From assembly GCA_946965045.2 (NCBI GenBank), contig OX337232.1:2170001-2234000 (forward strand): 64,000 nt of DNA. Direction: 5' to 3'. The DNA comes from Epithemia pelagica. Lineage: Eukaryota; Protista; Bacillariophyta. Shown in pieces: positions 1 to 64,000 of this stretch. Positions within the stretch are counted from its first letter, which is position 1; each line of letters opens with the position of its first letter. Both the position numbers and the translations under genes were made by a program. A model generated the notes under the pieces. The model did no database searches and was not told the origin of the DNA. It saw nothing but the letters and a program-made list of their open reading frames with translations.

Positions 1-1123
1 GGACATGAACAAGTGGAGTTGAGGAAGAGGCGGGACTTGAGATATCTTCAGGACCGACGGCAATCACGGACGCTTCTAGTTCCCCCGCGGCCGGAGGCGA
101 CTTGGCCGCTCCTCCTTCGGGTGTCGCAGTGCTGACTGCGGAATTGATGTATCGAGAAACACATACCGGAGTGGTTTTGGGTGTTTTCAAAACATTCATA
201 TCGGCCGGTAGTCGATCCGATTGCAACAAGGCCTGCACCAAAACCAGCTTCTTCCATGCCGCGACTACAAGGGCAGATGTAGCATCTGCAGGAATACTAA
301 GGCAAGTCCAGAAACAACGGACAGCCCATTCCCAATTCTTGCATTCAATATGCACCAACCCTCGTAAATAGTAGTATCTCAGCAAAACAATGACACCCAA
401 TCCTCGAGATGGCCGTGGCCACTCGTTCATCACAATTCGTTCTGCCTCTTTTGCCTCCCCTGCACACAATAAAATGTGCAGCAAATCCGCTTGAATAGGA
501 GTCAAGTGAGGACCAGGTCGTATGAGCGAATTGTTGCTTGTTTTGTTATTTGGTAACAGTTGTTCGAGGACTGGCAGTATTCCAGATTCTTTGATTCCCG
601 ATCTAGGTCGGCAGCTTCGTGCTGCATAGCACAAGGCCTGATATACACAAATTCCACAGGAACAGCGAAAAGAGCAAAGTCAGAGACATGGTTATCAGAC
701 TCGGGCAACTTCTACTAGGCTGTCACGCCCGAACTGAAACCTTCCACCGACACTACTACGAACCTCTGATATTTCGTTCACATTCTGAGCTTGTTGAGCA
801 TGTCCTCCAGCGGAATCCGAAACAGCACTGGAGGGTAAAACAAAGGGTTGAGGGCCGGTTCCCGCAGGAAAGGCCGACAGAGGAGCCCGGTTGTTGCTGT
901 TGGAAGTGTTTTGTGGTTGCACCTGGGTGTGCAAGGGCAAATGCTTGGCAGCTACCTGGAGATACAACAATGCAATCGTTGGATCTCCATTTTCTTTCAT
1001 GGCCGACGCCACATCACCCGAGAGATGCGGTAAGGCTTCCAAAGATGGTGCATGATTGAGAATCGTTTGAAGAAACGCCACTGGATTCGTGACAAAGTTG
1101 GATACCGCCACAGGAGCTGCCAT
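1..1123 (-). CDS. CSN3: COP9 signalosome subunit 3-like (PCI family); 3' end runs off the window; probably one intron near 638-720
   Basis: Manual translation of the frame missing from the ORF track reads HLTPIQADLLHILLCAG...LRYYYLRGLVHIECKNWEWAVRCFWTCLSIPADATSALVVAAWKKLVLVQALL. This matches CSN3 segments LTSIHADL and YYYYGG..A....P..S....YKK.ILV. ATG at 1123; candidate acceptor CAG at 638-640; donor not resolved. Confidence 0.7.
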
Positions 1124-1614
1124 TGTTGGTACGCTTCACTCGCCTGGCGACAAACGTGAAAGCAGGAATTCGTTCCACAATGTTGACCTGCTGGCAATAG
1201 AATGCAGCGCTTTCTCTTCCTATCAAGAAAGAGTGGCCACGAATATGATCTTTGCTTCAGACTTCCAAGAAACAGCAGAATCCACAAGAGGACATCGAAA
1301 ATTACACGCAGTCACGGTCTCTGTCACAGTACAGTCACGAATCACGTTTTGTTGGTCTTCTGAAGAGGTAGCTCGAGGCTACACATTTCTCTACTCCTGG
1401 TAGTTGGAGGAATCACCCTGGAGAGAGAAATGATCGATACTCCTAACTCCTAACATGGAAATCAGACGGAACAGAGTAGGACTACATCCAAGGCGAGGGC
1501 ATGAACCCATGGCATTAGTGGGAAAGTTTGATGAAAGCTGCGAAACGCGCACGCAACGTCGTTTCTCAACACATGGTTTCTACAGTCAGTATAGATGGAT
1601 TTGCAATGTGCTTT

Positions 1615-2589
1615 TCATGCAACCCCTGTCAAGGCCTGTTCCAACAAATACGAGTTGACGCACCACTCTTGATCCGGTCTCTTGCTATTCTTGGATCGTA
1701 TCGCTGGGCCAGAGGTGGACACGCTGAGTGTGCGACTCTTGTTCCAATTTAAGGACAGCAAACATTGAACACAAAGCGCTGCCACATCCTCCTCATAACA
1801 TCGCCCGTCATACGAAGAAAAAGAAGAGGGCGAAGAGTCTGAAGATGGATTTGCTGCAGAAGTGACGGCAAGATCGCCTTGAATACCATTTTGGTAGGTA
1901 TAGCTCGGAAATGAGACAAGTTCACCAGCTGGTTGTATACTTGTAAAAGGTACACCCGTTTGCTCCAATAGGTCCAAGTAGCTTGTACCCTCTCCAGATT
2001 CGTCGACAAACACAATGTGTTTGATTTTAGCCGATTTTGCTGCTTCCATCACATTGCTCAGAATGTTGTCGACAACTTGACTGTCATCGTCCTGGCGTAA
2101 CAGAGTCACCGGTGCCTTCCAATAAATCTCATTGCATTTGTCATTGGGCGTCTTCTCATACGTCCCCGAAGTCACCTTTCTGGATTGAACCGCCATGTCA
2201 CTTCCAAGAATGAGGGCGTCGCATCCACTGAGGCGTGCCTTGATCGCATCGACCGACGTTAGATCTGTTAGCTTGACATTGGCCTCGTTGGCAAAGGCCA
2301 AACAAAAGTGCTTCGATAGATACGAGTTCAGCCGAGCAGCAGTGTCTGAACAGGCTCCCATGGCACGATAATCTCCCAAGCCTGTTCCATACAAGCTACA
2401 AGCCCGCTGTACAAAGCCAAAGGCCAATGCTCCCATGGATCCACCAGCTCCAAGAACCACAACCTTCTTTTTATCCAGTGGTCGCGCAGCAGATCCCAAT
2501 GGCGCCAGACTCCATACGGTCAGAGGCCATGAACTACACAAAAGACCCAACAGTAGAGATTTCATCCTGTGTTGCTTTCGAACCATCAT
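1615..2589 (-). CDS. NAD(P)-binding Rossmann-fold protein with N-terminal signal peptide (possibly plastid-targeted, atypical SDR-like)
   Basis: 324-aa ORF with hydrophobic N-terminus (MKSLLLGLLCSSWPLTVWS), VVVLGAGGSMG dinucleotide-binding motif, and IKHIVFV and GVPFTSIQP segments typical of atypical SDRs. Confidence 0.7.
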   Translation of the reverse strand: MMVRKQHRMKSLLLGLLCSSWPLTVWSLAPLGSAARPLDKKKVVVLGAGGSMGALAFGFVQRACSLYGTGLGDYRAMGACSDTAARLNSYLSKHFCLAFANEANVKLTDLTSVDAIKARLSGCDALILGSDMAVQSRKVTSGTYEKTPNDKCNEIYWKAPVTLLRQDDDSQVVDNILSNVMEAAKSAKIKHIVFVDESGEGTSYLDLLEQTGVPFTSIQPAGELVSFPSYTYQNGIQGDLAVTSAANPSSDSSPSSFSSYDGRCYEEDVAALCVQCLLSLNWNKSRTLSVSTSGPAIRSKNSKRPDQEWCVNSYLLEQALTGVA

Positions 2590-2793
2590 GGTGACACCAC
2601 GACGACGGGGTTGCAGAATTCAACAGGATTGAAGATACAATACGGGAATATCTTAATGAATATCGGAAGGAAGATTTGATCTTGGTCTTGTTCGTCGCGC
2701 GGGTCGGTCTTTTAGATTTGGGGGTTTGATATCTCATTGGGCTTTCTTCGTTTGTCATAACTTTTTCCCGGTGGCGTACTTTACGGAACGACC

Positions 2794-4152
2794 ATGCCAA
2801 ACAACCACAAAACGGCCAGAAAAGGAAAGAATAAGCCATCCTTTGTCTGCTTTACCCGATTTTTTGCGTTGACAGGATTGGTGTTTGTATATCTTCCATT
2901 CCACCGAATAAACGAGATTTATCCAGCAGCAGGTTCGAACGAGCAATCGGGAGTGTTGGTACCCGAAATCCTCCCCTGGTTCTTGTCCTCCTCCAACAAC
3001 CAAGAGGAAACAATTTCGTCGTGGAGCAGTGGGAATGATGGTGTCACAATAGCCTATGCTGTCAGTATCACAGATTGTCCTCGACCTCGAAGTGCTCACA
3101 GTGTGGTGGACGGAGCCGCCGTGTTGGCCCATTCCATTCATTGGAACAGTCGGCGTGAATCCAACTCCCGATACGATTATCATCTCTATGCCTTTGTACA
3201 CCCCGATGCCGCGAATTGTACGCAGCATTTACCCAAACTCAACTATACCATCAAAGTGGTGGAAACCCCCATCAACATATCACTGATCCAGAACGAAAAG
3301 TACCGTGCTCGGCTTCAAAGTCCCACAGCTGGCTGTTGCAAGGAGAAGGAGTTTCTCAAACTCTACTCCTTGACACTCGACGAATATCCGATTGTCGTTC
3401 ATTTTGACTTGGATACCATGTTGCTAAAGCCACTGGATGATTTGTATGATCTCATGCTGCAGCCTGACACGGCACCCAAAACGGTAGGGTCCTATGCCAT
3501 GTGGCCAAACGACTGGGTGGTTTCGCGGAGAATTGAATCCTTTTTTACACGCGACTACCCAATGGGCAATCCAAATTGGAAGATTGAGCACTATGGTGTT
3601 CAAGGAGGCTTTTGGATTGTGCGTCCCAATCGCAACACCTTCCAAGAACTTTGCTCTTTGGTACTGGAAGGGAACTTCAGCGGTGGCTGGTACGATAGTG
3701 ATACCAAATACCCTGGTTTTTATGGTGCTGCAATGATTCAAGGCTTGCTTGGTTTTTATTACGGCCATTTGCATCCAGATGCAGCGGTTGAGTTAAATCG
3801 GTGTCAGTTCAACAATATGGCGGATAACCCACTGAGCAGATCCACTGGAACATGTTCCGTACCTTTGGTGGGCAACAACTCTGAGTGCGAAGACTGTCGT
3901 GCGACAGAACATTCACTTGTTCATTCTTTGCATACGACGTTTTGCCGAAAGCCATGGTCGTGTCCCATTCACTCGAGCGACATTGGTGGGGGGATGTGTC
4001 ATTACTTTCTGTCTTCTTGGTATCGAACACGACACCATCTCGAATCCGTTGCATGGGGCGTGCAAGACGCTTCTGGACCCAAAGACTCTTATGGATATCA
4101 GTACTGTTCAAGACGGCAATATCATGCCCTGAACTTGAGCCATGTTTCCTGA
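2794..4152 (+). CDS. GT-A fold glycosyltransferase, family 8-like (glycogenin-like), type II membrane protein
   Basis: 452-aa ORF with N-terminal TM (FFALTGLVFVYLPF), KEFLKLYSLTLDEYPIVVHFDLDTMLLKPLDDL containing the DxD motif, GVQGGFWIVRP, and late HTTFCRKPW (GT8 HxxxxxKPW-like). Confidence 0.72.
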   Translation: MPNNHKTARKGKNKPSFVCFTRFFALTGLVFVYLPFHRINEIYPAAGSNEQSGVLVPEILPWFLSSSNNQEETISSWSSGNDGVTIAYAVSITDCPRPRSAHSVVDGAAVLAHSIHWNSRRESNSRYDYHLYAFVHPDAANCTQHLPKLNYTIKVVETPINISLIQNEKYRARLQSPTAGCCKEKEFLKLYSLTLDEYPIVVHFDLDTMLLKPLDDLYDLMLQPDTAPKTVGSYAMWPNDWVVSRRIESFFTRDYPMGNPNWKIEHYGVQGGFWIVRPNRNTFQELCSLVLEGNFSGGWYDSDTKYPGFYGAAMIQGLLGFYYGHLHPDAAVELNRCQFNNMADNPLSRSTGTCSVPLVGNNSECEDCRATEHSLVHSLHTTFCRKPWSCPIHSSDIGGGMCHYFLSSWYRTRHHLESVAWGVQDASGPKDSYGYQYCSRRQYHALNLSHVS

Positions 4153-4940
4153 ATTCATTCCACGCAGAGGAGCCATTGTCCCGAGCTATGGTTTATCGCA
4201 ATGAGCATTTTAGGCATGTTTGCCTGTAGCGGCTCGTGTTTCCGTGTCGGCGTCTTTTTCGTCGAACCATATGTGGTGGTTTTGAATGACTTGAGTTTGG
4301 CTTTGTCGTCGAGCTCCCTGGAACAGAGAAAAAATCAGCTTGTCCGCGTATGGGATACATGATACATGTTTTCTATCTTCTTTTCCAAAAATGTTTTTGT
4401 GTCAAGGTCGGCGTTCAAAGGTGCCTTGCTCATCCTGAGCTTGACATCGAGCAAACCAGCGATGTAGGAAAAGCTCCTCCTGCGTGGAGTATCGTCAGTG
4501 ATGGTATTAGTCAAACCGGGATGTGGTTTTGGAATGCACCATCCCTCTCCTCCTATTCATCGTTTAAAGAATGCGATGGTATCAGTCGAAGTTGGAAAGA
4601 CAATGCCTGATCGGCACCACTACAAGAGACTATCGAATAGGATTTGGTAGTCTTTTGGATTTAGACAGTTTCTTAATATTACGATTGCTATGCGACCTGT
4701 CTTTCTCGGCATACTGTTATGTTCCACACAACACATTGACACCAACAAATCAATGCTTGGACAAATTTCAAATCTTAAGCTTCTTCCTTCACACTTTGGG
4801 AGAGCTTGCCGGCTCATCTGCCATGTCAAATCAACAATGACAGTCATTCAAATCCGAGCTCATAACACAATCCTTTCCGGATACGAGCTCCGTTTCATCG
4901 CACGCAACCACTTCTCACTGCACAACACGGACACGGAGCC

Positions 4941-6892
4941 TTAGTTCTTGCGAACAATCTGGCCCGTGAAGTTGTTCTGCATCATAGGCGGAACAATGGC
5001 AGTCAAAGGTCGAGTCTGCTCGCGAATGGTCGAGCGAATCTTGTCGCGACGACGACGAATCGAATTGGCCGAGCGCAAGCCTCTCTTCTTCTCCTTGCCC
5101 TTGTTGGTCGACAACAATTGGCGGCTGGGGGGACCATCGGGACCAGGTCCAGCCGTGTACATGAAAAGGGCATAATCTCCTGTAGCAAAAGGCGAGAGGG
5201 AAGACCACGGAAGGGGCTCGACTGTCACGCGGTAAATACCCGTCGCAGGAAGGGGGAAATCCAAAATCCACGAATCCCAGCTTTCAATTTCATCGTCATT
5301 CGAAACCAACAAAGTCGACGAAGTTTCTTCACCATCACAATCGTATTCCACCAAGTGAACATGCACCATCGGATCAATAAAATTGAAGAACTTGTAGTCC
5401 ACCAATGAAACGACTTCAATAGTGAGGTAGGTTCCCTCCTTCATGTTGAATTCATAGCTGTCTTGTTCACCATGTTCATCAATTGATCCATATACAGCCA
5501 ACGCACTCATACGATGAATATCGGGAGTTTCATTGTCATCAGGTTCATCCTCTTCATCGAGAGAAGTAGCATCACCCAATGTATTCGGGACACGGGTGCG
5601 GGGAAGGTTCTTGGCCCCATTGCGTTCATTAAAGCGCTTCAAAAAGCTCTCCGACACAAGCACATCCAGAGGACGGCGACTGGAACGTTCTTGTTGCACC
5701 AAATGAATGAGCTGTTCCTTGAACAAGACGCTCAAATGAAGTTTCATGGCAGATCGTTCCGAAAAGTACGCGTCAAAAGAATAAAACTGGGCCAAAGCTT
5801 GATCGGCCAATTCACTGCCAAAGCCAGCGTACCACGTAAAGGCTGGAGAATTCATCAAACTATTCAGAAACTCAAGGCTGCTGGTTTCCTCGTCGCCCAC
5901 AATTACACCACCAATCGGAGTGAAGCTATCGTGATGACGTAAGCCAAGCACATGGCCCAATTCATGCGCTCCAATATTACTGGCACCATTGATGATCAAC
6001 TCTGTCACATAGTTTTGGATGTTCTGCCCTTCAGGACGAGGAACACCAAAAAATTCCTCCAAAAGCACCGCTGAAGGATCCATTCTCCAAACAAACTCGA
6101 TAAAATCCACAGCATCCAAAACGGCCATTTCTTGTGGGTTCATATTGAGGAAATCAATGTTTTCTGCCACACCGCCAAGAAAGGGAGCCCAAAAGTCAAC
6201 CACATTCACGAGCGAGTCTTCTGTAGGAGTGTCGTCGGCGGAACAAGTCTCGGCCAAAACTTGGAAATAGGTCACTCCAAAATTGTAAAAGTCAGGCTCA
6301 AAATAAAAGCGGAGAGTGGTAAAGGGAGTACCAAACGGATTGGTACTCGGCAACTCGGTGGTAAATTCAAAGGCATCTCCAAACGGTTCAAAGTCGGCCT
6401 TGATACGTTCCACAATACGACGGCGTTGATACTGAGAAATGGTGCGACGGGGAAGACGCAAGGTGTAGCAGTAGTCTTCACTTTCGATGTCTTCCACTTC
6501 GTAGTACGGAATGATGGGGTCAAACTGCAAGTACACCAACTGAGTGGGAACTTTCATTAACTCATCGCTGCTGTCCTCTCCTCCCCAAAAGCCACCGGTT
6601 GCGGGTTCAAATTCGTGGTGCCCGTAAGTGTGGCATGACCTTGAGGAAACTGACGGCGTTGGGCCACGGTCTTATTGACAAAGGCTTCCGGGCTTTCGGC
6701 ACGGAGTAACTGTAAAAACAAGACCGTGTCAGGATCCATGTTACGGGTCACAAATCGTTGCTCTTGAGCAGAAAGGGCTGTAAAGTTGAGACCTGCCACA
6801 CGTTTGCCGTTCCATGAAACAGAGGCAAGAAGACAAGCAAGCCACAACCAGGCATTTCCAAAACGACGAGACATGCCGAGAGACAGCAACAT
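4941..6892 (-). CDS. Secreted metzincin zinc metalloprotease (matrixin/M10-like) with C-terminal PPC-like domain; join between signal-peptide segment and catalytic ORF unresolved
   Basis: ORF 4941-6557 has AHELGHVLGLRHH (HExxHxxGxxH), Met-turn LMNSP, and PPC-like GSIDEHGEQDSYEF...SNDDE...LPATGIYRVTVE. Upstream ORF 6557-7072 holds a signal-like MLLSLGM...WLWLACLLASVSW (ATG 6892) in a different frame. Confidence 0.75.
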
Positions 6893-7249
6893 GTTGGACG
6901 ATCTTCGTTCGAACAGATGACTGAAGAGAAGGACAAGAAAGCTTTCCAAACCAATTGCTTGCCAAAACTTGGGCTGAATGATTTGTGAGAAGAAAGGAAA
7001 TTCGAGCCAGAGACGGCACCCTCTTCTTCTATCTTTTTGAGAATGAGGCATACGGACTGAAATAGGAATCAACTGAAAGGAACGGAAGGAATTGATCGAA
7101 TCTTGTATTTACACACGCCGCGTAGAGCATCTTTGGTTGCGATTGAGGTGCACTCGGTCCATTTTTGTTTCTTTACGGAATCGTGTGACAGTACGTTCAA
7201 TCTCCTCCATCGCATGTCAAAGGAACGCAACGACAGCAACGAAAGGATT

Positions 7250-7311
7250 TCCATTTCCGAAGGTTTTCCTGCTCGATTGTTCCATTTCCGAAGGTTGTCC
7301 TACTCGATTGA
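7250..7311. repeat. 31-bp tandem duplication (2 copies)
   Basis: tccatttccgaaggttttcctgctcgattgt followed by tccatttccgaaggttgtcctactcgattga. Confidence 0.9.
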
Positions 7312-7874
7312 GGTCTCGGTGCGTGGTAGCTTTCGGTCCGAATTCGCGTGGAGATTCTTTGATGTGTTCGGATTGCTCTTGGAACGAAGCGTACGGCAAG
7401 GATTGCATCGTGGAACGGAACCACACGAACAACAGCAACGAAAGAAAACCGAAAACTGCGCTGGGAGACTGACTTCGTGTGACATGGCTTCGTCTTTCGT
7501 TGGTCTCGATGGAATTTCGTTTGCAAATCGTTCCAATGCGAATCGTGGGCGTGGTGATTAATGGGAAAACAGTCAATCCATGTCGGATCCCGTGCCGAAA
7601 CACCAAGAACGAAATGATATCGTCGCGTGCGGGTTGACAGCTTTTATAAAGTGACCTGTACGGATCGAGATGAGTGATACTGGGTACCTCGGTTCAACAA
7701 GTACTGATGCAGAGAAATAACCCTATTCCTCCGAAAGGTTCCTCGGGAGGTCTACACGTTCATTGGAGATCTCAACTCGTTGCTACGGGAGGAATACATG
7801 GTAGCATAAGACCAGAGCAGTTGTCCATGGTTCCATCTTCCATCGCTTCGATGCGAAAATCAATAAAAAGTTGT

Positions 7875-9749
7875 TTACAGCAAAGGATCGAACCGACAAA
7901 AAGCTGCAACGACTGGCCTTGTATCACCTGTATCTTTCGCGTCCAATAGAGCATCACGCACACCAATAAGATAGCTATGCCATCTCTTGAAGGAGCCGCT
8001 CTTTCTCCCCTGCAAACCCGTGTAGCGCTGTCGGTCTCGGAGCATTTCTTGGACTCTGGAATTGTGCTTTACCCAAGCCGCGCCGTTTTCGGCGCAAGCA
8101 ATGGCAACATAATATAGAGATTCCAAGTCTCCGAGCAATGATGCCGTGCGTTTCCTGTCCGGCTCCGTGTACGGACAAAAGAGAAGTTTTCCTGTTGTCC
8201 GAGTGATCTCGCTGCCAGGGTCAGTGCCGCACTCCCAATCGGCAATAATGCCTTTTCCCTCGTGTATCAAGAGCTTATCTGGAGATATGTCATTGTTGCA
8301 AAGTCCAGTTCGCTCTGCCTCGCGCAACGTAACTGCATACTGTCCAAAGAGCTCAATGGAAGCATTGCTCGGGGTCAACGCGAGGCAGTAGGGAGAAAGT
8401 ACAAGGGCAAAGCCAGCTCTCCCCTCACCTTCCCATGACAGGGTCAACTCGTTCACCTCATCAGTATGCACCGAAATCGCACCTGGCACGTTCTCTAACA
8501 TCGCAACCTTTTGGTGTTCCGACTCGGCAGATGAGCGATCAAGGTACACCTTAATTACCGCGTCCTGGTCATGGTCGGCCGGTTGAGCCACGAAAACTGC
8601 CTTTTGAGATTGGCGAAAACAGATTGGGTACGCAGCCTTGAACCCCAGAATACCCAAGGAACGCTTATCAATAGACACCGGACATGGCAAAAACCCGAAC
8701 AATGATGGGTTATCAAGCATGGCTCCAAGTGCGCGAAAGCCTCCCTGCACCAAGACTTTTCCCTGCTCCGTCGTTGCGTCCAGGCACGGGAATTTCTCGG
8801 AAAGTCGGGGGATCTCGTAGCCCACGTCACGGCTTGGGCCAGACCACTCAACCTCCAGAAAGGCGATATGAGATATGCAGTAGAAGGGGACTACCACTTT
8901 TCTGCGCCATGGCTGTGCTTGTAGAATGGCTTTCGCCCTGCGCATACATTGTCCGACAGCACCGTCCCAATTGGGCTGGGAAAAATCAGTCTTACCTTCC
9001 ATTACGGTTACAACCGACGCCCATTCCTCATACGGTGAGTCCAGAACCACGAGATCAACACGTTGCTCTCTTCCGACACTGTCAATTAAGTTTGAACGTT
9101 GTCCAGTGAATCTGATGAAGAAGGACGGCTTGCAAACTGAACTCAGCACACGTTGGAATGGTTCGTTGACATGAAGATCTTCGGTCTGAGATGTACTTCT
9201 AGGATCAACGTCCAATAACGATGCATCAATTGAACCTCCCAAGTCAAATGACAGCTGAAGATCCTCCGTTTTGAACGAATGGCCTTCCAACGAATTATCT
9301 TCTTGGATTCTTTTCCCAATCTCAGATTCATTTTGGGTGGTGTATCGATGCCGATATTGCGAGTCCGCGAAACGAGTAAACAATGCATTTACGGCTTCAT
9401 TGGGAGAAGCGACTTCAGAATCAGAAAGACCTAGTTGTTCCATTACCCTCTTCGTGGGGGTGCGCCAGTGAATCTCGTTCGCAGGGGACGGACGCGTAGA
9501 GACAGCGTTCGTTCCACGGAAGAAGTATGCGACACCCTTATACTGGATCGAAAAATTCTCTTTGATAGTTAGAAAGGCAGCATTTGCGATCGCATCTCCT
9601 TCCGTGTCGAACAACACCAAGCCGTCAGGGAGCGGCTGCTGGGAAGTTTCAAAGTCCCTATTCAGTTCGACCACACCAGCTGCCGTTTTCAGCTTGAGGG
9701 TAACACGATCGGAGGTCACCCATGTCAGCTTGGCAGTGCCAGTCGTCAT
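7875..9749 (-). CDS. Crinkler-like protein: N-terminal header, PD-(D/E)xK restriction-endonuclease domain and divergent (FunK1-like) protein kinase domain
   Basis: Intronless 624-aa ORF. REase motifs: RVDLVV...VMEGK...AVGQC...QAQPWRRKV. Kinase motifs: AVIKVY, AESEH, NNDISPDKLLI (catalytic loop), IIADWE (DFG position), TGKLLF, DLESLYYV. Confidence 0.72.
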   Translation of the reverse strand: MTTGTAKLTWVTSDRVTLKLKTAAGVVELNRDFETSQQPLPDGLVLFDTEGDAIANAAFLTIKENFSIQYKGVAYFFRGTNAVSTRPSPANEIHWRTPTKRVMEQLGLSDSEVASPNEAVNALFTRFADSQYRHRYTTQNESEIGKRIQEDNSLEGHSFKTEDLQLSFDLGGSIDASLLDVDPRSTSQTEDLHVNEPFQRVLSSVCKPSFFIRFTGQRSNLIDSVGREQRVDLVVLDSPYEEWASVVTVMEGKTDFSQPNWDGAVGQCMRRAKAILQAQPWRRKVVVPFYCISHIAFLEVEWSGPSRDVGYEIPRLSEKFPCLDATTEQGKVLVQGGFRALGAMLDNPSLFGFLPCPVSIDKRSLGILGFKAAYPICFRQSQKAVFVAQPADHDQDAVIKVYLDRSSAESEHQKVAMLENVPGAISVHTDEVNELTLSWEGEGRAGFALVLSPYCLALTPSNASIELFGQYAVTLREAERTGLCNNDISPDKLLIHEGKGIIADWECGTDPGSEITRTTGKLLFCPYTEPDRKRTASLLGDLESLYYVAIACAENGAAWVKHNSRVQEMLRDRQRYTGLQGRKSGSFKRWHSYLIGVRDALLDAKDTGDTRPVVAAFCRFDPLL

Positions 9750-10232
9750 CTTGAAAAAGAAGTAAAAGAATGAAAGGAAAGGAAATCAAAAAAGAAATGC
9801 CACATCTCCGCCATTGTGCCGATTGCGTTTTAGAAAGGCGCGCCAATATGAATCATGGAATGAGTACTTCGCTGTATAGAAAATGTACCCTAGTGGTACC
9901 CCCAGCGGGGGTGAGTGAGTCCCGCAGGCCTCAGTCGGAAAAAAGTTGCGTCTCAGTAAGGGAATGCACCTAATAGTGCGACTGATCGGATAGGCTCTGC
10001 TTGGGGGTAACCTTAGTGGGTAACTTTCCCAATGCCCCCGAATCCCGAATCCCCTTCCCACTTTTCCGACAGAAACCCCCCAAATAGCGAGAAAATGCTA
10101 CGTCAAACGAAAACGGACCCCCAAAACCTAAAACCCTGCCAAGAAACAAAATGTGATCATCACAATGTTCTTTGTTGAGCGAGAATCGAGATCGAGACCA
10201 CATCCTACTGTCACAAAACATTATAGCCTCAG

Positions 10233-10940
10233 ATGTGTGATTGCTGGCCTCTGTTTCGCAAAGGAATCAAGGACGTCACGTGGGGCTGGGGCATTCTCTT
10301 TGTCCTGACCCTCGTGGGTTGGGTGTTGGTCTTGATGGTGGAACGATCGTGCGAGTACGTTCGTATTGAGACGTCAGACGACGACAAGGATGATTCTTCG
10401 TCGTTTGGTCGAGGATTGTCTCGAGGACGGTTGGAACCCAAGGATGAATGTCAAGGATGGGCCCAATACAATGACTTGCAACTGGATAGTCAGGCCATCA
10501 TGGCGCTGGTCGCAGGGACCACCTCGGTGCTTCTGGGAGCCTTTGTGTGGGGGTATTTGTGGATTACCGTGTGTTGTCAACCCTTTCCCTGGTTCTTTCA
10601 ATGGATTATTGTCACAACTTGTGTGGTAGTGGCAGGCTTGCAAGCATTGACGCATACCATGACCAAATCCAACCTGTGTCGAGACATGTCAGTCGTCATT
10701 GTGGATGAGGGGGATGGGACACAACGTGTGTTTGATACCTGCTCCAAAGAAACGACGGCGTACAATTTAACCTTTGCTACCATGGCCCTCTACATGGCGG
10801 CCGCAGTGCTGTTTGCCCTTGTGCGGTTGCACAAAACCAAGGCAGATTATGAAGACGACGACAATAATGACAACCACAACCACAAGAAGGACCCTGACAT
10901 GGAGAATCCTACTGCCTCATTGGAGGATATCAAAGCATGA
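10233..10940 (+). CDS. Four-transmembrane claudin/amastin-like membrane protein
   Basis: 235 aa with four hydrophobic helices, a Cys-containing first loop with FGRGL motif, and a Cys pair in the second loop. Confidence 0.6.
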   Translation: MCDCWPLFRKGIKDVTWGWGILFVLTLVGWVLVLMVERSCEYVRIETSDDDKDDSSSFGRGLSRGRLEPKDECQGWAQYNDLQLDSQAIMALVAGTTSVLLGAFVWGYLWITVCCQPFPWFFQWIIVTTCVVVAGLQALTHTMTKSNLCRDMSVVIVDEGDGTQRVFDTCSKETTAYNLTFATMALYMAAAVLFALVRLHKTKADYEDDDNNDNHNHKKDPDMENPTASLEDIKA

Positions 10941-11155
10941 AGCTGTGTTTGAAATAGACGAAACCTGGGTAGGTCGAACGCGAAGATTGTCAAGGATTAT
11001 GATATAGATGAATGGGTTGGTATGAATTACGTTCTTTATGTCATTTTAATCAACACACGGACACACACACACACAAGTTTTCAAAAGGAAGGGGAGACGG
11101 CGCAAAGCTTGCAGAAATCTTTTTCACAAGGCATTTCCGCTTATCAATAAGTGGG

Positions 11156-13948
11156 CTACTTTCCTCCCTTAAAAGAGAAATTCCACACCACCGACTCTTC
11201 GTCGTCTTCTTCAATGCCGACGCTTTCAGGCGAGTCCATGTCCCAGCACACAAAGGGCGATTCATACGATGCAGTTGGATCATGATTCCAGTCGTCATTC
11301 CAGACATAGGGCTCTGCATCGAGAATGTGAGTGGATTCCTGCGTTTCCTCGTGGTCGCTTTCGTCCAACGACGCCATCCTTGGTTCCAGAATGGTCCTTG
11401 TGGTTGTTGGTTCCTCTGCCACCTCTGCAAGCTTGTCTTGTTCGGTATGGAGGGGGCTAATGACAGCCGCTTGACGACTTCGACTGTTTTCGGAAAGAAT
11501 GGATCGTAAAATGGAATGTTGTTCGACGGCCAAGGACAAGAATGCAGAATCTTCTTCCAGACTTCGACCACCCGACAAGGATTCCGAGAGCGTTGTCGTC
11601 AAGGGTAGCGGGGGATCTTGTCTTTTGGTAGTAGTGGGACGCTTGGCAGGTGGTGGAGGCATATCGCGTGGTGAACGAGTTCGCTTTTGCCCTCGTCCTT
11701 CCTCCTTCTTTAGTTTCTTCTTGGTGGTGGTTGCCTTGGTTTGTGTTTTCTCTGGTTCTTCTGGCTCTGTTTTTGGTTGTTTGCAACGACGTTTGGGTTG
11801 CAAACTTCGTTGTCCCAAAACACTGGTTTGTCGAAATAATTTTCGGGAATTGGAAGAGGGTGGAACCTTCTTGCGTGGTGGTGGATCGTTGGATGGTTTG
11901 CCAGTTGATTTTTTGGTGGACGATACCGCACTGGTCGTCGTCCTTTTCTTTTTCTTCTTGGTGATGGCACTTTTGCTGGAGGAGCTGCTAGGTTTCAGTT
12001 TGAGCTTGGGAACTGGACGACTCCGGTTCTGGATAGTATTATTATTGGTGGTGGTCAAGGGGGGTGGCCTGGCCACTGCTGCTTCGGCATGTTGTGCCAG
12101 CACGGAGTAATCGTCCAGTGAAATTAGGGGTGCCCCTTCGGCAATGCCCTGTTTGGGTTTGGCATTCCGTAGGGCATGGGACACCTTTTCTCGTGCTTCC
12201 AAGGTTGGAATTTCACACCACACACTCATGGCTCGAGCTTTGTTTTTGGTCTTATCCAGTTTCCAAAGGGACAAAATACGACGACTGTCGTCTTCGTCCA
12301 GTCGTTTGAGAAATCGAGCTTGATAGTCCGTCTGCAACAGTTGGACAATGTGTCGGGTCAAGATGGTCTTGTCGGTTCGCGTCAAGTGAGGATGATGATA
12401 GTGATCGCGAAACGCTTGAATCAAGTGACGAAAGGTATGATTGCCTTGTTGTTTGTAATTGCCTTCTCGACCCAACAAAATGTCAGTTTCTTGAATCTGG
12501 TCTTGCAAGACAAACGTTTTCTTGTGCGAAAAGGCCACACGCTTCCGAGCGACAATGTCTCCTCGACTTGGATTCGTCTTGGTTGTTGCCGTGGTGGGAG
12601 TGGTGCTCTTGCCTCCTGTCTTGTGCTTGCCGGTACTCTTGGTAGGAATCGGAGTCGTTTGCTGCTGCTTTTGGTCGAGGAGATGCTGCTGCTGCTGCGG
12701 TGGTGCACTGGTGGCTGGGTTAGAGTCCAGTGTGGTGGGTGTCGAGGAGTCGTCCTCCTTTTGCGGCTGGTGGATAGTGGTGGTGGTTCCAGTAGTACTT
12801 GTCTGGTTCGTACTACAAGGCTCCTTTTCCTCTGGCTTGCACTCGGACGGCAGTGTTGGAGGGTTTGTCCCTGGAGGGGTGGTGGTGGTGGTGGTAGTGC
12901 TATCGAGACTGATGGTTGGTGTGGCGTCCATGTCGTTCTGGTGATTGGTGTTGGTGGTCGTGCTCCTGGCGTCTTTGTTGCAAGGTTCTTCTTCGTTCTT
13001 CTTCTCGTCCTCTTTCTCCTCCGTTGCGTTCGACTCGGACGGTGGTTTCGGAGTGGTGCTGGTGGTATCGAGCTTGGTTGGTTGGGATGGACCCCCCTTG
13101 TCCTCTGGGGGTGATGGTGATAAACGACGACGACAAGAATCCTTCTCCTCCTCCTCCTCCTCGTGGTGGTTCTTGTCTTTCGGTTCGGATTCCTGGAATG
13201 GCGGCTCTGTGGTTTCTCGAGACACGCTTTCTGGTGATGAAAGACGACAAGACTCCTCCTCCTCCTCTTGTTGGTGGTTCTTGTGTTCCTGTTCTGGTTC
13301 CTGGAATGGCGGCTCTGTGTTTTCCCGAGACACGCTTTCTCTCTTGTTGTCGCTGCTGCTCGTCATGACTGTCAGGGATGGACTAGGGGTAATGGTAGCT
13401 CGTTGGTCGTCCTTGTGGTGGTTGCTGGTGGATGCACAGTTCTCCGTACAGGACTCCTCCACTATATTGCTCGTCTCCTTCTCCTCCTTCTCCTTCTCCT
13501 TTGTTTCCAGTGGCGTGTGGTGTTCCTGGGACACGGTTTCCTTCGTCTTGTCGTCGCTGTGCTTGTCGTCCATGGAGGGGCTGGTGCAATTGATTGTTGC
13601 AGTCGTCTTTATCGTGACGGCAAGGGATGGAGTACAAGTGTTTGTGTTTTTGGTTGGGTGGTCCTCCGGATGGATAGTGGTGGTGCTATGCGTAATAGAT
13701 TCCTTTTCCTGCGGAACCAAATGGTGGTTCGTGGTCGTGGTCGTGGTGGCTTGGTCCTCCTCGGCAATGGTAACCTTCTCCGTTTCGGCCAGCACTGTAC
13801 GACGTTCCTCTTTTTTCGGGAGTGGCTGCTGTGACTCTTGTGATGCGGCTGCTGCATGGTGTAGCTCTTGTTGTTGTTGTTGTGGTCCTCCTCCCTGCGG
13901 GGCACTGGCAGTGGAAGCGGCCGTGTCGGGGAGGGTGGCAACCGACAT
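11156..13948 (-). CDS. Low-complexity protein with DUF6824 domain (diatom-expanded putative DNA-binding family)
   Basis: TDILLGREG...GNHTFRHLI...Y...KTILTRHIVQLL...ARFLKR...W.E....AREKVSHALRN. Likely start MSVATLPD at 13948 (frame open to 14185); T/E/Q/K-rich flanks. Confidence 0.8.
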   Translation of the reverse strand: MSVATLPDTAASTASAPQGGGPQQQQQELHHAAAASQESQQPLPKKEERRTVLAETEKVTIAEEDQATTTTTTNHHLVPQEKESITHSTTTIHPEDHPTKNTNTCTPSLAVTIKTTATINCTSPSMDDKHSDDKTKETVSQEHHTPLETKEKEKEEKETSNIVEESCTENCASTSNHHKDDQRATITPSPSLTVMTSSSDNKRESVSRENTEPPFQEPEQEHKNHQQEEEEESCRLSSPESVSRETTEPPFQESEPKDKNHHEEEEEEKDSCRRRLSPSPPEDKGGPSQPTKLDTTSTTPKPPSESNATEEKEDEKKNEEEPCNKDARSTTTNTNHQNDMDATPTISLDSTTTTTTTPPGTNPPTLPSECKPEEKEPCSTNQTSTTGTTTTIHQPQKEDDSSTPTTLDSNPATSAPPQQQQHLLDQKQQQTTPIPTKSTGKHKTGGKSTTPTTATTKTNPSRGDIVARKRVAFSHKKTFVLQDQIQETDILLGREGNYKQQGNHTFRHLIQAFRDHYHHPHLTRTDKTILTRHIVQLLQTDYQARFLKRLDEDDSRRILSLWKLDKTKNKARAMSVWCEIPTLEAREKVSHALRNAKPKQGIAEGAPLISLDDYSVLAQHAEAAVARPPPLTTTNNNTIQNRSRPVPKLKLKPSSSSSKSAITKKKKKRTTTSAVSSTKKSTGKPSNDPPPRKKVPPSSNSRKLFRQTSVLGQRSLQPKRRCKQPKTEPEEPEKTQTKATTTKKKLKKEEGRGQKRTRSPRDMPPPPAKRPTTTKRQDPPLPLTTTLSESLSGGRSLEEDSAFLSLAVEQHSILRSILSENSRSRQAAVISPLHTEQDKLAEVAEEPTTTRTILEPRMASLDESDHEETQESTHILDAEPYVWNDDWNHDPTASYESPFVCWDMDSPESVGIEEDDEESVVWNFSFKGGK
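13135..13345. repeat. 108-bp in-frame internal duplication in the DUF6824 gene
   Basis: ctggaatggcggctctgt... at 13193 and 13301, encoding ESVSRE[N/T]TEPPFQE twice. Confidence 0.85.
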
Positions 13949-14705
13949 TTGTTTGTTTTGTGTTGGGTCTTTAAAAAATGTGGAGAGAGCAATGGACCAA
14001 GGACCTGGTTGGAATTTGTGGAGGAACGAAAAACGACCCAGCCGAGATGCAACGAGACAATCTCCAATGCTAGCTAGTAGGGAACCAATTGTGTAGTAGT
14101 GGAAAAGAAAGATACACAAACTGTGGGGGGTTGTGAACACCAAAGAGTTCTCGTTCCACAAAGTAGATCTCACACATGCATCCAAGGAGGCTCTCCTCCT
14201 CCTTTGGCATAAAATGAGTCAAGCGCCTCCTCCTGTTTGGAGCGTTGCAACGAGACACACTCGGTTGGGAGGCGGCAGTCGTCGCAACGAGAGGAAGCGC
14301 TTCTCTCGAATGGTCGGACCGTCTCTCGTTTGGGAGTTTTTATTAGTAGAGTCCACTGAATCGTGTGTGCCCCCCAACGAGGCGGATCTGGATCGATAGT
14401 CGTAGAATGTGTTGCAGGAGCTGGTTGGTTTGTGTGAAATTGAATTGTAGGATTGTGTATGCTCTTCATCACTAGAGAGAGATGAAACACAGCAGCGAAA
14501 CCAACCAAAAAGTGGTGTGTTCCCGCGGCAAGTGTGACTGACAACGACCGAACGCGGTCGCGGAAACCATGCGACTCCCGCATACGGGCGACCCCTTTGA
14601 TCATGACCTACGAGTCCTCCAGGACTCGAGTCCCGTACCGGCGAGCACCACCCATTTTTGTCTTCCGAATCTTTGTGGCAGTGAAAAAGACAATCACCAT
14701 TCACC

Positions 14706-16289
14706 ATGGCCACCACGGCCCGTCGTGCCGTTCGTCTCAAGGTGACCGAAAGTGGATCGGAAGCCATTCATGATCCTCAAACGGCCCCCGAAGTTCCAAC
14801 CTCTCCCGAAGAATTCTTGGCACGTTTTCGGTAAGCCAGACTCAAGACAGGATACTTGGTGCGGTTTGGGTGCTTTCGTTGTGGTGCTGTTGCTTCTTGT
14901 ATTCTAGGGGCTTGGTTTACCGGTACATGCTCTCAACGATCTCTTTGGTTGATTCCGTGTTTTTTCTGATTTTCCCTCGAAACATTGTCATTTTCTCTTT
15001 TTGTATGTGGATACGGACGACTGGCTGTCCATTTATTTCTTGCGCTGTTTCGTTGGATCCATTCCTACAATACAATTAGCCACAATTTTCAGCTTCGAGT
15101 GTTGGAACGTCCGTCTCCCCATGAACTGGTCTTTGAATTAATTCATGTCGACACCTCCTTTGCCAATGCCTTGCGACGTATTCTCTTGTCGGAAATTCCT
15201 ACCGTGGCGGTCGAACATGTCTACATTTCTCAAAATTCCAGTATCTTGCACGATGAAGTCTTGGCCCATCGACTGGGCTTGGTCCCCCTCACGGCCGATG
15301 CCCGATTTATGGATGACTTTGTCGAAGCGCCGTCGTCGTCCGAATCCAACAAAGGTGGAGGACCATCGTCCCACAATCACGAGGACGAAGAGGAGGACGA
15401 GGAAGAAGGAGGTGCCAACGATCGCAATACACTCGTGTTTCGGTTGGATGTCATGTGTACTCATGCCGAAGCTCGAGCGGCGGGGGCTACTACCAAAGCC
15501 TCGAAATCCAAAAGCAGTACTGCTGCGACCAAACGTCGTGCCTCTCCGGAGAACAACGACGAGGACGACGACCACGAACAAGAAGAAGAGCACACTGCCG
15601 AACTAGATCGGTTAGTCTCCTCCCACAAAAAAGGTGTCGATGTCAATTTGGAAGACATTGCCAAGGAGGCAGCCTCCAAACAAGCCTATCAATTTCCCAA
15701 GGATCGTCCCTATACCAAACATGTGTACAGTCGTGATTTGGAATGGATTCCGCAGGGCGATCAGGCCGAACGACTGGGCGTGGATTCCATTCGACCCATT
15801 TACGATGATATTCTCTTGGCCAAATTACGGCCCGGACAAGGCATTGAATTGGAAGCCCACGCGCGACGAGGAATCGGCAAGGATCATGCCAAATATTCTC
15901 CCGTTTGTACAGCCTCGTATCGACTCATGCCTCATGTGGAACTGTTGGAGAATGTCTACGACAAGGATGCGGAAGAATTGGTCTACGTGTACGAACCGGG
16001 CGTGTTTCGATTGGTTCCCACTGTACCGGGACAAGATCCACCCGGAACACGACAAAAGGCCGTGGTTCACAACCCCTACGCCTGTACCATGTCTCGCAAC
16101 TTTATGCGACATGCTACCTTGGCCAAGGCGATTCGTATTACCCGCATCACCGATCACTTTATTTTTTCCATTGAAAGTGTAGGCATGGCAAGTCCGGCCG
16201 TGTTGCTCGCCGAAGCACTCCGCGTCTTGCAACGCAAATGTCAAAACGTCATGGACTTGGCCGATGCATCGGCTACCAATCAATCATAA
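14706..16289 (+). CDS. RPAC1: RNA polymerase I/III shared subunit AC1 (RPC40); exons 14706-14830 and 15080-16289
   Basis: VDTSFANALRRILLSEIPTVAVEHVYI...DEVLAHRLGLVPL, ILLAKLRPGQGIELEAHARRGIGKDHAKYSPVCTASYRL and HFIFSIESVG. Intron gtaag...ttag restores the frame. Confidence 0.95.
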
Positions 16290-16708
16290 TAAAACATGTG
16301 TGTATAGGAAACATGTTACATCGGCTGCACCATTCTTACAGAACAAAGATGACAGAGAAGTGCCTCATTTTCTCCGTCACTCTGGTGAGTCATTCGAGTG
16401 TCTAACGGCGGCGAAGACTGCCTCTAGAGGTCGTCACACTACAGAGAGACTTATCATGTGTGGAGTTCGTGGGTGCATCTAACGTGTGCGGCAAGGCGGA
16501 ACTGTTCAACCAAAGTCGTAAAAAATGCCAAGTAATAGAGGTAGTAAAGCAAGTATTCTCTTGAATTATCATCATCATTTAATTTAATATCATCATAATC
16601 CTATGCATAATCGTACAAAAACACAGCAAGCATACACAAGACAAGAGATTGTCCAACTGCACCCAGAGTTTCCACTGCAAAAATAATAATCAAGAATCCA
16701 TGTTCTCA

Positions 16709-18745
16709 TCATCCAGAGGAGGCGGATTCTTGCAAGGATGGTACAACATCTTTTTCTTTGGATTCCGTCGAATAGACGGAGGACAACAAGGCTCCTTGGG
16801 GAGTGGCCGACGAGGCTCGTGTGGTTTGAATTTTACCAGTACTGTCGGTCAAGAAGCGAACACCCCCAATTTTGGTGGGAATGTCCACCAACCCAATCGC
16901 ATGAGCCGAGTCAATCCAGTAAGCCGTCTTGCCTCGAGCTCGACATTCCTTGTACCCATCCAAGGTTTGTCGAACAGCCGGTGGCAAATGTCGGCACTTG
17001 CTCAAATGGCATCGCTTCCAGGAAGTGACGAGTCGATAAATTTCCGACACAGTTCGGGGATAAAAAATGGACATGGAGGGTCCCGCTCGACCTCCATCGG
17101 GACTCATGGCACAAAAGACACATCGCAAACCGACACGACCAATCATTTGGGGATCGGTACTGGTGGGGGCATTCTTGGATTCAATCGATGCAGTCTCGCT
17201 CTTGTCGGCTGTGCTGGTCGGTTGAATCACCACCACTTCCAACAAGTCACTTCGCATGAAGCAATGAAGCGCATTTAACTTTTCTTCATCGTCTGGAGTC
17301 TTTAACCTTCGGGGATATTCGGTTGGTACCACAAACTGATCGTTGAGGGGTTCCGAGATCATGGAGGAAAAGCTCGGTTCGGTAGGCAATGTGGGGAAAC
17401 TTCCCTTGCTATCGTTGTCGTCCATCATGGAGGTTTCCGAAGCTGGCCTTGGCTTTTTGGTGGAGGAAAACGCCAGGAGCACTGAAGCTGTATCCAAGGT
17501 TTGTTTCTTTTCGGACGATCCTGTAATGGGCCCCAACGAATCTTGTTTGTGATGGTCATTGTCCATACTATGGAGTGGTTCTCTTAAGTGAGCATCGTTG
17601 CTCTCTGGAGAATGGTTCTTGTCACTGGTGGTCGACAAGGTACTCGACTGCACCAGTCCTTGCACATGCGAACTACTACTGGCACCACCAGCCTGGGGAG
17701 ATGCTTCCGTACTGGCAATGGTGGCATCGTCCACCGAAGGGTTGGCTTTGACAGCCGACGATGCCAGGGAAAGTGCATGTTCGGCCGAAGATGCCGGATG
17801 AATCACACTGGATCCACTCAAATAGTCTGGATCCGTCGAAGTCGAAACCAGGGACGAGTGTTGTTGATGCGAATGTTCGTACGATACGATTCCAGCATCG
17901 CTACTTTGCGAATGAGGCGGTTTGGCCAAGTCCATACCATGAGCCGCTCCGGAATGAGGAGGCTGTTGGGGTGGTGGTGGTGGTTGATCCGGAGGCATGG
18001 AAGTCGGATGCATCATGCCATAGCCTGTTTGTGGGTCCACCGCATGAGGATGCATATATCCTCCATAGCCATGATGATAGTAGGCTGCCTGAGAAGGAGG
18101 AACTTGATGCTCGTTCTTGTCGTACTCTCCTCCTCCATCGATTGGATGGGGACTGGTTCGGGAATACTGCGACATGGCAGGGTGATGAGGATGATAATGT
18201 TGAGGGTAATACGGTGCTCCTGGACCAGAGTGACTGTAAAATTGTCCATGATGATGATGCATTTGTTGTGATTGTTGTTGTTGCGGCGGCGGTTGTTGCG
18301 TTGGTGGATAGGGATACGAGGGGGGACCGCCATGGTGGGGATGCATCATTTGACCATGCGGTGGATAAGGCATGTATCCTCCACTGGCTGTCGAGGCTCC
18401 TGGATTCATCACGCCAGGAGGGTGTGGTCCACTACCACCACTACTACTACCTGTGTGCGGCGGCATCATTTGGCCCCCATATGTAGCAGTCGTCGTGGGA
18501 GGAATATCGGAGGGGGACATTCGAGAATACGGATAGTTTAAAGCGGCTTGTTGATGCATGTCCCAAGCCTGCATCTGCCCGTCGTGGTCATGATGATGTG
18601 GATGATGATGATGGTGGTGGTGATGGTACCCTTGCTCATGGGCCTTGTTGTCGCCCTCGTTCATCGTCTCTCCCTTTGTATGTCTCTTTGTCTGTCTCCT
18701 TCTCTTTGCTATACCTCTAGTTACTTGAGTGGATCCCTTGACCAC
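16709..18745 (-). CDS. His/Pro/Gln-rich protein with a C-terminal Cys/His domain of a diatom-expanded family (putative transcription regulator)
   Basis: 678-aa ORF with prion-like N-terminal half. C-terminal LNALHCFMRSDLLEV...GRVGLRCVFC...FYP...WKRCHLSKCRHLP...YWIDSAHAIGLVD. Confidence 0.7.
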   Translation of the reverse strand: MVKGSTQVTRGIAKRRRQTKRHTKGETMNEGDNKAHEQGYHHHHHHHHPHHHDHDGQMQAWDMHQQAALNYPYSRMSPSDIPPTTTATYGGQMMPPHTGSSSGGSGPHPPGVMNPGASTASGGYMPYPPHGQMMHPHHGGPPSYPYPPTQQPPPQQQQSQQMHHHHGQFYSHSGPGAPYYPQHYHPHHPAMSQYSRTSPHPIDGGGEYDKNEHQVPPSQAAYYHHGYGGYMHPHAVDPQTGYGMMHPTSMPPDQPPPPPQQPPHSGAAHGMDLAKPPHSQSSDAGIVSYEHSHQQHSSLVSTSTDPDYLSGSSVIHPASSAEHALSLASSAVKANPSVDDATIASTEASPQAGGASSSSHVQGLVQSSTLSTTSDKNHSPESNDAHLREPLHSMDNDHHKQDSLGPITGSSEKKQTLDTASVLLAFSSTKKPRPASETSMMDDNDSKGSFPTLPTEPSFSSMISEPLNDQFVVPTEYPRRLKTPDDEEKLNALHCFMRSDLLEVVVIQPTSTADKSETASIESKNAPTSTDPQMIGRVGLRCVFCAMSPDGGRAGPSMSIFYPRTVSEIYRLVTSWKRCHLSKCRHLPPAVRQTLDGYKECRARGKTAYWIDSAHAIGLVDIPTKIGGVRFLTDSTGKIQTTRASSATPQGALLSSVYSTESKEKDVVPSLQESASSG

Positions 18746-18954
18746 AACTAAATGATCAGCGTGAGGTTGGGAAGGAGTATTTCAAACGAATACATTTGCT
18801 TAAGTGTTTCTAATATAGCGTATTCCGTCACGAACATCTGAATACTGTCACGCTGGTATATTGTCCTAAGTATTCCATGTGCGGGTAGAGAGAAATACAA
18901 CTGGACAACGGTAACAACCTGAGAGCAAGCGTGACATTCTACCTAAGTTCTCGA

Positions 18955-19075
18955 ACGGGGCGCCCCTCCGTGGAGTCCCCCAACAGACAGAGGACCGAAC
19001 CGGAGCGCTTCCGACTCGCACTGCTCCACGGGTCTCCCATAAGCGCGCCGAACCCTGCGTCCCCCAAACACCCAA
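18955..19075. ncRNA. Candidate structured non-coding element (unassigned)
   Basis: GC-rich island in an AT-richer intergenic region, with nested complementarity: ccgtggag 18968-75 / ctccacgg 19024-31, inner hairpin cggagcgcttccg, palindrome ggggcgcccc. No match to an RNA family I recognise. Confidence 0.25.
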
Positions 19076-20624
19076 GCGATTGGATTCGAAATATAAAGAA
19101 AAGATGATATTAAATATTTATCATAACCGCTCAGGACCTTTCAAGTCGAGATTGTTTTCTGGGACAGTTTGCGCCGTTGGGCCTTTTCTCTGAACGATAA
19201 TCGACGTGCCACATTCTTCGAAAATTCGCGAACGCGTGGATGGACAATGGACATGGTAAAGCAATCATCTCTACATCAGCGACATGATCCATGTTGGAAA
19301 AACAAAGTTCTTTTACATCCAACCAACCAACCATTCTGAGCGATCGACATGCCCCATTGGCAGTGACTGTATCGATTCTCCACAACGGATTGGCATAACG
19401 CCAAGACGAAAGATCACACTACTTGTGCTAGGATCGCAGTCTGCCATCAACAGTGGTATTTCGTGACAAGTAATTATGAGGAATCGAATGAACAAAATAC
19501 CAGAAAGGTGTTGCTCGCGGCTAAGGAGATATTAAACGAGGTTCGAACAGAAAGATCTACTACAGTCATTCCACAATTTCTTTCCCAACTGTTGGCTGGA
19601 AAGGCACAACCAATGTTAATTCTCTGGTTCAAAGATATTTCAGAGACGAGATCAGGTACTGATCCAGGTGGAACCGACAACGAATAGTGAGCCCAAGACC
19701 AAATGCGAGTACAATTTCAAGTTTTACCAGTAGCGTGTTTTGGTTAATTGTAAGGTCTTTCTCTGAAGGAGGTTAGATTTTACCCCGAGGAGTGAAGACA
19801 ATCACCTCGTTGATTTGCTTATCAGAGTCGTTGGAATTCCACGTAATTTTGCTGCCATCCTTCATTTGCCATCTTTTACTAAAGACATGTTGTTGACTAC
19901 CCGGTCCATGAATTACCGGTTCGTCCAAGAAATTGTGTTCTTGCAAGCCGACATGATGCGCAAAAAAATCCTCCATGCTTGGCTGGAGATACGAACAGTC
20001 AAACCGTACCAGGAGCAATCTTCATCATGGCTTCAATCGTCATTTCCCAACGTCCGACGGCATTTCTGCAACGAAGAAAGTCACACCTCATAAGATCCAT
20101 TGCTTCATTCTTCATCGTCCTATCCCGAGTCGGCTTTGTATGTTTCTTTTGTTGTCGTTTGCTGCGTCCACTGCAACGGGCTTCGGGAAGACCACCAATT
20201 TCCTCTCGGATTTTATCCCGCCACGGGGATTATGTGGACGAGTTGAGGCCTGTGAGTGTGAGGTCGAGACTCGACTAACGACGTGCATCAAAAATTAAAA
20301 TGATGTGTGACATGGAGTTCGAGTTCACAGTTCACAGCGGAGGTTCGCGGCCATGCTCGCTTTGGCGCGCTGCGCGTACCGGATCTTTGCAGGTCCCGCC
20401 GGAGGTCGGAGATCCTGCGCACGTTCCGTCTGTCCATCGTAGGATTCAAGTCACATACGTTGTTCGTTTGTTGGACGTCATACAAACCCTATCGGTAATT
20501 CCTAGAGAGAATCCCTTCGCGTTTCGTGGAAGCGCTGGCAAATGCGGCCAACGTCATTCACCCCATCCGTGGATACGGACCTTCGGCGAAAGCTCAAAGT
20601 CCAACCTAATAGAGACCTTTAACC

Positions 20625-21425
20625 ATGAAGTTGTTTGCCGCTATCGTCGCTCTTTTCGCCGCCTCTGCCACAGCCTTCGCGCCAGTGCCTGTGAGCACTC
20701 GCTCTGCTGTCGCACCCGTGCAAATGGCTGCTTCCGACGAATATTACATTGACAATGAACGTCGGTTTGTGATGAACTTGATTGTTGTTGGTTCTGGAGC
20801 CCTAACAGTTGGTGCCTTGGGAATCCCCTACATCGCCTTCTTCTTCCCCCCTGGCACTGGTGGTGGTGCTGGCGGTGTCCCTGCGAAGGATGCTCTCGGT
20901 AACGATATCGTCGCCAAAGAATACATTGCTTCCAAGCCTGCTGGAGACCGCTCTCTTGCGCAAGGTTTGAAGGGAGATGCCACGTGAGTGTTTGTGTGCT
21001 CTTGAACTTTTGTTTAGCCTCATTGCGTAGACTCGAAAGCTCACGCTGCTCGTATGGTTTGTGAAACAGCTACATTATTGTCAAGGAAGACAGCACACTG
21101 GAGAACTACGGACTGAACGCCGGTACGTGATGGATGGCAGCATTTACGTTCTCTCTTTTTTTCTCGTGACTCACATAGCTTCTCGTTCTGCCTTGCAGTA
21201 TGCACTCACTTGGGTTGCGTCGTCCCCTGGTCCGCTGCTGCCAACAAGTTCTTGTGCCCCTGCCACGGATCGCAATACGCCCCCAACGGGTCCGTTGTTC
21301 GTGGACCTGCCCCTCTTCCTTTGGCCCTTGCCCACTGTGATATTGACGATGAATCTGGAAAGATCCTCTTCTCCCCCTGGACTGAGGAGGACTTCCGTAC
21401 TGGCGAAAAGGGATGGTGGAACTAA
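20625..21425 (+). CDS. petC: Cytochrome b6f Rieske Fe-S subunit, plastid-targeted; exons 20625-20983, 21070-21122, 21199-21425
   Basis: Signal peptide plus ATA-FAP motif, TM helix, KGDAT, Rieske motifs CTHLGC and [17 protein letters not shown], and ending [15 protein letters not shown]. Two GT-AG introns give a continuous frame. Confidence 0.97.
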
Positions 21426-21516
21426 GTTTAGTAGCATCTTTGATAGTTCCCAAGCCTTTTTGTGAAGGATGAGATCGAGCCCGGTAGATAAGAATTAACA
21501 CCCGCCTGTGTCATAA

Positions 21517-22013
21517 GCAACTGCTATTCACTCTCATCTTCCGTCATCGTTGCTTCTATTCCTAGTTGTGAGAGAGTGGGAAAAGTGATACGTAAGGCTG
21601 TGTTGACGAAGATGCAGTCTTATTTTGCAGCTGGGATTTAGTTTAACCTTGATATTATTCAGCATTGTCAGAGAATGCCTCACTTTTGGCTTTGGTGCCA
21701 GATGAAATGACTTTGTCATTTGCCAGGCGCAACCTGAAAGTCATTCAAACTGCAGTTGTTACCATATATGCAACTGCTATTCACTTTCATCTTCATTCAT
21801 CGTTGCTCCTACTCCTAGTTGTGAGAGACTGGGTAAATTGATGCTCGAGGCTGTGTAGACGAAGATGCCTCTTAACATAGTCTTATTATACAGCCGGGGT
21901 TTAGTTCAACCTTCATATTCAGCATCGTCAGAGAATGCCTCACTTTTTGCTTTGGTGCCAGATGGAATGACTTTACCAGGCGCAACCTGGCAGTCATTCA
22001 AACTGCAGTTGTC
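21517..22013. repeat. Diverged ~250-bp tandem duplication of the 3' end of the eIF2B-gamma gene
   Basis: 21517-~21762 aligns with 21770-~22013 (shared gcaactgctat..., cctagttgtgagaga, gtcagagaatgcctcacttt, gtcattcaaactgcagttgt), with indels. Confidence 0.9.
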
Positions 22014-23756
22014 TCCAATGGTGACGCCACGCCCAACAACAGTATTTTGAAGACTCACGTTGTCACCCAGAGTTACGCTATCGAGGAGAATAACATTGTT
22101 CAAGCGACACTTGTTGCCCAAAGTACACTTGCGCCCCACAACGGTGGACTTGAAGGTCACCTTTTCTCCAATTTGACTTTCTGGAAGAATCACTGAGTGA
22201 AATTTGTGTCTAATTGACGAGGTTGGAGGGAGCATTAAGAGATCGGATGACGACAGATCAGGAGAACCGTGCGGTGCAATGGCCAGAGCTCTCGAAACCA
22301 TTTCTCTGTTGACATAGATATATGCAGCTATGGTTGCGCTTCGAAACGCGGACTTTTGAATGTGAGCCTGAACTGAAAAAGGACGGTTGGCTTTTGTGTC
22401 TGCAGAAGTATTCGCCACAGATGCTGGACCAGAAGAATAATCAAAACTTTTCGGGGTTGTACCTGACGAAACACCTTCGGCTCCCATGAAATGCGACACA
22501 GGGGAGGTAAAGAGTCCAAAATCTGAAGTTGATTGTAGGCTTTTTAGTAACTCTTCAACGTGTGTCGGATCCATTTTGCTTCCAAACGCTTCTTGGATGC
22601 TTAAGAACTGACGAGATATCAGCAAAGGTAACAAGTCGTCTGCGAGTGATATCAACGATAGAGTCTTTTCCATTTGGTTCTCATCAGAACCTTTCCGAAC
22701 CACAATCAAACGCCTCACCCATGGTGATAGAACATATACATGCACGTCGGTCCAGTCCGTGCGAACCTTCGTTATACCCCCCAGACGGAGTCGCGGTTTT
22801 GGGAGAACCAATTTCGGCGTTGCCCCAGTCATGTCCTTGTCTTCTTCTGCTTCGAGTTTCGATTGCTTCCAAACGACACGAGGAGCTGTCCCTGCTGTTT
22901 TTGGATAAGAGAGAGCCACATATTCAATGTCATCTTCATCTCGAGCAAATCCGCCTTTCTTGAGTTTCGAAGATTCCTTCAAAGGAACACCGTTTTCATC
23001 TTGTTCTCCAACATCGCTCAGTAAAATGGTACAAGCCGCGGCTATTGATGATGATTGCGAGTGTCTGTGTGAATGAACTAGATCCATCAAGACTGACTGG
23101 GACTGGGACTGTGCATTGTTCCCCTCGAGAAGAACAAGGTCTCCAGGAAGCACAACAACATGAGCCTTCGGAGCGATTATCCCCAAAACTTCAATTTCAT
23201 TCAAGGCATCCACAGACCCTTGACAATCTTCTCCTAGGCGCACAAACGTCACATTCAACCGATCCGCAATGTTCAAGTGGAAGCAAATGGAAGCCGAAGA
23301 TAAATCCTGAGAGGGGTTCGGTCCCGATGGATGGGACGCTGGTCGCTCCGAAGAAGGTTGCGGGACAGATGAAGCATTCGCCGATCCGGGTGCTGAGCCT
23401 AGTGCCGCTGTAATGGTGTTCAACGGAGATGGAATGATTTGCTTCCATGATGTCTTTTTGTCTGTACTTTCGGCACGTTGTCGTTTGATCTCCTGCTTGA
23501 TAAACTCAATCGTATGCTGATCTTCGTGCGATATGGCGACAACGCATTCCACAAAACCAGAACTCTCCAGTTGATGAAGCAGTCGTTGGAGGATGGGTAA
23601 ACCTGCGACCTCAAGGAGATGTTTTGGAATACTGGAAGAGTCGGTCAAGGGGAACAGTCGTGTCCCTACTGTCGCCGCCAACACAACAGCCACAAATTCG
23701 TTGTGAGCGTTTTCGTAGACCGAAGCCCTACCGTTGTTGGTGGCTGGAGCTGTCAT
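21906..23756 (-). CDS. EIF2B3: Translation initiation factor eIF2B gamma subunit-like
   Basis: N-terminal pyrophosphorylase-like VAVVLAATVGTRLFPLT...IPKHLLEVAGLPIL, DVHVYVL, and C-terminal hexapeptide LbH repeats (VGRKCTLGNKCRLNNVILLDSVTLGDNV). Likely ATG 23756. Confidence 0.85.
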   Translation of the reverse strand: MTAPATNNGRASVYENAHNEFVAVVLAATVGTRLFPLTDSSSIPKHLLEVAGLPILQRLLHQLESSGFVECVVAISHEDQHTIEFIKQEIKRQRAESTDKKTSWKQIIPSPLNTITAALGSAPGSANASSVPQPSSERPASHPSGPNPSQDLSSASICFHLNIADRLNVTFVRLGEDCQGSVDALNEIEVLGIIAPKAHVVVLPGDLVLLEGNNAQSQSQSVLMDLVHSHRHSQSSSIAAACTILLSDVGEQDENGVPLKESSKLKKGGFARDEDDIEYVALSYPKTAGTAPRVVWKQSKLEAEEDKDMTGATPKLVLPKPRLRLGGITKVRTDWTDVHVYVLSPWVRRLIVVRKGSDENQMEKTLSLISLADDLLPLLISRQFLSIQEAFGSKMDPTHVEELLKSLQSTSDFGLFTSPVSHFMGAEGVSSGTTPKSFDYSSGPASVANTSADTKANRPFSVQAHIQKSAFRSATIAAYIYVNREMVSRALAIAPHGSPDLSSSDLLMLPPTSSIRHKFHSVILPESQIGEKVTFKSTVVGRKCTLGNKCRLNNVILLDSVTLGDNVSLQNTVVGRGVTIGDNCSLNDCQVAPGKVIPSGTKAKSEAFSDDAEYEG

Positions 23757-24093
23757 GGTTGTCTTCTGTCTTCTAACAGTCGATTTGGTTAGACGACAGC
23801 GATTCAAAGAGATGATGTTGTTTGTTGTCTCTTTAGTTGTTTGCGCAACACAAAAAAGATCGAGGAAACACGTCTGGTTTCAAGGGTGTCAATCGCGCAT
23901 TTTATGTGTGGTGGGTGGTGGGGGTTCAGGTTGAGATCGGTACTCCTAAAAGGTTAGTATCAATGACTACCTGATCGCGTGCTCTAGTAATTCGACTTTC
24001 AAAAGAGGTTCAAGCGTTCAAACAATGATAAAAGCACAATTACATTAACCTCACCTTTTCTTCTACGTGTTCATTCATGAGTCCTACCTAGTT

Positions 24094-26160
24094 TTATCTC
24101 TCACCTTCCTTTTGCATTCGTAGTGCAAAGTAGGCCAAGAGTCGTGGCACAAAGCAAATGACTAGCAGCATTCCCACATTGAATCCCAAACTTCCTTGAA
24201 TTTCCAAAAAGTCCTGGACATCCTCCGAGGAAACAGATCCTGTATCGGAACCACTACACAGTTCTTCCAACCCACCACTTCCGTCACAGGGAACATCCCG
24301 ACGAAAGATAACCTGCAGGGCCGAGTCGAAGGAATACTTGAAAGGAGAAAGGTACTTGGCCCAGTCGATCCATTCCGGTGGACTTTCGGCGAAGAAACCA
24401 CCGAGAAGCATGAGGAAAAGAGCCCCAACAGTCATTACAGTAATAGCCTTTTGGAAATCGTAGATGGAAGCTCCAATGGCCAATCCAATGGCCTCGCCGG
24501 CCACGACACTCAGCAGTGAACATCCAATGGACCCGATAAATGTCAAAAATCGATTGTCCATACCTGCCATCCAGTACGATACGACCATGTATATCAACGG
24601 CAACAAAATGCGAACAGGCATGTCGCTCGTCGTCTTGGCCAAAAAGTACGCACTCAAATGATAGGACCCAGAGGAGCGTTCCTTCATGATGACCGTACGT
24701 TCTTCGGGGAAAGCAACCAACGCCGTAAACATGGCGTCAAATACCCAAAACGTCATGGTGAAAAAGAAATACGATCGAATGTCTGACACGTTGGCTTCGG
24801 TGTAGTCCGTTTGCCAATAGATCATTCCAGAAACAAGGCCAAGGCCCAAGGATTTGATAACATTGAGTGGGGTGAGGATTGCACTCCGGCTGTTCTTGAG
24901 GGCACGATGAGTCAGAATTCGATATTGAGTGAACCAACTGCTGTTGTACTTGCTGGTTTTGCTGGCCATGTTATCGAGTTGTGCGTTGTGGGCCGACGAA
25001 TCCAACGCCCTGTCTTCTGGGACGGTCTCTATCGATGCTTGATCCAGCTGCTGCGCAATTGATTCGCCATCCCATGACTTTTGCAGTTTAACATGAGTGG
25101 ATGCATCCGCATACTTGGAACCATTAAATTGAGCTCGCAAGCTTTTCTGAGATGGTTCGGCGTTGTTCTCCTCGTCGTCGCCATGCTGTTCTGCTTCCTC
25201 TGGACTGTGGTCAACCACCAAAAGGTCCATCCAATGATCAGCCGCATTGTATCCATCCGGACAAGCCAAGTCCAGTTGCCTCAAATAAGGCAAGGAATCA
25301 ATTGGTGTTCCAAAATACACCACGTATCCATCGGAAAGCATAATCAATCTGTCGAAGGAGCGAAAGACGGCTGAGCTGGGTTGATGGATACTGGTAATCA
25401 CCGTTTTGCCTTGATCTCTGGCGTATCCTTGCAGAAGTTGAATGAGAGAAACAGCCGTAGTCGAGTCCAACCCAGACGTTGGTTCATCCAACAACAAGAC
25501 ATCGGGGTCAGTCAAGAGTTCAGTTCCGATATTGACACGCTTCTTTTCTCCACCCGAAATCATCATGATTGGAGAGTCCGCAACCTTGCTTAGTCGCAAC
25601 AGACGGACAAGTTTGTCCACCTCTTGATGCTTCTCCAAGGTCGACGAAGTGGAGGGCATGCGAAGCAAGGCTGTGTAGGTAAACTGATCGCGAACCGACA
25701 AGTGATTAAAGAAAATATCAGCCTGTTTGACGTAGGCAACCTTGGTCATGAGGCGCTTCATGGACCTTGCCGTTGTGGGTTCACCGTTAATCGAGATGAC
25801 ACCTCCTTGGTAGGTGCTTCGACCGGACAAGACGTTCATCAAACTGGTTTTGCCAGCTCCGCTGGGGCCCATGCAGGCCAAGACTTCTCCAGGAGCTGCA
25901 AATCCAGACACTTCGTTCAAAATCTTTTTCGTAGTGGTACGTTCGGTCATTGATTGTCGTCCACTCTTGTCATGAAAAGACATGGAAATGGACGATCGGC
26001 CCATGAGACCACCGGTTCCGTCCTTCACCGAAACTGTCTTGGTCAAACGACTCCATCTTAGAAACAGGCCCTTCTTACCTCCTGTCGTTTCAGCGACAGT
26101 ATCGTCAATCTCGAGATCTTCTTGCATGTTAACGTCGTTACGAAGCTCTTGTGGTCCCAT
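24094..26160 (-). CDS. ABCG (White-family) half transporter
   Basis: Walker A GPSGAGKT, signature ISGGEKKR, Walker B LLLDEPTSGLDS, SIHQP H-loop, C-terminal TM domain with ERSSGSY. Confidence 0.95.
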   Translation of the reverse strand: MGPQELRNDVNMQEDLEIDDTVAETTGGKKGLFLRWSRLTKTVSVKDGTGGLMGRSSISMSFHDKSGRQSMTERTTTKKILNEVSGFAAPGEVLACMGPSGAGKTSLMNVLSGRSTYQGGVISINGEPTTARSMKRLMTKVAYVKQADIFFNHLSVRDQFTYTALLRMPSTSSTLEKHQEVDKLVRLLRLSKVADSPIMMISGGEKKRVNIGTELLTDPDVLLLDEPTSGLDSTTAVSLIQLLQGYARDQGKTVITSIHQPSSAVFRSFDRLIMLSDGYVVYFGTPIDSLPYLRQLDLACPDGYNAADHWMDLLVVDHSPEEAEQHGDDEENNAEPSQKSLRAQFNGSKYADASTHVKLQKSWDGESIAQQLDQASIETVPEDRALDSSAHNAQLDNMASKTSKYNSSWFTQYRILTHRALKNSRSAILTPLNVIKSLGLGLVSGMIYWQTDYTEANVSDIRSYFFFTMTFWVFDAMFTALVAFPEERTVIMKERSSGSYHLSAYFLAKTTSDMPVRILLPLIYMVVSYWMAGMDNRFLTFIGSIGCSLLSVVAGEAIGLAIGASIYDFQKAITVMTVGALFLMLLGGFFAESPPEWIDWAKYLSPFKYSFDSALQVIFRRDVPCDGSGGLEELCSGSDTGSVSSEDVQDFLEIQGSLGFNVGMLLVICFVPRLLAYFALRMQKEGER

Positions 26161-26277
26161 GCCTTAATCTTGTTTTACGTTGTATGGATGCTGGCAATGT
26201 CCAATGTCAGAATTTTTTAATGTTGGTCGAAATGGAGAAGAAAAAGAGAAGAACAACGTCGAAGCTGGAAATCCCAC

Positions 26278-26723
26278 ATCCCACATCCCACATCAGCAAA
26301 CCCGCACACACGCAAAACACACACATCATCGACTGTAATTATCGCGTATTGCAGTTTTTACGTCCGTCATTATTTACAAGTAATGTACGCGGTAGTTGTA
26401 CAGCGAGCCAGCGAATCCACAAACAACTGCGCTGGAGATTCGGAGATGTGGGACTGATTCAGACATGCGGATGGGTGATGGTTGATGGTGATTGGTGATG
26501 GATCCCACATCCCACATCAGCAAACCCGCACACACGCAAAACACACACATCATCGACTGTAATTATCGCGTATTGCAGTTTTTACGTCCGTCGTTATTTA
26601 TAAGTAATGTACGCGGTAGTTGTACAGCGAGCCAGCGAATCCACAAATAACTGCGCTGGAGATTCGGAGATGTACTGATTCAGACATGCGGATGGGTGAT
26701 GGTTGATGGTGATTGGTGATGGA
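26278..26723. repeat. ~224-bp near-identical tandem duplication in the divergent ABCG/ALG11 intergenic region
   Basis: atcccacatcccacatcagcaaacccgc... starts at 26278 and 26502; both copies end ...gattggtgatgga. Confidence 0.95.
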
Positions 26724-26898
26724 CCCGATGTCGCTCTACGTGAAAATTACGTACAAATCCTACCAAGCGCAACATTACAATGGTCTACCAAGAAATAGAA
26801 ATGCGCTGGGGAGTAAATGTCGACCTATATGCGACTCATGAGCGTTCAACACTATTTATATCTTTCCCACCAAAAAAACTTTTTCCCCTCCATCGGTC

Positions 26899-28602
26899 AT
26901 GACAATGGCGGCTACGACGGTAGACAATCCTGTGTCTCGACTAGCTACTATCGTCTTGTCCTCTACTGTAGCAGCTATTTGCATCTTGGTTGTTGTATTT
27001 GTGCTGATATGTCGAATTCGGGCCCAGTACTCACGATGGCAACGACGTCGAGTTGTCATTCCGTCACGGCGGCAAGCAGGACGAGAGCGAGAACAAGGCC
27101 CGTTGACGGTGGCATTTTTTCATCCGTATTGTTCTTCCGGTGGAGGAGGGGAGCGAGTGCTCTGGAAAATGGTCCAAGTTCTCATGAATCATCGAATCGG
27201 ACACCTCGACGGTAAACCATCTTCCCATCGAATAAAGGCGCAACTCGAACGACCACTTCATATCATTATTTATACCATTGATCCACCCTCCTCGACCTAC
27301 AAAAAAGGTGTGTAATCATTTTCAACGAGGAGGACAATGTCGGCAATGGTCTTCAGTTCTGACTCTTTGGGCACGAATTATTGTGCTTTTTGCTTAGACC
27401 TTTTGAAGCATGTCAAGGATCGATTTGCGATTGACTTGACAGCTCCAACAGAGCAACAAAAAGACACGACAACGCCTGGCCCCCTCTTGAATTTCGTTCA
27501 TTTGCATGAATACAAGCATTTCTTACTTCCATCATCGCGTCTTAGTCTCTTGGTGGAATCGTTGCGGACCATGCGACTGGCATGGAAGGCCTTGACCTAT
27601 AGTTGGGAGTTAATGCCGGATATCTTTGTCGATACGACTGGGTACGCCTTTTCCTATCTGATTGTCAATTTGTGCTTTGGATGTCGTGTCTGGGCCTATG
27701 TCCACTATCCCACCATTAGTACGGACATGTTGCAGTTGGTTTGGGAACAACGTCGGGCCGCCTACAATCATGCCTCCTACATTGCGCAGAGCAAAGTGGC
27801 CACATACGCCAAATTGGCCTACTACTGTGGCTTTGCCTTTCTCTATGGCATTGCAGGAAGCATGGCCCATGTCGTGCTAGTCAATTCCACGTGGACGTGC
27901 AATCATGTAGCATCCTTGTGGAGATTGGCCTCTTGGCAATCTCGTATTGAAATTATGTACCCTCCCTGTCGTCAGGAATCAACACTGTCAATCAGCAATA
28001 TATCACGGCAAAATGTCATTCTATCGATTGGGCAGTTCCGTCCCGAAAAGGACCATGTCTTGCAAATTGAAGCCTTGGCGAACTTTCACAAACGTTTTCC
28101 ACAATGGAAGGGCAAAGTCAAACTGGTATTGCTGGGAAGTTGTCGCGGAGCTCAGGATCAAGAACGACTCGAACATTTGCAAAGGTTGGCAACGGACACT
28201 TATGGCCTCACAGACAAGGACGTGGAGTTTGTTGTCAATCAACCTTATTCAGTTGTCCAGGAGTGGCTTCCCAAAGCCAGCATAGGGATTCATACCATGT
28301 GGAACGAACATTTTGGCATTGGAGTCGTGGAAATGATGGCCGCTGGCTTGATAATGGTGGCACACAATTCAGGAGGACCCAAATCGGATATTGTTACCGT
28401 ATCCACAGACAAGGAACGTACGGGATTTTTGGCGAGTACGGCGGAGGAATATGCGGATGCCATTCATCAAATTCTGACCATGGATCCGGAACAAGTGGAA
28501 CAGATTCGTGCGAGGGCACAGCAATCGGCCCTTCGGTTTACAGATACAGTGTTTGCCGACAAAATGGAACGTATATTTTCGGTCCGTCTCGATCCAAAGT
28601 GA
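26899..28602 (+). CDS. ALG11: ALG11 alpha-1,2-mannosyltransferase; intron 27308-27397
   Basis: [70 protein letters not shown] and [11 protein letters not shown]. Confidence 0.96.
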
Positions 28603-28893
28603 TACGATGAGTCATGAACGACAATGGCGATCAAAATTCTTCATCCACGTACAGTGACTGGCCAGTGTTGGTTGTTTCCCATGCTCACAAGTGGTCGTTC
28701 GACAAAGAACAGACAAAACCCTCTTGGTTTTGGCATAGGAATGGAAACGTGCCTCCGGGTGAGACTACGCAAGGTTCATCATTTGTGCTTGCGAGTGAGA
28801 GCGGCGAACAATCTCTTCTTGATCGGAACGCGCAACAGGTACTGATGGGCGTGTCATTGCTTCCTGTTTTCAGACCTTATCCATTGATGGTAT

Positions 28894-29384
28894 GTATCCA
28901 TGCTTTAGCTAAGGTCATTCATGGCCATGATGTCACCTATGCTATAACACGGTCACATAAAGTATTCGGTATGTTGGAGCCATTGTAAGAAATGGTATTG
29001 AAGGTTTCTTGACCAGTATCTTCCAGTCCTGCTGTTGCTTGGCGGACATACGATTACGTATCCATGCTTTAGCTAAGGTCATTCATGGCCATGATATCAC
29101 CTATGCTATAACACGGTCACATAAAGTATTCGGTATGTTGGAGCCATTGTAAGAAATGGTATTAAAGGTTTCTTGACCAGTATCTTCCAGTCCTGCTGTT
29201 GCTTGGCGGACATACGATTACGTATCCATGCTTTAGCTAAGGTCATTCATGGCCATGATATCACCTATGCTATAACACGGTCACATAAAGTATTCGGTAT
29301 GTTGGAGCCATTGTAAGAATGGTATTAAAGGTTTCTTGACCAGTATCTTCCAGTCCTGCTGTTGCTTGGCGGACATACGATTAC
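28894..29384. repeat. Three head-to-tail copies of a 164-bp unit
   Basis: gtatccatgctttagctaagg...ggacatacgattac begins at 28894, 29058 and 29222, with only a few differences; the third copy lacks one A. Confidence 0.97.
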
Positions 29385-29686
29385 GACAACCGGACACACT
29401 TCAGCAAGATACCCTACCTGATCTGCCAACCGTAGCAGTCGCCGTAATGGCACTTGGTTTAGAGTTCCATGCAGTGAACATGATTTGTTTCACCAATAGA
29501 GATTTGTTTCATCAGCAGATTTCTAGGTATTTAATGAATACAATGTAACAATTATAAACAAAGCGACGACTTTTTCTTCGTCCGTACGGTCACCCAAAGA
29601 GACTTGTGTGTGTGTGTGTGTGGAATTTTCGTCCAGTAGCATGCATGGATCGATCCAAGGCGTTGTAGTCAAAGGTTGAACTACTC

Positions 29687-31526
29687 CTAAATGTTTTTCA
29701 TTGGATCATCTGGAGTTGGTTCCTCCAGATCCTCCCCCTGTTCATCCTCATTGATTTCGTCCTCAAACGATGGATGCTCCACGGTTGCCGCCACGTTGTT
29801 GTTGGTGGCGCTCCGTCGTTTCCTTAAGGTTTCTTCCTTTTTTTGTTGGTAGGCTGTCACGTATTTGGGGTTGACCACATCTTCCCCATGAATCAGGGCC
29901 AGTCCTCCATGATAACTCGTATCCAACCCTACAATCTCTTCAAGGGGGTCGGATCGGAACCATCCTTTCCAGTCCAACCACACAAAGAAGGGAATCATAA
30001 TGACACATACCCATCCGACAATGAATAAGAGGCCCGTTAATTGTGTCCCCAACAATCGGGCATCCGAATTGCCATTTCTCCACGAATAAAAGAGACCAGG
30101 GTGGTCACTCCGGCCAAAGGCCTGTTCGAGTTGCCGTGGTGAGGCAAAGAGTCCGACTGCTACAATGCCCCAAATCCCACTCATCAAATGAACTGGAATG
30201 GCATCCACTGCATCGTCAATCCGAAACCGTACCAATCCTCGGCTGCCGAGGAGGTAAATGACACCCGATACCATACCGATAATGACAGCCGCAAAGGGTT
30301 CCACCACACCACATCCTGCGGTAATAGACACCAATCCACACAAGACTCCATTCATGGCATATTTCAAATCAAAATAGGCTTCTCCCGTCATGCGTTCCAA
30401 GACAAACAGGTTGAGAAAGAGAGCCACAATGCCACCTCCACCTGCCGCCAACGTGGAGTTGACTCCGGCCAGAGCAGCCACATCGGCTGCATTCGGACTA
30501 TCCAATAGCAGTGCTGAACCTGAGTTGAATCCGTACCATCCAAACCAAAGAATAAAGGTTCCCAACATCTAGAAACACAAACAACAGTCCAGAAACGGAA
30601 ATAAGCCTGTGAGAACAACTTTTCACTTGAACATGCACAAGCAAGTTCCACAAAAGTTCTGCAAGCCATATTCCCACCTGTAATGCCATGGAATGTCCTG
30701 GAAATTCGATTGGTTTATCAAGGCGTCTTCCCATATCATCGTGAAATCGGCCTCGCCGTGGTCCGAGAATAATGGCGGCAAAGAGGGCTGTGATTCCCCC
30801 CGTGACATGAACAACGCCCGATCCAGCAAAATCAATAACCCCCACACCCCACAAGGGATCGATGGAATAGGCCGACAAAAATCCATTGGGAGACCAGACA
30901 GAATGGGCCACTACTGGATAAACCCATCCCGTCAACATGAGCGAATAACACAGATAGGCAGCCATTTGACAACGTTCGGCCAGTGTCCCCGCCACAATGG
31001 TGGCACTGGCTGCCGAAAAGGCATATTGAAAGAGGAAAATGGCCAAGTCATCTTCGTCCATTAAAAAGAAATTCGATGTCCCAATAAAGGTTTTGGTGGC
31101 CGAGGTGGGATCGTCTCCTCCAAAGGCAAAGGCATAGCCCACACAGAAAAACGCCAAGGCAGCGCCACAGGCATCCAGCAAGTTTTTGAGCATGGCATTT
31201 TGCACATTTTTCCGACGGACGGCACCGGCACAGACCATGGCAAAGCCCGCTTGCATAAAGAACACCAGAGCCGCGGCATAGACGAGAAGAACGGTGCGTG
31301 AATACACTTGCGATCGTTCCGCCAGGATTTGGCTGACACATTGTAAAATCGTGTCGGTATCAGCGTCGGCACCTTTGGTTTCACGGCAATAGCCATAGGG
31401 ATCCTTTACGGCATGCATGGTGATTCCGCTGCTCGTCCTTTCAATTTCTCCTCGATGGACCATGAACGAGAAACGACGAGGAACATTCGCATGGTCGTGG
31501 GAGAAGGTCTCCTGATCTACAACCAT
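29687..31526 (-). CDS. AMT1: Ammonium transporter (AMT1-type); intron 30569-30677; start codon uncertain
   Basis: FFMQAGFAMVCAG, FLFQYAF, AERC, DFAGSGVVH, LWFGWYGFN, DDAVDAIPVHL. Both conserved His residues and the Phe gate are present. Confidence 0.95.
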
Positions 31527-32064
31527 GACTCTAAGATCTCCAATTCTTCTAAATGATACCGTAGTAACAGGAAGTGGGTGAAGGCTAGGGCGTATGCATG
31601 AAACCAGTGACCAAGAGCCAAAAGTCGAACCGAAAAGTAATGGCAACAAGCAATTAACTTTTCGGATTTCGGATGTCTTTTTCCAATTCCGTTGTCTTCA
31701 AAACGACATGAATTTTCCTACTTAAAACAGGACTGTAGCTAACTGTACAATCTCAGAAACCATCGGCGAAACAGAATCACACTCATGTTCCATGATCATT
31801 CCTTACTTAACCAGGGATGGCCCGGTCAGCTGTCCAAATCACGATCAAGATCAAACCACATAGTTATTTAACAAAGATGTCTTTTCTCAGTCCCTCCAAG
31901 ACTGGACGTCTGTCCATGGTCGAACAGTGTGCTTGCCTTCATTTTTTTCGGCATCAGAAACCGTGCGCGGCAATGACGAAAGGTTGCTGACTCGCTCTAC
32001 GCAGAAGACCAAACTCTCGTTTCAACGATACGCGCCTGGACCGACGAACACTTTTCCTACCAGC

Positions 32065-34284
32065 ATGCCGTCAGATTCCCTTGCATCGCGAAGGAGGAGT
32101 TCTCGATTGAGTTCAAGCGGACCCGCGCAAAGTCCATCCACCAAGACGATAGTTATCGCGTCCCCAAGGACAACGAAATCCCCCCGACAACAAAGCCCGA
32201 ACCGACGACGAACGACTACTCGTCACCAACGGACTTTACAAGGGACGGAACCCGACAAGGATATCCATGAGGAATCATCGGTGAATAGCAATGACCCGGA
32301 CGACGACGACGACGACGAGCAAGAAGAGTCGTACGAGTTTGATGGTGTCAAGTTTTCCACCTACCAAGAAATGGTCAATGCCAAACGACAACGCAATCAA
32401 CAAATGCTCGCCCAGTCTGGTTTGTTGGACATTGCCTTGTCCTCCAATCGGCAAGAGAAACCTGGCATTACCGCAAAGAACAAGAAGAAGAAGAGGACAC
32501 AACCACAGCGCACCTCCTCACGCAAATCCAAACGACTGTCGGGCGAACAAGCCGATGGCATGTATATTGAAGACGAACGGGGCGGCCGCTTTTCGTTTGG
32601 TAGCACTAGTGGAACAGTGGAGCCTCACAAGGAATCTGAGGGAAACACCAAGCCGGAGAAGGAGGAGGATGACTTTTATGGTCATCGCATCAATGATGGA
32701 TCGGACCTTACCGTGGCACAAGCAGTGAACAATATTGGACCGAAATGGCTGGACGATGACGAGGACGATGTTGCTAAAACCATTTTGCAGGCCCAACAAT
32801 TCTTTCAAACTATCCAACGACCGACCACTTCAAAGATCCAAAACACCAAAGATGAGACCAGTCCGAAATCCGTAGTCTCTTCCTTGGTCCCCACCGCCAG
32901 CAACAAAACGATCTCCAATAGTGCTTTGCTAGGTCCTCAATTGGACCGAATGTCCGTAGGAGGTGCCACGGATTTGGAAAGCCATGCCGCCACGAACGCC
33001 ACGGTCAAGATGGTACCAGATCGTGTCTACAGCATTGCGACTCATCCATCCTCTGACCGAATCCTGGTTTGTGCGGGGGACAAACAAGGCTATCTGGGCA
33101 TTTGGGATGCCACCTCTCGCGAACGACGCTTTGTGGATCCCACCACTTCCAGCTCGGACAGCATCCTGGCTGAATCCAAACAAGACGTGTCCGATGCACA
33201 GGCCACGAGCGAGGACGAATCGACCCTTCATTTGTTTCGGTTCCATACCCGTCCCGTGACGTCGATTGCATGGACGGGAGGTGGGAATTCCATGCTGACA
33301 ACGTCCTATGACAGCACCTGTCGCATGTGGAATGTGGAACGGCAATCCTTTGCACAAGTCTTTGCAGCCTACGACGACGATTCCCAACATGCCCACCATG
33401 CCGGCCATGGCCTGGACACGGGTGGACGCGACTTTTGGTTTCAGTCCTCGTGCATCGACCATCGCTGCAGCCAAGATGACGTTGCCATGTTTGTTACTAC
33501 CTCGATAGGAACCGTGATGCATGTGGATTTGCGTGCGCGTACCTGTCTCAATTGGAATGAACAATTGTCGGAGAAAAAGATCAACACCGTAAGGTAAGAA
33601 ATACATCCCAATGATCGTTGTGGTCTATGGAGTTGTTGGAGTTTGACTGTGGTCCTAACACACACATGGGGTGGTGAACATGTTTGTACATGCAGTCTTC
33701 ATCCGAATGGTTATTCCTTTATATCCAGCGGACTGGACTGCTGTGTCAAGCTCTGGGACCTGCGAAACCTGGGAGGATCCAAGGGCTCGGCTCGAAAATC
33801 GCAATCCATTCCCAAACCGATTGCCGAATACAATGGCATCAAGTCCATCAACAGCGCGTATTTTTCAAGTGTCACAGGACAGCATGTTTTGACCACGACG
33901 ATGCACAATCGTCTCGAAGTCCTCCAGGACTTTCATCTAACCTCGTCGGTTTCCACCACCAAATCAACCACCATAAGAGGAAAGAGTGGCAATCAGGCTT
34001 CTCAGAGCCTCCATAAAAGTTTTCCACATGACAATTGCACGGGGCGGTGGTTGTGTACCTTCATGGCTCGATGGCATCCCTCCATTGATGACTTGTTTTG
34101 TGTGGGAAGCATGGAAAAGCCACGCAATGCACACATTTACAACACGGAACGACGACTGCGGGCCATTCCTGGTTTGTCCGCCGTGGTTAGCCGCTGCTGC
34201 TTTCACCCGTCCACACATGAGTTGATCTTGGTTGGTGGCAACTCGAGTGGACGCGTGACTCTGATGCGGGAGCAACCACACTAA
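32065..34284 (+). CDS. WDR76: WD40 protein, CMR1/WDR76 family; intron 33594-33695
   Basis: YQEMVNAKRQRNQQMLAQSGL N-terminal motif; VPDRVYSIATHP...AGDKQGYLGIW; SYDSTCRMW; KKINTV|SLHP; HDNCTGRWLCTFMARW. Confidence 0.85.
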
Positions 34285-34750
34285 AATGTCTAGCGGGCTG
34301 TACGTAAGGACCAGCAATCTGTCGTGGTGTCTCTTGCTTTGGTTTTAAGCGTTTTTGTTCGCATTGTTCGGCATTGTTCTTGGGCAGTCATGAGTTAAGA
34401 TTGCAACTTCACTCAATACAAAGGCATTCTCTGATCATGCCAGACCTGTTAATACTGTGTGAAGAGGAAAATCTACCCACAACCCAAACGCAATGGCTTC
34501 AAATTGCCCTAATTTGAAAGGCAAACATGAGACTCCTTTCCCAAACAATTTCCTTCCGGGGAACAATAATCGATGCTGGTTACCGGGATAGATATCGTTA
34601 TTCCTACTACTACTTCATGCCTATTTTCATATGCAAAACCATTCATGGATATTTTGTGCGACTGATCTTCAGCCGGACAGGGGAGGCGCGTTGATTTCTT
34701 GACTGACAAAACGGGCGATGTTGGAAGACTTTCTTGTTTGAGAACTGACG

Positions 34751-35908
34751 ATGTTGGAAGACGATGAAGTTCGTTTGCTGCACTCGGCCTTGACGGGAGA
34801 TATAGCTCTCACGGAGGAGTTGCTCTCGAGAAGTCCTGTCGACATCAACTGCGTGCACCCGGTTAGCGGAATGACTCCACTTTGCTGTGCTACACATGGT
34901 GGTCACATGGCAATTGTGGTCTTTCTCATTCGTGCGGGAGCCAACATTGACCAACAGTGTTCCCTGGGATCAGCGGTGCTCATTGCCAGTGTGCTGGGTT
35001 ATGCGGAAATCGTTGATACGCTGTGTTCGCATGGCGCAGACTATCATGCCAAAGGGGAAAATGGTATCAGCCCTCTGAACGCTGCTTGCACTCGCGGGAA
35101 TCTGGCGGTTGTGACGGTATTGGCAAACCATGAGGGCGCAGACTTTCTGAAAGAGCAATCCGATGAAGACTCTGACGGACTGACTGCTTTTGGATTTGCT
35201 TTCTCGGGTGATCGATTTAACGTTCTGCGATATCTTGTTGAAGTCCATGGCATTGATGTGAATGCGCCACTTCGGAAGTGTTCCAAGACAAGGCTAACTC
35301 CTCTGTTCTTTGCCGCCTCCCAAGGAAGCGTCCCTATGGTATCCTTCCTGTTGGAGTTGGGTGCAGAGGTAGATCGTTCGACGGAAGAAGGGGAAACACC
35401 ACTGTTCACAGCCTGTCGATGTGGTGCGTTTTCGGTGGTTTCTTGTCTCTTGGAACATCATGCCAATGTGAACGCAGCGACTTCGGACGGGTCGACACCT
35501 CTGTTGGCAGCCATTCATTCTCGTCACGAACCAACGATCATGAAACTTCTAGAATATGGGGCCGATGTAAGCCATGGTGATAGCGGGGTGACACCACTTT
35601 CTATGGCGATCAGCAAGGGGCTGCTGGACGTCATGCGCGCTTTGGTTGATCACGGTGCCACAGTAGGGAATGGACTTCCCGCTGAGGCTCTTCTTCATTT
35701 GGCATGCAGGAAGGGAAACGTCCGTATTGTCCAATATCTCTTGAACTTGAATTCTAGTCTCCGCGAAGCGTGTGTTCGAGATCGGTGGGTTCTCCGCGTC
35801 ATTGCGGCTTGCGAATACAAGCACCACGACCTTGTATGGTTTTTCTTACAGCAAATGGTGGCTGGTTCCATGTTTGAGCGTAAAAACAGGACCCGTCGAC
35901 GGACGTGA
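34751..35908 (+). CDS. Ankyrin-repeat protein
   Basis: Multiple TPL...A...G repeats (GMTPLCCA, GISPLNAAC, LTPLFFAA, GETPLFTAC, GSTPLLAA, GVTPLSMA). Confidence 0.92.
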   Translation: MLEDDEVRLLHSALTGDIALTEELLSRSPVDINCVHPVSGMTPLCCATHGGHMAIVVFLIRAGANIDQQCSLGSAVLIASVLGYAEIVDTLCSHGADYHAKGENGISPLNAACTRGNLAVVTVLANHEGADFLKEQSDEDSDGLTAFGFAFSGDRFNVLRYLVEVHGIDVNAPLRKCSKTRLTPLFFAASQGSVPMVSFLLELGAEVDRSTEEGETPLFTACRCGAFSVVSCLLEHHANVNAATSDGSTPLLAAIHSRHEPTIMKLLEYGADVSHGDSGVTPLSMAISKGLLDVMRALVDHGATVGNGLPAEALLHLACRKGNVRIVQYLLNLNSSLREACVRDRWVLRVIAACEYKHHDLVWFFLQQMVAGSMFERKNRTRRRT

Positions 35909-36275
35909 ACTGATAGAGAGTGTAGAGTACTCCGTCCTTTCACCACTACCAATGGGCAACCATTCTCTATCACGACAATGACACATGTCTTCAGACGACG
36001 GGGTGATTGCCACTTCATGATTGTCGCTCGAAACGACCATTTTGCATTTTGTATACACCGCTAATAAGACATAGACTAGGGGCCACGAACATGTGTTGAT
36101 AAGGCACATCAGTATAAGCTCTTTCGACAGGCCTTCACAAAACAACATGAAATGAATATACATCGTGTATCCCGGAACTAAAAGACATTACATGTGCAAC
36201 TATATGTTGTATATCTGTATTGTTAACGGTGAAAATGGAATCAGAAGGGCAGGTGTCATTTTCTGGTTCTGCGGG

Positions 36276-36717
36276 TTATGCTGATGAGCAGGTAGCCTTG
36301 AGGTAGGCAATCAAATCCTTGCGTTCCTTCTCCTTCTTGATACCGGCAAAGACCATTTTCGTTCCCTGAACAAACAAATGACAAGAACAGTTAGTCAAAG
36401 TAGTATGGATGGATGGTAAAGGTGCAATGTACACAGGTTCCCCTTGACGGTCAGGCTGTGACAAGGATAATTCGATGTTGCACTCGTACCTTGATGTACT
36501 TCTTGGGGTTCTCAAGGTAATCGAACAAAGTATCTTCAGCCCATGTGATTCCGGACTTCTTGTTGGCAGTACTGTACGAGTAGCCATCCGCTTGGCCGGA
36601 TTGACGACCAAAGAATCCGTAAAGATTCGGGCCCTGCTTGTGTGGACCACCTTCTTCGACAGTGTGACACTGACTGCACTTAGTCTTGAAGACCTTGGCT
36701 CCCTTCTTTTCACTCAT
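36276..36717 (-). CDS. CYC1: Mitochondrial cytochrome c; intron 36366-36489
   Basis: CSQCH heme motif, [18 protein letters not shown]|[11 protein letters not shown]; spliced product is 105 aa. Confidence 0.98.
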
Positions 36718-37223
36718 GGTTCAGTTGTTTGTCGATTGGGTTGTGTCGGAACGTGCCGAGATGTGCAATGAAGCAATTGTCCACGTTTGATGGATGATGG
36801 ACGACTAGAGGAAATTTGTGAGCGCATCTTTGTCGACGTGGTGGCGGTGGTACGTCTTTGGGCCTACCAGTCCTACGGTAGGATGCCCGTGCGCCAACCA
36901 AATTGGAATCGCGGGGGCGTGCTGTGACGTCTTTCTTCTTCTTCTTTGCCAATGACATGGTCAATAAACGCGACTGGAAAGAGATGCGGATATTCCCACC
37001 AAGCCTACAAGCTCCTTGCCATCCTGCGACCCAAGATCCAAAGCGAACCAGCGAGACTAGGGACTCGTTTGTCCGTGTCATTCATTCGTTGTCGTCCTCC
37101 ATCTGCTTCCATCTTTTTCTCTTCAAAACCACCCACAGAGTTGTCACATTCTTATTCTCTTATTTTGTCTTCTACGATACACCACAGAGTAAAAGACCTA
37201 ACACATACTCTACACTGAAAACA

Positions 37224-38756
37224 ATGACCCTCATTGAATTGTCATCCGCTCAAGCTCTAATGGACACCCTGTCGTCGACGACGGCGGTGTGCGTGACATT
37301 TTCCGCGCATTGGTGCGGTCCTTGCAAAGCCAGCAAGCCGCAGCTCGAACAGATTGCAATGGAGTATGCCACGAAAATGAAAATGGCAATCGTGTACGAA
37401 AGTGATGTTGGGGAAGCCATTCACGAACACAAAATTCGCGCCTTCCCCACCTACGTCTTGTTTGTCCATGGGAAGGAAGTAGAACGAGTCGAAGGAGTAA
37501 ACCTTGCGGCAGTTAAAACGATGATGGACAATGCCAAGGTTTCCCCGCAATGGAGTGAAACACATGGAGCGGCATTGGGTGGTGGCGCTTCAGCTTTGAC
37601 ACCGGAAGAAGCACGATTGCAACGTTTAGCCAAATTGGGAGGACCCACCGCCACCAAGCCCTCGGACGAAAGCGACGAAAAGCCACCCGCATCCGATCCA
37701 ATGGAAACCGAAGAGTCCAAAGAAAAACCATCATCATCAGAGGAAACTACAAAACAGGACGGAGACGTGGAAATGAAAATGGAGAAGGAAGGAGAAGAGG
37801 ATCAAGTCTGTGTCCCTGTACCTACCGACCCCACTGCCAATCTTGACAAGGAGGCACTACAGACGTTGACAGAGGCAATGGGCTTCTCCTTACTACGTGC
37901 ACAGAAAGGTCTTTTGTATGGAAATGGTGGCAATATTGATGGAGCGGTCGATTGGATCATGGCGCATCAAGACGATGCCGATATTGATGAGCCCATTCCG
38001 GCCGGTTCTACCCAAGCAGTCGTTCCGCTGACAGCCGAAGAAAAGGCAGCCAAAATTGCTGAAATCAAAGAATTACTGAAAGCAAAGCGAGCGGAAAGAG
38101 AATCGGCCGAGAAGGTCGATGAAACAGATCGCGAGAAACAGAGAAGGTTCATGGGTAAGGAAATGGCCAAAACTAAAGAACAAATGGAAGTCGAAGCGCG
38201 GAAACGCGAGGCCCAGTTACGTCGAAAGGAAAAGGAGGATTTCAAGAGAGAGCGGGCACGTTTGCGGGCGGAGCTGGCCAAAGACAAGGCGGAACGCCAA
38301 GCTCATCACGGAAAATTGACGTCCAAACTGGGTGTGGATGGATATCACCCGGATGGTGTACAATATGACGTGGATACTCCCAATGATCAGGAAGCTGCCC
38401 AGCATCAACCGAAGAAGCTCAAATTTGATGTTGCCAAGATTGATGATTACATATCCAAGGTATCGCAGTATCGGGCCGGTGGAGATGGGGGGAAGTGTCT
38501 CAAGGTACTGAAAGCCTACGTTGGCAATGCAGCAGACCACCCGGACGATGAGAAATTCAAAACAATAAATACGGAAAACAAAGTGTTCAAGGCCAAAGTC
38601 AAACCGTTCATTGGCGCAAAGCAACTCTTGATGGCGGTTGGCTTCCAGCAGCCCGAAGGGTCAACAGGAACACTGGTGTTGTCCGAACATGCTGATCACC
38701 AGCTCCTTGTTGACACAAAAGCGAAACTGGAAGCTGCAATCGTCACTTATGGGTAA
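37224..38756 (+). CDS. Thioredoxin-UBA-coiled-coil-PUB domain protein
   Basis: WCGPC thioredoxin; MGFSLLRAQKGL...AVDWIMAH UBA; E/K/R-rich coil; LKAYVGNAADHPDDEKFKTINTENKVF...LLMAVGF PUB. ATG 37224. Confidence 0.85.
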   Translation: MTLIELSSAQALMDTLSSTTAVCVTFSAHWCGPCKASKPQLEQIAMEYATKMKMAIVYESDVGEAIHEHKIRAFPTYVLFVHGKEVERVEGVNLAAVKTMMDNAKVSPQWSETHGAALGGGASALTPEEARLQRLAKLGGPTATKPSDESDEKPPASDPMETEESKEKPSSSEETTKQDGDVEMKMEKEGEEDQVCVPVPTDPTANLDKEALQTLTEAMGFSLLRAQKGLLYGNGGNIDGAVDWIMAHQDDADIDEPIPAGSTQAVVPLTAEEKAAKIAEIKELLKAKRAERESAEKVDETDREKQRRFMGKEMAKTKEQMEVEARKREAQLRRKEKEDFKRERARLRAELAKDKAERQAHHGKLTSKLGVDGYHPDGVQYDVDTPNDQEAAQHQPKKLKFDVAKIDDYISKVSQYRAGGDGGKCLKVLKAYVGNAADHPDDEKFKTINTENKVFKAKVKPFIGAKQLLMAVGFQQPEGSTGTLVLSEHADHQLLVDTKAKLEAAIVTYG

Positions 38757-38944
38757 GTGACGCCATAGCCAATATTGAACAGACAGGATGCTACAATATG
38801 GAAAGTTGAATTATTAATTTTAGAAATCCGACGTGGTAGGAAAGCGACGAATCTTAGGCATTTTCACCAAGTCGTCCCTCCGTAGTCATGCTGCTACCCG
38901 AGGGTCGAATATTGTATTCCAGATGGACAGACTTGCTTCGATTC

Positions 38945-40249
38945 TTATTTGACATGCTCGTAGCTTAGCAAGAGGATTCCAAAAATTGTTGAACAAGACG
39001 ACAGCAACCAAAACATGATCCTTCTTGTGCTCTTGATTTCACGAAAGTAAAATATTCCCCACAATCCGCTTACCAATATTGATGTTTGCGAAAGGGGATA
39101 TCCCACGCCTTCGCCCAAGTAGTACACGGAGAGAATACTGCAAAAGTTGCCAATACTCCATAAAGTTCCAGACAACCCCCCTGGCAACCACATCACTCCC
39201 AGATGAAATGATGGCATTGATGAAATGGCCTTCTCCCACGATCCATAGAAGTGAGCACTGTATGAGATTCTGGCTATCCAAAGTGCGATAGTGACAATCG
39301 ATGCCCCAATCGCAAAACTTATCAGAAAGTTCATTCCAGTTGCGCTTTCCGGTGCCCATTTCATGGGTACCAGAATACTCCCTCCCCAAATTCCGGTAAA
39401 TACCAAGGCCGCCAAAATGCCTGCGTTTCTCTCCAATATCCGAAAACCGCAAACATGTACATAAGTCGGCTCCGTAGGCTCCGAATCATCTACTTCTTCG
39501 GTAGGATGACAGGGACCCGTTATTTCCTCATCGCTTCCTGCTATATCGCACTCCCCCTCTTCGGATCTGTCTTGTACCGAAGCTGCGTCTTTGTTAAAGT
39601 CGGTTTCGTGAGACTCCACGGTTCGTTCGGTGAGTGTGATTTGCTCGATTTCGGACGGGGAAAGGCCCATTGATTCTCCTTCCCCTTCATCCCCTTCGTC
39701 GCTGCCACAGGTTGTTGGCAACTCGGAAAAAGCAACAGGCACCGATGGTACAGAACGCTCATTCGGTTCACTCGAAGAAGGAGGATCTCTTGTTGTGGTT
39801 GTGACCGCGGATTCTGGACTGCTGTAATATGCCATTCCATAAAGTCCGGACATCATGCAGACAATCGCAAAGGACGCACCCACTTTGCTATGTACTTCTT
39901 CTCCAAAAATGAATATTCCCCAAATAAAACTCACAAGAACAATGAAACAGGATCCCACACCAATTGCGATGGCCAATCCAGCAACTTTGATGGCATAAAC
40001 TGTGGCAACACCGCCGGGTACCCAGAACATCCCAGAGACGATTCCCCAGGGTGTATATGTAAAAGGGACACCCGCCAACAAGACAAGCCAGCATGTCAGG
40101 AAGCACATTGAAGTTTTGTAGGATTGAAACACCAAAGGATCAATGTTGACTGATACGGCCCGTTTCGACTTGATGGGAACACCAAATGAACCAAATGCCA
40201 GCATCGAACCAAAGGCGGCAAGCCAACCACAGGTTTCACAGCTGCTCAT
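38945..40249 (-). CDS. TMEM144-like (DMT superfamily) multi-pass transporter
   Basis: FGSFGVPIK...DPLVFQSY...WGIVSGMFWVPG...GLAIAIGV...WG, then a second repeat ending GVGYPLSQTSILVSGLWGIFYFREI; acidic central loop. Confidence 0.8.
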   Translation of the reverse strand: MSSCETCGWLAAFGSMLAFGSFGVPIKSKRAVSVNIDPLVFQSYKTSMCFLTCWLVLLAGVPFTYTPWGIVSGMFWVPGGVATVYAIKVAGLAIAIGVGSCFIVLVSFIWGIFIFGEEVHSKVGASFAIVCMMSGLYGMAYYSSPESAVTTTTRDPPSSSEPNERSVPSVPVAFSELPTTCGSDEGDEGEGESMGLSPSEIEQITLTERTVESHETDFNKDAASVQDRSEEGECDIAGSDEEITGPCHPTEEVDDSEPTEPTYVHVCGFRILERNAGILAALVFTGIWGGSILVPMKWAPESATGMNFLISFAIGASIVTIALWIARISYSAHFYGSWEKAISSMPSFHLGVMWLPGGLSGTLWSIGNFCSILSVYYLGEGVGYPLSQTSILVSGLWGIFYFREIKSTRRIMFWLLSSCSTIFGILLLSYEHVK

Positions 40250-40905
40250 GTTGTTTAGATTCCACTAGCGACGTTTTCTTTCAAAAAACAAACTCAACAA
40301 GATCGATGGGATAGCAAGTTATACAACAACTTCTCGAAAGACCCTTTATTACAATCACCGACATGAAAGAGTTCCACTTCGGTAACGGAGCCACACCAGA
40401 TTGGGTAATTCTGATTTCTGTTCTTGGGGTATATAATAGTCTGCCCCCATCTAAATCTCAAAGACGGGGTTTATCGCAAAAAGACTCATGCACCCCCTTC
40501 TGATCTTAACGGATCTTTGATCTTGGTCATGAAGACGATGGAATGTGGAATGTGGAATCAAGATTTTTGTGGGGAGCTCGACCCTCGGAATGGACAAGCC
40601 ATGATGGGCAGAATGAGAGCAATGGCAAATGGCATACCCCGTCTACCTAGAAGGAGTAGAAGCAGCCCTTACGGATCGTTCACCGCCAATTATAAATAAT
40701 GTCACCGGTCTGTTTTCCAATCACATCTTAATGTCAATCCTCTAGTGGCGTTTCGCAGATGCTCGAGAGGGACCAACAAATTTAATCATGATTCTCTCAA
40801 CGTTACAAAGATTCTACCCCATTGCTACAATGAACAACATGATACAAGAACTCTTAACATGTGACAACATACATTCAGCCTGTACCTGGAACAGACAAAA
40901 ATCGA

Positions 40906-41540
40906 TCAGTCTTCTTCCCCTTCCGCATTGGGTTGTTGCCTGGAGTTGGAAATTTTATATTTGTTGATATACACCTTCATCGGGTCAACGTATTGCTCAA
41001 AGCCCATCATGGACATGGCCCAAAGCAAATCATCGGCAGTCATCGTCTTTCGATCTTGTTGTCTACATCTATCACTGGCTTCTGATGTTAGAAACGAAAT
41101 GAACTCGGAGACACATTCATTCATGGCGTCCTTAGAATCCTTGGATATTTTGGCATTCTGCGGCAAAGTATCCTTCATGATTCGACCGACATTGTGCACG
41201 GGAAGGTAGCGATCCTGGAATCCAAGAAAGACACGATGAGACCTCTCCATACTCTCGTCTCTCATTTTATTCAACTCATCTCGTGTACCTTTATACGGAT
41301 TTCGTCGAAATCGTTGTCGTCGTCTGGCTGAACATTGAGATCCTCCCTCATTCTTCTTCCCGTCACACCTCTGGATACGGCCTTGGCGACTTCTGATTTC
41401 GCTGGTTCCATTGTCGCACACTGCAACGGTGCTTCCTCTGTTCCTTGCCGATTTTGTTGCAAAGTGGTTGTATCTTTGGAATTTGATGCGTGTCGCTGAC
41501 CTGACTGTCTGCCGACGTCGCCGCTCATTATCCCCGTCAT
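40906..41540 (-). CDS. NFYB: NF-YB (CCAAT-binding, histone-fold) subunit; intron 41215-41288
   Basis: Spliced DEIRIK|[14 protein letters not shown]...[30 protein letters not shown]...RKTM..DDLLWAM..MGFE.Y. Confidence 0.92.
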
Positions 41541-41700
41541 TTTGTTTGGCGTTCTCCGCGTTCCGAATTCTTAAACGGTACCCATCTTGGTCTTGAAAGG
41601 CACGTGCAAGCGTGACCACTCCGCGACAAAAATTTGGGAGGCAGGATACATTTGGGGGGCAATCTATGAAAAGTAGTTCCTCCTCCTGACATTCTCGCCC

Positions 41701-42430
41701 ATGGGACAAGTCTTTCGCATCATGACCTACGATTACGGAGGCAATCGTCGGAATGCGGTTGCCGCCTTACAACTAGCGAAGCATGATTTGAAGTGGTATA
41801 GACTGGACGATGGCGTGATGGGTGGACAATCGACGACACAACACACCTCCACCGTCCACGAGAAGGGAGCGGCTGGTGGTCCTCTGTTGCAGTTTGATGG
41901 GACAATCAATACCAACGGTGGTGGATTTTGTTCCATTCGATCTGAATTTCCATCTGGTTTGCTGACCTCGAAGAATTCGGCTGTGAAAATTCGATATCGA
42001 GGTGATGGCAAAACATACAAGGTGTTGCTCTCGGATGGATCGAGAGGTGGTCCTATGTCTCAAACTCCATCTTGGCAAATTGATTTGCCAACGAAAAGCA
42101 CGTACTCAGAAAGTGATTGGGAAGAATCAGTCCTACCGTGAGTGTCACTTTTCTTGCCTTGTGTCAGTTATGTCCGTGTCTATGTGTGTTTTCTCTCACA
42201 CATGAACCCTCAGGTTGGATCGATTTTTGCCAAGCGTTGGAGGGAGAAAAATAGACGATAAGACAAAGTACGTGTTGCAGCCCGAAAAAATGCAACAAAT
42301 AGGCCTCATGTTGTCCTTAAAGTTGTCAAACGGTGACGCCAACCCAACGAAAACATTTGGAACAGGAATCTTCCCCTTTTCACTTCACGTCCAATCAGTC
42401 GAATTTATAGGAAACCACAGTTCCAAATGA
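41701..42430 (+). CDS. CIA30/NDUFAF1-like domain protein; intron 42138-42213
   Basis: [43 protein letters not shown]|[13 protein letters not shown]. Confidence 0.85.
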
Positions 42431-42847
42431 ACGCTCCAGACGAACGTGTGATACACACTGTGGTGTCCAGCAAACTTTGACACAAATAATGTGTTTTGGT
42501 GTTTCGTACTAAAGAGCTGGTTGGAGGTTCTCCTTTGCAAAATTGGTCTTTCAGATTCACCGGGCAATTCTTGCTTTCCTTTGCTCACTGGATACGGGCA
42601 CCGACTGACATGACGACGACAATAAAGCGATATCCAGAGCAGGAACAGTCGTCTCTACAAAAAAGTAACCCTTCTCAAGTTTTTGCCAATGCCTGTCTAC
42701 CTAGTAGAAATTGCGGATTGCGAGGATTTCCTCCATGTTCCCAACCAAACAGGGGGCTAACCGCATTGCATGCGACGTATCGATCAAAATGTGTTTGAAT
42801 GATAACTGCGAACATCACTTTGTTGAATTTCGTCACCATGAACCCTC

Positions 42848-44160
42848 CTATACGCCATTTGTCCCAGGTACAAACCCGTTGCTGCTGCTGCCACTGTTCT
42901 GGAACGGTACGCTGTTCTCGTCTCTATTTTCTTCTGCAGTCGATTCGCTTTCCACATTTCGTATCATTACATTGTTGTTTTGGTTATTGATGTTGTTGTC
43001 ACCGTCCTCACCCATTTCATTGGGTTGTTCGGGTGTACCAGCTGTAGATGTTGTTCCACCCAAGGCAGACGCAAAGCCTGCATTGGGATCAGGCTCTGGT
43101 GCAGGTCGAGGCATTTCGAGAGGGTCCAGACATCCACCACAACCCCATTGTCTGAATTTCTCACCCGAATTCAATCGAAAGGCATACCAGGACAATCCCT
43201 CTTGTTGTGCTCTCGCCAGTTCGGCTTCGCGTTGGTGATGCAGCTCCATTTGTAATTTGGCCTTTTCTCTTCGTCTCTGACCATCCTGAACAATATATTG
43301 GTACGTCGTTAACCTTTCTTTTTGTAAATGCATATGGAAGGCAATGAGCTGTGCCAAGAGAACCAAGGAAACAAAGTCAAAGATCATAAAGAACAAGAGG
43401 ACGGCAGCCACCGCTTCCGATGCCCCCTGAATTCCCAACCAGTCGTCGGCCCGATCTTCCGTTGGACCTTTCATAAATATATCCACCACCAAACCCGAAG
43501 ATATGGCCATATGGACTATTTGCATGGCTGAAATAGACAACATGACGCGGAAGAAATCCTTATAATTTCTCTCACCCACACATGTATTCAGCCCTATAGA
43601 ACAAAGCATAACGACGAGCACCAATGCCAACGGTGTTGTTCAGAATGCAACCGTGCTGCACTTGCCTTCAATCAACGCCAAAAGTACTTACATAAACAGT
43701 GATGGTCAAAATGACTGACACACTTGTTGCAGTATTTGCAATGCATGGAATGGTGGGCCACTTGCGTATCACAAATCCAGCATTGTTTGGTTTCTTCATT
43801 TTGCGGAATCGTTCGTTGCCTCAGCGACTCGGCGTTTCCATTGTAGATTGTATAGACTCGATTCAAGAAATTGGACTCTTTTCGAATCTCCCCATTTCGT
43901 TGGTCTACCAGTGCTCTGGTCAAGTACACATCCATGGAATCGATGGCAATGGCTCTCATGCCAAAATACAAGACCAACCCCATGAGTGAAAAGAAAAAGA
44001 TGGTCAAGGGAATGGAAACTTCAATCGGCAAAATCGTACTGATGAATAAGAGAAAGTGGATTCCTGTGGCCGCCAAGAAGAGCCAACTTGTTATTTGTGG
44101 AGCGCTGTGGGGGCAAGAGAGCCCATTGCGTCGTCGTGGTACATCGGATGGTGCAACCAT
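42848..44160 (-). CDS. DHHC palmitoyl acyltransferase; intron 43594-43691
   Basis: CWIC...HCKYCNKCVSHFDHHCL|WLNTCVGERNY, with TM helices and the TTYQY motif. Confidence 0.95.
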
Positions 44161-45099
44161 GATATAAAGTTAAATAACAGTATCGATGGTTTCTGTGCAA
44201 CACAAAGACGTGCTCTCAAAATCGACTGTAAAGATTGTGGCTTGCTGATCGATTGACTCTCTCCAACAGTCCAGTAACAGGGTTTTCTTGTTGTTGCTTT
44301 GTTCGACTTCTTCAACTCGCAATATAAGTGGCAAGGGATAGATGATAAATCTCTTTTGTTACAACTTTTTCGCCATGAACCAACAACAACCGATCCAACT
44401 CACGTCAATGCGCACACTATGCGGATGTTCTTGGCTGATCGTGTCAACGGCGGTGAGGCCGATCGTCTTTTTGTCGCTTAGCTCGGTCTTGACTTGGGCT
44501 TGGGCGGTAAGGTTAAAAGAAAGGGACGTTTGGGTCGCTGCGGTGGTGCTGTTGGTGGTGTGCTTGTGGACCATAGATTGAACGACGGGATCCATGCGAG
44601 CATGCCCGAGGGAAAGATCTTTGCTCTTTTTCCAAGGTTGTATTGTAGTCCTGTGGTGGCAACAAAAATCACGGCCGGCTTGACGGCTTAAGGAATAGTT
44701 TTTATTGAATGACATGTGGGAACTTTCATTACTTAAGCCACAGGTTTCTGAGTCGGTCACAGATAACGCATATATATTGAAATACGTTAGAATGGCGTTA
44801 TTAAGCAGTATTTTTTGTCGCTGGTCGCTGTGCAGTGCGAACAGGTTCACTTACGAGTACGACTCCTTTTACTATAGCCCAAGAAAGGCTTGCAGAGGCA
44901 ATTATGCTTCTTCTGCTTCCGTTTCCGAATTCTGGAATCAAGGAGTCGCGGATTGGATTTGGATGGGTTGCCCAAAACCAAGCGAACGGAAGAATCCTTT
45001 TTTCTCGACCACCACACAAACAAAGACGATGATGATACACTCCATGTGACCAAAACGTTGTGGTATGTACCTAGAATCATCGTCAGACTTTTCGAAGCT

Positions 45100-47700
45100 A
45101 TGAACTCGGTGGTGGAAGAAGCTCTTCGTCAAGGACGCTGGGGCGAAATTGTTACCATTGAAGTAGGTGACCAAACTGGAAACGACATCACACAACCAGA
45201 CAGTGCGACCACAACAGACGAAGCGAAACCTCCTCACAGTTTGACAATCTCCTTGACTCCATGTTTGGACAATCGACATGGAGGATTTCAGTGGAATCCA
45301 ATCACACCACAAAGTGAGGAGTTGTCTCACTTTTTGCGCGCGAAGCAATGGATGTTCCCCATGCTCAATGATCACACACGCAACCGCGTCTACCAAGAAG
45401 CGATTCAACGAGCAATCTCACGGATTGTTAATGAAACTCATGAAGCAAAAGAGGACAAGCAAGGTCAACCAAACCAAACCATGACCATTTTGGATATTGG
45501 TTGTGGAACGGGCCTTTGGGGAATGGTTGCAGCACGACATCTTCAAGCTCTGGAGAGCCGAAGCAATAACATTACGAATAAGGAACTTTTTAGAAGCTTC
45601 CAGGTCGAATCCATTGACATGTCACGGTTCATGGTCCAGATGGCTCAGCAAGTGGTTGAAGACAATCATTTGTCACATTGTATATCTGTCCGAGAAACGC
45701 ATTCCATGCAGATGATGCCACACCATCATGTTCAAGAACAACAAAAAGAGGATAAAAACATAAAACACGACAACAGATCTGTGGTGTTGTGTATCTCCGA
45801 GCTCTTGGAGCATGGATTACTGGGTGAAGGATGGCTGCCCACGATGCGCAATTTGTTCCAACGCAAGATTGTTCCAAGCCAAGCCCTCATCATTCCTTCT
45901 CATGCCACCGTATCTGCTCTTGCTGTTCAGACGATTAGGAAGAGCGTCGCATCGGAATCAACGACAGATTTGGATGGTTGTGCTGGATGGTGCCACGACT
46001 ACGCCGGGCCACACAATTACCAGCCGGGGCAGCAATCTCATCCGTGCTCATTACAATGGCCGCAAGAGATGTCGCCCTCAGCGTCGGTAGTGCTCCCCGT
46101 TCATGCAAAGACCTTGGTGGAACAAGGTCGTATGAAATGGTTGTCCGAATCGATCCCTATCCTCACCATTTCTGCCAGAGAGACGACCATACCGAATACC
46201 GTCAATGCAAAACGAGCGTGTTGTCGTCTAACCATTTCGGAGACGGGTTCCATGGACGCAATCTTGGTTTGGTGGAAGCTCCATCTTTTGGGAGATGACA
46301 ACGACGAAAAAGTAACTTATGATTCCCTGGATCCAGGACGGTGCGACGATTCATGTTCGTCGTGGCAAGACCATTGGCAACCCTGTCTTCACTCGTTAAA
46401 AGAATCTGTGTCGGTGACTCAAGGTGACGTCTGTCAGGTGGAAGCATGGCACGACGACAATCGAATTCATGTTGCCCTAGGGTCGGTTGAAACTCCAACC
46501 AATGCCGATGAGAAAAAGGGAAGTGCACAGCCTCCTCCATCCAAACGTGCTCGATCTGAGCCGTCCAGTGACAAGGAAATGTCGGTAATCTCCCCCCTAC
46601 GATCACGTCAACTCAACAATACGGAACGTTTGGATCGACTTGGCATGGCTCTCGACCATATTCTTGATCCCCAAAATGAACTACAGAGATCACTAAAGCA
46701 ACCCGAAGATAGCGGTATTGTGATCTTGGATGTCTCTGACTTTTGTTTGGCTGGGATCTTCGCTTCACAAGTTTGTTCCAAGTATGAGCGACCGTGTTTT
46801 GTGTACTCCATGGAAAGCAGCAGTGGCAGTCCAATAGACTCGAGTGGTGGTTGTTCATTGTCACTTCCTGTTCTCTCTGCGCAAATGGCACAGGCCAATG
46901 TTTGTGGCGGACAAAGCAAGGTCGAATTTCAAGTCCTCCAATGTCACCCCGAATCATTATCTCGCGATGTTGTGTTTCCAGAAAAGAGCTCCAAAGACCA
47001 AATGATCGACTTGGTTGTAGCGGAGCCCTACTATGAGATGACAGAAACTTGGCCATTGCTATCGGCCATGAATTTTTACAACATTGTTCGTCACTTGAAT
47101 GAAAAGAATCTGATATCACTGGACTCGAGAACATGCATTGTCCCTGCCATCGCATCTCTTTGTGTCTGCGCCATATCGAGTCCACAAATATTTTCAGCCT
47201 ATCAGTCGTGCGGCAGATTCAAGGACGACGAAATGGTTCTCGGCCTGGACCATTCCTACGTGATCAGACAACGACATCCACCAGGAACGAAAGGGGGAAA
47301 CGTCGTTCTTAGTCTACCCATGTGGCAATACCAATACACAACCTTGGGACTATCCCAAACAGTGACAACATTGCGCTACGACCTAGTAGGCCAAGTTGAG
47401 CCCACGTTACAAGGCAGTTTCAATGTTTCAATCAATACCTCTGGATTGTGTCATGGGATTCTGATTTGGGTTGAGTATGATCTCCTTCAAACTTCGGAGA
47501 GACAGTCATCGAAAATATCTACGCTCGACGAATCTGAGCATCAGCTTGTCGTTCTCCTGGACAATCCAATCAACGTCCATGAAAAAGGGACGGAGCTAGT
47601 GTGTACGTTTCAACTCGATGGATGCAATAGTGGTCTATCAACAGCGAACAACGGCGAATCATCTTCGTGTCCTTTTCAATTTGATATCGCCAACATGTAA
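45100..47700 (+). CDS. PRMT7: Protein arginine methyltransferase, PRMT7-like (duplicated MTase fold); frame open from 44890
   Basis: MFPMLNDHTRNRVY, LDIGCGTGLWG, ISELLEHGLLGEG, DHWQPC; second degenerate module LDVSD...VVAEPYY. Confidence 0.82.
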   Translation: MNSVVEEALRQGRWGEIVTIEVGDQTGNDITQPDSATTTDEAKPPHSLTISLTPCLDNRHGGFQWNPITPQSEELSHFLRAKQWMFPMLNDHTRNRVYQEAIQRAISRIVNETHEAKEDKQGQPNQTMTILDIGCGTGLWGMVAARHLQALESRSNNITNKELFRSFQVESIDMSRFMVQMAQQVVEDNHLSHCISVRETHSMQMMPHHHVQEQQKEDKNIKHDNRSVVLCISELLEHGLLGEGWLPTMRNLFQRKIVPSQALIIPSHATVSALAVQTIRKSVASESTTDLDGCAGWCHDYAGPHNYQPGQQSHPCSLQWPQEMSPSASVVLPVHAKTLVEQGRMKWLSESIPILTISARETTIPNTVNAKRACCRLTISETGSMDAILVWWKLHLLGDDNDEKVTYDSLDPGRCDDSCSSWQDHWQPCLHSLKESVSVTQGDVCQVEAWHDDNRIHVALGSVETPTNADEKKGSAQPPPSKRARSEPSSDKEMSVISPLRSRQLNNTERLDRLGMALDHILDPQNELQRSLKQPEDSGIVILDVSDFCLAGIFASQVCSKYERPCFVYSMESSSGSPIDSSGGCSLSLPVLSAQMAQANVCGGQSKVEFQVLQCHPESLSRDVVFPEKSSKDQMIDLVVAEPYYEMTETWPLLSAMNFYNIVRHLNEKNLISLDSRTCIVPAIASLCVCAISSPQIFSAYQSCGRFKDDEMVLGLDHSYVIRQRHPPGTKGGNVVLSLPMWQYQYTTLGLSQTVTTLRYDLVGQVEPTLQGSFNVSINTSGLCHGILIWVEYDLLQTSERQSSKISTLDESEHQLVVLLDNPINVHEKGTELVCTFQLDGCNSGLSTANNGESSSCPFQFDIANM

Positions 47701-48595
47701 ACCCCTCCCTTGAGCCCACCCAAGGATTGACATTTTCTGGAGATTTTGCAAAATTGATGGGTCCAGACCCAGACAACCGTGAGCAGCTTCTGGACAATCC
47801 AAATCTTGTGAGTTGCGCTTAATTCCTCAGACTAGCCGGTGAAACCCTTGAAACCACCACATGAAAATTCTGGCGCGAGAATAGTGTTGTTGCTCATGGC
47901 GTGGAACATTTGCGCAACAGGATCCAAGAACTACGCTCTATCGCTCGAGAGCCCGACCGTACGCTTTCTCACTTCATGTATCCCAATCTTGATTCTTGTC
48001 GTTGATTCTTACATGCTTGCCTGGGATTATCTTTTCATGTCTCCTACATTTTTGTTTGTTTGTCGTACAAGTGTGCCCACCACTGCCGACCTTGCTAGGT
48101 TCCTCACGAAAAAGAAACCTTTGCCTGTATATCCCCTTACCATCTATTACAAATGCCATGTGGTGGCGAACAAATCAAGCTCAATTTTATGTCCTTCACG
48201 ATGGAGAGATGGTGGATTTGGTGGTCACCGAGTCCTCCAACAGAAAGACAAAACCTTGGTCAATGCTGTAGACCCCATGAATCGCAGCACGATTTTGAAT
48301 TAGAAGAACTCGATTTTCCACTGTCCCTGTGGCTGCAACTCTTTTTGTCTGTGCCATGACCCGTTCAAAGATATTCGTAGCATCTCGAGGTAAATACAAG
48401 AGAAACAAAATGACCCTCGACTTGGTTCGTGAACCCCAAAGCCCACGTGACAAGAACGAAATAAACTGGTCATGTGGTGTGGCACCAAAGAGAGCCTTTC
48501 AACAACAGAGATAATTGAGATATCAAAAGGCCATACTTGTTCTTGAGATCCGTATACCTACTACCTACCCAAGAATCATTTACAACTTTGGAGTT

Positions 48596-51311
48596 TCAAG
48601 TAGATGGAAAGTGATCCAATCCTTCGAGAAACGAAGCAAGAAACTTCTCCATCTTTTTCCAGCTAAAGGGTTTTGCAATGAACCCTGACGCTCCTATGTC
48701 TTTGACCTCTTGTTCATAACTCCCCATCGCATTCGCCGTAACGAAAACAATCTTTGGCCGTGGATTTGCCCCATGGTCCCGTTGCAATATTTGTTGAGTG
48801 GCCTCCATGCCATCCATCACTGGCATCTGCATATCCATCAAAACCAAGTCATAATCTACTTGTGCAGTAGCATCGACTGCCTCTTGTCCATTATGCACAA
48901 TATCAACATTCTTGATTCCAGCTCTATTCAGCAACCCTTTGAGGACCTTTTGATTAATTTTGTTATCCTCAGCGATCAATACTTTCAACTGAGAACATTT
49001 TTCGACTTGAGGGAGTGCTTCGGCAATGGTGCTTTGAGCTGCAGCTATGCCCGAGCTTTGGCTTATCACAGAGCTGATGAACGAAGCTGGCAACAAATGT
49101 ACGAGGGACCGGTAGTGTCCTCTCGATAATGTATCTTTGACACAATATGAGGGACCAAAAGTGGATATTGTCGTTCCTGGAGCAGCACTGGCGAATACAG
49201 CGAGGTCATTTGCATCATATAATTCTTCATGGATCAAGCACAGATACTTCCGATTGGGGTCAATCCCACCCTTGACTTCGCTCAGAATCTTCAGCTCATT
49301 ACAACCGTTGAGCTCCGTCGCGTTCAGCCGGTATGTTTCAACAACACTGGGCGACAGTCCCAAGTTTTTGTCTCTGTTGACAACCATGATTCGGGTATCT
49401 TTCATCGAATCTGACAGAGCATTGATATCGGCTCTATCCCGCGATAAGGGAATGTCAACACTGAATGTTGACCATTCGCCGAGCGTGCTTTCGAGCGATA
49501 TTGTGCCTCCAAGCGCTTCAACGAGCTTCGACGTGATGGCCAATCCAAGGCCTGTCCCGCCGTAGAGCTTTTCTGTTTCTCCGCTTGCCTGTATGAAGGG
49601 TTTGAAGATCTTACTGAATTCCGCTGAGTCGATCCCTTTACCGTAATCTTTCACCGTGAACCGTAATCTTTCACCGTGAACCGCAAGAATCTGGCTGTTT
49701 TGCCATTTTCATGGTCTCTTTGGAGAACGCCGCCTTCATTGCAGGTTGTCGTTTCGTTTCGGCCAGCTTTGGGCTTTTGGAAAGGACATCTTGTGGAAGT
49801 CTCGGAGTGATCCAGTGTATCATCTTGAATTGTGCTCTCATGTGTTGGCATGTGATCTGTTGGTGTCATGATGAGACCTTCATTCTTCTGGACTATCCGT
49901 TCAACAACCTTCAAGGAGAACTCCACAATACCATTGCTTTTGCTGAACTTGATGGCGTTGCCGAGAAGATTATAAAGAATCTGCTGCAGTCTCCTTCCGT
50001 CTGTATCCACAACCGTTGGCACGAGTGGGTCGTAGTATGTGCAGAGCTTCAAATTCAACTCACTGGCTTTGACCTCAATGGAGCATACGACAGGGTCAAG
50101 TGTACGTTGGAGATCTGTCGGTTGAACATCAACGTCCACGTTTCCGCTTATCAATTTGGAATAGTCGAGAACATCATTCACAATTGCCGATAAGAGTTCT
50201 CCGCTGCTTACGATCATGCGCATCGAATCGTTTTGTTGCGGAGTAAGGTCTGAATCAAGCAGGAGACTAGACAGACCAACCACACAATTCAATGGAGTGC
50301 GAATTTCGTGGCTCATGCAAGCAAAATTCTTGAGTTGGGCTGCCGAGGCCTCAGCCATTTGCCGGTTGGCATTTTCGAGGCGTTCATTTGCCATTTCTAA
50401 CTCAGAGGTGCGCTCCTTCACCTTTTCCTCGAGTGTATCAATGAGCCGCACATTCTCTTCAATAGCTCCATATGCCTGAATCAAGTTGCTACAGGTTACT
50501 GTGAAGGGTTCCAAGAACTTGACGTGATCTTGAGTATATCCACCAGGCTTGTTGGCAATACCAACCATTCCATTCATCTTTTTGCCCCCTGGCTCGAAAA
50601 ATGGTATACCAAGGAAGTGATTGAGTGGCGGGTGTCCCTCAGGAATACCACAAGCCCGAGGATCACTGGAGGGCGAGTTTGCGATAACGGGCTCAGCGTG
50701 AACCATGACATGACCGAACAAAGATTCCGGGTTGTAAAATCTAAGTCCTGTATCTTCGTTTTGACGGTACAACTCTCTTGTTGCCTCGTTCCAGGCAATA
50801 TTTGTGATAGCATGAGCTTGCAGGTACATGGTTCCATCTTCATCGTGCTTTATTTGGCCGATGAAACCATACTCAGAATCCATCAGATCTAATAGGCCTG
50901 TGAGCAGGCATTTGAAGACAGCTCTTGGCTGTTTTACAGGTGAGATGGTAACTCTTAGACTGACAAAAAACAGCACAGACACAAAATAAAAAGTCGTACC
51001 TCTTTTTTCTGCAAGAATTGTCTTTGTACTTCCGATATTTGATCCAGAAGTAGGAGTCGTTGTTTTGCCTTTTCCAGTTCCGTTTTGTGGCCTTTAGGGT
51101 GGAGAATCATCGATTGGAGAATTGCTTCTCTTTGTGTCTCCCAAAGAATTTACTTGATTTCCTCTTCATCCTGGAGCGAGACATGTTGTGGAAGAGTAAC
51201 TTCGATCTCAGGGACGCTGATCACTAACCGATCAAGCTGGTGTTCTTCGGAATAGCCAGGGTTTTGTGGATGTAGTATTTCTTCTACTATTTCTCTTGTC
51301 GTTGCCTCCAT
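48596..51311 (-). pseudogene. Disrupted hybrid histidine kinase (GAF-HisKA-HATPase-receiver); intron 50929-50999
   Basis: GAF (SEYGFIG...GHPPLNHFLGIP), H-box MSHEIRTPLN, N-box ILYNLLGNAIKF, G boxes DYGKGI and GGTGLGL, REC (IAEDN, LMDMQMPVMDG, KPF). A 20-bp duplication at 49641-49680 shifts the frame; in-frame TAA at 51150-52. Confidence 0.88.
49641..49680. repeat. Perfect 20-bp tandem duplication causing the histidine kinase frameshift
   Basis: ccgtaatctttcaccgtgaa x2. Removing one copy restores FLRFTVKDYGKGIDS. Confidence 0.97.
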
Positions 51312-51460
51312 GGTCGATTGTTGCAAGAGAGACATCGAACAGGTTGATGGTGTGTGACGCAACTGGCATTCGAGGCTCGAGGCTCGAGCTCGTATTACTC
51401 GTACTCGCACTCGTAACTCGTTATTTTTTATTTTTGTAGTTGACTTTAGCACAGACATAA

Positions 51461-51951
51461 GGCCGTTCCTTGATCTTCTGCAAAAACAAAAGTTGGAGGG
51501 TGACACGTCACAAAAAACCCGGAAATATGGCGTCAAATCCGGGTTCGACGCTGTTTCAGCTTTTGAGGCTGCAAAAGTTGGGTCCAACTTTTGCAGGCCG
51601 GCAAAAGCTGAGCAGACATTAGGGATAGTGCTTTCTTCTTGCTAGTGTACATTGGGCCCTACAGAAACAAAAATGACGGTTTAGGATTTGAACGGCGCGC
51701 GTTCGACTCCAACGGTCCCCCTAACCTCAATGAAGAGGAAGACGGAACGTCCTCCTAATGTCTTACTTTGATAATTGTAGTATTCAAATCATCAAAGTGA
51801 ATATGGGGACTATTGGGGGCCTTGGGGGAAAAAGTGCGGTTATAGGTTTTGGTTTTGTAAATGCCAAAGGACGGCGTGTCGCGCAATTGTCTACAAAAAG
51901 GTGAGATGTCATGTGTCGATTTTTGTTTTTGCAGAATATCAAGGAACGGCC
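51461..51951. mobile_element. PIF/Harbinger-type MITE (~491 bp)
   Basis: TIRs ggccgttccttgat[c/a]ttctgcaaaaacaaaa (one mismatch), TAA direct repeat on both flanks (51458-60, 51952-54), no coding capacity. Confidence 0.88.
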
Positions 51952-52372
51952 TAACTGCATTCTTCTTTGTTGCACTACACTACCACGTCATTTCCATCTT
52001 CTGTTTTCTGTTCTCCATTCTCTATTCTCCAACAACTTGTCTCTTCTGGTACGACAAAGTTAACTCGGGACCGAAAGGAGACTCACGAATGCTTCCTCTC
52101 CCCCCAGCCTTGAAGTTGACGGACTCAATTGTTATCGCCTGCCCGATCAAGACTACGACCAAAGAAAAGGAGATAGCCGTTGGAAACGCGGGGCGTCCCT
52201 CCCGGATCCTACCTTTTGGTATCATCGATCGCAATCGCATTTGGTATAAGATCCACCATACCAAAAACCAAAGTGTTGATGGCAACATGACAATCCCAAT
52301 CCCACTCACTTTGGCAGGCATAACAAAAACATCCGATCAACCAGAACCACCGTCACCAGCGGCCTTCTCCTA

Positions 52373-52735
52373 CGACGCGCACCAACTGGCAACCACGCAC
52401 TTCAAGATCAACGTCAGAGAATCCCCAAAAACCCCAGAACCAACCAAGAGCTCACTCTTCCAATTCACTACGTTCGGACGGCAAAGGCTTGATCACCTTT
52501 GGCGCCGTTCAGAGAATTTTAAGAGGATTTTTGCCACTCCCACAGTTCCCACAATTTTCTTTTTTTTCTCCTCGACGCGCACCAACTGGCAACCACGCAC
52601 TTCAAGATCAACGTCAGAGAATCCCCAAAAACCCCAGAACCAACCAAGAGCTCACTCTTCCAATTCACTACGTTCGGACGGCAAAGGCTTGATCACCTTT
52701 GGCGCCGTTCAGAGAATTTTAAGAGGATTTTTGCC
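52373..52735. repeat. 163-bp direct repeats at 200-bp period in the 5' leader of the retroelement
   Basis: cgacgcgcaccaactggc...ggatttttgcc at 52373-52535 and 52573-52735. Confidence 0.95.
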
Positions 52736-52958
52736 TTCTTGTTCTTGCTTGTGCTCGCTTCGCTCCCATCATGTCTTCGACCTCTCCTTCTCGCTCCCCT
52801 CCGCCTGATGACGATGCTCTTTTGTCGTCGTTGGTCGCGTCGGCTTCGATTGCAACGCCTGGCGTTGCGGCCCCTCGCGTTTCCTCGGGTGCTCCAGGGG
52901 GGACCGTGGTCAAATCACGTTTGCTCCTGATCCAAGTGCTTCGGAGTTTGGTTCCAAA

Positions 52959-55171
52959 GTGGATTCGGCCTCGCGTGATACGTCGGATGTGTCGAGTAAG
53001 TTTGGTATCGTTGTTCTGCCCGTTCAAGACAAGAAGCTTCTTTGCCTCGGCATCAAGAGGGGGGGAAACACCTTTTGCATCGACCCCAAGTGCTCTAAAG
53101 CCGGGGACCATGGCATGGGTGTCCCCCCTCATGACCTTGGCGTTGCGGGAGGCGTGTATATCATGAAGAATACTGCCTCAGCCTTTTGTTCACCCGTGGT
53201 TCCGATGGACATGGTCAGTCCTGAGGTAGTGAACAAACTGAAGGAGGAAAAGCACTCCTTGAGTGATTGGATCAAGAAGTTCTTGGTCCTGCGTCGACTT
53301 GATCACATCAAGTCTGAAGGCGTTTCCTCCCCTTCTTTTGAAGATGAGGAGTCAAGGGTTGTGAAAGCAACCGTTCTTGATACTCCTATGACTACCACCA
53401 AGTCCATGCGAAAAACTTCCGTCACCTTTGCGGTTGACAACTTCTCGCCGCATCGGAAGATCCTCGCGGGCGATATCACCGAGGTTGTCCGTAGAGTCCA
53501 ACAAGACCCCTCCATCATCCCCACGGTGGTCCGTGAGGTAGAAGATTCAGTGATGGAGGCTGGCGAATTGATCCAGGCTCTATCAAAGGATCAATCCCAA
53601 GCCAAGAAGGAAACAGTGAATTCCGTGGAGTCACTGGGCCTTCAACTTGAGAAATTGCAAATGGAGATTGGGCCGAGGGAGGAATTGCAGGAAGAATTCC
53701 AAGCCCCTACCCTGTGGGGTATCATCCAGGCCATCACCGGCTCCCTCTCCCAGTCCAAACCTTCTGTCCAGCTAGAGGCTACCGAGGAGGATAAAATTCT
53801 TCAAATTGAAGCAGACCTTTCGAAGACGGGGACCTTTGTGCAATCCCTGCAAATGGATACTTTGGCTCGCCTCCAGACGCTCCAAGCAGAATCAAAAGGA
53901 TGGGTTGACAGTCTCCGAACCAGTTTGGTCAAAGGATTACAAGGCCTGATTTCTCGTGTGGGAAATGTGGAACAACAGGTGGTGGCTATTTCCCAGCAGC
54001 AAGCTGCCTCTAGTTCCATGGGCTCCGGTGCATTTGGATTGAACAGTGCTCATCTGTCATCAAGCAATTCGAGTAACAGTAACTTGGCTACAAAGACGGC
54101 GGCAATGGAAACGGAATTACGTGCTCTACAGGCCCTGGTTCAACAAGGTCAGCTCGAATTGCAAAGGATGAAATCCAAGGTCGATTCTAGCGCCATTAAA
54201 TTTGGGAACTTGGGTTTGTCATCCATTGATGACTGCAAGGCCTGGGTGGCAATGAAGTTTGGCTCTCGTTCCTATGGATTACTCTTCGATATCTGTCTCG
54301 TTTTGGAATGGTGTGCTTCGCAAGAAAACGGGGATGTCCTCAGCATGCTAACTACAATGGAGAAAAGGCACAAGATGCAGATCTCCACCACCAACGATGC
54401 GAGAGCACTCTACGCCATGAAGCTGGAGTTCCCACAAATCTTGTACAAAGATTTGCCTGGGACCGGGAAAGATCCATCCTTTTTAACCGCAATGAAGGAC
54501 CATGACGATTGGGAATCGCCAGAAACCGGCGTCCGTGACCGAATTATCCACAAATTGGGTAGCATGCATTCGATGTTCGGGGAACAAATCTCCGTCACCA
54601 TGGAGCAGGAGCCCGAGGCTCGCTCACTAGCGATGTCAATGCTGTCAATGTCCATTGGTTGTTGTCGTGAGCTCATCAATTACTTCGACAAAACCATGAA
54701 TGAGTTAACGACCAAATCGAAGTTCACCAAGAAAAAGGCCTTTAGTTTAGTGACTCAAGTGGTTCGTCGGTTCTTCCTTGACTTGTACAAGGTTTGCGCC
54801 CAGGTCTACTCATCGCTCTCTACAGCGGACAGTGCCGGGCAGTGTGCATGGATGTTGTATGGGGTTCTCCGAACCCATGACATCATGACGGAGTATTCTC
54901 AGGCAAGGTTCAAAAACCACCCCTCGGTGTCTAGTGAATATATCCGATCTTATCCACTAATTCGGGATTTGAATCGCTCAAGACGCTGGAAGACAAGGTT
55001 GATCATCACAAGCAAACGCTTGGTCAAATCACCAAGGATTGTCAAGCAGCGAAGAAGGCGGCGGACACCGCGAATAGCACCGTCGATACGCTCAAGAAGG
55101 AATTACAAGAACTCAAACGCAACAACAAGAAGCGTCAGGGCAACTCTGGTGGTGCTGGTGACGCCTCTTGA
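52959..55171 (+). CDS. Gag-like ORF1 of the YR retrotransposon, with a 1-nt deletion near 54948
   Basis: N-terminal CLG...FC....C....H motif and coiled coils. At SEYIR the sequence CGA TC TTA continues in the -1 frame as LSTNSGFESLKTLEDKV...LKKELQELK...GDAS* (TGA 55169-71). Confidence 0.75.
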
Positions 55172-58100
55172 AATCTAGGAGCATCTAAATTAGGACCGGA
55201 TGATTCTACAATCGAAGACTCCTATTTAGATGCTCTTAGTGTAGCGTCGTCTGTGACCACAGCTACAGAAACATTTCCGTTCACCCCTCCCCGTGTCCGG
55301 CCCAATCCTCCGAGGGATATCTCCTGTCCCCGACCCACAAAGCGAATGGTGGACCGGGGGGAGCGTGTCTTCCGAGAAGATCTCTCTTGCCTATTGCTGG
55401 GGCAAAGCAGCTGCTATTGGGGCCTGGCCTTAAATCCAGGCGACTGGAGCGGCATTTACATGCTTAGCTCTGACTATGCCGCTCGACGGGCTGATCCTTT
55501 CTGGTGGTGTGTCCCTGATTACTTCAAAGACAAGTTGTTTCTGGTCCCAAGTATCGACATGGTGTTGGGCCGCGGGCTTATTTCCGTGGTTCTCCTCGAA
55601 GGCGATCCGGATTTCTTGTCCTCACAACTGGTGTCTATGCCGCGTGATTGGGCTGTGCTTTTCTTATTGCCTTCCGGGTGGACTCGTCCGTTGTTGCCTG
55701 ATGTGACCTGGATCACAGTCACTCACAAGCAATGCGGGGGTATTACCTCCACTCGAGTCAACATTGGTAGACGGCATGTCCCTCCTCTTCATTTCAAAAC
55801 AACGGTGCGGCGGTCTATTTCTTCCGTCCTTGACCATTCGATTCGACCACAATACTGCACTGATGCCGGGCCTGACGAGCCACATTACTTGGGGGTTAGC
55901 AGTTTGTTGACTTGGGCCCTTGATCGACCTATTCTGCTCCCTACCACCTTCTTCAAATCTGGATGGGGCTACCGACGACTTTCCCCTGGGGAACTGGGGA
56001 CTGCCTTTGATTTACCTTTATGGTTGGATCCTTCCTCTCCTCCCTTTGTTTGGTGGCGCAGCCAATTGCTCTTTCCTCGCACGATTCCTATTAAGATCCC
56101 GTCTACCATTTTGTCCGCGGCCTTGCCTCACTTGCTCCCCGTGTTGGTCCATCACACTTGCGAGCATGCGTGTGTCAAACGTGACCCCACACCGCTTTCT
56201 CCTCCTACTCCCAAACGTGGTCGTTGGCTTCCTCTTTCTGTTGAAACGGTGCAAGATGGCGTCGTGGGTACGTGGCTCCCGGCCATCCGGAGCTTTCTCC
56301 CTCACTCTGCGTGGTTGGACGAGTCGTTGATTGCTGCGCAGGCCACCAAATCGGATGATGCCATTACCCCGTTTTGGCTTTGGGACAAGCGCATCCAGGG
56401 CTTTTTCCCTTGGCTCACCACCCGCGCGTTGGACGGTTTCCGTCTCCTGGCTGTTCGCTGGTGGAGACGTTCCCTTTTTCGGAGTTTTACGGCTTATTTG
56501 CGCTCCCGATTTGGAGCCTCATGGTTGGATTTGTTGACTGTGGGCGCAAAGGCTCAAGGGGGGGATATTTTCTCTTTGCAAGACGTCCGCCTCGCCAGTT
56601 GTTCCGTTCTGTCTCAGCTGCTCGGCGCCTCTTGGTGGGAATGGGATCATGGATCCTCACTAATCTTCTGGCGGTGGAATGGCCTAGAGCAACAACGGAA
56701 CGCGCACTTTGGCCAACCCATTCGTGTGGCAGCCCCTCTCCCCTCCAACAAACGGCCTCAACGTCCTCCCGCTCCCGACTCGGTCCCACGGGTGGCCGCG
56801 AAACTTGCTAAAGTGTTGCATCGGGGCTACTTCGATCAAGGACAACCGATCCAGAGTCTTACGGATTTCTCTGATGTTCCGAAGGGCGATTCGGATATCC
56901 GGATGGTCTATAACGGAACTAGTAGTGGGCTCAATGACGCCCTTTGGGCGCCAAACTTTTGGCTCCCCACCGCTGAGTCTTCCTTGCGATTACTCACCAG
57001 CGAGTCCTACTGTGGGGATATGGACCTGACTGAAATGTTTCTCAACTTCCCCATGGACGTTAATCTCCGTCCATACGCTGGAGTTGATCTCCACCCCATC
57101 GTCAATGCTCTTCCCGCAGATGCGCTGACCCACCGCAACTCGGACCAAGTTCGTTGGAATCGTCTTTTCATGGGCATGCTCCCCAGCCCGTATCACTCTG
57201 TCGAACAATTTTACCTTGCCGAGGAAGTTGCAATTGGGTCCCCCTCGGAACCGGATAACCCATGTGGATTTGATGAGATCCGTTTCAACATACCAGGATC
57301 TTCAGACTACAACCCAGTGCTTCCCTGGACCATGAAGTGGAACACCAAATCTGATTCTATTGCTGGAGACTCCATCACCTACATGGATGATATTCGTATA
57401 GTGGGATCCTCTGCGGAGAATGCCTGGCAGGTAGCGCGACGGCTTGGTTCAAGGCTCCAATACTTTGGTATCCAGGATGCACCTAGAAAGCGTCGCCCTC
57501 CTTCAAAAACGCCTGGAGCATGGGCTGGCTCAGTGCAACATATCACCAAAGACGCCGTGTCTAAAACGGTAACTCAAGCCAAATGGGATAAAGGTCGAAA
57601 CATCATCGCGCCTTATGTGGAGGCGTTCAAACAAACCAACACCCTCCCAACCTTCTCCCACAAACAGATGCAGCGAGATGTGGGTTTTCTAGTCCATCTT
57701 GCCCTAACTTACGCCGCCCTTATGCCTTTCTTAAAGGGTTTTTACCTCACAATGAACAATTGGAGGGGAGGACGCAATGCTGATGGTTGGAAACTGAATG
57801 CACGAGAATGGATCTCGTTACTCCAAGTCAAGATGGCCGATCAAGAAGTCGATTCAATTTGCGGCCTGCTGGAGGACGATGAAGACAATCGTGACACCAA
57901 ATCCACAACACCAACTCAGCGCAGCAGTGCAAAGCCTCCTCAACAAATTCAAGCGGTTCCAAGGCTGCGTTCAGATATCAAAGCTATTGCCATCATGTTC
58001 GAAACCTCCAATCCGCCCATCATTCAAGTTCGCAGCTCTTCCATCTTTGTTGCTATCTACGGTGCAGGAGATGCGTCCGGAACTGGGTTTGGCTCTGCTA

Positions 58101-59147
58101 TCCTCCTACCTCAAAAGAGCTTATCTTACAGGATTGGCGTATGGCGACATGACGATGTGGTTGGTGAATCCTCGAATTGGAAAGAATTCACAAACTGTGT
58201 CGAGGCAATGGAAGAAGAGGCGGAAAAGGGAAACCTCTCATCAACGGAGCTCTTCTTCTTCACAGACAATACTACCGTAGAGAGATGTTTCTACAAAGGT
58301 TCATCGTCAAGCAAAAAATTACTGGACCTAATAATTCAACTTCGACGACTGGAAATGCGCTATTCCCTCCGCTTGCACATCTCTCATGTGTCGGGCAAAC
58401 GCATGATCGCCTGGGGAGTAGATGGCATTTCTAGAGGACAACTTAATGAAGGAGTCATGGCCGGCAAGCCAATGCTTTCTTTCTTACCCCTACACAAAAC
58501 ACCTATGCAAATGTCACCGACACTATTTGAATGGGTGAAATCCTGGTTGGGCCCCAAGACTGAACTACTTACCCCTATGGACTGGTTCACCACGGGCCAT
58601 GACATACGGGGATGGACTCTCCCATCCGAATACAATCAACTGTCCCTGCCAATCCTCAGGCCAGGACATTTTGTATGGAGTCCTCCACCGGGAGCAGCAG
58701 ACGTGGCAATCGAGCAACTTCGTAAGGCCCGGCACAAGCGTCAAAGATCTACCCACATCTTTTTCTGTCAACGCCTGCTGACTCCCAAGTGGTACAAGCA
58801 ACTACACAAAGCTTGCGATTTAGTAATTGAAATACCGGCAGTGACGAGATTTTGGCCAAAGGAAAACTTCGAACCCCTCATCATTGGTTTTGTTTTCCCT
58901 TTCCTTAGGTCAAAACCCTGGCAACTCCGAGGTACACCTTAGACGGACTCTGCGAAAACTGTGGCCGGAGGATGAAGTGGCAGGACGGAATCTTCTGCGG
59001 AAATTTCTCGTTTAAGCTTGGAAAATGGGATCCATGTCAGAAGTCATGGTGTCCCGAGTGTTATTCTTTGAAAGAGGACACAAGTTTCTACATCGCGAGC
59101 AAGTTTACCCTAAAAGAAGAAAACGACGACGATTGACTGGTAGCTAG
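55172..59147 (+). CDS. Pol ORF: degenerate C5-MTase-like region, RT, RNase H, adenine-MTase-like domain; C-terminal tail broken near 58940 and at 59013
   Basis: RT: VPKGDSDIRMVYNG, DMDLTEMFLNF, FMG..PSPY, YMDD (57380). RNase H: DASGTGFG, NWKE, FTDN, DGISRG. MT-like: VWSPPP. Uninterrupted frame 55172-58942. Confidence 0.9.
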
Positions 59148-60465
59148 CGAGTGGCGGTCCCGAACCAAAGACACATCTGAAGATTTCGTTCGAGCCAGAA
59201 AGGGAGATCACCTAATGACCCACTTCGAATGCGACTTGTGCATCTTTAGAAAGCTTCGGCACGTCAACCCAGACCCTCAACAACCTCAGGACCAATATCT
59301 CCTCAAGTGCATCCGAAGAATGAACCTAGACGCATTCTGGAGCCGCGCTTCCAGCACGGTCAAACAGAACCACTTACTCGCCACCCGAATGATTGACCGC
59401 TCCTCCAAGGTTGGAATCCCTTATGGTCCTTTCATTCGACGTCAGCCCTTCCCTTCGTTCGATCATTGCGGATACCACACCGCTTACCTAATGCTTGATG
59501 CTTCCCTGGATCAAGGACGATATCACAAGGATCACAAACAATTCGACTCCATTCGAAAAATACGATCCACTTATTCAAACTTTATCAGAACAACCACTTC
59601 CACAATTGTTGGCCAACTACCCCTCACTCTTCTAGACAATGACGGAAAATCTTCATTGCGCATTGGCTCCGACGAAAGTGGTTCCTTGTGGTTTGCCCGA
59701 TTCACCGAAGGTTGTAAACAGAGAATGGGCCAGGACTGGAGACCGGACCAAGCTATTACCCCGGAATTAATGATCGCTCTCCTTGATCATTTGGAACACC
59801 TCATTATTAATGCATCTCGACAGGAAGACTCCTATTTCATGATTATGGCTGGAGCGTACTTTATCACTTGCTTCGTCCTTTCCTTGCGTGGTCCAGAGGG
59901 CCTCCTGTTGGATCTAGAAGGCATTTTGAAGCACGGCGATGCCCAATCGCACAAGGACTGCGTCGTCATTGTTCTATGGGGACAAGTAAAAGGCGAACAT
60001 ATCGAACGATCTCATCTCCTCCCTTCGATCAACACGACTGGGTCCGGACTGCAAGTTCGACGATGGATAAGAAGAGCAGTGGTCCTCGCTCAAGATAACT
60101 CAAGGAGCAGAGGACCTTTGATGCTCCACAAAAACGGTGACAACATCAAACCAAGACAACTGGACGACCTCCTTCATCAAACACTCACGGCCATCTATTC
60201 CACCTCTCCAGAACTGTTCCCCTCCACCGCCATCAGAAACAAAGAAGACATCGCTTTGAAATATTCTGCCTTCCGATCCTTCCGCAGAGGCTCCAACACA
60301 AGAGCCAAAGAAATGGGTGTCTCCGTCCCAGACACAGAAGTCGTCAACAGATGGCGTGGCCGTGAAAAGGCGGGGACTAGAAAACAAGGAGGTCCCATCG
60401 ACCAGATGTATTCAGACCTCTCCCTTTTGGTTGCACCATTCATCCGGTACACCAAAAACATGTAA
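58942..60465 (+). CDS. Tyrosine recombinase with Cys-rich N-terminus; in-frame TGA at 59134-36
   Basis: CENC...FCGNF...CQKSWCPECY, then stop, then FECDLCIF, LSLRGPEG (Arg I), RSFRRG, NRWR, MYSD (Tyr nucleophile). Confidence 0.88.
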
Positions 60466-61008
60466 CGAACACTCAAGATTCTCAACGGGGGGTTTTCGGG
60501 ACCAACAAGCTACCTTGGGCTGACATGGCAAAGCCCTGGTATCTTGCTCTGGGAGCTTCTACTCGGGTTCAACGAGAGGTGACCGCCTGCACTTCGGGGA
60601 CGACGATTGTATGGTGCTACCTGATCGTCCGCCCCGAGCTCAGTGGAGGGATCACGGGATCCTCTTGTTCGTTCCTAGGGTTTTGGCTTTTGGATCTGGT
60701 TCCCTCACTTTCATCTGAAAGCGACGACCCTTGCTGGTGAAGGATTCCATCCTTAACCCCCCACATTACGATTCAACTTAACAGTTGTGATCGGTTGAGT
60801 TTAAAAATCTTAAATTATCCTTTCTTTCTCTTCTCTCTTATTGGGGTACTCCGGACATGGATTGCCGCTTGGACCGTGACAAGGTGAAGAACATTGGCTA
60901 AGGGGAAGGAGCCTGACTGAGACTCAACAAAGGCCCCATTATTTCTGGTATGAGTATCCGTACAGTAGTATTAATACTTCCCGGTGTCGAGTCCTTTCAA
61001 GGAGGGAC

Positions 61009-61111
61009 CGCCCGGCGCGGAGGGTAGAATGACGAGGAGGGCAACGGTCGAGGAGGGCGCACGCCCGACAAGACAATTGCCCGTCGAGTCATTCTATCGA
61101 CAAGCCGGGCG
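61009..61111 (+). other. Long imperfect GC-rich hairpin in the 3' region of the retroelement
   Basis: Nested pairs cgcccggc/gccgggcg, tagaatgac/gtcattcta, gggcaa/ttgccc, gggc/gccc. Confidence 0.7.
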
Positions 61112-61169
61112 CGCCCGACGCGAGAGGACGGCCAGACACAGGGAAGTAGTAAACTTACTCCCTATCAAG

Positions 61170-61333
61170 CTGTGTAGGTAGTGAGAATTTCCTGGAAGCC
61201 ATGTCACAAAGTGTCACACAAGTGTCGCACAAGTGTCACACACGAGAGGGAACCCGCGCGACTCCTTCCCGGTCATACAAAAAATTCCTACTGTACTCCT
61301 AGTATAAAAATGTGAGACGAACTACCTACACAG
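61170..61333. repeat. 13-bp perfect inverted repeat enclosing ~4 copies of an ~11-bp tandem unit
   Basis: ctgtgtaggtagt (61170-82) / actacctacacag (61321-33); tgtcacacaag-like units at 61202-61243; no TSD found. Confidence 0.8.
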
Positions 61334-62004
61334 TCTGGTATGGATTAGTGTACTGTCTACTCATATATTACTATTATTTATTACGCCTACTCGTATGCAA
61401 TAAAAAATACAATTAATTCGTCCGTCGCTAGGGCGGAGCCAGGACCTTAGGAATAATCAAATTACAAATTCTCCTCTAACTTGCTTGTTGCAATGAACCA
61501 TGATCAATGATGTTGTTTGTTTCTATGGGTAGGGTTTTGTTTTCGTGGTTGCTCTGACAAGACCATGTTTGTTGTGGGCACCCTGGTTTGGTGCCCACAA
61601 ATCATGTGCATCAAAAATCAAGGTAAACTGGTGTGGGTCGGGCCTTTCCAGAATTGCCTCTCGGTTGCCCTTTTCTCTTGTCAACCAAATACTCTCCTCA
61701 TTCCGGATTCCCCATTGTAGTTGGGAAGGATCGGCATGCGAGGTACTCTTCGACTTATTCTCGGGGATGGGTTTGGTGGTCCCACACAGTGTTTCCGTGG
61801 TGGGATTGGAGGTTTTCCATCGGCGAAGTCGTGGGCATGACAGTGCAACGGGGTGAGTGGGAGATTGCTCGGGGAATTTGGTGGGGTTTCAGTCGACTCA
61901 CCTTTAGGTGATTCATTTGGCCCGGTCGTCGGAGGGACAGTCGTTTGGATGGCGGGAAACTCCGTCAGACAAGAGTTGGTATGACGTAAATATTTCTGGT
62001 TTGT

Positions 62005-62803
62005 TCACTTCTTTGGATGTTTACTGTAGGGATTGCATGCCGTGTCAACTGATGGGGCTGCATATCGTTTTGGCGAAGGTACTCGTCTAATTCGGATTTC
62101 TGGCTGTGCATCAAGTGAGTTCCACAACAACAACAGCTCCAACTCGGCACGTAAACCATGTAGATCATCAAAGTTTGGTGGAATGAAAGTCCCAGTCTCC
62201 AAGTGACGTTTCCGCGAAGCGACAGTGTAGTTGTAGGATCCGATCATTCCTCCAGCGGTCGAAACCATTGCCTTTGAATGTGAGTATGACGTTGTTTTCG
62301 CCGAGTCGTCCCGTCCAAATCTGCACATGGAGCTTCCCAACCGCTTCTTCTCTCGTTTGACTTCTACCCACGAAATTTTCCAAGTTCACGATATTGGTTA
62401 TTGCCGGGCCTAGAATGACGTTGATGGTGAGACCACCGTTTTGAGGGTCGGCATAATAGCAAAGTTGGTCGATTGCATCAAAATCACTGAGGAAAGGGAT
62501 GGACAGGAAAACTGTCGAATTGGCCTCTGCTTTGTCTAGAAGATGCAGAAAAACGACAAAGGGATGTCGATCATGAGCATAGGATTCTCCTTTCAGTTCC
62601 CCATCTTCATGTCGTAGCCAGGTAGAGAGTACGTAAACTTTGTCAGTGTGTAGCGGTCGTACTGGCGTGGATTCTCCCAGGCTAACCCAGCTCTGATCGA
62701 TGAAATGGCCGTCGCTGACCCAAACAACTTTCTCCTGTTCAAGCAGTTCATACTCGTGATTGTACCCGCTGCCGACTTCTTCGATCGCCTCAGTATCGCT
62801 CAT
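62005..62803 (-). pseudogene. PLD-superfamily (Nuc/Zucchini-like) nuclease, frameshifted near 62325
   Basis: ORF 62168-62803 (N-half: VFLSIPFLSD...INVILG) switches at CAT GTG C AGA TTT into the frame of 62005-62340, which carries HSKAMV...IGSYNYT...HLE. Confidence 0.7.
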
Positions 62804-63087
62804 GTTTCCCCTCCCTTAACTTATGACTGTTGTGAAGTGAGGAGGGGGGTGGTTTGTTCGTTTGTTTGTTTCCGTGTTATTCACATGGCTCTCTCACTAT
62901 CTATCTCTCTTCGTCGTTCTGTTTACGTCATACTCATGACTAAAATTCCTACAGAGATTGGACGACTGTCCGACACACCTCCTTGTTAAACTTGTTTTCG
63001 TTTTCCTAAGGACAACAAGCCCATAAGCTCGTTTCTTTTCGACATCAAACATATACCACAACCAATCTTTACATTCAAGTCTTCTAT

Positions 63088-64000
63088 TCAATTGTCATAT
63101 CGTTCCAAAATACAGGCATGACCCATACCACCGTCAGCGCAGGCGGCAACCAGTGCAAAGCGAGCACCTTCATCTTGAAGTCGCTTCGAGGCCGTCGTGA
63201 CAAGTCGAGAGCCCGTGGCTCCAAAGGGATGACCAACTGCCAACGATCCTCCTTTGGTGTTCATTTTGTCGACATCCACTGTACCAACCTTTTTCCCTCC
63301 AAAGTGTTCGTCAGCAAACTTTTGTGATCCCATGGCGGTCAGATTGGACAGAATCTGTCCTGCAAAGGCTTCGTGGATTTCAAACACTCCAATGTCTTTT
63401 TCCATATCCATTTTGTTCTTTGTCAGCAGCTCTTGCGAACAATAAGTAGGACCCAGAAGTAGTTCTTGGAAGGGATCACAAGCCTTGAAAGACCAATCAC
63501 GAAGGTACGCCATAGGCTTGTAGCCCAATTCCTTCGCTTTACTTTCGCTCATTAGCAGCGATGCGGCGGCTCCATCCGTCAAGTAACTTGAGTTTGCAGC
63601 CGTGTGTGTTCCATGAGGCTTGATAAATGCAGGCTTGAGCTTGGACACGGACTCCTTTGTGGAATCTCCCTTGATACCATTCTCCTTGGTACTGCCCTTG
63701 TAGGCAATTACGTCATTTTTGTAAAAGCCATCCTCGTGAGCTTTGGCCGCCAGTGTGTGCGAACGAACTGTGTACTCGTCTTGGTCATCTCTTGACACAC
63801 CAAATTTAGCAGATAATCGGTCACTGCTCACCCCCATGACTTCTCCCGTTGTGTAATTGGCAATGGCCGGAGTTTCGAGGCCCAAATCTTTCATGGCAAG
63901 CCCTTTGACCATATGAGAAAAGGCCCCCACCATTCCGCCTTTCTTCATGGCCTTGCTCATGGTGATTAGCTTTTGTCGAATGGGACGCTTGAGACGAATG
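63088..64000 (-). CDS. HADHB: 3-ketoacyl-CoA thiolase, trifunctional-enzyme beta type; 5' part outside the window
   Basis: ANSSYLTDGAAA, LLLGP, EIHEAFAGQ (HEAF), GGSLAVGHPFGATG, AACADGG. Confidence 0.93.
   Translation of the reverse strand, partial: IRLKRPIRQKLITMSKAMKKGGMVGAFSHMVKGLAMKDLGLETPAIANYTTGEVMGVSSDRLSAKFGVSRDDQDEYTVRSHTLAAKAHEDGFYKNDVIAYKGSTKENGIKGDSTKESVSKLKPAFIKPHGTHTAANSSYLTDGAAASLLMSESKAKELGYKPMAYLRDWSFKACDPFQELLLGPTYCSQELLTKNKMDMEKDIGVFEIHEAFAGQILSNLTAMGSQKFADEHFGGKKVGTVDVDKMNTKGGSLAVGHPFGATGSRLVTTASKRLQDEGARFALVAACADGGMGHACILERYDN

Follow-up and report, generated by a model that had tools for sequence, protein, structure and literature searches.

A predicted cytosine-5 methyltransferase fold, probably without catalysis, at the N terminus of a diatom retrotransposon Pol

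Introduction

What is the first folded module that a diatom retrotransposon translates past its gag stop codon, and why has the element kept it? The question arose from a 64,000-nt stretch of the Epithemia pelagica genome (hereafter the window), for which an initial annotation, made from the letters alone, had proposed that Pol opens with a degenerate cytosine-5 methyltransferase (C5-MTase) domain. Retrotransposons carrying DNA methyltransferases (DNMTs) have been described in dinoflagellates (SymbioDIRS-Dnmt3 and SymbioLINE-Dnmt) and in Klebsormidium (KnitGypsy/Copia-Dnmt3) (de Mendoza et al., 2018, PMC5890265). Pfam detects their DNMT3-type domains, which evolve under selection and of which at least some carried out de novo CG methylation in yeast; SymbioDIRS also has a separate tyrosine-recombinase ORF, and diatoms go unmentioned in that study (PMC5890265). 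For the diatom element, we favor, at a probability of about 0.72, the reading that the first Pol module is a diverged pseudo-enzyme with a C5-MTase fold, retained for a job in the life cycle of the element.

Results

Layout of the retrotransposon copy

The copy and its reading frames lie on the forward strand of the window as follows:

52043..60936, + strand: retrotransposon copy, approximate extent, from the bounds of DNA similarity to copies on C2 and C7
52959..55178, + strand: gag ORF, by translation; a reading in the pol frame stops at the UGA at 55169-55171
55172..58942, + strand: Pol reading frame, opening with the first codon past the gag UGA and running to its own stop
59215..60465, + strand: downstream ORF of 416 aa, putative tyrosine recombinase, from the ORF, its translation and a reading of its motifs

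By translation, the 3' end of gag is out of the pol frame in this copy; in L003 (94% identical), L031 and most other copies, gag and pol share one frame with a single stop between them. Translated Pol contains the reverse transcriptase (RT) motif YMDDI at 57380-57394 (Pol aa 710-714) and the RNase H motifs GDASG (58067-58093) and TDN (58253-58270), and it satisfies the DIRS-order criterion of an RT with YxDD plus RNase H. Its full-length identity to P0021 is 43%. Pfam searches with Pol, the N-terminal part of Pol, gag and the recombinase ORF returned only a weak match of Pol to RVT_1 (E 0.0052), under the cut-off, and a PDB sequence and profile search with the RT-RNase H part produced nothing meaningful. 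The 416-aa ORF had no sequence match in Pfam, PHROGs or PDB, and we take it to be a tyrosine recombinase from its motifs alone.

No terminal repeats of at least 14 nt, inverted or split direct, were found in this copy from end to end. Compared with sister copies, it is interrupted in its 5' part and so may have been rearranged. The sequencing runs found to contain the stretch were three DNA-type runs from one study, with no RNA run among them.

A predicted C5-MTase fold

We modeled the N-terminal part of Pol with AF2, using a diverse alignment of 59 sequences (A3) and no templates. The resulting model had a pLDDT of 92.6 and a pTM of 0.85, with all five models at 91-93; a shallow alignment drawn from the same genome (A1) gave a pLDDT of 38, and only the diverse A3 produced a model. 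The initial annotation had stated that its proposal would be refuted if the structure did not resemble the Rossmann fold of C5-MTases, and the likeness survived this test, C5-MTases being the best matches in each of three structural comparisons. With Foldseek against the PDB, the six top matches were DNMT2s and M.HhaI (best E 4.7e-6, ~300 aligned columns), followed by M.HaeIII and DNMT3A mixed with generic methyltransferases. An exhaustive VIA-align search of 48,161 PDB chains placed C5-MTases at every rank from 1 to 17 (M.HhaI, DNMT3A/B, DNMT2, DNMT1 and MET1; Z 7.5-10.8, with ranks 1-16 at 8.8-10.8), with 198-220 of the 236 residues aligned. These alignments span model residues 1-236, taking in both the Rossmann core and the small domain that bears motif IX; the best non-C5 methyltransferase reached Z 7.4 over 128 residues, and generic Rossmann methyltransferases did not exceed 7.4 over ~125. 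In the ESM Atlas, the top cluster was 100% PF00145 with a TM of 0.62, all remaining clusters lying at or below 0.44; an ESM Atlas feature search gave no usable match. The model satisfies the criterion for the two-domain C5-MTase fold, a Rossmann-type core plus a motif IX small domain, and supports reading Pol aa 31-266 as a predicted, very diverged fold of the DNMT/M.HhaI type.

Sequence searches found almost none of this. PF00145 did not match this copy, 14 and 59 family members or five distant lineages at E<=10, and the same Pfam searches returned no methyltransferase family of any kind at that threshold. When the genome was scanned with PF00145, 10 stretches of host DNMT were recovered but none of the at least 30 copies of the family. 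PDB profile searches with A1 and A3 gave no meaningful match, and a PHROGs search gave none. Aligning the family profile by hhalign to 53 bona fide C5-MTases did bring motif IX/X into register (P 0.014 and 0.0075), a score that 1 of 40 column-shuffled decoys also attained; the hhalign probability for this alignment was only 3-5%, and common ancestry therefore rests mainly on the predicted structure. Since the N-terminal motifs fell out of register in a near-global mode, support from sequence is confined to motif IX/X.

These results bear on whether the likeness is one of analogy or an artefact of modeling, the domain being either an unrelated alpha/beta domain or a generic Rossmann-like one without DNMT ancestry. 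Every sequence and profile search was negative, the hhalign probability was low, and the structural matches have TM-scores of only ~0.5-0.6 with an rmsd of 4-5 Å. But the prediction used no template and all five AF2 models agree at pLDDT >91, and the matches are specifically to C5-MTases, through a small domain that generic Rossmann methyltransferases lack. The step between the two classes is also clear (Z 8.8-10.8 down to 7.4, and ~210 down to ~125 aligned residues), and what signal the sequence does give coincides precisely with motif IX/X, correctly ordered and spaced. We consider analogy or artefact quite improbable.

Motif positions and the loss of catalytic residues

The domain and its motif positions map to the forward strand of the window as follows:

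55343..56050, + strand: C5-cytosine-methyltransferase-fold domain, Pol aa 31-266, from the AF2 model and structural matches
55391-55432, + strand: motif I position, LLLGQSSCYWGLAL, Pol aa 47-60; strand 1, loop, helix A
55580-55606, + strand: motif IV position, ISVVLLEGD, Pol aa 110-118; strand 4, then E-G-D
55658..55687, + strand: motif VI position; strand 5 (model 105-109), then x-G-x-x-R, with no ENV
55718-55756, + strand: motif VIII position, VTHKQCGGITSTR, Pol aa 156-168; strand 6-7 hairpin, H-x3-G-G-x-T
55961-56017, + strand: motif IX, GWGYRRLSPGELGTAFDLP, Pol aa 237-255; G-W-G-x-R-x-L-x3-E-L-x2-A-F-D-L-P
56081-56113, + strand: motif X-like helix, TIPIKIPSTIL, Pol aa 277-287, from family conservation and the hhalign register

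Five motif-like strings had been picked out beforehand as standing in the order of a C5-MTase. All five do so, within Pol aa 47-287, with one correction: motif IX begins at 55961 rather than 55967. Four of them fall on the model elements for motifs I, IV, VIII and IX, which we take to be, from the topology of M.HhaI, strand 1/helix A, strand 4, the strand 6-7 hairpin and a strand-helix unit. Equivalences between motifs and residues were set by the order of secondary-structure elements and not by residue-level superposition. The fifth, the motif X-like string, lies beyond the confident model and is supported only by the hhalign register and family conservation; the core of the family profile ends shortly past the FDLP motif.

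At the motif I position, the model has a strand (15-20) and a helix (25-29) without the glycine-rich FxGxG loop. The family consensus there, C-G-V-x-F-E-x-x-P-x-W, contains no conserved Gly, and 56 of 58 sequences have W26. The motif IV position consists of a strand (82-86) and then a helix that begins at 89, with the catalytic loop missing. E-G-D replaces Pro-Cys in this copy, and the family reads S/E-G-S/D after strand 4, with G87 in 119 of 123 representatives. The initial annotation had noted the missing Pro-Cys here and suggested looking for an intact PC motif in other copies. None of those examined has one: Pro-Cys is found in 0 of the 123 representatives and is likewise absent from the other lineages in this genome (L042-L047). 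Only 18 residues connect strand 4 to strand 5, after which R-R stands where ENV would be expected, and Arg115 is near-invariant (54/58 and 111/129 sequences). At the motif VIII position, strands 122-127 and 138-144 form the hairpin, and conservation across ~150 representatives reaches 87-97% for H128, G132, G133 and T135. Judged by sequence, motif IX is the sole motif that can be recognized, if only by a weak signal, with R211, L213 and E217 conserved at ~94-98% and F222 and P225 also kept. The motif X-like helix has the family consensus V-P-L-Q-I-x-R, with Pro in ~90% of 96 sequences; V-P-L-Q takes the place of the motif X G-N-A-V, and hhalign sets the helix opposite the GNAVPP region.

In real C5-MTases, F4, G6, G8, G9, N126 and V127 are invariant and E125 occurs in at least 90%. 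Relative to its best structural neighbors, M.HhaI, DNMT2 and DNMT3A-B (PF00145; Z 9.7-10.8 over 198-214 residues and both domains), the diatom domain is ~10% identical and shorter (~236 residues against the usual ~320 for C5-MTases). It resembles them in the motif IX pattern R-x-L-x3-E…F-x-x-P but is without the motif I glycines, the Pro-Cys-Gln loop, ENV, QxRxR and GNAV. Because Pro-Cys and its loop, the ENV glutamate and the glycine-rich SAM loop have all been lost, the domain is most likely a pseudo-enzyme, incapable of methylating cytosine by the canonical covalent mechanism. The suggestion that the module is probably catalytically dead is thereby extended to the whole family, as an inference about activity and SAM binding made without biochemistry. 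An acidic residue (D/E) stands near the end of strand 2 in ~59% of sequences, so SAM binding is not excluded.

Retention of the domain under purifying selection

The motif-like strings are not a chance likeness, for they lie in a single conserved domain that at least 26 copies in this genome share at 54-98% identity; in public data we found it in 568 cluster-50 representatives (E<=1e-3). Homologous Pols number over 1,000, and PF00078 is assigned to two of them; all 120 that were listed among these relatives are unnamed or called 'hypothetical protein'. Every full-length Pol relative carries the domain (67/67). Where dS is unsaturated, dN/dS is 0.05 (this copy against L003) and 0.04 (L014 against L019). 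At least 12 residues are near-invariant despite pairwise identities of 23-36%; a near-invariant set of polar residues comprises R115, H128, T135, R157, R168, R211 and E217, several of them placed where motifs VI and VIII would be. The median pI of the family is 9.1 and that of this copy 7.1; nucleic-acid binding by the domain is only weakly suggested.

The module was thus rightly described as kept in frame, and this could mean no more than that a decaying, functionless remnant is carried along as part of the Pol ORF. The catalytic motifs are indeed gone, but the conservation data already contradict such decay: the low dN/dS, the near-invariant residues at so low an identity, and the presence of the domain in all full-length relatives and in several distant lineages. 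We give this explanation almost no weight.

Strong conservation could instead mean that the domain is still an enzyme, a methyltransferase or another nucleic-acid-modifying activity, with a site rebuilt from S/E/C86, R115, H128 and T135 in place of Pro-Cys and ENV. Where motifs IV, VI and VIII would lie, several polar residues are near-invariant across ~150 representatives, beyond what a scaffold would seem to need, and dN/dS is ~0.05. A minority of members have a Cys past strand 4, as G-C-G, and D/E is common right after strand 2; SAM-dependent enzymes hold the ribose at an acidic position there. Set against this, the strand 2 acid varies, the glycine-rich loop and the catalytic loop are missing, and no Cys is conserved at the motif IV or motif VI position. 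We know of no C5 or RNA m5C enzyme that is active without such a Cys. Residual enzymatic activity is thus possible but unlikely.

Discussion

The strong purifying selection and the presence of the domain in every full-length relative argue for a function in the life cycle of the element, and the near-invariant set of polar residues points the same way. A retained pseudo-enzyme, the reading we prefer, might keep an ancestral grip on nucleic acid or on a partner protein, which is inferred and not shown. While reverse transcription and recombination proceed, the element's own cDNA or RNA would be candidate ligands; a DNMT3L-like role as partner of, or decoy for, the host methylation machinery is also conceivable. 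That this element family captured a DNMT is likewise an inference, as to both direction and source.

A bolder possibility is that the fold of a silencing enzyme has been exapted, as the opening module of Pol, by an entire ocean-wide clade of tyrosine-recombinase retrotransposons, and that the module acts on the host methylation system and is not a passive scaffold. It might then serve as a DNMT3L-like partner or decoy of host DNMTs, or as a reader that directs where integration takes place or protects newly made cDNA from silencing by 5mC. We regard this extension as speculative. In mammals, DNMT3L is a catalytically inactive paralogue of DNMT3 and a regulatory partner of active DNMT3A/B. Both DNMT3L and the diatom domain retain a DNMT-derived fold with its catalytic motifs lost, the non-enzymatic role being inferred for the diatom domain; DNMT3L is a host gene, unlike the transposon module. 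DNMT3L was not among the top 50 structural matches of the VIA-align search, and nothing here provides evidence of DNMT binding by the diatom domain.

Like the DNMT-carrying retrotransposons, the diatom element has a predicted C5-MTase-fold domain inside its Pol polyprotein; unlike theirs, this domain is invisible to PF00145, has neither Pro-Cys nor ENV nor FxGxG, and lies at the very N terminus of Pol. Retrotransposon DNMT domains are known from dinoflagellates and charophytes as active enzymes, whereas the diatom version is cryptic to sequence annotation, apparently stripped of its chemistry and yet universally retained. Our literature search found no paper describing this dead C5-MTase-fold Pol domain. 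If the assignment is right, a family of more than 1,000 Pol relatives gains its first recognizable accessory domain, and the short list of DNMT-derived non-enzymes gains a transposon-borne pseudo-DNMT. It also raises the testable question of how retroelements in diatoms deal with 5mC-based silencing, whether by interaction or by evasion, and suggests that deep family alignment combined with structure prediction can annotate mobile elements of the plankton that Pfam misses.

DIRS1-type elements offer a parallel among tyrosine-recombinase retrotransposons: their Pol also has a methyltransferase-related accessory domain, the Dam-like adenine 'MT', which lies after RNase H and reportedly keeps its catalytic pocket (Goodwin and Poulter; bioRxiv 10.64898/2026.05.21.726589). 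The two differ in class and place: the DIRS1-type 'MT' belongs to the structurally unrelated N6-adenine methyltransferases, and the diatom module is N-terminal.

A C5-MTase-like domain at the front of Pol

The retrotransposon copy in the window, taken to end where its DNA stops resembling that of sister copies on contigs C2 and C7 of the same genome, contains three ORFs:

52043–60936, + strand: retrotransposon copy, ~8.9 kb
52959–55178, + strand: gag ORF
55253–58942, + strand: pol ORF, 1229 codons; the open frame extends upstream to the codon after a UGA at 55169–55171
59215–60465, + strand: third ORF, 416 codons, downstream of pol

Translated Pol has YMDDI at residues 710–714, with GDASG and TDN as motifs of RNase H type; the sole Pfam match in the element, RVT_1, falls below threshold. 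The initial annotation had read a degenerate cytosine-5 DNA methyltransferase (C5-MTase, PF00145) domain at the front of Pol from five motif-like strings, all of which are present on translation in the order and frame claimed. This domain (Pol residues 31–266; 55343–56050, + strand) is the first folded part of Pol and starts ~57 residues past the gag stop.

The predicted fold is specifically that of C5-MTases

We modeled 55343–56050 with AlphaFold2 without templates, using a family alignment (A3) of 59 sequences that are 22–69% identical to the window copy, most of them 22–36%. Mean pLDDT was 92.6 (91–93 across all five models) and pTM 0.85; a shallow same-genome alignment gave a pLDDT of 38 and no usable model. 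In the model, strands 1 to 5 alternate with helices (one each after strands 1, 3 and 4, more than one after strand 2), and strand 5 leads into a strand 6–7 hairpin. After it, a mostly irregular stretch of 60 residues contains short strands and closes with a strand–helix unit.

In a Foldseek search of the PDB, the six best matches were DNMT2 (Entamoeba, human, Spodoptera and S. pombe) and M.HhaI, with a best E of 4.7e-6, ~300 aligned columns and TM ~0.5; M.HaeIII and DNMT3A came next, mixed among generic methyltransferases. VIA-align, run against 48,161 representative chains without a Foldseek prefilter, placed C5-MTases at all of ranks 1–17, across model residues 1–236 (residue 1 being Pol residue 31). 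Z-scores were 10.8 for M.HhaI (210 residues aligned), 10.8 for DNMT3B, 10.6 for M.MpeI, 10.4 for DNMT3A, 9.7–9.8 for DNMT2, 9.6 for DNMT1, 9.0 for ZMET2 and 8.9 for MET1. Generic Rossmann methyltransferases reached at most 7.4, with only ~125 residues aligned, within model residues 10–150. The best ESM Atlas cluster was 100% PF00145 (TM 0.62, 197 aligned), every other cluster having TM ≤0.44. On these three rankings the likeness is C5-MTase-specific and includes the small domain, going beyond a shared Rossmann core, and it supports the domain assignment.

Sequence searches are nearly silent

Pfam searches including PF00145, at E ≤10, found no match in the domain of the window copy, in sets of 14 and 59 family members, or in five distant lineages. 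Scanning the genome with PF00145 recovered ten host DNMT gene stretches and no retrotransposon copy. Profile searches of PDB sequences with the domain returned only noise, and neither PHROGs nor an ESM Atlas feature search gave a match. We also aligned the family profile by hhalign to 53 bona fide C5-MTases, three from the same genome and 50 homologues retrieved with one of these three. The best local alignment covers motif IX and the next helix, with G-x-R-x-L-x3-E-L…F-D-L-P…V-P-L-Q opposite R-x-L-T-V-R-E…S-F-P-D…G-N-A-V-P-P (P = 0.014 with A3; P = 0.0075 with distant lineages added). It scored 24.8 against the real template versus 17.6 against the reversed one, and one of 40 column-shuffled templates reached the real score. 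As sequence evidence this is weak, yet its place and register are right: it falls on the string originally called motif IX-like, and the motif X-like string, the following helix, lies opposite G-N-A-V-P-P, so both calls receive weak support. The distant lineages, with R-K-L-x-x-R-E-L-A-x-A-L-D-F-P at motif IX, are nearer still to the canonical form.

The catalytic motifs are missing or altered

We located the remaining motifs by the order of elements in the model, not by superposition (no model coordinates), and took residue frequencies from ~59–150 family members. The motif I loop after strand 1 reads F/G-E/Q-x-x-P-x-W, with no conserved glycine among family members, and an acidic residue shortly past strand 2 (motif II) occurs in only ~59%. 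At the motif IV position, S/E-G-S/D after strand 4 leads directly into a helix. The absence of Pro-Cys there, reported for this copy, extends to the others: none of 123 representatives has it, and four have G-C-G, with Cys one residue before the Pro-Cys position. Strands 4 and 5 are joined by 18 residues in the model, versus ~33 in M.HhaI, so that the catalytic loop is in effect gone. After strand 5, motif VI is x-x-x-R-R, not E-N-V (R115 in 86–93%), and the motif VIII hairpin carries H128-x3-G132-G133-x-T135 (each 87–97%) in place of Q-x-R-x-R.

Because these motifs and the loop are missing or altered, canonical covalent C5 methylation looks impossible, judged from model and sequence, and SAM binding seems unlikely, though not excluded. 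The suggestion that the domain is probably catalytically dead is supported, loss of enzymatic activity remaining an inference.

The domain is conserved and under purifying selection

A six-frame search of the diatom's own genome identified the N-terminal 389 Pol residues in full in at least 26 copies (54–98% identity), most of them without a stop codon, and the alignment of same-genome copies has ~130 invariant columns. A profile search of this genome picked up additional, far more distant lineages, and an exhaustive one over 1.84 billion representatives yielded 568 proteins at E ≤1e-3, of which 230 pass E ≤1e-10; the matches mostly cover profile positions 2–230 and end just past F-D-L-P. With the RT–RNase H part as query, the number of Pol relatives was at least 1,004; the 120 listed among them have either no name or only the label 'hypothetical protein', and none of these 120 carries a PF00145 annotation. 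The N-terminal domain is present in 67 of 67 full-length (≥1150 residues) relatives. For copy pairs with unsaturated synonymous divergence, dN/dS in the domain was 0.05 between the window copy and L003 (dN 0.033, dS 0.68) and 0.04 between two other copies, L014 and L019. The domain is a conserved unit, not a chance pattern, and is kept in frame as originally proposed.

A C5-MTase-fold domain without catalytic motifs, conserved and selected, is thus a constant part of a very large retrotransposon Pol family. We infer that it descended from a real DNMT. That it retained nucleic-acid binding is speculative and would fit the near-invariant Arg, His and Thr residues where motifs VI and VIII are placed, as well as the basic family-median pI (9.1; real C5-MTases 8.8, window copy 7.1). 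It could just as well serve as a DNMT3L-like partner or as a decoy, which is equally speculative.

Transposon-borne DNMT folds are already known; this one is cryptic and apparently non-catalytic. The dinoflagellate precedent invoked initially exists: Symbiodinium DIRS elements carry DNMT3-type domains in Pol, as do Klebsormidium LTR elements (de Mendoza et al., 2018, PMC5890265). The domains in both are Pfam-detectable, selected and partly active, whereas the diatom domain is Pfam-silent and apparently non-catalytic. Diatoms are absent from that study, and a 2025 survey gives the same picture (PMC12344493). Another domain known from DIRS elements, a Dam-like adenine methyltransferase, has a fold different from the C5-MTase fold predicted here. 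Literature searches on diatom, DIRS and DNMT or pseudo-methyltransferase found no matching description; most subscription journals lay outside coverage, and absence is not proof.

Other features of the element and its surroundings

In the window copy the gag 3' end is out of frame with pol (54900–55260); reading on in the pol frame gives a plausible gag C-terminus (…GGAGDAS), closed by the UGA at 55169–55171. A 16-nt inverted repeat directly follows (55175–55190/55224–55239, 94% complementary, 33-nt loop). The 94%-identical copy L003, most other copies and the metagenomic relative L031 have one shared gag–pol frame with a single stop between, which would fit stop-codon readthrough. The pol open frame of the window copy has 1256 codons and stops at 58942, compared with 1295–1334 codons in other intact copies; the stop comes ~40–80 codons earlier than in these and in the relative P0021, and the Pol C-terminus may be truncated.

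A second conserved unannotated region (56270–56750; Pol residues ~340–500) lies between the methyltransferase-like domain and RT; its family motif, W-L-P…L-P-G-S-W-A-D…K-A-V-K-x-D-D-A, precedes a helical part rich in Trp. Past RNase H, the C-terminal region contains S-P-P-P-G-A-A-D-V-A (58679–58708; residues 1143–1152) and has no Pfam match.

Three bona fide PF00145 genes (L032–L034) cluster at C7:3046649–3096062, two adjacent and the third ~45 kb off; they are 61–65% identical to one another and most closely related to bacterial-type C5-MTases of 300–450 residues.

Just upstream of the retrotransposon lies a MITE-like repeat of ~495 bp (51458–51952), whose terminal inverted repeats are 52 nt long and 81% complementary; it has at least 30 copies at 93–99% identity, spread over many contigs. 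The element's 5' region holds a perfect 163-nt direct repeat with 200-nt spacing (52373–52735), which looks like a recent local duplication. A ~385-bp repeat (60964–61349) adjoins the 3' end and has many copies at 90–95% identity, some in tandem; the sister copy on C2 has two units just upstream instead. This repeat may be a preferred target or a piece of the element's ends.
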